From NCBI RefSeq assembly GCF_009914755.1, contig NC_060936.1: a stretch of DNA of 64,000 bases; one strand, given 5' to 3'. This DNA comes from the human T2T-CHM13v2.0 reference genome, Homo sapiens. The translations under genes were made by a program, and so were the position numbers. The notes below the pieces were generated by a model, which worked only from the letters and a program-made list of their open reading frames with translations, was not told the DNA's origin and searched no databases. Shown here piece by piece: positions 1-64,000 of this stretch. Positions within the stretch are counted from its first letter, which is position 1; every line of letters starts with the position of its first letter.

Positions 1-3000
1 CATCAACATCAACAAAAAGGATGTCCACACCAAAACCCCAAAGGTCACCAAAAATCCAAAGGTCACCAACATCAACGACCAAATGTAGATAAATCCATGA
101 AGATGAGGAAAAACTGGTGCAAAAAGGCTGAAAACTCTAAAAACCAGAATGCCTCTTCACCTCCAAAGGATCATAACTCCTCGCCAGCAAGGGAACAAAA
201 TAAGGGAGAATGAGTTTGACGAATTGACAGAATAGGCTTCAGAAGGTGGGTAATAACAAACTTCTCTGAGCTAAAGGAGCATGTTCTAACCCAATGCAAG
301 AATGCTAAGAACCTTGAAAAAAGGTTAGAGGAATAGCTAACTAGAATAACTAGTTTAGAAAGGAACATAAATGACCTGATGGAGGTGAAAAACACCCCAA
401 GAGAATTTCGTGAAGCATATACGAGTAGCAATAGCCAAATCGATCAAGTGGAAGAAAGGATATCAGAGATTGAAGATAAACTTAATGAACTAAATTGTGA
501 AGACAAAATTAGAGAAAAAAGAATGAAAAGGAACAAACAAACCCTCCAAGAAATACGGGACTATGTGAAAAGACCAAACCTCCATTTCATTGGTGTACCT
601 GAAAGTGATGGGGAGAATGGAACCAAGTTGGAAAACACTCTTCAGGATATTATCCAGGAGAACTTCCCGAATCTAGCAAGACAGGCCAACATTCAAATTC
701 AGGACATACAGAGACTACCACAAAGATACTCCTCAAGAAGAGCAATCCCAAGACACATAATCATCAGATTCACCAAGGTTGAAATTAAGGAAAAAATGTT
801 AAGCACAGCCAGAGAGAAAGGTCGGGTTACCCACAAAGGGAATCCCATCAGACCAACAGCAGATCTCTCTGCAGAGACCCTACAAGCCAGAAGAGAGTGG
901 GGGCCAATACTAAACCTTCTTAAAGAAAAGAATTTTCAACCCAGAATTTCATATCCAGCCAAACTAGGTTTCATAAGTGAAGGAGAAAAATAATCCTTTA
1001 CAGACAAGCAAATGCTGAGAGATTTTGTCACCACTAGGCCTGCCTCACAAGAGCTTCTGAAGGAAGCACTACGTATGGAAAGGAAAATCTAGTACCAACC
1101 ATGCAAAAACACACAAAAATATAAAGACCAATGACACTATGAAGAAACTGCATCAGCTAATGTGCAAAATAATCAGGTAGCATCATAATGACAGGATTAA
1201 ATTCACACATAACAATATTAACCTTAAATGTAAATGGGCTAAATGCCCCAATTAAAAGGCACAGATTGGCAAATGGATAAAGAGGCAAGACCCATTGGTG
1301 TGTTGTATTCAGGGGACCCATCTCACATGCAAAGACACACATAGGCTCAAAATAAAGGGGTGGAGGAAGATTTACCAAGCAAATGGAAAGAAAAAAAAAG
1401 GGAGGGTTTGCAATCCTAGTCTCTGGTAAAACTGACTTTAAACCAATAAAGATCAAAAGAGACAAAGGCCGTTACATAATGGTAAAGGGATCAATTCAAC
1501 AAGAAGATCTAACTATCCTAAATATATATTCACCCAACACACGAGCACCCAGATTCATAAAGCAAGTTCTTAGAGACCTACAAAGAGACTTAGACTCCCA
1601 CACAGTAATAGTGGGAGACTTTAACACCCCACTCTTAATATTGGACAGATCAACGACACAGAAAATTAATAAGGATATTCAGGACTTGAACTCAGCTTTG
1701 GACCAAGAAGACCAAATAGACATCTACAGAACTTTCCACCCCAAATCAACAGAATATACATTCTTCTCAGCACCACATCACACTTACTCTAAAATTGACT
1801 ACATAATTGGAAGTAAAACACTCCTCAGCAAATTCAAAAGAACAGAAATAATACCAAACAGTCTCTCAGACCATAGTGCAATCAAATTAGAACTCAGGAT
1901 TAAGAAACTCACTCAAAATTGCACAACTACATGGAAACTGAACAACCTTCTGAATGACTGCTGGGTAAATAACAATATTAAGGCAGAAATAAATAAGTTC
2001 TTTGAATCCAATGAGAAAAAAGACACAACATAACAAAATCTCTGGGACACAGCTAAAGCAGTGTTTAGAGGGAAATTTATGGCACTAAATACCTACAGGA
2101 GAAAGTGGGAAAGAGCTAAAATTGACACCCTAATATCACAATGAAAAGAACTAGAGAAACACAAGTACACAAATTAAAAAGCTAGCAGATGACATGAAAT
2201 AACTAAGATCAGAGCAGAACCGAAGGAGATAAAGACAAAAAAAACCTTCAAAAAATAAATGAATCCAGGAGGTGGTTTTTTGAAAAGATGAACAAAAAAC
2301 ATAGACCACTAGCCAGACTAATAAAGAAGAAAAGAGAGAAGAGTCAAATAGACACAATAAAAAATGATAATGGGAATATCACCACTGATCCCACGGAAAT
2401 ATAAATTATCATCAGAGAATACTATAAACACCTCTGTGCAAATAAACTAGAAAATTTAGAAGAAATGGATAAATTCCTGGACACATACACCCTCCCAAGA
2501 CTAAATCAGGAAGAAGTCAAATCCCTGAATAGACCAATAACCAGTTGTGAAATTGAGGCAGTAATTAATAGCATACCTACCAAAAAAAGCCTAGGACCAG
2601 ACGGATTCACACCCAAATTCTACCAGAGGTACAAAGAGGAGATTGTAGCATTCCTTCTGAAACTATTCCAAACAATAGAAAAAGAGAAACTCCTCCCTAA
2701 CTAATTTTATGAGGCCAGCATCATCCTGACACTCAAATTTGGCAAAGACAACAACAAAAAAGAAAGTTTCAGGCCAATATCCCTGATGAACATCGATGTG
2801 AATGTCCTCAATAAAATGCTGGCAGACCAAATCCAGCAGCACATCAAAAAGTTTATCTACCACGATCAAGTCAGCTTCATCCCTGAGATGCCAGGCTAGT
2901 TCAACATATGCAAATCAAGAAATGTAATCCATTACATAAACAGAACCAATGACAAAAACACATGAGTATCTCAATAGATGCAGAAAAGGCCTTCAATAAA

Positions 3001-5216
3001 ATTCAACACACCTTAATGCTAAAAACTCACTAAACTGGGTATTGATGGAATGTATCTCAAAATAATAAGAAGTATTTATGACAAACCCACAGCCAATATC
3101 ATACTAAATGGGCAAAAGCTGGAAGCATTCCCTTTGAAAACTGACACAAGACAAGGATGCCCTCTCTCACCACTCCTGTTCAACATAGTATTGGAAGTTC
3201 TGGCCAGGGAAATCAGGCAAGATAAAGAAATAAAGAGTATTCAAATAGGAAGAGAGAAAGTCAAACTGTCTCTGTTTGCAGAAGACATGATTGTATATTT
3301 AGAAAACCCCATTGTCTCAGCCCAAAATCTTAAGCTAATAAATAACTTCAGGAAAGTCTCAGCATACAAAAATCAATGTGCAAAAATCACAAGCAATCTT
3401 GTACACCAACAATAGACAGAGAGCCAAATTATGAGTAAGCTCCCATTCACAATTGCTACAAAAGAGTAAAATACCTAGGAATACAACTTACAAGGGATGC
3501 AAAGGGCCTCTTCAAGGAGAACTACAAATCACTGCTCAAGGAAACAAGAGAGGACACAAACAAATGGAAAAACATTCCATGCTCATGGACAGCAAGAATG
3601 AATATCGTGAAAATGGCCATACTGCCCAAAGTAATTTATAGATTCAATGCTATTCCCATCAAGTTACCATTGACTTTCTTCACAGAATTAGAAAAAATTA
3701 CTTTAAATTTCATATGGAACCAAAAAAGAGCCTGTATAGCCAAGACAATCCTAAGCAAAAAGAACAAAGTTGGAGCCATCATGCTACCTGACTTCAAACT
3801 ATACTAACAAGGCTACAGGAACCAAAACAACATGGAACTGGTACCAAAAGAGAAATATAGATCAATGAAACAGAACAGAGGCCTCAGAGATAACGCCACA
3901 CATCTACAACCATCTTATCTTTGACAAACCCGTCAAAAGCAAGCGATAGGGAAAGGATTCCCTATTTAATAAACGGTGTTGGGAAAACTGGCTAGCCATA
4001 TGCAGAAAACTGAAACTGGACCCCTTCCTTACACCTTATACAAAAATTAACTCAAGATGGATTAAAGACTTAAATGTAAGACCTAAAACCCTAGAAGAAA
4101 ACCTAGGCAATACCATTCAGGACATAGGCATGGGCAAATACTTCACGACTAAGACACCAAAAGCAGTGGTAACAAAAGCCAAAATTAGCAAATGGGATCT
4201 AATTAAACTAAAGACCTTCTGCACAGCAAAACAAACTATCATCAGAGTAAACAGGCAACCTACACAATGGGAGAAAATTTTTGCAATCTATCCATCTGAC
4301 AAAGAGCTAATATTCAGAATCTACAAGGAACTTAAACAAATGTACAAGAAAAAAAAACAAGCAATCCCATCAAAAAGTGGGCAAAGGATATGAAGAGACA
4401 CTTCTCAAAAGAAGACATTTATGTGGCCAACAAACATATGAAGAAAAGCTCATCATCACTGGTCATTAGAGAAATACAAATCAAAACCACAATGAGATAC
4501 CGTCTCATGCCAGTTGGAATGGCGATCATTAAAAAGTCAGGAAACAGCAGATGCTGGAGAGGATGTGGAGAAATAGGAACGCTTTTATACTGTTGGTGGG
4601 AGTGTAAATTAGTTCAACCATTGTGGAAGAGAGTGTGGCGATTTCTCAAGGATGTAGAATCAGAAATATCATTTGACCCAGCAATCCCCTTACTGGGTAT
4701 ATACCCAAAGGATTATAAATCATTCTGCTATAAAGACACATGCACATGTATGTTTATGGCAGCACTGTTGACAATAGCAAAGAATTGGAACCAACCCAAA
4801 TGCTCACCAATGATAGACTGGATAAAGAAAATGTGGCACATATACACCATACACCATGGAATACTATGCAGCCATAAAAAAGGATGAGCTCATGTCCTTT
4901 GTAGGGACATGGATGAAGCTGGAAACCATCATTCTCAGCAAAGTAACACAGGAACAGAAAACCAAACACTGCATGTTCTCACTCATTAAGTGGGAGTTCA
5001 ACAATGAGAACACATGGACACAGGGAGGCAAACATCACACACTGAGAGCTGTCGGGGAGTGGAGGGCTAGGGGAAGGATAGCATTTGGAGAAATACCTAA
5101 TGTAGATGACGGGTTGATGGGTGCAGCAAATCAGCAGGGCACATGTATACCTATGTAATAAATCTGCAAGTTCTGCACATGTATCCCCAGAACTTAAAGT
5201 GTAATAATAAAAAAAG
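1..5216 (+). mobile_element. LINE-1 (L1PA7-like), near full length but cut by the window start; ORF1 and ORF2 disrupted
   Basis: ORF1 fragment 379-993 (…ENFPNLARQANIQIQ…). ORF2 EN/RT/Cys-rich fragments at 1383-2033, 2465-2704, 3050-3415 and 4390-4887, broken by stops and frameshifts. L1 3'UTR G-rich tract and A-tail at about 5200-5216. Confidence 0.95.
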
Positions 5217-5219
5217 CAA

Positions 5220-6045
5220 GAGACAAACAAAATTACATCAAACGTAAAAAGCTACTGCACTGAAAAAGAAAAAAAAAAACAACAGAGTAAAGAGGCAATC
5301 TAAAAAATTAGGGAAAATATTTTCAAACCATATGTCTGACAAAAGGTTAATAATCAAAATATATAAGGAACTAAACAACTCAATAAAAAATATATTAAAA
5401 ATGGACAAAGAACCTGAAAATGTATTTCTTAAAAGAAGATATACAAATGGCCAACAGATATATAAAAACATGCTCAACATCACTAATCATCAGGAAAATG
5501 CAAATTACAAACAGGATAACTAATCATTTGACATCTGTTAGGAAGGCTGTTATAAAAAAAACAAAAGATGTCACATGTTCATTAGGATATGAAAAAAAGG
5601 GAACCCATGCACATTCTTAGTGGAAATGTAAATTAGTACAGTAGTAATGAACAACAGTGTGGAGATTTCTCACAAAATTAAAAAATAAAGCTACCATATG
5701 ATCCAACAATTCAACTACTGGTTATATTTCCAAAGGGAAGCATATTAATATATCAACAATCTATCTCCTTGTCCATGTATATTGCAGCATTATTTAAGAT
5801 AGCCATGAAATGTAATCAAACTAAGCGTTTATCAGTGGATCCATAGATAAAGAAAATGTGGTATGTACAAACAAAGGAATATGACTCAGCCTTAAAAGAG
5901 AAGGAAACTGTCATTTGTGACAACATAAATGAATCTAGAGGACATCCAGCTAAGTGAAAAATGCCAGCCATATAAAGACATATATCATATGATCTAACAT
6001 GGATGTATATTCCAAAAACAGTTGAACTCATAGAAATAGCGACAA
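5220..6045 (+). mobile_element. Older L1M (L1MA-like) ORF2 end/3' fragment
   Basis: Degenerate ORF2 C-terminus ([21 protein letters not shown]) followed by L1M 3'UTR motifs. Confidence 0.8.
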
Positions 6046-7890
6046 GAATAGTATTAAGTCTATAGATTACTTTGGGCCATATGGCCATTTTAACATTATT
6101 GATTCTTCCTACCCATGAACATGGAATTTCTTTTTATTAGTTTGTGTCATCTATGACTTCTTTAGCAGTGTTTTCTATTTCTCTTCATAGATATTTTTCA
6201 CCACCTTTGTTAGATGTATTCCTAGGTATTTTGTGTGTGTGTGTGTGGCTGTTATAAATGGGATTATGTTCTTGATTTGGCTCTCAGCTTGAATATTATC
6301 GGTATATAGAAATGCTACTGATTTTTGTATATTTACTTTGTTTCCTGAAAATTGATTAAAGCCACTTATCAGTGCAAGGGTTCTTTTGGAGCAGTCTTTA
6401 GGGATTTCTGGGTATCAAATCACATAATCTGCAAAGAGAGGTAGCTTGACTTCTTCTTTTCTTATTTGGATGTGTTTTATTTATTTCTCTTCCCTGATTG
6501 CTCTGGCTAGGAATTCCAGTCCTATGTTGAATAGGAGTGATGAGAGTGGGCATCCTTGTCTTTTTCTAGTTTTCAAGGGAAATGCTTCTAGTTATTGCCT
6601 ATTCAGTATGATATTGCCTGTGGTTTGTCATAGATAGCTCTTCTCATTTTGAGATATGTTCCTTCAGTGCCTAGTTTGTTGTGAGTTTTTATCAAGAAGC
6701 CATGTTAGATTTCATCAAAAAATTTTTCTGCATCTGTTGAGATGATGATATTTTTTTTGTTTTTGATTGTTTATGTGGTAAATCACATGTATGGATTTGC
6801 ATATGTTGAGTCAAACTTGCATTCCAAGAATAAAGCCCACATGATTGTGGTGAATTGTTTTTTTTGAGGTACTGCTGAATTCAGTTTGCTAGTATTTTCT
6901 TGAGGATTTCTGTATCTATGTTCATGAGGGATATTGGCCTGCAGATTTCTTTTTCTGATGTGTCTTTGTCTCGTTTGGTACCAGGGTAATATTGGCCTCA
7001 TAGAATGAGTTGAAGCTTATTACTTCCTCCTCTATTTTTTCAGAATAGTGTGAGTAGGATTGGTATTAGTTCTTTAAATATTTGGTAAAATTTATCAGTG
7101 AAGCCATCAGGTCTCAGGCTATTCTTTGCTGGAAGACTTTTTATTGCAGCTTTGATTTCATTATTTGTTATTGGTCTATTCAGGTTTTGAATTTCTTTAT
7201 GGTTCAATCTTGGGAGGTTATATGTGTTTATGAGTTTATCCAACTTTAAGTTTTCAAATTCATTGGCACATAGCTGCTCAGAGCAGTCTCTAATGATTCT
7301 TTAAATTTCTGCAGTGTCAGTTGTATTGTCTCCTTGTTCATCTCTGATTTTTTTATTTTGGTCTTCTTTCTTTTTTTCGTAGTCTGGCTAAAAGTTTGTC
7401 AATTTTGTTTATCTTTTTGAAAAACAAACTTTTTGATTAATCTTTTGTATTTTTTAAAATTTCAATTTCACTTATTGCAAGTCTGATTTTTATTATTTCT
7501 TTCCTTCTAATTTTGGGTTTGGTTTGCTTTCACTTTTCTACTTCAAGATCCATTGTTGGGTTGTTTATTTGAAGTTTTTCTACATTTTTTCATGAAGTTG
7601 CTTATTACTCTAAACTTTCCTCTTAGCACTACTTTTGTTGTATCCCATAAGTTTTGTTATTGTATATTTCCATTTTCATTTGTTTCAAAATAATTTTGTA
7701 TTCCCTTCTTAATTTCTTCATTGACTTACTGGTCATTCCGGAGCATATTGCTTAATTTTTATGTATTTGTATAGTTTCCAAAGTTCCTCTTGTTGTCAAT
7801 TTCTAGTTTATTCCACTGTAGTCAGAAAACATACTTGCTATGAGTTCAATTTTTTTGAATTTTTTAAAGTCCTGTTTTGTGGTCTAACAT
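6046..7890 (-). mobile_element. Antisense L1 ORF2 fragments (probably two older elements, L1PB/L1MA-type)
   Basis: Minus-strand ORFs [10 protein letters not shown]… and MDKLINTYNLPRLNHKEIQNLNRPIT…. Confidence 0.85.
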
Positions 7891-7974
7891 TTGAAAGAAA
7901 CAAATATAATCTATTCCTATTCTATTTTTTATATTTCATATAGAACTTCTAGAAATTAAAATGCAATACTGGAT

Positions 7975-8265
<291 letters not shown>

Positions 8266-8279
8266 TACAATACTGGAAA

Positions 8280-10854
<2,575 letters not shown>

Positions 10855-11189
10855 TCTCTTGATGTTTTAAAACAAACTTTTCCAGAGAGCTTATTCAAAG
10901 AATAATATGAGAAAACTTCCTAAATCCACGTAATTGGACATTAAACTGTAGAAACACAAAGGACTCCAGCTAGGATGAACAATAAACATTGACACTGAGA
11001 CTCATTATACCCTGTCAAAAGTCAAAGACAAAGAATCTTGAAAACAGCAAAGGAAAAGCAACTAATCATGTATAAGAAAGTTTCCATAAGATTATCGGCA
11101 GATTTATTAGCAGGAACATAGCACACCAGAATTAAGTGGGATAAGATATTCAAAGTGCTGGGAAAAAATGCTAACCAGGAATACTGTAC

Positions 11190-12515
11190 CTACCTTTCCT
11201 CCTGGTAGTTCTGAGGAAACGAGGCAGTCCAGATGAGTGGGTTTCCTCTCAGCGAAGCACATCCCTCCACTAAGGGACTGTCAGAGTGCTTCGTTAAATG
11301 GGTCCTGTTCCCTGTGCCACGCAACTGGGTGAGACCCTCCAGCAGGGGTTGTCAGACACCCTATACAGGAGTGATCCTACTGGTGTCAGGTTGGTGTCTC
11401 TTGAGGTCAGAGATCCCACAGGAAGGAGCAGGCACTCATCTTTGCTGTTCTCCAGCCACCTTGAGTGACATCTCCAGGCGAGGGAGTGAACCAGTTGAAC
11501 AGGCCTGAAGTGAACCCCCAGCAAAATGCAGCAACCCTACAGAAGAGGGACCTGACCATTGAAAGAAAAGCAAACAAACAGAAAGCAACAACAATAGAAT
11601 CAACAACAACAACAAAAATCCCCACAAAAACCCCATCCAAGGGTCAGCAGCTTCAAAGATCAAAACTGGATAAACTCGTGAAGATGAGAAAAAAATCAAC
11701 AAAACAACGCTGAAAACCAAAAATGCCAGAGTGCCTCTTCTCCTCCAAATGATGGCAGTGCTTCTCTAGCAAGGGCACATAACTGGATAGAGGATGAAAT
11801 GGACGAATTGACAGAAGTAGGTTTCAGAAGATGGGTAATAAAAAACTCTGCTGAGCTAAAGGAGCATGTTATAACTAAATGCAAAGAAGCCAAGAACCTT
11901 GATAAAAGGTTAGAGGAGCTGCTAACTAGAATAACCAGTTTAGAGAGGAACACGCATGACCTTACGGAACAGAAAAACACAGCACAAAAACTTCGTGAAG
12001 CATACACAAGTATCAACACCCAAATTGACCAAGCAGAAGAAAGGATATCAGAGTTTAAAGACCACCTTGCTGAAATAAGGCATGCAGACAAGATTAAAGA
12101 AATAAGAATGAAAAAAAACAAAGCCTCCAAGAAAAATGGGACTAGGTAAAAAGACTAAACCTACGATTGATTGGAGTACCAGAAGGAGACGGGGAGAATG
12201 GAAACAAGCTGGAGAACACACTTCAGGATATTATCCAGGAGAACTTCCCCAACCTAGCAGGACAGGACAGTCTTCAAATGCAGAAAATGCAGAGAACGCC
12301 ACAAAGATATCCCACAAGAAGGTCCACCCCAAGACACATAATCATCAGATTCTCCAAGGTCAAAATGAAGGAAAAAAGGTTAAGGGCAGCCAGAGAGAAA
12401 GGTCAGGTCATCCACAAAGGCCGAGGATCCCTCTGCAGAAACCCTATAAGCCAGAAGAGAGTGGGGGGGTCAATATTCAACATTCTTAAAGAAAAGAATT
12501 TTCAACCCAGAATTG
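11190..12515 (+). mobile_element. L1 5'UTR/ORF1 fragment (older L1PA/L1P type)
   Basis: ORF1 pieces MDELTEVGFRRWVIKN… (11799-12149) and IGVPEGDGENGNKLENTLQDIIQENFPNL… (12167-12532). Confidence 0.9.
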
Positions 12516-12517
12516 CC

Positions 12518-12965
12518 CTACAGCCTGGGTGACAGAGTGAGACCCTGTCCCCAGCACCCCCCAAAAAAAGGGAAACAGAGGAAAAAGGAAACAAAATGAC
12601 TACAAGAAATACAAGAAGCGCTGAAGAAAATGGCAATAGTAAATCCTTTCATGTAATTAATTAAGTATAAGTGGATTAAATTATTCAATAAAAAGACCCA
12701 GTGTGGCTGAATGAGTAAAAAGCCAGATCTAACTGTATTCTGTCTATAACAGAAACACTTTTGATGTAAGGGCACGCACAGTCTGAAAATGAAAGGACTG
12801 AAAAAGAAATTCCATGCAAATGGGAACCAAAAGAAAAAGGGGTGGCCGTATTTACATCAGATAAAATAAATGTTAAGTTATAATGATAAAGGATCAGATA
12901 ACCAGGAGGACATAACAATTATAAACATATATTAGAGCACCCAAATATATGAAGGGAATATTAAA
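12518..12965 (+). mobile_element. Alu 3'-end fragment joined to an L1M ORF2 5' fragment
   Basis: cagcctgggtgacagagtgagaccctgtc, followed by L1 ORF2-start motifs (aaaatggcaatagtaaatcct…; tacatcagataaaata). Confidence 0.7.
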
Positions 12966-15900
12966 ATAACCCTTCAAAGACAAGACTGTCCACTGTCTAC
13001 TGTATCCCATTCTGGATAATTCTCAACATCCAATATTCAATACTTAATTCTGGGTTGCTGACAGTAACATCTCACTGTTGAATTTTGATAGCAGAAGGAA
13101 TAGAATAATAGCTTTCTTATTTTTAAACCTTCTAGAAAAGAAAAAGATTTGACAATATCAACTGCTTGAAAGATAGGTTTAGGACCTACGCTGCCATATA
13201 TAAAACACATTAGTAGGCTGAGTCTGACAAAAACAGAATTAATTCTTGATGTCTCTGGGTAAACATTTGAAAATCGTATTGAATTTAGTCTGGGATCTAT
13301 TCTCTTCAGAAGCTCTGCTTTTAAAGAAAGAAGACAGACTTGTTTCCTAAGTCTGTCTCAGAAAAAAAGAAATCTTCTGAGTTAGAATCTTTATTAAATA
13401 CATCATTATAAATTAAATTAAATATGTATATCAACGTTCACATTATTTTCACAGATACAGCAATTTAAACCTGGCTAAGATTCCTGAAATATTTCCTGAA
13501 GGAAAATAGCAAACAGAAAATTCCCCAAAAGCTCTTTGGAATATCAGCATGCAGATTAATATAATTTGTATTATGTCTATACATTCTAAGTCCTATAATA
13601 AAATGTATTTCCATAAATAAAATTTTCCCCATTCAAATAAGCACCATCGAGTAAGTAAATATCCTAACAATGAGACTAAATCTAATTGAATTATCAACAG
13701 AGCTCAAATTGAATGGTGTTTTCTGAATGAAATTTTTCGCTTTACTGGGTTCTGACAATATAATTCAAAGCTAAGCAAAAATTTACCCTTTTTTCTAGGG
13801 GAGAATAGGATGCTTTGCAATTTTATTATGAATTTATAAAGACATACCCGTTCTTTTATTATGTTTTTACATCTTTGCAAAATTGACTGTATCACTGACA
13901 CAATCAAAGATTTAAAGTTATTACTATTCCTTTAAAATTCCAAAGGTTTTCTTCAAACTTCTCAAGTTTGTACACACCTCAGAATCAAAATGCCAATTTC
14001 TGCAATCCTGGCTCAGGATTTTCTAGAATTTTAAGCCACATATTTAAAAACACCTTACCAGCCATGGCTTTTCGAAATTTAACCTAGTATTTCTCCTTTT
14101 CTTTCTCAATGAGTGGATAGTTGATTTTGTGACTGACACACCAAAGACACTCACTTCTTTCGGGCTAGAGGAATTTCGACAAATCTACTTATCGAAAATG
14201 GAAAGCAAAGACATACAACTAAACATTAAACATGCTATTTCATACAATGTCTAGTAAATAGTATTTTTTATACATCAATTCCCCAGAAATCGCACCACTG
14301 TGCAGAGGAAATTTCAAGTCTGTAAAGCATAATTCTTTGGTTCTATAACTGAAATATTAAGATAAATTACTTTTTAAACAGATAACTTTCAAGGAGAAAA
14401 AAAGGAAAAACAAATTATTCTTTCAATTAAAAAAATTTTTAATATTATTTCCTAAACCAGTGTGGAAACATACAATTTTGTACACATGAAATTCCACAAT
14501 GTGTGCATAATCAGACCTCATATGTTTAATGAAATGCTTTTTTAGGAAACATATTTCTTCAGTGTAACAAAATATTTAATATTTGTAATAGATTTGTAAA
14601 GTCATTTCCAGTCATTGACTCACAATTATAGATTTAAATTTTTTGCTAGCAAATTTATTTTACATCAACGAATTCTGTTTGTATTATTGTTCTTGTAAAT
14701 GTAATCAATAGTAAGCTATGAACTTACTGTAATCAGTAGTAAGCTATGAACTTACGTGTGTTAATATCATTTCTAATAAAAAGCTGATTGAATTTTAGTG
14801 CAAGCTGTATCAACACAATTCCTAAACTTTCAGACTTCTCTTCACATAATGTATGAATGATCAAATTTTGTTTGCTGGCAAGTATGAGAACTTAATCTTC
14901 TCTTTTCCTCTTTTCTAATATATTTGTCAATATCTTTAGATCAGTCTCATTTTCTCTACCAGTGTTTTATTCACCTCACTGCCCAGAAAAGTTTCCCACT
15001 TTATCCTTTTCATACTATTTCTCTTGCCAAGAAATATATTTACAGATATTGCTTGATTTTAAAACTTTCCACTAAGCAGTTCACATAAAATTCAGGAGAT
15101 TGTTCCAGCCAAATAGCCAGTAAATAGCACCCTGAACCATATCGACGTCATGGGCTGAACTACACACCTCCCCTAGAAGCCACAGAGGTTCCACCACAGC
15201 CTTGGCAGCACTGGGGTTTGCTGTATCTCTACAGGGGTGAGCAGAAACATCCATTGCACACACTCAACCACTCATACACAGTCATTTTTCTACTTACTAT
15301 TGTTATTCTAAGTTTTTATATACCTTCAACTTTATTGCTCATAGTTAACTTGTAAGTGCTTTCTGAGCATAGAAGTTACACCACCTCCTTTTGAAATTCA
15401 TCATAGCCCCTGGGAGCCAAGAAATATCTGTTGTTGTAGCTTTCTGGAGCATAAAAAAAATGTTGACCAGAAAATAGTATATCTTTGAATGTGCTGTCTT
15501 GTACAAAATATTCTTTTCATTTTTTTATTTGACTCAATATTAAATATCCCAGAAAACGACTTTCAAATGTGCAAACACTGGGCAGCCTAACATTTTGGAT
15601 AAGGTCCACCTTACATACTCCTATCACAGTCCAGGCTTACACCTAGCTTTGTGCTGGAACTCTGTCTTCTGTGACTTGCTCCCCTATGTATTGTAAGTAC
15701 CTTAATGGACCATGCTTACTTAACCTTTATAACCCTGGGGCTATCACAGCAACTGGCCACATATGTTAACCCAATAAATGTGAGTTCAGTGAATAAATAA
15801 ATGATATAGAATTGATGTCATTTCCCAGAGCATCTATTCATTCTGCACCACAGATAGAAAAGCACAAAATGATATTTAAGATACAATATAGGTATTTCTT

Positions 15901-16014
15901 TTTTTTAACTTTTCTTACAGCCATAACTTTTAAGCAGCATGAAGAAAAATAGAAGTCTTTGTGAAAGGCATGTAATATATAAAAATTAAAATCTAATATG
16001 TTTGATTTTGTTAA

Positions 16015-16725
16015 TTCGTTTTTTTCAACTTTTATTTTGGATTCAGAGGGCACATGACAGTGTGTGACATGGGTATATGTGTAATACTAAGGTTTGGGAT
16101 AAAGATGATCCCATCACCCAAGTAGTAACCATAGTACCCAACAGGTAGTTTTGGGTACCACGCCAGCCTCTCTCCCATCCCCTAACAGTCGCTAATGTCT
16201 GTTTTTCCAGGTTTATATATTTGTGTACCAAATGTCTAACTCCCACTTATAAGTGAGAATATGCAGTGTTTGAGATTCTGTTTCTGCATTAATTCACTTA
16301 AGATTTTGGCATCCAGCTGCATACATACCGCCACAAAAAACATGATTTTATTTATCTTTATGTATGCATAGTATTCCATGGTGTACGCATACCACATTTT
16401 CTTTATTCAATCCACCATTAATGGGCACCTACATTGATTCTGTCTTTGTTGTTATGAATAGCACCATGAGGGACATAAACATACATACGTCTTTTTGGTG
16501 GAACAACTGATTTTCCTTTGGTTATATACCCTGTAATGGGATTGCTGGTCAAATGATAGATCTGCTTCAGGTTCTTTGAAAAATCTCTAAACTGCTTTCC
16601 ACAGTGCCTGAATTAATTTTCATTTCTACCAATAGTGTATAAGTGTTCACTTTTCTCTGAAACCTCAAGAGCATCTTTTATTTTTTGACATTTTAATAAC
16701 TGCCATTCTGACTGATGAGAGATAT
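16015..16725 (-). mobile_element. L1 3' end (L1PB/L1PA16-like)
   Basis: T-rich tail; ctcccacttataagtgagaatatgcag, tagtattccatggtg and gccattctgactg motifs. Confidence 0.9.
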
Positions 16726-19449
16726 AGTTATGTTCTTAGCAAAAGGGTTGACTGAATTTTGTTAGCATAGTTTGTGCCTCACACTTTCCATGACTTCTTT
16801 CTTTTTCAAAATCCCTCTCTTAATTTCTGTTTCTTCTTTCAAACCAAAATGAAACCAAACTGACGCCTCAAACTAATAAACCTAACCCCAAACTCTGTAG
16901 GTATTAAGGAGTAAACTCAGACAAAAATCTAAAAACTTGGAAATTTTTCCATTATGGTTTAACTAATGTTTCCAATATCAGTTTTTCTTTGGTATTTAAT
17001 TGATTTAACAACTTTTTTTTTTTTTTTTTTTTTACAAAAGCATGCATCAGTTGTAAGCTATTCCATTTATACTTTTAAGAAGTCCTTTCAAACAATTTTA
17101 GTTGTCACATGTTTGGATTATGGTTTTATATCAAAATATTCTACTAAATAACCACTCCAACAGAATATATAGCATTATGTTCTAAAAATAGCATAAACCA
17201 GCTAGTCAAAGAAAGATTATTTTAGTTACAGATATTAACATGAATAGAATAAGATAAGGAAATAAGATAAAGTGTCTACATTCCAAATCCCTCCTCAGTC
17301 TATTTTAATGAGATGGAAATCCAGATTTCCGTAAAATTTTCTTCTCTTTTGTTACTTCTGAAATTCTGAAGAAAAATAATAATAGATATGTTTATGTAGA
17401 GATCAGGGTTTTTTAGGATATGCACAAAGATACATTTTTAAAAATCAGTCATTTTCTTTATATTAATTTTTCCTATCTTTTATAATCAATATTATAGGAA
17501 AATAAAACAAAAATAAATTAAAATTACCTTTTGCATTTCTAAAACTGGTTATGTATAGAAAATTCTCCTAAGAAGTGATTTTCTTGTGACAGAAACCACA
17601 GATCTATACACATGTCATCTCTTTCGAATAAGCTGTGATTAAATTGAGAGAATTAATTTTTTAAAGCAAAGTCAGAGAATTACAGTCATCTAAAAAAATG
17701 AAAATGCCACGATTAATTATCAAAGCAATAGGAACAGAACGCATATTAGCTGAAACTTTATTCTTTCAGGACTTAAACACTAGGAATTTAGTTCCTCAAA
17801 CACTCACGGCCACAGTCTTAGTTCCTGCTTTTATTTTCCAAGTCATAGATTATTTTGACCATCTCATTTGGGACATTTTCTGTTTCATTGATCCATTTTT
17901 TTCTGAGTCTTGTCTTATAATTGTCAGATAAATAGTGCTTAAAACACTTTATAAAAGGTTATTCTAGCGTAAATTACACAACAGGTTATCCAGATTCCAG
18001 GGTTTCTGTGAAAATCTATATAAAGAAAATAAATTAGAAAGGATTTAGTGGTTACAGGACTCAGATACATCATTTCATATGACAGAAATAATTAAAATCC
18101 GGGAAGTAAAAATTTACTGAGGCAGGAAATAATTTATCATTGTACGATTCCAGAGAAAAATTAGCTTGATAAGTGAATTTGATAAAGATTTATATAAGGA
18201 AAATCGATACTGAAAGTTTCTAAAATATAGGATCTTCCTAGGAAGAAGCTTTTAGTTATAAAGTCTGTAATTTAGATGAAAAAAAGTCCCGATAACAATA
18301 GGTGAGTGAAAATGGGAAAATAAAAGAACTGTTGCATTTCTTCCTGCTTTATACAGTTTGGTTTTTAACTTGTGAATTTTTGGTATACTAGTTCAATTTT
18401 TATTTGTTTTTAGGATATTTAAATCAGTTTGAAGTGCTGCATCGTATTTTTCTGTGTTTCATGATTGTTCTTCATGGGGCATTTAAAAAATCAGTTTGAA
18501 TGTTTTAATTCTCATTTTCTGTGTTCTTTCCATAGTATCTTCATATATTAATAGACTAAAAATGCTTTTTGTGGACTGGAATGATAGTTGGAGCACTGTA
18601 TTGGATTCCTATGTCAAGAGTGTCCTCTTCTGTCAAAATATTGCAATGTATTCTCTTAAATGAATGATTTGGGGGAGAGAAGTTTCTTTTGTTTTGTCTT
18701 TTGAATGTCATTTTGTCTATCCTAACACCTCTCTTCAACACATACACACACTTGCTTTTTTCCCTCATTTACTGAGCAGATTTTAAATGTGCTTTTTCCT
18801 TTCTTATGTTTTACCCTCTTCTCAGAAGTTTCGTTTTCCAAGACTAACTCTTCAAGTCCAAAACACACTTTCCTTCTGCCCACCAATCTGATCCTTTTGG
18901 AATTCCTTTTTAAATTTTCACAATTAGTGTGGTCTTGCTCTTTCTGAGGTAGTTGCCAGTTTATCTGAAACCCCTAGGGCACCATGAGAGGATAGAGATG
19001 GGATCTAGGAATAACACTGTAAGTTTTTTTTTTTTTAATTTACAATAATTTGAAGTTTTAGTATTTTCTGACCCCTAGTCATGCTAAAGACATACATTTG
19101 TCTGCTTTCATTTTTATTTTTGCATGTAATATATATATATATTTTAAGGCTATTGTAGGAGAATTTAAATTTAAGCAACTACCATTAGCTCTTTCTGTAT
19201 AGTTTTATTTCAGTGGGTACCTAGGTTTCAGCAGAATTCTCTGCTGTCTACTTGTTTCTGAAATTATAAAGGGAATAACTATCCCCGCCTTGATTTTTCT
19301 TATTCTTGGCCTAGTTTTCATGAATAAACCACAAGAAAAAAGACATAATATTATCAATATTTTGTATTTCTACAGCCTAGTGAACCAGTACATTTTTATA
19401 CATCTGGTAGATTTTGGTTGTAAATTCGTGTGGTTGAGAGTATGATTCC

Positions 19450-20240
19450 ACACTAGAAAATTCTAAAGATTCTTTCAAAAGACTCCTAGATCCAGTAAAT
19501 GACTTCGGTAAAGTTTTGAGATACAAAAATCAGTGGCATTTCTATGCACCAATAATGTTCAAGCTGACAACAAAATCGAGAATGCAATCTCACTTACAAT
19601 AACCACAGAAATAATAAAATAACTTGAGATTCATCTAACCAGACAGGAAAGCTCTCTTCAAGAAGAACTATAAAACATTGCCAAAAGAAACAATAGATGA
19701 CACAAACAAAAGTAAAAATATTCTATGCTCAAGGATTGGAAAAATTAAATACTGTTAAAATGTCCATACTATTCAGAACAATCTACAGACTCAGTGCAAT
19801 TCCTATCAAATTACCAATGTCTTTCTTCACAGAACTGAAAAAAAACTATTATAAAATTCATGTGGAACCAAAAAAGAGCCCAAATGTCAAACAAACAAAC
19901 AAAAAAGCTGGAGGCTTCACATTACCTAGCTTAAAACTATAGTACATGGCTACAATAACCAAAACAGCATGGTACTGATTAAAAGAAAACCAGACATATA
20001 GACCAATGGAACAGAATAGAAAACACCAAAATAAACCCACATGGTAAACTAATTTTTATATTAATATAAGGATGCCATGAAATGACAGTCTCTTTGGCAA
20101 ATCATGTTGGGAAAACTGAATATCCATATGTAGATGTTGGATTCATCATACACCAGGCACAAAATCAAATCAAAATCAACTGAAGATTTAAATGTAAGAA
20201 CTAAAACTTTTAAACTCCTAGAAGAAAACATAGAGGAACA
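19450..20240 (+). mobile_element. L1 ORF2 fragment
   Basis: [28 protein letters not shown]…KAGGFTLP. Confidence 0.85.
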
Positions 20241-20334
20241 GTTTACATATAAGAAATATTATATAGAAACAATTTAAATCTAGGAATGTCCTAATAGACT
20301 GTACTAAATACACTTTATCTCTTTTTATCTCAAT

Positions 20335-21095
20335 CTTTTATTTTTATTTTAGAATCAAGAGGTACATGTGCAGATTTTTTACATAAATATATTGCGTGAT
20401 GCCAAGGTTTAGTTTTCATTTGACCCCATCACCACATAGTGAGCATAGTACCCAATAGGTGGGTTTCAACCCCTACACTCCTCCTTTCATCCCCCCTTTT
20501 GGAGTTGCAAGTGTCTATTGTTCTCATCTTTATGTCCATGTGTACTCAATGTCCAGCTCCCACTCATAAGTGAGAACATGTAAGTATTTGGTGTTCTGTT
20601 CCTGTGTTAATTTGATTAGGATAATGGCCTCCAGCTGCATCCATGTTGCTGTGAAGGACATCATTTTATTCTTTATTATGGCTTCATAGTATTCCATGAG
20701 TGTATGTGTACCACATTTTCTTTATCCAATCCACTTTTGATGGGCACCTAGGTTGATTCCATATCTTTACTATTGTGAATAATGCTGTGATAAACATACA
20801 AATTCCAGTGTATTTTAGTAGAATGATTTATTTTCCTTTGGGTATATACCCAGTAATGGGATAACTGGGCTGAATGGTAGTTGTGTTTTTAAGTTCGTTG
20901 AGAAATCTCCAAACTGGTTTCCACAGTGTCTTAACTAATTTACATTTCCACCAACAGTGTATCAGTGTCCCTTTTCTTGGCAACCTCACCAGCATCTCTT
21001 ATTCTTTCACATTTTAATCAAAATGCCAAATTTGAATCACCATAGTGACTGGTGAGAGACAGTATCTCATTGTGGTTTTGATTTGCATTTCTCAA
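20335..21095 (-). mobile_element. L1 3' end (L1PA15/16-like)
   Basis: Antisense L1 3'UTR and ORF2-end motifs. Confidence 0.88.
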
Positions 21096-21354
21096 AGATC
21101 CCTTGATCTGTATGTCTGTTATTATGCCAGTACTACTGTAGCTTTGTAATAGTTTTGAATTCAGGGTGTATGATGCCTTTAACCTTGTTTAACCTTGTTC
21201 TTCTTCCTGGAGATTGCTTTGGCTATTCAGTGTCTTTTGTGGTTCTACATGAGTTTAATGAATATTTTTCTATTTTTGTAAAAAAAAATGCAATTGTGAT
21301 TTTGAACAGAATTGCCTTGAATCTATAGATGTATTTGATTACATTAAATTTTCA

Positions 21355-21707
21355 TAAAAGCATAAGTAACCAAAGCAAAATTATATAAAGTGGGACTACA
21401 TCAAACTAAAAATGTTCTGCACAGCAAAGGAAACAGCAGAGTGAAAGGCAACCTATAGATTTGAGAAAACATTGCAAATAACATATCTGTTAAGGTATTA
21501 ATGTCCAGAATATATAAGGAACCTCTACAACTTAATACCAAAAACAAAAAATAGCCCAATTTTAAAAAATGGATGAAGGACTTGAATAGACATTTCTCCA
21601 CAAAAGACATGCATGTGGCCAGTGGGTATATAAAAAAATGCTCAACATCACTAATCATTAGGGAAATATTCTAAGATGCTACCTAACACCTGTTAGGATG
21701 ACTATTT

Positions 21708-21754
<47 letters not shown>

Positions 21755-21876
21755 GGATACATTCATATATCCATATATTCATTCATATATACCCAGAAGA
21801 AGGAGATGAGCCATCCTCTCACTTTCATTTATTACCCTCTTCCTTAAAACGAATATATCCATATACATATATATGA

Positions 21877-21922
<46 letters not shown>

Positions 21923-22715
21923 GTAAGAATGTGAAGAAATTGGAACCCTAGCACATTGTTGATAAGAATGCACTATGAAAAAGGTGTATAGAGCTTCCTC
22001 AAAAATTAAGAGTAAAACTACCCATATAACCCAATAATATCACTTCTGGGTATACAGTATATCCAAAAGAATTAAAATTAGTATCTTGAAGAGATATCTG
22101 CACTCCCACATCAATGGTAGGATTATCAAGAATAAATAATATTTAAACAACCTAAATGTACACTGACAGATGAACAGATAAAGAAAATGTAGTATGTACA
22201 TATGATGGAATATTCTTCAGCCTTAAAGAAAGAATATTCTGCCATTCATGACAACATGAATGACCCTTGAGGACATTAAGCTAAATAAAATAAGCCAGTC
22301 ACAGAAGAACAAATGCTTTATGATTATACTATATGAGTTATCTAAAGTAGTCAAATTCATAGGAACAGAGAATGGTGGTTACCAGGGACTCACTTTCAAT
22401 TGGTTAAGTTTCAGTTACGAAAGACGAATAAGTTCTAGAGATATACTGTACCACATAGTACGTATAGTTAGCAACAATACGTTGATCACTTTAAAATCTG
22501 CTAGGAGGGTAGATCTCATGTCAAGTGTCTTACTTGCCCTCTGCTCCCAAAATAAAGGTACTCAAGAAAAACTTTGTAGATGATAAACATGCCTACTATC
22601 TTCATTGGGTGATGGTATTACGAATGTATGCATATGTCCAAACTCATCAAATTGTATACGTTAAAAATGCACAGTTTTTTTGTATATAAACTATACCTCA
22701 ATAAAGCTATTGTAA
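21355..22715 (+). mobile_element. L1MA-type 3' portion containing two (TA)n microsatellites (21709-21752, 21879-21918)
   Basis: aagtgggactacatcaaactaaaa…; L1MA 3'UTR (gggtagatctcatgt; catatgtccaaactcatcaaattgtatac; ctcaataaagct). Confidence 0.85.
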
Positions 22716-22874
22716 TAAATCTCCAATATAGCATCTATTAATGGTCATCACTCCAACATAATTTGAAGAAATGAAAATTATAATATAAACCACGACATAG
22801 CTATTTGTTTCGAACAAAAAATAAATATATTAATAATTAATCTTCTTAAAGAAGAAAAATATTTAGTGTAGAAT

Positions 22875-23000
22875 TATTCAGTGTGTTGCTGGTTTTGTGT
22901 CTTCTTAGAAATGTAATAGCAGGCTGTATATACAAGATCCATTTTCATATAAATAGATTACAATGGTCCATTAATTTTTTAAGTATTTATCTGTGGTCAA
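22875..23000 (-). pseudogene. Possible degenerate last CTLD exon of KLR-like pseudogene A
   Basis: tattttcag acceptor, then frameshifted …GHC…SCIY.CYYISKK, resembling the C…C-x7-C(YYICEK) pattern; weak match. Confidence 0.3.
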
Positions 23001-23016
23001 CTGAAAATATATTTTC

Positions 23017-23318
23017 GACCCGCCTCGCATGGGCCCAGGGGGCGGGGGTTTGGGTGGCTGCCCTCAGTATTGCCTGCACAAATATCTACCAAGTCTGCGA
23101 CGAATAGCTCCAGCAACTTTGCACCGTGTTTTCCAGTAAGCCTACCGACAGGCACTGTGCAGATTCAAGCAGAGAGAAGTCCAAGCACTGAGGCCGCTGC
23201 TGCACCGGCCATCCTGAGACCCTAGTCGACCTTCCGGCCTCCGCATCCCCGCCCCGCACTAGGACCCCTGCAGACGATCAGGCGGCAGCCGGGGTGACTT
23301 TCTTCCTCTTTTGGCAAC
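23017..23318 (+). promoter_or_regulatory. GC/CpG-rich promoter-like leader of the retrogene
   Basis: GC boxes at 23039-23048 and 23247-23255; ETS-like CTTCCGG at 23231-23237; TCT/TOP-like pyrimidine tract at 23298-23312; YY1-like CAACATGGCG overlapping the ATG. Confidence 0.7.
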
Positions 23319-24737
23319 ATGGCGGGCGGAGAAGCTGGGGTGACTCTGGGGCAGCCGCACCTTTCGCGTCAGGATCTCACCACCTTGGATGTTACCAAGT
23401 TGACGCCACTTTCACACGAAGTTATCAGCAGACAAGCCACAATTAATATAGGTACAATTGGTCATGTAGCTCATGGGAAATCCACAGTCGTCAAAGCTAT
23501 TTCTGGAGTTCACACCGTCAGGTTCAAAAATGAACTAGAAAGAAATATTACAATCAAGCTTGGATATGCTAATGCTAAGATTTATCAACTTGATGACCCA
23601 AGTTGCCCTCGGCCAGAATGTTATCGATCTTGTGGGAGCAGTATGCCTGATGAGTTTCCTACAGACATTCCAGGAACCAAAGGGAACTTCAGATTAGTCA
23701 GACATGTTTCCTTTGTTGACTGTCCTGGCCACGATATTTTGATGGCTACTATGCTGAACGGTGCAGCAGTGATGGATGCAGCTCTTCTGTTGATAGCTGG
23801 TAATGAATCTTGCCCTCAGCCTCAGACATCTGAACACCTGGCTGCTATAGAGATCATGAAACTGAAGCATATTTTGATTCTACAAAATAAAATTGATTTG
23901 GTAAAAGAAAGGCAGGCTAAAGAACAATACGAGCAGATCCTTGCGTTTGTCCAAGGTACAGTAGCAGAGGGAGCTCCCATTATTCCAATTTCGGCTCAGC
24001 TGAAATACAATATTGAAGTTGTTTGTGAGTACATAGTAAAGAAAATTCCAGTACCCCCAAGAGACTTTACTTCAGAGCCCCGGCTTATTGTTATTAGATC
24101 TTTTGATGTCAACAAACCTGGCTGTGAAGTTGATGACCTTAAGGGAGGTGTAGCTGGTGGTAGTATCCTAAAAGGAGTATTAAAGGTGGGCCAGGAGACA
24201 GAAGTAAGACCTGGTATTGTTTCCAAAGATAGTGAAGGAAAACTCATGTGTAAACCAATCTTTTCCAAAATTGTTTCACTTTTTGCGGAGCATAATGATC
24301 TGCAATATGCTGCTCCAGGCGGTCTTATTGGAGTTGGAACAAAAATTGACCCCACTTTGTGCCGGGCTGACAGAATGGTGGGGCAAATACTTGGTGCAGT
24401 CGGAGCTTTACCTGAGATATTCACAGAATTGGAAATTTCCTATTTCCTGCTTAGACGGCTTCTAGGTGTACGCACTGAAGGAGACAAGAAAGCAGCAAAG
24501 GTTCAAAAGCTGTCTAAGAATGAAGTGCTCATGGTGAACATAGGATCCCTGTCGACAGGAGGGAGAGTTAGTGCTGTCAAGGCCGATTTGGGCAAAATTG
24601 TTTTGACCAATCCAGTGTGCACAGAGGTAGGAGAAAAAATTGCCCTTAGCCGAAGAGTTGAAAAACACTGGCGTTTAATTGGTTGGGGTCAGATAAGAAG
24701 AGGAGTGACAATCAAGCCAACAGTAGATGATGACTGA
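23319..24737 (+). CDS. EIF2S3B: Eukaryotic translation initiation factor 2 subunit gamma, autosomal retrogene (472 aa)
   Basis: Intact 472-aa ORF with G-domain motifs [14 protein letters not shown] and NKID and the C-terminus [22 protein letters not shown]; intronless; strong Kozak context. Confidence 0.97.
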
Positions 24738-25009
24738 AGAATACCGGTTAAATAATACATTCGGATGGAGCTGGAAGTTGGAATTTCTCTTTAACAACCA
24801 AGGGGTTTATTTTCAAAGCGATATTGGGGAATTGATTTCACAGTTTGTTACCTTAGTAGGTAACGGTAAGGTTATTCTCTCTTTTTTTTTTTGGTTATGA
24901 AAACTTAGGGACTACAATTAGTATAAAAATTGGCATAATGTTGGATTGAATCTACATTTTGGCAGAAGTTAAGCATTCCCACATAATGTCAAAATTATAC
25001 ATTATGCAG

Positions 25010-25302
25010 TTTTTTTGTTTGTTTTATTTTGTTTTGTTTTTGAGTCTGGCTCTGTCACCTAGGCTGGCATGTAGTGGCATGATCTGCAATCTCTGCCTCC
25101 CAGGTTCAAGCGATTCTCCTGCCTCAGCCCCCCAAGTAGCTGAGATTACAGGTGTGTGCCACCACACGGGGCTAATTTTTGTATTAGTAGAGACGGGGTT
25201 TCGGCATGTTGGCCAGGCCAGTCTCTCCTGACCTCAGGGTGATCAGCCCACCTCGGCCTCACAAAGTGCCGGGATTACAGGCGTGAGCCACCTTGCCTAG
25301 CC
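25010..25302 (-). mobile_element. AluS within the retrogene 3'UTR
   Basis: Antisense Alu; TSD acat(t/c)atgcagttt at 24999-25012 and 25304-25317. Confidence 0.92.
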
Positions 25303-27807
25303 CACATCATGCAGTTTGAAATGAAACTTTGCCACAACCAGCCTTTGCTGTAGCACACACATATATCACTGAAACTGTTCGAAATAAAGTTTTTTTTTGT
25401 TTTTCATGATTCGTCTTTGAGTACCTCCAGGCTGAAGGACTGTTGTACCAGTAAAAACTTAAAGGCACAAATTATCCTTGAAGACCTTCTCCCTTTTCTT
25501 TGGCCCCATATTTTATGTTGCTTTATCTTTGAAATTTTGCATGAAAAGGATGCAATGAATGGGTTCGAATTGCATGAAAAGGATGCATGAATGGGTTCGA
25601 ATGAAATTGTCCTTTAGAGCATGATTACTTGTTCCCATGGGCAAATAATTTTCTCCCCTTGCTCTTCCTGGCCTGAAATACGGGAAACTAGAGTCAGAAG
25701 TTATCTCCCTCTCCCTGTGATGCCTTGAGATGTTTTTCTGCATTGTTTTATGCCTGAAATCCAATAGTCTTCCTCCATTGGAAAATACTGTTATACCAAA
25801 TAATTCTAGATGAGTAACAAAGATCCTTCTAGGCCTTCATTTTATGTTTTTTCTTAACTGTTATATGATTGTGACACAGATTATAATATTACTAATTTTT
25901 GGATGTTTCAAAAGGTCAATAAGTAAAAGATGTTAGAAAGCAAAAAAAAAAAAAAAAAAAAAAAAGAAAATATATTTTCTATCATGTTCTTCTGATAAAG
26001 TAATTCAAACTTTAACCAGCCCTGAAGACGGCATTGTGATTATACATCCCTGGGTTCTCCTGCTGACCTAAAGTAATATTAATCTCCATATATAACATTA
26101 AAATATATTCCCTTATTAGCTTAAGGGAATAAATGTGAATAATCAAATTTTTTCTTTTGTTAGTGTAGGGCAAATTAAAATTTTTCTGCTTTTTAAAGTT
26201 ATGAAACCATAGACTCATAGAAAAAAAATTCTTCATATACAGGATTTAAGTATAAAAACTTGCGTGTACATATGTGTATATAAATTCTTAGAAAAGTTGT
26301 TAAAATCTCTTATATGTTAAAGCACATGAGAACCGTCAGATAAAATCTGACCTCCTTCAAAAAATCTAATATTTATGTGAGGGTAATATTAATACAATAC
26401 TTATCTTCTTTGTTTCTCCATTTTATGTTGAGTGTTGAGGAGCAAATTAATTGTCTTTTAGAAAGTGGCATTCTTGCAGTGGGCAGCCTGTCTGCTACTT
26501 AGTGCTCTATTATTTCTCTATATCTATTGTTATTTTGTCCTGTTAAATGTTTAAAGAAAGATTAACTATTGCATTACTGTGAGATTTTTATCAAGATTCT
26601 TATCATTGTTAGAATATTATTCTTTAATTCTGCCTATTCCTCCACAGTATTTTTCTAGCATTCTATCTATATGCCACCTTGAGGTCTTCATTTTTTTAAC
26701 TGAGGTAATATATAGACACACTTAAATATTAAGAGTATTATCTTACTGTCAGATGGCTTGCAAATATATTTCCAACAATCTTACCTTTCTTCTGAAAAAT
26801 CATCAATTTTTACCAGAGTTAGAGTTTTAATTTTAAACCATCACAAATTTTTAAAATATTTACCATAATTTTAGCTTTAAAAACACTTTCAGATCATGAC
26901 TTCAATTATATTTTATTCAAAAATTTTTATAGTTTCTAATTCTCATCCAATTTTTATGCTTTCTAGTATATTTGGTATATAGTATAAAAGGAATGTATAC
27001 TATGCCTCTATAACTATCCAAATTGCACAACCAATTTTCATGAAATAAATTGTCCTTTCCCACATTACTTGAAATATCACTTGAATAAGAACCACCATAT
27101 TCGTAGTTATATAGATTTATGGTTCATTTTGATAGCAATAAAAAATCTTAATCAGATAAATATCACTCATCACCATTAATTTCCAAAAACTTTTGATCAT
27201 GCATGCATACATCCATGAGAAGTATATTAATTTATTAGTAAATTAATTATAAATAAATTTATATTTAAAGCATGAAAGTCACACATAGATTTTATGGGCA
27301 CATAAAGAACAATGTGTATTTTTCATTGTTATTTGCATTCTTCATTGTTTTCATCCTATTTTTTTCCATGGACATGACAGTAAGAGATCATCTTCCCTTA
27401 GAAATTTGATCTTTCTCAAATATTGATGGTGAAAGAAGTGAGCTTAATACAGTAAGTCATCTCTTTTCGACTACTCATATCATCCAAGGCAGTTTATCTT
27501 TTGTCCTACATTAGCACTGATAGGCTAAATATTGAATAGTCTGATGTATACTAAAATATGAAGATGTAACACATACAATGAGAGGACATCAGGGCTATTA
27601 TTCTTGTTTAAAATTAACAGTGCTTCCAGGTCTCTTTAATACCTACTCCCCTTCCTCTGCAGGTAAAAGGTAAATGTGCACCAGTACTAAAGGTACCTCC
27701 ACCAAATGGGTCAAATAAGATGAGAGGAAAGCCCAAACAATTATCCTAACTCAGGACACACACATGTCTCATAAAGCACTTACTCGGGGTTAATAAAATA
27801 AACATAC

Positions 27808-27959
27808 CTGCTCCTCTTTGTCATCAATCTTAATGAGACTAGAACCCAGATCTTGGCATGACTTCTTACTCTCATTCCAAGTTTTCTCTTCTTTTGAAAA
27901 ATAGTAACACTTTTCTCCATAGCAGGACAATTTTCCTTGACAGGAGGCACAGCCTTTTT
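27808..27959 (-). pseudogene. KLR-like pseudogene A, first C-type lectin domain exon (KLRH-like)
   Basis: ttttcaag|…|gtatgt splice sites; 152 bp, phase 1-0; open frame KGCASCQGKLSCYGEKCYYFSKEEKTWNESKKSCQDLGSSLIKIDDKEEQ with the NK-lectin Cys/CYYF/W pattern. Confidence 0.9.
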
Positions 27960-28744
27960 CTTGAAAACAAAAACAACCACCCACACTCCATCCCCAAGAC
28001 CATTTAGAGACATGTACACTTTACGTACTTCACTGCTTACTTCAGAATGAATTACCAGAAAATAGCATTCCCCTGTGTGCCAAAAGTCTGTATGTTGGAC
28101 ATAGCTCTTCTACCAAATTCTTCAGGGAAAAATACTGTTGAGCCAGACAGCCTCTGACAGACCCAAGGCCACTGTTAGGATTACATTCGGAAATCTTGAC
28201 TTCTCAAGTATAAACAAACTGCACCAATATGGAGAAGTTCTTCCTGCAGGAAGAAATCTACCAAAGTGAATATATGGCAATTATATTAATCCTAAGAGTT
28301 CTATATTGGGCAAACTTATTCACAAGCAAGTAAAATTTACTTACACAAGGAAGTAAAATTACTCAAATCAATATGACAATAGGGTCTTCTTTAGTGAAAT
28401 CAAGTGTTCAATTAAATATAATATAGAAAATAGATTTGATGAGAAAAAGCAAAATTAAAAGCCCTGCCAAAGATCAATGTAAAGTTTTATTGAAATGGTG
28501 CAGAAGGGTTTAATTCTATGGAAAAAAAATCTGTTTGCTATTAGCTTAAGTACTCAGTACATATTTGTACTAGATGGTAAAATGGAGTGATCTTTAACTC
28601 TAGAAAGAAGGTTTTTTTTTTCTTTTTTCTCTTCTATATCTTGTGTTTTACATTTAAAGGAGCTCTGCAAAACTTTATATTATAAAGTTAATATCATGAA
28701 TGGGTTTAATGGAAAATCATTTCATTATCATCATTTACTGAATT

Positions 28745-28872
28745 ATTTTTATTGAATAGATGAGGTTTCACCATGTTGCCCAGGCTGGTCTCAAACTCCT
28801 GGGCTCAAGTGATCTACCTGCATTAACCTCTTCAAGTGCTGGGATTACAGGCATGAGCTACCGCACCTGGCA
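28745..28872 (-). mobile_element. Alu left monomer (FLAM-like)
   Basis: gtttcaccatgttgcccaggctggtctcaaactcctgggctcaagtgatc…ggattacaggcatgagc. Confidence 0.88.
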
Positions 28873-31126
28873 TTTACTGAAATTCTAAAGAACAAAGTGA
28901 ATGATGTTGATGAAGTGGAAGTACAGTCTGGGAAAAACATAAAATATTTTGAAGTGTCAGAACATAAAATGAATTTTTAAATAAAACCATTTATAAATTA
29001 TATTTTTCAGTATATAAAACTAATTATTTATAAAACAAAAGATATAAACTGGAAATTTAAAGAATTCAGCTGGCTTTTACTCCATCTTCAAACAATTATT
29101 TCAAAGTTGTGATTAATATTTGCATTTAAAGGGATTTGTCTCTATGTTTAAGTTTATAATGGATTCATTGAAAGCACATGAGGAAAGAGCTTATACAGCT
29201 ACTTCTAATGTGCAAAAGGAAAGTTAAGATTCCTTGAAAGAAATAGCAATTTCTTCCAAAAAGTCAAGAATAAAAAATGTAAAAGCACAGTCTATGGCTC
29301 TGTTAAAAAAAATTCATCAGAGATTTCCTACACAAAGAGTTTTTATTTACAATTCTGCCTCTATTCACCATTGTTCATTCAACTTCGATTCTACTTGTAA
29401 AAATAAACCAACATCAATTGCATAATCTCTTAACGTTCCCAATTATAACAAATGGAGCTATTGTTCCATTCAGCAATCCACTCCAATATCTATATTCTAG
29501 ACCTGAAATTAAAAGACAAATGAAAGACATCTGGTTTCTAAAAACTGCTATTTCCTTATAACTAATCAATTATCTTCTCCTTTCCTTATCGCCCGCTCAA
29601 GTCCACATAGTGCAGCACTTTATAATTTTGGCAGGACATCTAACAATCTTGCACCGTAGTCTTTATGCAATGAATATTTGTCATCTAAAAACAGTCAGCT
29701 CTGGAACATTCTATCACTCACCATCTCATCTTCACAAGAGCATCTGAAGGCCAGCTGGCAAAAAAATCACAAAACTGTACAGATGCAGATTAATGCAGCT
29801 CCAAATTGATGGTTTTTATAATCATTTAGCCCCTCAACAGTATACAACCTACTTATTGTATCACTCCTTTTTCTCAATTCAACAGATATTTCTATTATTT
29901 AATATTTTTCTAAATTATCTACTAGACCTCCTTGACTGTCCTTTTCAGAAAATGCCCTCATCTGCTACTTGACATAGAAATAGTGACCATCAGGCATAAA
30001 TTCCCTCATCTTCTTGCTTGTCCTCCAACAAATACACTGGTACCCATCCATCTATCTCAGAAAAAAAATTTATCTTCCCACTGAAAAACTCCAAAATTTC
30101 CATCCCTAGTGTGGATATCACCCCCTGTTATGTCCTAAAGAATCATCATCTCTAGCTATTCCACTTCTATTATCATTTTTCCTCTAACATTTTCCCTCCA
30201 ATGTTTCTCTTCTCTTGTATATAATAATCTCAAGCCACTCTTGCTTCCCAGATTTCTATTATTTCTTTTTCCTGCTCTTTAAAACAGAGTTGTCTCTTTT
30301 TAATTTTTAGACCTTGAGGTGCCCGATAGGATTATTCACAATATTTCATTCATAAGACGCTTTTATCATTGCTCCAAGAACTTCTGTTTATTTATTTAGT
30401 TACTCACTTTGTTAGTTGTAACCCAAAACTATAGCTAGGACCATAACCATTACATTTATCTACTTGTATATTTCACTCCTTCCCGTCCTCCTACCTCATT
30501 CAAAAATGTAACTATCATACCGAATCCTATGTGATGAATTCCCTTGATTTATTTTATACATACTTTATTGCTTTGTTATTCCTTAAAATTATTTTTTGTT
30601 TTTAATGTTTTAACTTTATAAAATTGTATGACATTGTACAGAAAATTTGGTTTTTATTTTCACCTCATATTGTCATGCTCCTCTGGGAGAATCAAGGAGG
30701 TGAAGTAGATAATTTACGTAAATATTATCCTACCCCTCCTCTGCTACTTCACATAAAACTAGTGGCTATCAGGCATAAATCCCCTCACCTTCTTGCTTAT
30801 TTATACTAGGGCTGAAATCAACACTGGGGTGGGAGTTTCAGCCTTGTTCAGTGGGAAGAGAAATTTTTTTCTGAGACAGATGGATGGGTCCCTGTGTATT
30901 TGTTGGAGGATTTGCAATCATTATCCCATTAATGGTTATTTGGATAGTTTCGAGATGTTTCAAATTGTTAACAGCACTGCTGTAAATATTCCTGTAAATT
31001 TGCATTGTTGTACTTATGCAAATATTTCTCTTGGATATGTAGTTAGAATTCCTGAGCCATGTTCAGCTTTAGAAGATAAAATCAAACTGTTTCCCAAAGT
31101 GGTTGTATCAATTTATATTTCCTTTA

Positions 31127-31452
<326 letters not shown>

Positions 31453-33729
31453 AAGAAGAAGAATCATGTAGCTCTCCATACTTTCAATGCTTGGTAAATT
31501 TTTTTTCTTAGCCATAATTTAAAAAATAATTTTTTTGAACTCAGTGTCTCTGTTTCCTAATTGGCCAATAGGTTTTAGCCATTGCAATCTACTTTCACCA
31601 TAGCTTACTCTCCCAGATACTCTACTATATTGGGTTCCCTCCTACTTGTCTCATCAAAATATCATTTTTTTTTTGCTATTTACTCATATTTTATTTCTAA
31701 ATGTTGACTTATCCTAAAGATCATCATTCTGACCCCTTCTCTTCTAACATAATATAATACTCCCTGATGTTACAAAGCTTTTTTTGTCATCTGGCTCTCC
31801 TTTCCTTACAATGTTTTCAAATACTTATTATATTAATTGATAATTCCACAATTTATATATCCAGTCTAGGTATCTCTCTTGATCTCAGACATTTAATCCT
31901 TCCATATACATGCCAATGGTCTATGTCTGCTACTAAAAGCTCACTCTGGAGACACAGACCAATTCTTTCTGGTTGTCTCCAGTGATATACCACAAAGCAC
32001 CTAAATCATCACCATTATCACAACAAACATAGTTTAATGTTCTTCTTGTGTTTTCTATAACATTTAATAGAATTATATCCATCAAGGTGTGAAGGCTGAT
32101 ATGATATGAAATTATGGATTTCCTCCTCTCCCTCAACCACTGAATCCAATGCAGATTCCTGCAATTCTACGTTGTAAATATTTCTCATATAGGTTTCCTA
32201 CCCATCATTGCTTTTTTTCATGATGCCAGTTTAGACAGTCATTGTCACTGACCTTGACTCCTAAAACAATTTCCTTTACATCCCCCCACCCACTTTCTAG
32301 GCTACTCAGATTGACCTCTCTAAAATCCATATCTGCTCATGTAACATGAGTCATATTGGTCCTTCACTTAAAATCATCTAATCGTTTTCTTTGCCTTTAG
32401 GGGAAATCTAAAAATTTTTAACATAGTGCAAAAGACCCTCATGAAGCTTCATACCTGTCCAAATCAATTTCTAGCCACATTTTTTATTACCCAAGAACTA
32501 TTTGCAATTATAATACCTAAATCTGCCCTTTATTCATATTCTTCACTCCATCTACATTAGTCTTGTTTACCTTCAGCCCCCCAATTCCTGCTTGTCCTCT
32601 ACTTCACATCAATTATGATCTACAGGGAAGCTTTTATGACCTCAAGATGTTATATGACATTCATCTGATCCTTTCATGATACGATTACAGCACTAGCAGT
32701 ATTTTATATTTCAATCTGCTTCACTTAAAAAAAACTTCTCCTTTCAACTGAGCTCATTGAAAGCTGATAATTTAAAAAAAAATTCTGTATCATCAGTGCC
32801 ATATATAGTTCCTGACCTATAGAAGATACCCAAAGTTGTTTGTTGAATGAATGAACCAAATAATTAATAATAATCAGAATAAAGATATTGAAAGAAAGTG
32901 TAGAGGACAGTTTTGTAAAAACTGATGAGAAATATATCAAAACTGGTATATTTCAGTTTATTACCCAGGAATTGTTGGCAATTATAATACCCAAATCTGT
33001 CCTTTATTCATGTTCTTCACTCTATAACTCTAGTAACATTTTATTTGTATAGAAAGGACATCAAATTTATTCTCTTTGTGATTTAAGCAGTATTTCAGTA
33101 AGATAAAAATGTAATAATCAAAGATTCTCCCAACTCACTGGTCATATGCAAACCCCATTTTACACACAAAAAAACTTAGTGTTATTTTATATATAATATA
33201 CGTATACACACACACATACTAACTTATACTAGTATACTACATGTATATATATGTGTGTGTATACATGGGTACACTATGTCTGTGTGTATACTATATACAT
33301 ACTACATACATACTAATTTATACTAGTATATATATATTAGCTTATTTTTAGTATAAAATAAGTGTTAGTATACATATGTAAAATAGGTGTTAGTATATAT
33401 ATACACTAACATATTTTTAAATTTTATTAAAATAAATTATTTTAAAATTTTATTTTTAAAATTTCACTGGTAAGTAAAGTGTAGTGTATCTGAAATTTTT
33501 GTGTAATCACAGCTATATGCTCTTTTGTGTGGCTAAATGATAAACAAAAACTAAATGATAACAACATAATAAAATCATTTTCATCAATATCATCAGTACC
33601 ATTATGATTGCTAACATGTCTCTAGAACCTTATAGTTTACAAAGTTTCGTAGAGGTTCCACAGTTATAGTGTCTCATTTTTCATCCTGTCTTATTGCTAT
33701 CATATGAAATATGTGTAGCTGATACTCAT

Positions 33730-33800
33730 GCATATATCGTAAGCCTGCAAATGCCAGCCAGCAACTCCCAGGGTTACTGCAACAGTATGCCATAAAAAGT
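33730..33800 (-). pseudogene. KLR-like pseudogene A, damaged transmembrane exon
   Basis: ttttgtatag acceptor; in phase with the upstream exon it reads DFLWHTVAVTLGV…, matching the KLR TM start (WHLIAVTLG). Shortened, and the donor appears mutated (atgagtat). Confidence 0.72.
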
Positions 33801-33919
33801 CTATACAAAATCAAAAGGCAGAATATATAGTGAGCATGACAAAGCCCTCAGAATTAGAGCAAAATGAGTATTTATTGTAGAGTTTAAGATTAAAATCACT
33901 ATGCTGATCACAAATCTCA

Positions 33920-37950
<4,031 letters not shown>

Positions 37951-38058
37951 AAGGAGATATGCAATATCAAATATATATGAACATAATTATGATTTCATTT
38001 TTTTCTTACTTGACAATATATTTTCAGAAAACAAGAAAATAAACAAAAAACAGTTTAC

Positions 38059-38155
38059 CTTTACTTTTGTGAGCTGAACGTCTTCCGTTCTTTCATTTTG
38101 AAAAGGGGAATTTTGTCTCTGTGTATGTCACTCTCTCCTCACTCATATCTGAGGG
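38059..38155 (-). pseudogene. KLR-like pseudogene A, first coding (cytoplasmic ITIM-type) exon with a nonsense codon
   Basis: ctttgactgcag acceptor; ATG at 38146; MSEERVTYTETKFPFSK*KNGRRSAHKSK; AG|gtaaac donor in phase 1; VTYxx motif typical of inhibitory KLRs. Confidence 0.75.
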
Positions 38156-38571
38156 CTGCAGTCAAAGAACACAGCAAGAATCCTTTCGAACAGCATAATT
38201 CTTCAGTTGAAATGGGAACATTCATCATGAAGGAATGGAGAGACCTCAATAAGTAATAAGCATGATAGTCAAGAAAAAGTGAAATAAAGTAACCATTTGT
38301 CAGGGAATATCAGAAAATATGATTTTGTAGACTTCTCTTTGTGATGTTTTAGAACAGAGATCCTACATAGCTAAATAATAGTTTGTGACAGTGTACAGAC
38401 ATGTTATATTAGACTTTTAGGCTGTCTTTTAGGTAATTTAATTGCTTGCCAAAAGTTAGAAATTAATGTTTTACACACAAATATCCAGATGTATATCTTC
38501 TCTTGAAAATTGCATGTGAACATTTAGTGCCTGTATTAGTCCCAAGTGATAACCATATTATGATACTGAAT

Positions 38572-38670
38572 TGAGTCACCTTTAGCAAGGATACACGTTC
38601 TAATTCAACACAGTCTGCAATCTGCCAGATTATCTTATACCACACCCCATCACTTCCTGATCTTATCCAT
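38572..38670 (-). promoter_or_regulatory. Candidate promoter and non-coding first exon of KLR-like pseudogene A
   Basis: AAG|gtgact donor at 38580; AP-1 TGAGTCA at 38572-38578; RUNX ACCACA at 38639-38644; ETS ACTTCCTG at 38652-38659; GATA CTTATC at 38662-38667. Confidence 0.4.
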
Positions 38671-39605
38671 TTAACTGGATCTCATGAATCTTAGAGAATG
38701 GGAAAAATGAACAAATCCTGGGATTTAAGGAAAGGAAGTTTAAAGAAATAACATTAACAAAGCTGGGAATCACTTGTATTTCTAACTACTCTGCAGAGTG
38801 ATGTTTTTTTTTCAATTTATAGATGAGGCAAACTGAGCCTCAAAGCATATAATATTTGATAGTCCCCAAGGTCAAATAGCTAGTGATAGTCTTTAGTTCA
38901 AATCCATATATGTGTATATATGTACATATCTATATCCAAATATATCCTTCTTCACCTCCACTTAATACCTACATTTATATAAATAACACTTCTGCAAAAC
39001 CATAAAATAATCTCTCTCCCTCAGAAACCATAAATAAATAAGAAAAAGAATCTGAATCAATGAAAATATTTCCTTTTCTAAGTTAACTAAGGGTGTAAGG
39101 AAAGAGATGAATATGTTCTCAATAGCAAGCCAAGAATGAGTATTTAAAGACTGTGATGACAAAGTCCACGCAGAAACCTGAAGTGTATAGTAAAAGCTAG
39201 CTATTTTAGGAAAGTGTGAGCAACCTGAAAGTCATAATCTTTTGATATTCAACCTTCCACAAAACAAAGTGAGCTCAAGATTTTCTGAAAGAACCTTAAA
39301 CTTGAATCTAGGAAGCAGTTCTAATCCTTGGTATGCCACAAATTAATCGTATGGCCTTAAGAAAATAACTTCTCCAGTTTCCTCATGTAAGTAATGAGAC
39401 ATTAAACTAAACCATCTCAAGAATAACTTTTGAGTCTACAATTTTATGTTAATATTATACTAAAACAAAACCCAGAGGAGTAAAGTTGACTTTCAGTCTG
39501 TAAAACATATCATACTGCCAAAGGTGTTTGTATTTTTATTTTCAGATCCAACTTTCTCATCCTTTTAAGTATGCTGTATAATTAGTATATGTTCCATAAC
39601 ACATA

Positions 39606-39780
39606 GCCTGGTGTAGTGGTGTGAGCTTGTAGCACTGGCCGCTCAGGAGGCTGAGGCAGGAGAGTCACTCGAGCCTAGGCGTTTTAGGCTGCAGTGAGCC
39701 ATGATTGTGCCAGTGCACTCCAGCATTAGTGACAGAGTGAGATCCTGTCTCTAAAAAATATTTAAATAAATAAAAAATAA
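39606..39780 (+). mobile_element. Alu right monomer (FRAM/AluJ-like)
   Basis: ctcaggaggctgaggcaggag…gcagtgagccatgattgtgccagtgcactccagc, then an A-rich tail. Confidence 0.85.
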
Positions 39781-39989
39781 ACATAATACATACTATGTCT
39801 ATAACTATATTCTGTGATTAGTTAAATAATATATGCAGTTTTAAAAAGAGTATAAATTTGTCATCAAATCAGGACTTAGAACAAAGCATCATTCAATTAA
39901 TGGAGCTGGGAGAATTAATTATCTAGAAAAAATTAGTCTTTCCTTATACCTAAATAGATTTGAGTTATTGCAGTTTCCATATTTACTGA

Positions 39990-40330
39990 TTCTTCAACAT
40001 CCATTGCATTCTCTTCCAGATTCATCTAATTCACCTTGATTTGATTAAGGAATTAGAATGGGGCCCACTTCTTACCAATGAGACACAGAGGAAGTCTGCA
40101 GCAAACTTCTAGGAAATCATTTCTTTCTTTAAAGAAAAAAGACAAAAGAAAACATGATCCCCTTTCTGCTCTGGAGATTCTTTGCAGGCTGTGATGCCCG
40201 GAATTGTGACAACCATATCACAATTATGGGAAGAACTTAGGTTCCTGAAAATCTTATTGCAACATGTTTACAGCCAGCCCTACACCTGGACTTCATGTTT
40301 ATTATTTATATCAGTCCAAGTTCTTGAAAT
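39990..40330. mobile_element. Ancient ERVL LTR fragment (LTR16/LTR33-like)
   Basis: accaatgagacacagaggaagtctgc…cttctaggaa…gtgatgcccggaattgtgacaaccat resembles LTR16/33-family consensus segments as recalled. Confidence 0.6.
40020..40112 (+). CDS. EIF2S3B: Candidate alternative terminal coding exon of EIF2S3B (IHLIHLDLIKELEWGPLLTNETQRKSAANF*)
   Basis: Branch-point-like tactgat at 39984-39990; ttctcttccag acceptor; phase-0 match to the internal donor GAG|gtagga at 24626; gives a 466-aa product; AATAAA at 40361 and ~40530. Confidence 0.6.
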   Translation: MHLIHLDLIKELEWGPLLTNETQRKSAANF

Positions 40331-40849
40331 GATGCTGCTTTCATCTGAAATACACAAACAAATAAAATTATATTTATATACACATAAACATGTATATACA
40401 TACATGTATATATTTTTATAGAGTATTAGAATGCTACTCTTTCTCAAAATATGTTAAATATAAACTAAACTTGACTGTTAATTATGATGTGTCCTAATTT
40501 AATTATATGAAAAATTCTGATGTTTAAAAAATAAAAAATGAAGTTATATTGATATTATATTTCATATTTTTAAAATCCTACCTAGTTTTCAATCTATCTC
40601 AGGCACATTACCAGAAAATATTTTACCTTTACCACACCAATAAAGATAAAGACAAAGGCCTTCTTTAGAAATTGTCTATCATTCTCCAGTCAGCAATTTC
40701 TAGATATTTGAATAAGTTACACTGTCACACCCAATGACTGCTGTTGATATTGATGAGGGAGAGAAAAGAATTAAGATGCTTAAACCTAAAATCTAAAGTG
40801 GAATAATATTATGATTCTTTCAAAATCTTCCTGAGATTTTTAACCTTTT

Positions 40850-41131
40850 CCCTGAGAACAGAAGGAGGAGGAGAAGAAAAATGGTTCTTTCGTTACTAAG
40901 AGTGCCATCACAGGCGGCAGTGAAATTTGAAAATATGGTCATGGTTTTCTCTCCAGATGAGTGGGATCATCTGAGCCCTTAACAGAGAAACTCCAAAAGG
41001 ATTTGATGCTGGATAAATGTGATATTTGTGTCTTTGGGAAACTGGACTTATAAGCCACAAGTGATGTCCCCTTTAAAGCAAGGGAATGAGCCCTGGATGA
41101 TGGTGAGAGATGATAGGTGCTCCCTGCCCGG
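40850..41131 (+). pseudogene. Processed KRAB-zinc-finger pseudogene fragment (KRAB-A+B, no fingers)
   Basis: MVLSLLRVPSQAAVKFENMVMVFSPDEWDHLSP*QRN/KDLMLDKC/FVSLGNWTYKPQVMSPLKQGNEPWMMVR; the leader, KRAB-A and KRAB-B exons are joined without introns; one stop and frameshifts. Confidence 0.82.
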
Positions 41132-42970
41132 GTACATGAAAAGCAAGAATCAGGTGGAAGACCTCAGTTCATGCCCCAACTCACCAGAGTAACCTGCACC
41201 CCTATGGTGGCAGGAGAGGAACTTTTCCATGGGTTTCTGTCCATGAGTTTCCAAAGCAATCTAATTTTTACCCCACTTTTATCACTCTCCTTGTACCCTT
41301 TTTGTTATACTTCCAGTCTTAAGACAGTAAACGGTGTTCTGGTAAAACTTTTGAGTTTAAATTACCACATGAGGAATATTCAATAGCTAAATTGATCAAA
41401 TCATTTGTCAAATAATTTGTCAGCGATTAGATTTAATAGGTTAGCTCAGAAAGGTGTCATGAAAAGTCTTCTCAAGACAGAGTTTTGGAGAGAGATTTCT
41501 TGCCTCTTTAGATTTTTAGATTAAAGAATAACAAATTAGAAAGACAAATTTAACATTTAGTTGAAAAGAGATGACATGTCCATCTTTAACAGAAGTTAGA
41601 AATTGCCAGAAAGTAATATTATCCAGGGATTTCAGAGAAACTTTTTTCCCCAGTTTACATGCTGATAATAGGGAAGGCAGCTCATAAAACAGACTCTGGA
41701 AAGTCAAGGGACAAAAAGTTGGGATGCATGATGATGAATTTTTGTTTGGAATACTGTTAGATCTGAAGAGTAGCATTAAATACCAATGCATTTAGGCTGT
41801 AGGCATTTCATAAAGTGGGCCTGGAATCCAATAGAAATTCAAAGGTTTTATAAGAATTGTTCACAAGAATTCCAAATAACCTTGGGCCTTTTTATTCCTT
41901 AAATACTTAATAACTTGGCCCTAACTCCTCTCCCACAGCCAAGCCAGTTCTTCTTTCTCCCTTGTCCTTTCATTCTTCATTCACCTCTGTACATTTTTTT
42001 AATCAAGTTGTAGTCACTTTTATGTTTACTGCAAGATTTTTTCCTACACTTTTCACTGCTGCCTTGTGGTTTTAGAACACAAATCTGTTTGCATTCTCTT
42101 TTGTTTTGTGAAATGTATTGTGTATGTGTATATATATACACACACAAAATAAAAACATGTATATATATATTTGAATAAAACAACTCATACTGTTAAAATA
42201 AAAAAATAAAATAAAATGTTAATGGATAGCAAACATTACAGAAGATACAAAGATATCAAACCTTTCCAATAGAAGGAAATTTTAAAGTCAGTAATGGATA
42301 GTATCATGTTAAACGGCAACCAAAAAAAGATATTTAACAAAAACAATCAGCAATTATTTATAGAATACCATTGAATTTTTCCAATTTTACAATTATGATA
42401 TGCATATCTGAAATTTTAAAAAAATATTGTAGATCCCTCGTAATTCTATAACACAAGAATAATGACTTTTAATATTTCAAAACATTTCTTCCTATGTTTA
42501 TTATTATACTACTTAGTGGGTATCTTGTTTTACACACATGCATTATATCGCATTTTAATTAGTGTTATAAATATGTACTCAAACTGTTTGATGTTCTTTG
42601 AAAATAAAAATGAAAAAGGAAATATATCACAGGAGAAAATTAGGTGAAATGAATGAACAGAAAACTTACAGAAGAAATAAAGAAGACAAATTACAATCAC
42701 GCACAAAATTGTACCTTCTCACTAATAGAAAGAACCATAAATTATTCAAATTACAAAATATTTCCTAATTATCACATTTCACAAATTTTATAATAATTAA
42801 TAACAGTAATAATTGACATTATGTACATATTTCACTTTAATTTTACAACATTGGTGGTAGTGTAATTTGTACCAATGATTCTGGAAAGCAATACAGTAAT
42901 ATGTGTCAACAGACTTAAGGATGTTAATATTCTTTCAACTATAACTCCTTTGAAAGTTTTTTTGGTTTTT

Positions 42971-43513
42971 CATATATATATATATACACACATACATATA
43001 TATACACACGTATATATACACACACGTATATACACACATGTATATATACACACACGTACATACACACATATATACACGTATATACACACGTATACACACA
43101 CGTATATACACACACGTATACACACACGTATATACACACACATATACACACACGTATATACACACATATATACACACATATATACACACACGTATATACA
43201 CACACGTATATACACACACATATATACACACATATATACACACGTATATATACACACATGTATATACACACATATATATACACACATGTATACACATATA
43301 TACACATATATACATACACACATATATACACATATATACACATACATATATACACACATATACACACATAAACACATATATACACATATATACACACATA
43401 TATACACATATATATACACACATATATATACACACACATCTATACACATATATACACATATACACACATATATACACATATATACATATATACACACACA
43501 TACACACACACAC

Positions 43514-43546
<33 letters not shown>
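42971..43546. repeat. ~575-bp compound (TA/CA/CG)n alternating purine-pyrimidine repeat, derived from the tail of the adjacent Alu
   Basis: tatacacacacg/tatacaca units directly abutting the antisense AluJ. Confidence 0.97.
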
Positions 43547-44132
<586 letters not shown>

Positions 44133-46024
44133 CAAAAGTTTTTTATACTAAAGCAATAAGCAGAGTTGAAACAAAATTCATATGCTAAAAAGATTATGGC
44201 TTTATTTTCTAAATATCCTAATTTCAGCAATAAGAAATATTTTCATAAATTAAGTTTTTTCCATAGAATAAAATACCATGCTTCTTATAAGATTCATATT
44301 TAAAATCTTATTTATAATGGGAAAGTACTCTTGTTTAAAGTGAAATACCTAGAATATAAAACTATGTGATACCAGTTTGGTAAGGCATGGATACCATCTC
44401 TTTTAAATAGAAAATAAATTCACAGGAGAAAATAAAAAGAAGCATAAAAATTAGTTAGCATAAAGTTGGTCATTTAAGAATCATATAATTATGGGAGAAT
44501 TTTGTATTTCTTCTTATATCTTATTTCTACAGCTTTTGCTTAAATAGATACATAGATAATTTGTTTTATCTTATTTAACATGGGTCTTCTCAAATAGATT
44601 CATTCATATAGGGCTTATTTGCCCTTCAGTTCTCCTCCATCACTTAGCATACTACAGGGCTCACTGTCAGTGTTCAGTAAAGCTTGTGGATTGAATGATA
44701 GTCCTCTTCTAAATGTTATCCTGTGGATGTATGTCAACTTCTAATCTATGAAAAAAATATATTTAAGTAAATGAATAAAATTTATTTCATAACTGAATCA
44801 CATACAAAAAATAGATAATTTAAAAATATTTAGGAGCATTCTTGGATGACTACTGAAAAATAAATTACTAAGAAAATCTGAGATACTTAGTTATTTAAGA
44901 GGAGAAAATATTTTTCCCCAAAAAATATTTTCAATAACTCTACAGACAGAACCAAAATACCATTGTTTACGGGTAGATTTGGTTGTTGGACCCTTAAAAT
45001 ATCATAATATTTCCCCCATTAATTACTTTGTAATTTGAGGGAACCTGATTTGATCATCAATTAATAAATATATAAATGTACTACAATTTATTTTTCAATA
45101 AATATTCTCTCTTTCACTATGCCAAGTTATAAGGTAAGTCCTATTTTAAGGTCATATATTTTGCCAGCTAGCTAGTTTTTGTTTAGTTTTTTTCTATTTA
45201 ATATCTGTGTACATATATAACAGGAAAACATATTCGTAAATATAAAACTGGATTTTTTTGATTAAAAATATTATTTTAAAAAACATTCAAATTTTTCCTA
45301 TTACACCTAAATTCAGGATAGGGAATTTGAGATTTGAATAATTCATCGCCAACCAGGTAAGTAGCATCCTTCATGGTAAGAAAAAAGAAGTCCAGAGTCA
45401 TAATGTCTAAAAGAAAATAAATATTCCCCAAACATTTGAGAATTTTTAAAAATCATATTCTACATGGTTAATATATTTGACACGTTCTTATTCTGATCCA
45501 TTTCTGCCTTTACCTTTAGTGTAACATTAACATTAGATATTAACATAGATCCTAAAGTTAATTATTTCCTGCAACAATTCAAATGTCTCCCAACTTTCTA
45601 CATAGCTTTTCTATACAAAATTCTACTTTATTCCTCTTTCCTCAACAGCATGACACATAGAGACATGGATCGCACACCCACACTGGCTGATAATACCTGT
45701 GTCTATGCCTTGAGATTTCACCAGCTGGAAGACAAACTTGGTCAGGAATACAGTAAGGATGTGCTGACCTGCTGGTTTTCTCTCTCCTTTGAGACCAGGA
45801 GGTACTTACTGATATGTATTACTGACCCTCAAAGACACTGTGTCAGAGGAAAGCCGAGGAGGATCATATGACATTCAGTATTTCCCCACAGAAAGTTTCC
45901 AGTGGTGTCAGTATCACCTTTCCTACTCACACTCTGTGACAGACAAGTCATAAATAAAATAATAAATTTTATGAACATTTAATGGATTAACTCAAACCTG
46001 AGCTTCAGCAGTTGCCATAAAGCT

Positions 46025-46058
<34 letters not shown>

Positions 46059-48694
46059 TCATTAAATGTTCATAAAATTTATGGCAACTGCTAAACTGGT
46101 TACAGCAACTGCCATAAACTTTATGGCAACTGGTTAACCATTTTCTAATCCATATATATATATTTACAAATATGCTTTCCTGTTTTATATCTATATGGCC
46201 ATCTCAGCAACTCATGAGACTAGAAAATGGTTAACAAAAAGATTTTAAATCTATAAAAATAGAAAAATAAATATCCATATTCTGCCTTGTGTGATTTATA
46301 CACTTTTTATAAAATGGAGGAAAATCCACAATTGTTATACATATAATAAAAATAGATAGCTGTTAAAATGTGCATAAATTTTGGTCTGTATTTTTAATGA
46401 ACATCCTAAATATATTGCGATGTCTTGATGAATTATAATAAATGTAACTATATACAGTATGGGTTGACTGATCTGAAATAGTGTTTTTCCACTTCTTGTC
46501 TTCTCCTTAAATTATCTGAAGAAAGAGACTGTTTCTCTAAATAATAAAAATTAAGACAGAAGCAGAAATAGAAAGCCTTAAACTGTTGAATAGATTTGAA
46601 TGAAGCCCTTTTAAAGCATCAAAGTCAAAATAATCTCTTCCAGTAGTTGTAGCCACAGCTGTCAAAGCATTTTTAAAAATTATTTAATTCAATGAGCAGC
46701 CCTATGTCCTATTTAACTCTAGAAGTAGGTAGTAGTAACAAAAGCAGGCTTTGGTGTTGTTTTTTTTTTCATATCAACCTCATTAATGTGCACACCTAAA
46801 GGGTCAACCACATTAATCTGCACACCCAATGCTCTAGTGCTTAAAAATCCTTCTTAGAAATGTGCAGTAATAACAACTGAAATTCATCTCTATTTCAGCT
46901 ACACCATTTGAATTCTTTACAAAGGCACTTCTTCATGGTTTGAGAATGCATCTCTCATTACCCTAAAGCAAAACTATCTTATCCCCTTCTAAATAGTGGT
47001 AACAAAACTAGATTCTCTAGTTGCTTCTCTTGTAGGTTTGCCTTCGGCTTATTCTGTTTCTCTACTAGGAATCAACTGATTGCTTTCAGGGAGTAGGTTT
47101 CTAACTAAATAAAGTTATGACAGACAATGCATCCTGGAAATTCTCCAGACAATTGAACTTTCTTTTAAAGGTAAACAGTTTTTAAGCACGCCCATGAACT
47201 ATGATATTCCAGGTTCGCAGCCATTAGTTACTCTGCTTGGCTGCTGTACATCTCTATGTATGTTTTTACCTCAAATTCCCCAGTTCCAAATGTATCATTT
47301 AACCAGAATGCATTTAATAGCATTTGTATATGTTATGAACCATAACAAGTGTCAAATGGATTCTAAAAATTAGTCCATAACATATTTATAGGAATGTGTT
47401 GCTTCCACTCTTTTTAAGAGTTGTATAGGCTTACATTTATCATCATTTAATATTAATAGAGCAACTGATATACACCTGTCCCTAAAAGTATGGGGCAAAC
47501 CACCAAAGACAGGTAATTATTAACAATTTTAGTTTTTGGCATTTTAATACTAAACTTCAAGGTTTATTAAATAAAATAAATATAAGAGGTTCTTGAAAAT
47601 CTAGCAAACTATATAGGCTTAGATATTTTATCAACAATATCTATAAAATATTATTGTCAGAGTATAGGTATATCATATCTATTTTCTTTTAAGGATTTTA
47701 ACTTTGTAACTATTTTGAATAAAGGATGAGGTTATTATTAATTGGTTGATTATAAAGACCATTTTCCCAAAGCTTTCCTCTCTCCTTAAAACACCCACAC
47801 ACTTTTGTACCCAAAAATATCAATGTATTTTTAATGTTTCTTCAATTGTTTCCTATACTTCTTTTCTACCTCAACTTGTGTTTATCTTTTAATGTCCACT
47901 GAAATTATATTTATGTTCACCAAGTCTAGCCAGTATTAAATTTTTTAAAAACTGAAATGACATTTAATAAAAGAATAAAGTTAATAGAAATCAAGATACA
48001 ACCCCAAGATGAAATAAGTGAATAAGCACATAAAATAAGAGAGAGAGATAGAGGCTCATGATAACATGAATAGAACACAGCAGAATAATATCAGGATATA
48101 GCTGAATTAATGTGAACTTTATAATATAGCAGGCAGCATGCATAAAATTTTGAAATGATTTTTCAAAAACAAAAACAAAAATCCAAGAGGTAATAGGTTT
48201 TTATTTTTTATTTTTAATATTGTGTATTTCCTATATACTGTTATTTTCACCTATCTTTAAAATTTTTAAATTGGTAAAAGTTAGGTGACTGTAGCTTAGC
48301 TTCTAAGGCAAAGGGAGAATCTTTAGTTCAGTAAACCTGTCACCAAAAACAAAACATTATATAATAAAAATAGGGATTGTTTTTCTCATATTTTGCATTT
48401 TTACATATCTTTAATTGTATTTCCTGTTTTAAACTGACAGTTATGAAATAATGGTCAGTTATGGTTTATATGAAATAATGGATGAGTTTGAATATATGAA
48501 ATAATGGTTGAGTTATGTTTTATACAGAAAATACCAAAATGACTCTCTTATGTTTTCTAGTGACCAATTTTTAATGTCATTTTGATGGAAGCAATAATGC
48601 AAAAAAAACTTTAAAAAATTTTTGGTTTTCCAGAAGTATAGATACTGAGTCTATCATTACTTGAGGTGTTTAATAAAAAATAAGATGGTCATAA

Positions 48695-48990
48695 TTTGGA
48701 GATGAAGGAGATGTAATGACCAAATACAATGTGGAGGCCTGGATATGATTCTAGAACAGAAGACAGACATTCATGGGAAAAATGGGTGAAAGCTGAATGA
48801 CGTTTTCAGCACAGTTAACAGTAACATACCAGTATAGGATGCCTAGTTTTGACAAATGTAAGATGTATCATCTTATGGTAATGTAAGACAATAACATTAG
48901 GGGAAAGTGAAACTCACTCAAGGATCTATGGGAACCTTCTACACTATCTCTGCAAGTTTTTTAGAAACCTAAAGTTATCCCTGCAGGATT
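48695..48990 (+). mobile_element. L1MC-like 3' end
   Basis: atgaccaaatacaatgtgg…ctggat…tatgggaaccttctacactatctctgcaagtttt…aacctaaagtt. Confidence 0.7.
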
Positions 48991-49863
48991 TAAAAAATAC
49001 CATGAAAAGGGTAAATCTAAGAGTTATTGGCCTTACAGAGGAAGTAGAGAAACAGAAAGGAGTAGAATGTTTATTCAAAGGGATAATAACAGAACTTCCC
49101 AAACCTAGAGAAAGATATCAATATCCAAGTCCACAAAAGTTATAGAAGACCAAGCAGATTTAACCTAAGGAAGACTACGTCAAGCCATCTAATAATCAAA
49201 CTCTCAAATTTCAAGGATAAAGAAAGGATCTTAAAAGCAGCAAGAGAAAAGAAACAACATACAATGGAGCTCCAATACATCTTCCAGCAGACTTTTCAGT
49301 GGAAACATTGCAGACCAGGAGACAGTGGCATGGCATATTTGAAGTGTTGAAGGGGAAAAAAAATAGGCATAAACAGTATAGCTGGTGAAAATATTCTTCA
49401 AACATGAAGGAGGAATAAAGACTTTCCAAGACAAAGAAAAGCTGAGTGATTTCATCAATACCAGACATGTCCTATAAGAAATGCTAAAGGGAGTACTTCA
49501 ATCAGAAAGAAAAGGATGTTAATAAGCAATAAAGCATCTTCTGAAGGTACAAAACTCACTGGTAATAGTAAGTACACAGAACAACACACATATTATAACA
49601 CTGTTACTGTGGTTTGTAAATTACTCATCTTAAGTAGAAAGAATAAAAGATGAACCAATCAAAATAATAATTACAACAACTTTTCAAGATGTAGTACAAT
49701 AACACATAAAGAGAAACAACAAAGGTTAAAAAGCATGGAAATGAAGTTAAAACAGAGTTTTTATGAGTTTCCTTTTTCTTGTTAATTCATTTGTATTTGC
49801 AAGCAGTATTAAGTTGTAATCAGGTTAAAATAATGTGTTATAAGATAGTATTTGCAATTTTCA

Positions 49864-50243
<380 letters not shown>

Positions 50244-52221
50244 TCATAACATTTGAGAAAATCACCTTCGCTAAAAGGAAGACAGGAAGGAAAGAAGGGA
50301 GAGAGACTACAAAACAATCAGAAAACAAACAACAAAATGGCAGGGGTAAGTACTTACTTATCAATAATAACATTGAATGTAAATGAACTCTCTAATCAAA
50401 AGACACGGAATGGCTAAATGGATTTAAAAAGCAAGACCCAATGATCTGTTGCCTACAAGAAAGACATTTCACCTACAAAGACACACAAAGACTGAAAATA
50501 AAGGGATGGAAACAGATATTCTATGACAATGGAAACCAGAAAAGAGCAAGAGTAGCTATACTTACATCAGACAAAACAGATTTCAAGACAAAAACTATAA
50601 AAAGAAACAAACGAGATCATTATACAATGATAAAAGGATCGATCCAGCAAGAGGATATAACACCTGTAAACATATATGCATACAATACTGGAGCACCCAG
50701 AAATATAAAGCAAATACTATTAGAACTAAAAAAAGAAGTAGAGACCATGGCAAGAATAGCTGGAGACTTCCACACTCCACTTTCAGCATGGAAAGATTAT
50801 CCAGACACAAAATTAACAAAGAAACATCAGACATAATCTGCACTACAGACCAAATAGACCTAAAAGATATTTACTAACATTTCATCCAATGGCTGCAGAA
50901 TACACATTCTTTTCCTCAGCGCATGGATCATTCTCAAAGGTAGACCACATGTTAGGTCAAAAAACAAGTCTCAAAACATTTTAAAAAAAACGGAAATAAT
51001 AGCAAGCATCTTCTCTAACCACAACAGAATAAAATAAGAAATCAATAATGAGGCATTTTGGAAACTAAACAAACACATGGAAATGAAACAATATACTCCT
51101 GAATGACCAGTGGGTCAATGAAGAAATTAAAAAGGAAATTGAAAAAATTCTTGAAATAAATGATAATAAAAACATGATATACCAAAACCTATGGGATACA
51201 ATGAAAGCAGTACAAAGAGAAAAGTTTAGAGCCATAAGTGCCTACATCAAAAAGGAGGGAAAACTTCAAATAAACAACCTAACAATGCATTTTAAAGAAC
51301 TAGAAAGGTAAGAGCAATCTAAACTCAAAATTAGTGGAAGAAAAGAAATAATAAAGATCAGAGCCAAGATAAATTGAAATGAATAAAACAATACAAAATA
51401 TCAATAAAACAAAAAGTTGTTTTTTAGAAGATAAAACTGACAAATTTAAGCCAGATTAACCAAGAAAATAAAAGAGAAGACCAAAATCAGAGATGAAAAA
51501 GGAGACATTGCAAGTGATACTGCAGAAATTCAAAGACTCATCAGTGGCTATTATGAGCAATTATATGCTAATAAACTAGAAAGTCTAGAAGAAATGCATA
51601 AATTCCTAAACATTTACAACCTACCAAGATTGAACCATGAAGAAATTCAAAACCTAAACACACCAATAACAAGCAATGAGATCAAAGCCGTAATAAAAAT
51701 TCTACCAGCACAAAAGCTCAAGATCCTATGACTTCAGTGCTGAATTTTACCAGACATTTAAAGAAAAATTAATATCAATTCTACTAAAACTATTCTGAAA
51801 GATAGAGGAGGGGAACATACTGCCAAACTCATTTTACAAGGCCAGTATTACCCTGATACCAAAACCAAAGACATACATTAAAAAAAAACTACAGATCAAT
51901 ATCACCTATGAATATTGATGCAAAAATCCTCAACAAAATGTGAGCAAATTGAATTCAACAACACATTAAAAAGATTAGCCATCATGACCAAGTGGGATTT
52001 ATCCCAGGGATTCAAGGATTGTACAACATATGCAAATCAATCAATGTGATAAATCATATCAACAGAATGAAGAAGAAAAACCATGTTCATTTCGATTGAC
52101 GGTGAAAAATCACCTGATAAAGTTTAACTTCCTTCATGATAAAAACTGTAAAAAACTAGGTATAGCAGGAACATACCTCAACATAGTAAATCCCATGTAT
52201 AATAGTCTCATAGCTAGTATC

Positions 52222-52321
52222 TTTATTTTTTATTTTTATTTTTATTTATTTATTTATTTATTTTTTGAGACAGAGTCTCGTTCTGTCGCCCAGGCTGGAG
52301 TGCAGTGGCGTGATCTCAGCT
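52222..52321 (-). mobile_element. Truncated Alu (3' ~60 bp plus tail) inside the L1
   Basis: (TTTA)n tail plus gagacagagtctcgttctgtcgcccaggctggagtgcagtggcgtgatctcagct. Confidence 0.9.
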
Positions 52322-53419
52322 ACAGCAATGAGACAAGAGAAAGAAATAGAGGGCATCCAAATTGGAAAGGAAGAAGTAAAATTATCCTTGTCTGCAGATG
52401 ATATAATCTCATATTTGGAAAAAACAAAGGACTCCAAGCAAAAAAAAACTCTTAGAAGTGATAAACAAATGTAAAGTTACAGGATACAAAATGAGCAAAC
52501 AAAAATCAGTAGCATTTCTACATGCCAACAGTGAACAATTTGAAATGAAAATCAAGAAAGTAATCCCATTTACAAAAGCTACAAATAAAATAAAGTACCC
52601 AGGAATTAAAGAAGTAATAGATCTCTACAATAAAAACTGTTAAAACTATAAAACATAGATGTAAGAAATTGAAGAGGATACCAAAAAATGGAAAGATATT
52701 TCATGTGCATGGGATTGGAATATTCAATGTTGTTATAATGTCTATACTCCCCAAAGCAATCTACAGATTCAATGCAATCCCTGTTAAAATATCAATGACA
52801 TTCTTCACAGAAATAGAAAAAAAATTCTAAAATTTATATCGAGCTACAAAGACCCAAAATAGCCAAAACTATTCTAAGCAAACAAAAACAAAACTGGAAG
52901 AATCACATTACCTGACTTCACGTTATACTACAGAGTAACCAAAATGACATAGTACTGACATAAAAAAAAAAGACACATAGGCCAACGGAACAGAATAGAG
53001 AACCCAGAAATAAATCCACACACTTACAGTGAACTCATTTTCAACAAAGGTGCCAAGAACATACACTGGAGAAAAGACAGTCTCTTCAATAAGTGGTGCT
53101 GGGGAAACTGGATATCCATATACAGAAGAATGAAGTTAGACCCCTATCTCTTGCCATATACAAAAATAAAATCAAAATGAATTAAACACTTAAATCTAAG
53201 ACCTCAAACTATGAAACTGCTCCAAAAAATTGGGGAAACTCTCCATGACATTAGACTGGGGAAAGATTTATTGAGTAATACCCCAAAAGAACAGGCACCC
53301 AAAACTAATAGGATCACATCACATTAAAAAACTTCTGCACAGCAAAGGAAACAATCACCGAAGTGAAAAGGCAACCCACAGAATGGGAGAAAACATTTAC
53401 AAACTATTCACAATTAATA

Positions 53420-56400
53420 ACCAAAACAACAAAAAGTTAGAAAGATCTGAAATTAACAGTCTAACTTTCAACCTAAAGAAACCAGAGGAAAAAAGAGAAC
53501 AATTCCAAAGGAAGCAAAAGAAAAAAGAAAACAAATAACCTAAATTAGTGAAGAACTTTATGAAATTGAGATGCAAAAATCTACACAATGAATCAATGAA
53601 ACCAAGTTGGGTATTTTTTGAAAAAATAAACAAGATTGATAGATTGCTAGCTAGATTAGCAAAGGAAAAAAAAAGGGAAGATCCACATAAGCGCAATCAG
53701 AAATGACAAAGATGACATTATAACTGGTTCCACAGAAATACAGAAGATCCTCAGAGAATACTATAAACAACTTTATGCACACAGATTAGAAAATCTAGAG
53801 GAAATGCATAAATTCCTGGAAATATACAATCTCCCAAGATTGAATCAGAAAGAGATTGGAAATCCTAAATAGAGTAGTGTTGAGCTCTGAAATTGAATGC
53901 ATAATAAAAAAAATACCAACCAATAAAAGCCCTGGAAATAGATGGATTCAGAGTCAAATTCTACCAGATGTACAAAAACAACTGGTATCAATTGTCCTGA
54001 AATTACTACAAAAAATCAAGGAGGAGGGGCGTATTATTCCATTTTCACATTGCTGATAAGGACACACCTGAGACAGGGTAATTTATAAAGAAAAGGAGGT
54101 TTAATGGACTCAGTTCCATGTGACTGGGGAGGCCTCACAATCATGGCAAAAGGCGAAAGGCATATCTTACATGGTGACATACAAGAGAGAATTTGTGCAG
54201 GGAAACTCCCCCTTAATAAAACCATCAGATCTTGTGAGATTCATTCACTATCACGAGAACAGCACAGGAAAGACCCGCCCCCATGATTCAAATACTTCCC
54301 ACCACCAGGCCCCTCCCACAACTCATGACAATTGTGGGAGCTACAATTCTAGATGAAATTTGGGTAGTGACACAGCCAAAGCATATCATTCCACCCCGGC
54401 CCCTCCCAAATCTCATGTACTCACATTTCAAAACCAATCATGCCTTCCCAACAGTCCACCAAAGTCTTAACTCATTTCAGCATTAATGCAAAAGTCCACA
54501 GTCCAAAGTCTCATCCAAGAGATGCAAGTTCCTTCCACCTATGAGCCTGTAAAATCAAAAGCAAGTTAGTTACTTTATAGATGCAATGGGGGTACAGGCA
54601 TTGGGTAAATACAGCTGTTCCAAATAGGGGAAATTAGGCAAAAGAAAGGGGCTACAGTCCCCATACAAGTCTGAAATCCAGTGAGTCAGTCAAATCTTAA
54701 AGCTCCAAAATGATCTCCTTTGACTCCGTGTCTCACATCCAGGTCACACTGATGCAAGAGGTGGGTTTCCATGGTCTTGGGTAGCTCCACCCCTGTGGCT
54801 TTGCAGGGTATAGCCTCCCTCCTGCTTTCACAGGCTGGCACTGAGTGTCTGCAGCTTTTCCAGGCACACCATGCAAGCCATTGGTGGATCTACCATTCTG
54901 AGGTTTGGAGGACGGTGGCCCTTTTCTCACAGCTCCACTAGGTAGTGCCCCAGTGGAGACTCTGTGTGGGGGCTTCAATCCCACATTTCCCTTCCACACT
55001 GCCCTAGCAGAGGTTCTCCAGGAAGGTCCCTCCCCTGCAGCAAACTTCTGCTTGGACATCCAGGTGTCTCCATAGAGCCTCTGAAATCCAGGTGGAGATT
55101 CCCAAACCTTTATTCTTGACTTCTGTACACCCACAGACTCAACAGCATGTGGAAAGCTGCCAAGGCTTGGAGCTTGCACCATCTAAAGCCACGGCCTGAG
55201 CTGTACCTTGGCCCCTTTCAGCCACGGGTGGAGCAGCTGGGACACAGGCACCAAGTCTCTAGGCTGCACACAGCAGGGGGACCCTGGGCCCAGTCCATGA
55301 AACCACTTTTTCCTCCTGGGCATCCGGGCCTATGATGGGAGGGGCTGCTGCAAAGGTCTCTGACATGCCCTGGAGACATTTTCCCCTTTGTCTGGGTGAT
55401 CAACATTTGGCTTCTTGTTACTTGTGTAAATTTCTGCAGCAGGCTTGAATTTCTCCTCAAAAAATGGGTTTTTCTTTTCTATTGTATTGTCAGGTTGCAA
55501 ATATTCTGAACTTTTATGATCTGTTTCCCTTCTAAAACTGAATGTTTTTAACGGCACCCAAGTCACTTCTTGAATGCTTTGCTGCTTAGAAATTTCTTCT
55601 ATCTGATACCCTAAATCATCTCCCTCAAGTTTAAAGTTCCACAAATCTCTAGGGCAGAGGCAACATGACACCAGTCTCTTTGTTAAAACATAGCAAGAGT
55701 CACCTTTATCTAGTTCCCAACAAGTTCCTCATCTCTATCTGAGACCACCTAAGCCTGGATGTCATTGTCCATATCATTATCAGCATTTTGGTCAAAGCCA
55801 TTCAACAAGTCTCTAGGAAGTTCTAAACTTTCCTACATTTTCCTGTTTTCTTCTGAGTCCTCCAAACTTAAAAACCTCTGCCTGTTACACAGTTCCAAAG
55901 TTGCTTCCACATTTTTGGGTATCTTTACAGCAGCACCTCACTCTACTGGTACCAATTTACTATATTAGTCCATTTTCAGGCTGCTGATAAAGACATGCAG
56001 AGATTGGGTAATTTATAAAGAAAAAGAGGTTTAATGAACTCACAGTTCCATGTGGCTGGGGAGGCCTCAAAATCATGGCGAAAGGCAAAAGGCATGTTTT
56101 ACGTGGCAGCAGACAAGAGATAATTTGTGCAGGGAAACTCTCCCTTATAAAACTATCAGATCTCATGAGACTTATTCACTATCACAAGAACAGCACAGGA
56201 AAGATTTGCCCCTATGATTCAATTACCTCCCACGAGGTCCATCCAGTGACACATGGGAATTGTGGGAGCTACAATTCAAGATGAGATTTGGGTGGGAACA
56301 CAGCCAAACCATATCAAGGGACTTCTCCCTAACTCATTTTATAAAGCCAGAATCACCCTAATACCAAGATCTGGCAGAGACACAATGAAAAAAGAAAGCT

Positions 56401-58920
56401 TCAGGCCAATATCCCCGAAGGACATAAATGCAAGATCCTCAACAAAATACGAGCAAACCAAATCCAGCAGCATATCAAAAAGTTAATTCGGCACGATCAA
56501 GTGGGCTTTATTCCTGGGATGCAAAGTTGGCTCACCATAGGCAAATCAATAAATGTGATTCACCACATAAAAAGAATTAAAAGCAAAAATCACATGATCA
56601 TCTTAATAGACACAGAAAACTTCAACAACATCCAGCATCCCTTCATGATAAAAACTTTCAGCAGACTAGGCACACAGGAATACATATCAAAACAATATAA
56701 GCCATCTATGACAAACCCATAGCCAACTTAATACTGAATGGACAAAACCTAGAAGCTTTTACTTTGAGAAATGGTACAAGACAAGGATGCCCACTCTTAC
56801 CACTCCTATTAAACATAGTACTGAGAGTCCTAGTCTAGCAATCAGACAAGAGAAACAAATAAAAGGCATCCAAATAGGAAATAAGTCAAACTATCTCCTT
56901 TCATTGATAATATGATTCTACATTTTGAAAACCGTAAAGACTCTGCTGAAAGCTACTATAACTGATAAATGATTTTTAGCAAGGCTTCAGGACACAAAAT
57001 TAATGTACAGAAATCAGCAGACTTCTATACACCAATAACATGTAAGCTAAGAGTCAAATCAAGAATACAATCCCATTTATAATAGCCACAGAGAAAATAA
57101 AATACCTAGGAATACAGCTAATTAAGGACATGAAAGATCTTTACAAGGAGAACTACAAAGAACTGCTAAAAAAAAATCAGTCATGACACAAATAGAAAAG
57201 CATCCCATGCTCATGGATTGGAAGAATCAATATCATTAAAATGGTCATACTGCCTAAAGTAATTTATAGATTCAACATTATGCCTATGAAACTACAAACA
57301 TTATTTTCCACAGAATTAGAAAACACAATTCTATAATTTATGTGAAGCCAAAAAATAGCCTGAATAATTTATAGCCCAAAGTAATTTAAAGTTCCAACAT
57401 TATGCCTGTCAAACTACCAACATCATTGTCCACCGAATTAGAAAAAACAATTCTATAATTTATGTAGAGCAAAAAAAAGCCTGAATAGCCAAAGCAATTC
57501 TAAGCAAAAAGAACAAATCCACAGACACTATCCAACTACAAACTATACTATAAGGCTACAATAATTAAAGCAGCATGGTACTAGTACAAAAACAAACATA
57601 TAGACCAATGACAGAATTGAAAATTCAGAAATAAAGCCACACATCTACTACCATCTGATCTTTGATGAGGCTGACAGAACCAAACAATGGGAAAGGACTC
57701 CTTATTCAATAAATGGTGCTGGGATAACTGGCTAGCTATATGAAGAAGAATGAAACTAGACTTTATCTTTCACCATATAGAAAAATTAAGTCAAGATGGA
57801 TTAAAGATTTAAATGTAAGACCTCAAGCTATAAAAATCCTAGAAGAAACCCTAGGAAATACCTTCTCAATATTGGCCTTGGCAAAGAATTTATGGTGAAG
57901 TCCCCAAAAGCAGTTCCAAAAAAGCAAAAATTGACAAGTGGGACCTAACTAAACTAATGATCACAGCAAAATAAACCATCAATAGGGTAAACAGATGATC
58001 TACAGAGTGGGAGAAAATATTTACAAACTATGCATCCAACATGGATCTAATATCCAGAATCTATAAGGAACTTAAACAAAACAATAAGCAAAAACCATAT
58101 AAACCCATTAAATAGTGGGCCAAAGACATGAACAGACACTTCTCAAAAGAAGATATATATGTAACCAATGAACATATGAAAACACACTCACATCACTCAT
58201 CTTCAGAGAGATGCAAATCAAAACCACAGATACCATGTCACATAATTCAGAAAGGCTGTTATTAAAAAGTCAAAAAACAACAGATGCTGCCTAGGCTATG
58301 AAGAAAAGGAAGTGCTTACACATTGTTGGTGGGAATGTAAATTAGTTCAGCCTCTGTGGAAAGCAGTTTGGAGATTTCTCAAAGAACTTAAAACAGAACT
58401 ACCATTTGACTCATCTATCCTATTACTGGGTATACACCCAAAGGAATATGAATCATTGTAACAAAAAGACACACACTCATACATTCATTGCCATATTATT
58501 CACAACAGCAAACACATGAAATGAACGTGGGTGCCCATCAACGGTGAAATGAAAAAAAAAAGTGTGGTAAATATACACCATGTAATACTATGCAGCCATA
58601 AAAAAAAATTGAAATCATGTCCTTTGCAGTAACATGGTTGGAGCTGGAGGCCATAATCCTAAGCAAGTTAACACAGAAAGAGAAAACCAAATACCGCATG
58701 TTCTCACTTACAGGTGGGAGCTAAACATTGAGCACATATAGACGTAAACATAAGAATAATAAACACTGTGGACTACTAGAGGGGGAGTCAGGAAGGGGGG
58801 TGGGGGTTAAAAAACATCCTATTAGCTATTATGCAGTCTACCTGGGTTCAATATACTCATGTAATAACCCTATGTATGTACCACATTTATTAAAATAAAA
58901 GCTGAATTTTTAAAAAATAA
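53420..58920 (+). mobile_element. L1PB-type element (ORF2 to 3' end), split by a THE1 insertion
   Basis: ORF2 fragments are continuous across the THE1 (…KIKEEG|[15 protein letters not shown]…); L1PB-like 3'UTR and aataaaa at ~58895. Confidence 0.9.
54030..56316 (-). mobile_element. Complete THE1 (ERVL-MaLR, THE1C-like): 3'LTR 54030-54388, internal region 54389-55960, 5'LTR 55961-56316
   Basis: Two homologous ~355-bp LTRs; polypurine tract at 54389-54408 (minus strand); 5-bp TSD agggg/aggga at 54025-54029 and 56317-56321. Confidence 0.95.
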
Positions 58921-59821
58921 TATAAGACAAATTATTTCCTATAATCACAAAAAGGAGAAAAGCAAACAAGTAGAAAAATCATGAATATAGAAAACAGCCA
59001 ATCACAGAAGAGCGTATGACCAATAAATAACAGAAAAGATACTCTGTCTACCAGTAATACTGAAAGTATTAATTAAAACAATAATAAAAGGACATCTGTA
59101 CCCATTAAAATCGATAGTATCAAATATTAGGTAGGGTTTGAGGAAACAGGTGTGACTAATAATTGGCAGCATTTATAGAAGGTAAATATTTATTTATATC
59201 ATCCAGTGTTTTAGAAGTGCATTTTTTGGCATAGGAATTTCTCTTCCAGATTTCTACCTTATAGAAACATTCAAACACATTCACCAAGATAAAAACATAA
59301 AAAAGGTTAATGTAGCATTATTTGTAGCAAATGCTGGGGAAAATAATATGGAAAGATACAAACAAAACTATCAACAGTTTACATTGGAGAGAGGAGGGAA
59401 ATTAGATGGGGTTGTAGAGTCACTTTTTATTCAATATGCATCTATATTATTTTATTTTTCAACTATTAACATTTGTCTTATTTGTGAAAATGTTTAAACT
59501 CTGCAAGTGATCAAATAGGAATAACAGAAATTAGGCTCATTCCATCTGCAGGCACTTAATTCACTTCTCAAAGAAAAGCATGTGGAAGTAGTTATGTCAT
59601 GGGCCATCTTGGTTTCAGAATGCACATCACCTGAATATCACTTTTAAAAACTTAAATGTATTGGCCTTTTCTTCACAAGGTATATAGGAGATGTGATGTG
59701 TTGCAAAGAAATCCAGCTACAGTAGAGGAAGAAGGAACACCATTAATAATTCCTGAATTATAACATTTATTTTTCCATCAAAATCAAATTTGTTTGAAAC
59801 TTGAGTAAAAAATCAAAGAAG

Positions 59822-60115
59822 CGGCCAGGCACCATGGCTCATGCCTGTAATCCCAGCACTTTGGGAGGCTGAAGCAGGTGGATTGTTTGTGCTCAGGAGT
59901 TCATGACCAGCCTGGGCAACATGGTGAAATCCTGTCTCCACAAAAAATACAAAGATTATACGGGTGTGGTGGCACATGCCCGTAGCCCCAGCTACTCAAG
60001 AGGCTGAGGTGGGAAGATCTCTTGCACCTGGAGGTCGAGGCTGCAGTGAGCCCAAATCACATCACTCTACTCCAGCCTGGGTGACAGAGTGAGATGCTTT
60101 CTAAAAATTAAAAAT
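59822..60115 (+). mobile_element. AluJ-like
   Basis: Diverged dimer (ctcaggagttc…cctgggcaacatgg…gaggtcgaggctgcagtgagc). Confidence 0.92.
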
Positions 60116-60183
60116 AAATTAAAATCAAAGTTTTTTATCAATCTCCTTCTCATGCAGTTGAAACCCTAAGACACTAAAAATGT

Positions 60184-60430
60184 CTACATCAAATTATAAG
60201 CTCTCTTACACATGCAATTAGTCTCACAAATGGAGCAAAGCCAAGAAATATTTACCGGCACTAGGCACACCAAACTGTTCATTATTTCATTTAATGAAAT
60301 AATGAGATCGGAATTAGTATAATTCCTCTCACAAATAAAGAAAAATTTCTTGGTGCAGAGAGTGGCAGCCACTTTGGTTATTGTGGTATATACACAGTTG
60401 CTGTTTTTTATATTTGAGCCCTGTAGCGCC
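60184..60430 (-). pseudogene. KLR-like pseudogene B, last C-type lectin exon
   Basis: Strong acceptor tttttctcctttcttaacag; phase-2 frame ALQGSNIKNSNCVYTTITKVAATLCTKKFFFICERNY…, i.e. the C-x12-C-x7-C (FICE) CTLD terminus. Confidence 0.82.
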
Positions 60431-60718
60431 CTGTTAAGAAAGGAGAAAAAACTGAGTCCAATAGGAAAATATAAAAAATAATTTCAATATGTAAACTACT
60501 ATAGTCAAGAAGAGAGTTACATATTTAGCTATTTCTCTATTTCTTTATTCATTCAACAAACATTTCTAGAGCACCACCGTAACTCCAGGACCTGGGATAG
60601 ACACACAAAAAAAAAGTCTATTCCTGTCCTCAAGGGCTTCACTCTGAAGAAATGCCACATCATGGAGCAAAAAAGAGTGGTTTCTAATTCAGACAAACGA
60701 GGAAAGAATTTGCTGGGT

Positions 60719-61640
60719 TTGATGGTTAATTGTACATGGCAATTTTAGTGGAGTAAGAGATGCCCAGGTAGGTGGTAAAACATTATTTCTGGATGTGTTT
60801 GTGAGGGTGTTTCCAGAGGAGATAAGCATTTGGATTAGAACTTGAATATATTAGGCGGAGTACGGAAGATCTGGCCTCACCAATGTGGGTGGCATCATAC
60901 AAGCCATTGAGGGTCCAGATAGAATGAAACGCAAACTCACGGTAGATTCTCTCTTCTTGAGCTGGGACACATTTCTATTTTCTCTTGCCCTTGAATATCG
61001 AAGCTCCTGGTCTCAGGCCTTCAGAATTTGGGACTCATACCAGTAGTCCCCATGCCCACACACCTCCCTGCAGATTCTCAGGCATTCAGACTCTGACTGA
61101 GAGTTATACTATCAGTTCACCTGGTTCTCAGGCCTTCAGACTGGTATTGAATTACACCACCCGCTTTCCTGGGTCTCCAGCTTGCAGATGGCACATTGTG
61201 GGACTTTTCAGCTTCCATAGTCAAGTAAGCCAATTCCCATAATAAAGAAATAAATATGTAATTATATATATATTTATTTTTATGTGTGTATGTATATACA
61301 TATATACACACATGTATATATGTATAAACATGTTTGTATATATTTACATGTGTGTACACGTGTGTGTCTTCTATATATGCATAAGTGTGTGTGTAAATTT
61401 ACTGGTCTATATATACAAATATATATAGAGAGAGATGGGTAGAATTTATATATTTTACATATATAATTATTTGATGTGTATAAAATATATACATTTACAC
61501 ACACGTATACATACATGTAAATAAATGTAAATGTTTTATATATGTTTATATATGTGTGTGTATATATATTTATATACACACACACACGTGTGTATTTGTG
61601 TATTCTCCAGGTCTGTTTCTCTAGAGAACCCTAACACACC
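60719..61640 (+). mobile_element. MLT2 (ERVL) solo LTR with an expanded internal TA/TG repeat (61255-61600)
   Basis: gatggttaatt…ggtaaaacattatttctggatgtgtttgtgagggtgtttccag…; ends ctgtttctctagagaaccctaa. Confidence 0.88.
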
Positions 61641-62267
61641 AGGGAAAGCTATTTGGACGTGATAACATTTAAGCTGAATTGTAAAGAAGATACACATACT
61701 TTGTGAGAAGAAACCACATCCACCTTTTCGTTCATTATGTATCCAGTCACTACACAGAACCTGACACATGGTTTATGAAAGATTAAATCAATGAATGCAT
61801 GAATAAATGAATGCTGTATCTAAAAATTAATGAGTAGGGTTTAACCAGATGAAGAGTAAAGGGTAATCCAGACAAAAGATATAGCATATGCAAATATAGA
61901 GGCATGAAACAGCATATCTCATGTGAGTTAACTGCAAACTTGAAGCATACAGTGCATATCAGAGAGCAAACATTTAATACAGCACAGAAAAAAGCATTCC
62001 AAATAGCAGCATAGTATAAAGAGGACCAAATTAGAAATAGAAAACCTAATTCTGAGTTTATCTCTACCATCAACAGGTGCATGAGTTTCTTAATTTATTT
62101 AGCATCTGTAAAACAAAATACTTGAACCATCTGATCTGCAACATTCTTTATAGTTCTAAAAACCTATAATTTCACGGATCAGATGCTTTAAAAATGGAAA
62201 AAAAAATACTTTACACTGAGTCCAATCCAAATCTTTTTCAAATTATCTCCTTGTAGTGTGTACTTAC

Positions 62268-62308
62268 GTGTGTGTGATTTAGAATGCCCATTGCTGGATA
62301 GCAAGGAC
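62268..62308 (-). pseudogene. KLR-like pseudogene B, candidate stalk exon
   Basis: atctttag|…|gtaagta; 41 bp; in phase after the TM exon it reads CPCYPAMGILNHTH (Cys-containing stalk). Confidence 0.5.
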
Positions 62309-62956
62309 CTAAAGATAAATAGAATATAGCATGTATTTGATTTAGATCATGGGGCTAGCCATTGAAACTGCAAATGTCTAGGTACCCTCTCTATATTTCC
62401 AAGTCTAGAAAATGTCATTAATATCTACATTGATAACTTTTTAAAAATGTATTAAGCAACAGCCAATCATTATGTGCTAGATTGAACAAAAGATGAGAGA
62501 CACTATACCCTGATTAGTCATGAAATGGTAGAAGGGGAAAAAAGTGATTTAGGAATGTGCAGGAGGAACTAATTCCAGTAGTCAAAGAAAAAATTATATT
62601 TTTAGCCAATAAAAAATAAAACGGCAATCTCAAGTATGTTAACATCAAAATGAAGAAACAGCTAAACATTACTTCTATTTAATTGAAGGAGTAAATGTGT
62701 CTGACTCTCAAAGAAAATGGAATGTTAGATAGAAATAAAACACAGTTCTCCTTGACTGTTTACTAAAGACTTTCTGCTTTGAATTTGTGGATATTTTTCC
62801 CAAATCCAGAGAAAGCCTTGGAAATGAGAATATTTCTCTGATGTCAGACTGTGATCATCTCATTAGATTTTCCCTTCACCCTTGCCTTGGGAAAGAAAAA
62901 ACAAAACATTTAGAAAACATTAAACATGAGGAATAATGTTTCTGTAGAATACTTAC

Positions 62957-63052
62957 ACTTAGTTGCAAATAATCCTGATATTTACAAAAGAATGAAATAC
63001 ATATTTCCTGATATTACTGCAACAATACATCCAGAAGATACTGTTTGCAACT
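62957..63052 (-). pseudogene. KLR-like pseudogene B, transmembrane exon with a nonsense codon
   Basis: ttttggacag|…|gtaagtat; 96 bp, phase 1-1; LQTVSSGCIVAVISGNMYFILL*ISGLFATK, resembling the KLR TM exon pattern IAVxLGxxCxxLLxxxxxLxTK; TAA at 62982-62984. Confidence 0.78.
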
Positions 63053-64000
63053 CTGTCCAAAAGCATATATGAATTACAGAGAAAGTGTTAACAATCCTTC
63101 AATCAAAGAGCCGTTATCTGAGCTAAGAGTTTTTGACTAAAAAAAAAAAATACACATACAGATTAAATAAAATTACTGAATGAATTAGTACTGTCATTAA
63201 ATAGATATTATGACCCACTCAGCCCTCATGGGTATTTTGTTTATAGAAAACCTACCAGCTGTTAGAAGTGTTTGCCTCTAATTTTGAAATTATTGGTGCT
63301 GCTGCTGTAAAGATTACTTCATGGTGTAGTAAAGTAGTGGGGGCAGGGTGGAATATTCTCATTTATTTTCAAAATAACCATTACTTCTTAACATCAACAA
63401 TTTTGTCTTTTCCAAAATTGCTTACAATATGCATGGGATTTCCCTTGTTTGGAACTACTAAATTGTATGATTTTTACTGTAGAAAAGAGAGCTACCAATA
63501 ATAAAAGCTATTGAGTTTAAAAGTAAGAGAGGTGACTATTAGGATCCCTTCCCAGGCCATTATTCAAAGAAAGGATGTAGGAACAGAGAATATCTCTAGG
63601 AAAATAAGCAAACAGCTGGAAAATACTATATAGTACAGTCAATTGGGAACTAACCAAGATTCAACTCAAATGCTAAGGGAGAAATACCAGACTATAGCAA
63701 AAGGATATCTTTATGAAATACAGAAAGGAAGAAATTGAAAACACATTTCAGGTCCTAGAAAAATCCTCTGAAGAAAACAATCCAGTAGCAATGTGAAGGC
63801 ACTCCTGATCTTCTGTCTTGACTTCATCATGCTACCCAAGTCACAGCCATAAAAGTCTACTGACTGGTCTTCCTTTAGTACAATGCCTCAAAGTATACAT
63901 TCAGTAAATATGTTTAATTAACTGGATGACTCCCTCAGGAAAAAACTGAGAAACTGACCAGGCTGCAGTTGTCATGTTGATAAGATCTGCTGCTCCAAAC

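What the first reader, a model, noticed from the sequence alone, without database searches (positions are those of the whole stretch)
60184..63052. Second fossil KLR gene: TM, stalk and last lectin exon present, first two lectin exons apparently deleted
Seen: a 96-bp phase 1-1 TM exon with intact splice sites and one in-frame TAA; a 41-bp Cys-containing exon (1 nt short of frame-preserving); and a terminal CTLD exon (NCVY…C…FFICE) that is still open and runs on to a stop at 60184. The 1.8 kb between them is mostly MLT2, L2 and MIR sequence with no CYYF or WIGL exon. The TM has no Lys/Arg in its core, which suggests a non-activating receptor. Inference: a second, separate lost receptor (KLRH/KLRJ-like), so the ancestral locus held at least two more tandem KLR genes in the same orientation.
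Basis: partly seen in the sequence, partly recalled or inferred. Interest (0 to 1): 0.8.

Follow-up and report, generated by a model that had tools for sequence, protein, structure and literature searches.

The report
Decayed NK-cell lectin receptor gene relic
This stretch of human chromosome 12 holds the broken remains of a natural-killer-cell lectin receptor gene that still works in horses, deer and cattle, so a gene reported as absent from the human genome decayed where it stood and is not entirely gone.

Summary
The finding is real. The minus-strand 96-nt transmembrane exon (63052-62957) and the terminal lectin exon (60430 onward) both match one ungulate receptor lineage that NCBI labels "CLEC7A-like". 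I call it lineage A; examples are horse P0015 and fallow deer P0004.

- **Match strength:** the terminal exon is 33/45 identical to horse (E 4e-17). The TM exon is 21/30 identical to deer and has the same 96-nt length. A lineage-A HMM scores them 50.7 and 24.6 bits, against at most 6.9 bits on reversed or shuffled controls.
- **Extent:** the gene runs past the window edge. One further cytoplasmic exon is clear (64784-64667, 26.3 bits). Two more are probable or possible (68224-68135; start-codon exon 87093-87005).
- **Missing parts:** no stalk exon and no lectin exon 1 or 2 is detectable between the TM and terminal exons.
- **The 41-bp "exon":** it has no homology support.
- **Family:** lineage A groups with the Ly49 cluster (KLRA/KLRH/KLRJ) and not with NKG2 or KLRI. 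I could not decide between the names KLRJ and KLRH.
- **Second gene:** a lectin exon-1 relic at 27945-27805, downstream on the same strand, shows that a second lost gene existed.

Schwartz et al. 2017 reported KLRH and KLRJ as not found or deleted in human. This is a new pseudogene relic of a known kind, of moderate interest.

The parts
63053..64000 (-). Intron upstream of the TM exon, running off the window edge. The gene continues outside the window. Coordinates below are on the window scale, in loci L009 and L011.
- **Exon 3, 64784-64667.** Open; reads TIKEQVGKPHRNEGFHSYSQPQTQASQQIQRITEHSRNE; donor G|gtatat in phase 1; no AG visible at the expected acceptor.
- **Possible exon 2, 68224-68135.** 90 nt, phase 1-1; reads ENDKKVSPVEYALITPNSLRRSRPE*SKE; lies 61 nt inside the annotated 5' end of lncRNA LOC105369658.
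- **Probable exon 1, 87093-87005.** Reads MTEENIYTEVKSHDKRK, then after a 1-nt frameshift KEKIRSRTTGSQYTY; donor G|gtaaac.
   Evidence: - **Exon 3.** The lineage-A HMM gave 26.3 bits, E 5.3e-7. It is 22/37 identical to horse P0015, E 1.9e-9. Its last G plus the AG that opens the TM exon makes Glu, as in horse.
- **Exon 1.** tblastn against horse gave 13/18 identical including the residue before the Met, summed E 0.006 among 13 queries. Smith-Waterman gave 12/17. The HMM score is only 2.7 bits, within noise.
- **Exon 2.** E 1.7-2.3, with 12/30 identical to P0004. It is supported only by order, strand, splice flanks and phase.
62957..63052 (-). Transmembrane exon. It is 96 nt and phase 1-1, with an intact AG acceptor and GTAAGT donor, one in-frame TAA, and no charged residue in the core.
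   Evidence: 21/30 identical to deer P0004, P0008 and P0013 (E 1.8e-5). The HMM gave 24.6 bits, E 1.7e-6. The best lineage-B alignment is 9/23. Generic KLR TM exons score at most 7 bits. KLRC1's TM exon has the same 96-nt length and phase.
62268..62308 (-). I do not accept it as part of the gene.
   Evidence: It has AG and GTAAGT flanks. No frame resembles the orthologues' stalk.
61260..61630 (.). TG/TA-rich simple-sequence tract inside the shortened interval between the TM and terminal exons.
   Evidence: Read directly. A self-inverted match appears.
60716..61247 (.). Dispersed repeat copy, LTR-like, family not named, inside the same interval.
   Evidence: the genome search on the own genome: all 40 scored of 4522 first-look candidates matched query positions about 285-926 at 67-83% identity on many chromosomes.
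60184..60430 (-). Terminal lectin-domain exon. The homologous part is 60429-60295 (ALQGSNIKNSNCVYTTITKVAATLCTKKFFFICERNYTNSDLIIS). The frame then reads on past the place of the orthologues' stop, to TAG at 60184.
   Evidence: tblastn against horse P0015 gave 33/45 identical, E 4.4e-17. The lineage-A HMM gave 50.7 bits, against 13.3 bits for lineage B. Pfam Lectin_C matched positions 75-107 at E 0.017. The only 3 PDB hits were the C-terminal ends of CLEC-2 (two entries) and CD69. The acceptor phase equals that of KLRK1, KLRC1 and KLRA1P.

Best explanation
This is the in-situ wreck of a single-copy (unitary) NK-complex gene for a type II C-type lectin-like receptor of the Ly49-related group. It is the human counterpart of a gene that is intact in horse, deer and cattle (lineage A). 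The gene ran on the minus strand, in the same orientation as KLRC1 and KLRA1P.

Its recognisable exons, 5' to 3', are:
- a probable start exon at about 87.1 kb;
- a possible exon at 68.2 kb;
- a cytoplasmic exon at 64.7 kb;
- the TM exon at 63.0 kb;
- the last lectin exon at 60.4 kb.

It was inactivated by loss of the stalk exon(s) and the first two lectin exons. Only 2.5 kb now separates the TM and terminal exons, and about 0.9 kb of that is repeat. Point lesions added to the damage: a TAA in the TM exon, a TGA in exon 2, a frameshift in exon 1, and loss of the original stop.

It encodes no receptor today. What remains are splice-competent exon shells, some of which lie inside predicted lncRNAs.

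Shown here: homology, exon order, exon phases, the lesions, and the absence of the middle exons. Inferred: that one deletion removed the middle exons, when that happened, and that the ancestral protein was non-activating.
For: - **Discovery of the orthologue.** An unbiased HMMER search of 1.84 billion proteins with the exon ORF returned a 256-aa deer receptor, P0004, whose last 37 residues align at 62%.
- **Best match in the region.** In tblastn of P0004 against 219 kb spanning KLRK1 to KLRA1P, the terminal exon is the best hit of the whole region (E 1.8e-10). The TM exon also hits, at 70% identity.
- **HMM and controls.** The lineage-A HMM gives 50.7 bits (terminal exon), 26.3 bits (exon 3) and 24.6 bits (TM exon). 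Reversed and shuffled controls give at most 6.9 bits.
- **Lineage assignment.** The terminal exon scores 50.7 bits with lineage A and 13.3 bits with lineage B. Best identities are 33/45 (A) against 12/28 (B).
- **Exon architecture.** The TM exon is 96 nt and phase 1-1, as in KLRC1. The terminal acceptor phase matches 3 of 3 authentic KLR genes. The exon 3/TM junction codon matches horse.
- **No paralogue.** Searching the human genome with the 36-aa exon peptide found only the exon itself.
- **Family placement.** In the tree, lineages A and B plus human KLRA1P separate from NKG2 and NKG2D with support 98/90. The orthologues carry Lectin_C at 60-67 bits and a weak Ly49 N-terminal signal.
Against: - Exons 1 and 2 rest on weak scores (E 0.006 and about 2; HMM within noise), so the 27-kb extent is not proven.
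- No orthologous genomic DNA from primates or ungulates could be examined. The deletion is inferred only from absence of signal in 2.5 kb. Decay beyond recognition cannot be fully excluded.
- Pfam Lectin_C on the 99-aa ORF gave nothing. On the trimmed exon it is below the family cut-off (16.3 against 22.6 bits).
- The subfamily name is unresolved. Lineage A was not seen in carnivores or lemurs in my word-limited searches, although KLRJ is reported there. Its cattle protein is not labelled KLRJ1.
Confidence: 0.9

Rival explanations
1. The 5' exons (exon 3 and the TM exon) and the terminal exon come from two different tandem lineage-A genes. A deletion between the paralogues then fused the front of one to the tail of the other.
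For: Tandem KLR paralogues and non-allelic recombination are common in the NK complex (Schwartz 2017, passages). Deer carry two lineage-A forms with different first exons (P0004 and P0008). An exon-1-like relic of the P0008 type lies at 38146-38060.
Against: An in-register paralogue deletion would normally keep a full exon set, and here the middle exons are missing. All pieces are collinear on one strand, and each exon type occurs only once in the 60-88 kb span.
Confidence: 0.05
2. The pieces are retained because they still function. They could serve as exons of the predicted lncRNA LOC105369658, or as a small ORF. A 141-aa public gene model, P0001, contains the terminal exon.
For: - The terminal exon frame is open for 99 codons.
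- P0001 is identical to the window over the stretch ending ..DLIIS and 90% over 72 aligned residues.
- Exon 2 sits at the annotated 5' end of LOC105369658 (hub table).
- The TM exon's splice sites are intact.
Against: There are stops in the TM exon and exon 2 and a frameshift in exon 1. P0001's model reads through the intron side of the acceptor, so it is not a KLR-type splice form. No expression data could be examined here. This rival adds to the pseudogene reading and does not replace it.
Confidence: 0.04
3. Chance resemblance in AT-rich DNA.
For: Hydrophobic AG..GT-bounded ORFs are frequent here, with 14-53 candidates per gene span. The loose Cys pattern occurs 48 times in 219 kb.
Against: E-values run from 2e-14 to 1.7e-6 against a specific orthologue family. 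Three collinear exons match the same protein. Null scores are at most 6.9 bits.
Confidence: 0.01

Closest known systems
[quoted passage not shown]
   Same: These are the orthologous exons. Identities are 33/45 for the terminal exon, 21/30 for the TM exon and 22/37 for cytoplasmic exon 3. The TM exon has the same length and the junction codon is the same. The sheep model P0016 fuses a KLRA front to this gene, which places it downstream of KLRA on the same strand, as in human.
   Different: The ungulate genes are intact, with stalk and a full lectin domain (Lectin_C 60-67 bits). The human copy lacks those exons and carries stops and a frameshift.
KLRJ and KLRH, the Ly49-related NK-complex subfamilies. 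Schwartz et al. 2017 (PMC5350243) reported both as not found or deleted in human.
   Same: - The position between KLRC1 and KLRA1P, and the orientation of KLRA.
- A Ly49-cluster type lectin domain in the orthologues (tree).
- A TM and tail without a charged TM residue in the lineage-A members aligned, apart from the two Bos forms (P0009, P0010), which have Arg at that position. Schwartz describes KLRJ the same way (passages).
   Different: I could not compare with reference bovine KLRJ1 or rat Klrh1, because neither was retrievable. Bovine 'KLRH5' (P0055) belongs to sister lineage B, which the human terminal exon matches poorly (13.3 bits). Which published name lineage A carries is therefore open.
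KLRA1P (human Ly49L), the known Ly49-type pseudogene about 45 kb further along the + strand
   Same: Same strand, same exon phases and the same Cys spacing in the last exon (C-x12-C-x7-C).
   Different: KLRA1P keeps its TM exon and all three lectin exons and is annotated. The relic has lost its middle exons and is unannotated. Sequence similarity between the two is low, and lineage-A protein queries or the lineage-A HMM reach only E 9-11 on KLRA1P's last exon.

Membership tests
NK-complex type II C-type lectin-like receptor (KLR) gene | A TM exon of about 90-99 nt in phase 1-1. | tested here: met
   The exon is 96 nt and phase 1-1. KLRC1 has 96 nt, KLRC3 and KLRC4 have 99, KLRK1 has 93, all phase 1-1.
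NK-complex type II C-type lectin-like receptor (KLR) gene | A terminal lectin exon with the conserved Cys pattern and acceptor phase. | tested here: met
   The pattern NC-x12-C-x7-C is present. The exon opens with 1 nt followed by whole codons, as in 3 of 3 authentic genes. The only 3 PDB hits are C-terminal ends of NKC lectin domains.
NK-complex type II C-type lectin-like receptor (KLR) gene | A Pfam Lectin_C match over the family cut-off. | tested here: inconclusive
   The exon alone scores 16.3 bits (E 0.017) against a cut-off of 22.6 bits. Three authentic single last exons scored nothing, so the test lacks power on one exon. The orthologues score 60-67 bits.
NK-complex type II C-type lectin-like receptor (KLR) gene | A complete lectin domain (three exons) and an open reading frame. 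| tested here: not met
   No lectin exon 1 or 2 lies between 62956 and 60431. There is a TAA in the TM exon. This is a relic and not a working member.
Ly49-cluster lineage (KLRA/KLRH/KLRJ) | The lectin domain groups with KLRA and not with NKG2 or NKG2D. | tested here: met
   Tested on the orthologues: lineages A and B plus KLRA1P separate from NKG2 plus KLRK1 with support 98/90. KLRA1P sits on a long branch. The A and B HMMs score KLRA1P exons above KLRC1 and KLRK1 exons.
Ly49-cluster lineage (KLRA/KLRH/KLRJ) | The Ly49 N-terminal (TM and stalk) domain, PF08391. | tested here: inconclusive
   The orthologues score 17.7-30 bits against a cut-off of 31.5 bits. Lineage B scores 30-41 bits. The NKG2A-like control shows none.
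KLRJ | Identity with reference bovine KLRJ1, and a TM and tail without signalling motifs. | not testable with these tools
   No reference KLRJ1 sequence was retrievable. The orthologues mostly lack a charged TM residue, but Bos has Arg and an IDYTTL motif.
KLRH (bovine KLRH type, lineage B) | The terminal exon and TM exon match lineage B best. | tested here: not met
   The terminal exon scores 13.3 bits with lineage B and 50.7 bits with lineage A. The TM exon has no lineage-B hit above noise. Rat or mouse Klrh1 was not available for comparison.
KLRI | An NKG2-like lectin domain with a Cys at the third codon of lectin exon 1 (Flornes 2010, PMC2910302, passages). | tested here: not met
   The orthologues have the Ly49-type KWSCCxEKCYYF start, like KLRA1P's SCCGVNCYYF, and they cluster away from NKG2. 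This could be tested only on the orthologues, because the human exon is missing.

The most novel reading that the evidence does not exclude
The dead receptor gene may not be silent. Its exon shells and regulatory DNA may have been taken over by lymphocyte lncRNAs.

- Exon 2 sits at the annotated 5' end of LOC105369658.
- About 2.4 kb away, LINC02446 starts in the opposite direction and runs antisense through the relic's first intron and start exon. LINC02446 is used as a naive CD8 T-cell marker.

The divergent pair could be a surviving Ly49-style bidirectional promoter switch that still gives cytotoxic-lymphocyte-specific transcription. The comparison with the Ly49 switch is recalled from memory and comes from no call.
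Probability: 0.12. Interest if true: 0.6.

Novelty: new member of a known kind. Interest (0 to 1): 0.4.

Why it matters
Comparative studies of the NK complex state that KLRH and KLRJ were not found or were deleted in human (Schwartz 2017, passages). My library searches for human KLRH/KLRJ/KLRI relics found no report of one. Hao et al. 2006 was not held and remains unchecked.

A multi-exon relic changes three things:
- It shows the loss was decay in place with an internal deletion, and not clean removal of the gene.
- It places this ungulate receptor lineage in the common ancestor of primates and hoofed mammals.
- It gives a sequence anchor for dating the loss across primates and for aligning NK-complex maps between orders.

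It has no direct medical consequence.

Tried and rejected
- **Pfam on the 99-aa ORF, the TM peptide and the 41-bp region.** No Lectin_C hit. Trimming the exon gave E 0.017.
- **Word-based homologue search with the exon peptide.** No candidates.
- **tblastx and blastn against KLRA1P, KLRC1 and KLRK1.** Only noise and repeats. The human paralogues are too distant to validate the exons.
- **Searching the human genome with the exon peptide.** Only the exon itself was found.
- **Lectin_C family search over the genome.** It did not flag this exon.
- **Stalk or lectin exons 1-2 in 62956-60431.** The best match was WIWEKYPQIQSRK at 62808-62752 against WMWEDGSLIQYKL, at E 0.047 among 10 queries. I judged it chance.
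- **A KLRH-like hit at 105329-105282.** It showed no extended similarity and I rejected it.
- **Naming lineage A.**
  - Papers read as passages: Schwartz 2017, the carnivore NKC paper (2024) with its supplement 13, the camel paper (2019), the GBE paper (2026), Flornes 2010, Kelley 2005 and Averdam 2009.
  - None printed reference sequences.
  - Hao 2006 and Saether 2008 are not held.
  - KLRI was rejected. KLRJ against KLRH is left open.
- **First hand-in of this report.** It was returned because three parts lay outside the window. Those exons are now described under the part 63053-64000.
Full report
**The observation**

On the minus strand, 63052-62957 is a 96-nt segment bounded by ..ggacag| and |gtaagt. 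In phase 1-1 it reads (E)LQTVSSGCIVAVISGNMYFILL*ISGLFATK, with one TAA and no Lys or Arg in the hydrophobic core.

At 60430 a strong acceptor (ttttttctcctttcttaacag|) opens a frame that reads ALQGSNIKNSNCVYTTITKVAATLCTKKFFFICERNYTN.. and stays open to the stop at 60184 (99-aa stop-to-stop ORF).

The 41-nt segment 62308-62268 with AG and GTAAGT flanks is also there.

**First tests were weak**

- Pfam found no Lectin_C in the 99-aa ORF.
- phmmer against PDB gave only CLEC-2, and with the trimmed peptide also CD69. These aligned to the very C-terminal end of the lectin domain at E 0.3-1.4.
- Comparison with the human paralogues KLRA1P, KLRC1 and KLRK1, fetched, gave no significant sequence match.
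- That comparison did show matching architecture. The terminal acceptor is in the same phase as in 3 of 3 authentic genes. The TM exons of KLRC1 (96 nt), KLRC3 and KLRC4 (99) and KLRK1 (93) are all phase 1-1.
- Hydrophobic AG..GT ORFs and the loose Cys pattern are common in this AT-rich DNA. Architecture alone therefore proves little.

**The decisive result**

I ran an index-free HMMER search of 1.84 billion representative proteins with the exon ORF. It returned five hits:
- P0001, a 141-aa gene model that contains this very exon;
- P0002 and P0003, two fragments;
- P0004, a 256-aa fallow-deer type II receptor whose last 37 residues align at 62%;
- P0005, an unrelated repeat protein.

P0004's TM segment reads QAASSGCIVAVILGIICVILLGISGFFATK. 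The human TM exon matches it at 21 of 30 positions. Two exons 2.5 kb apart thus match the two ends of one protein.

In tblastn of P0004 against 219 kb from KLRK1 to KLRA1P, the terminal exon is the best hit of the whole region (E 1.8e-10). It beats every authentic KLR exon.

**The family**

Relatives of P0004 fall into two lineages.
- Lineage A covers ruminants and horse and is labelled "CLEC7A-like" by NCBI.
- Lineage B is a widespread sister lineage. It includes a Bos protein that UniProt names KLRH5 (P0055).

Results from HMMs built for each lineage, run over six-frame translations of the 219 kb:

| Hit | Coordinates | Lineage A (bits, E) | Lineage B (bits) |
|---|---|---|---|
| Terminal exon | 60429-60316 | 50.7, E 2e-14 | 13.3 |
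| New exon | 64781-64668 | 26.3, E 5e-7 | no hit listed |
| TM exon | 63053-62955 | 24.6, E 1.7e-6 | no hit listed |

Reversed or shuffled translations (2190 chunks) never exceeded 6.9 bits for lineage A or 9.2 bits for lineage B.

Horse P0015 is the closest relative:
- terminal exon, 33/45 identical, E 4e-17;
- exon 3, 22/37 identical, E 1.9e-9.

**The gene extends beyond the window**

- **Exon 3 (64784-64667).** It is open and ends G|gtatat. That G plus the AG that begins the TM exon gives Glu, the residue horse has at this junction.
- **Exon 2 (68224-68135).** A 90-nt phase 1-1 segment flanked by AG and GT aligns weakly to the family's exon 2 (E about 2). It carries VEYALI and one TGA.
- **Exon 1 (87093-87005).** MTEENIYTEVKSHDKRK matches the horse N-terminus. 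tblastn gave 13/18 identical including the preceding residue (E 0.006), and Smith-Waterman gave 12/17. It has a 1-nt frameshift and a donor at the homologous place.
- I treat exon 3 as established, exon 1 as probable and exon 2 as possible.

**What is missing**

- No stalk exon and no lectin exon 1 or 2 is detectable between 62956 and 60431.
- About 530 bp of that interval is a dispersed repeat.
- About 370 bp is simple sequence.
- The 41-bp "exon" matches nothing in the orthologues, and I drop it.
- Loss of the middle exons by deletion is the simplest reading, but it is inferred.

**A second gene**

A lectin exon-1 relic (..SCYGEKCYYFSKEEKTWNESKKSCQDLGSSLIKIDDKEEQ) lies at 27945-27805 on the same strand, downstream of this gene's last exon.

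**Which subfamily**

- The orthologues carry Lectin_C at 60-67 bits and a weak Ly49 N-terminal signal. An NKG2A-like control shows no such signal.
- In a tree, lineages A and B plus human KLRA1P separate from NKG2 and NKG2D with support 98/90. KLRA1P sits on a long branch.
- Their lectin domain starts KWSCCxEKCYYF, like KLRA1P, and lacks the NKG2- and KLRI-type early Cys described by Flornes 2010. KLRI is therefore excluded.
- The sheep model P0016 fuses a KLRA front to lineage A. That places the gene downstream of KLRA on the same strand, as in human.
- I could not settle whether the literature calls lineage A KLRJ or KLRH. No reference sequences were available, and the published maps name genes differently.

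**Novelty**

Schwartz 2017 states that KLRJ was not found in GRCh38 and that KLRH and KLRJ were deleted in the human lineage. Four library searches found no report of human relics. Hao 2006 was not readable. The RefSeq table supplied by the hub lists only lncRNAs here. This is a new pseudogene relic of a known kind.

Noticed in passing
window 27805-27945 (-), with 38060-38146 (-) and 17295-17387 (-): These are relics of at least one more Ly49-cluster receptor gene.
- A clear lectin exon 1 lies at 27945-27805 (lineage-B HMM 51.7 bits, lineage-A HMM 46.5 bits).
- An exon-1-like MSEERVTYTETKF.. lies at 38146-38060 (E 0.076 against deer P0008). It coincides with exon 38059-38200 of lncRNA LOC105369657.
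- A weak lectin exon-1-like piece with a stop lies at 17387-17295 (E about 0.2).
   Followed up: partly
68135-68285 and 70734-93058 on the window scale (outside the window; loci L009-L011): The predicted lncRNA LOC105369658 starts 61 nt upstream of the relic's possible exon 2. LINC02446 starts about 2.4 kb away in the opposite direction and runs antisense over the relic's intron 1 and start exon. LINC02446 is used as a naive CD8 T-cell marker (bioRxiv 10.1101/2022.07.11.498621, passages). I did not examine expression of the relic exons.
   Followed up: no
window scale -28000 to -60000 (loci L015-L021): Only three NKG2-type genes appear between KLRK1 and the window: lectin exon-1 hits at about -33.3k, -48.7k and -59.4k. 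The hub table lists KLRC1, KLRC3 and KLRC4 but no KLRC2. This assembly seems to carry a haplotype without KLRC2. That such a deletion haplotype is common is recalled from memory and was not checked.
   Followed up: partly
window 60268-60483 (-): A 141-aa protein model in the public library (P0001) contains this stretch. It is identical up to ..DLIIS and 90% identical over 72 aligned residues. It reads through the intron side of the fossil acceptor. Its other parts did not map within the 219 kb at E 1e-3.
   Followed up: partly
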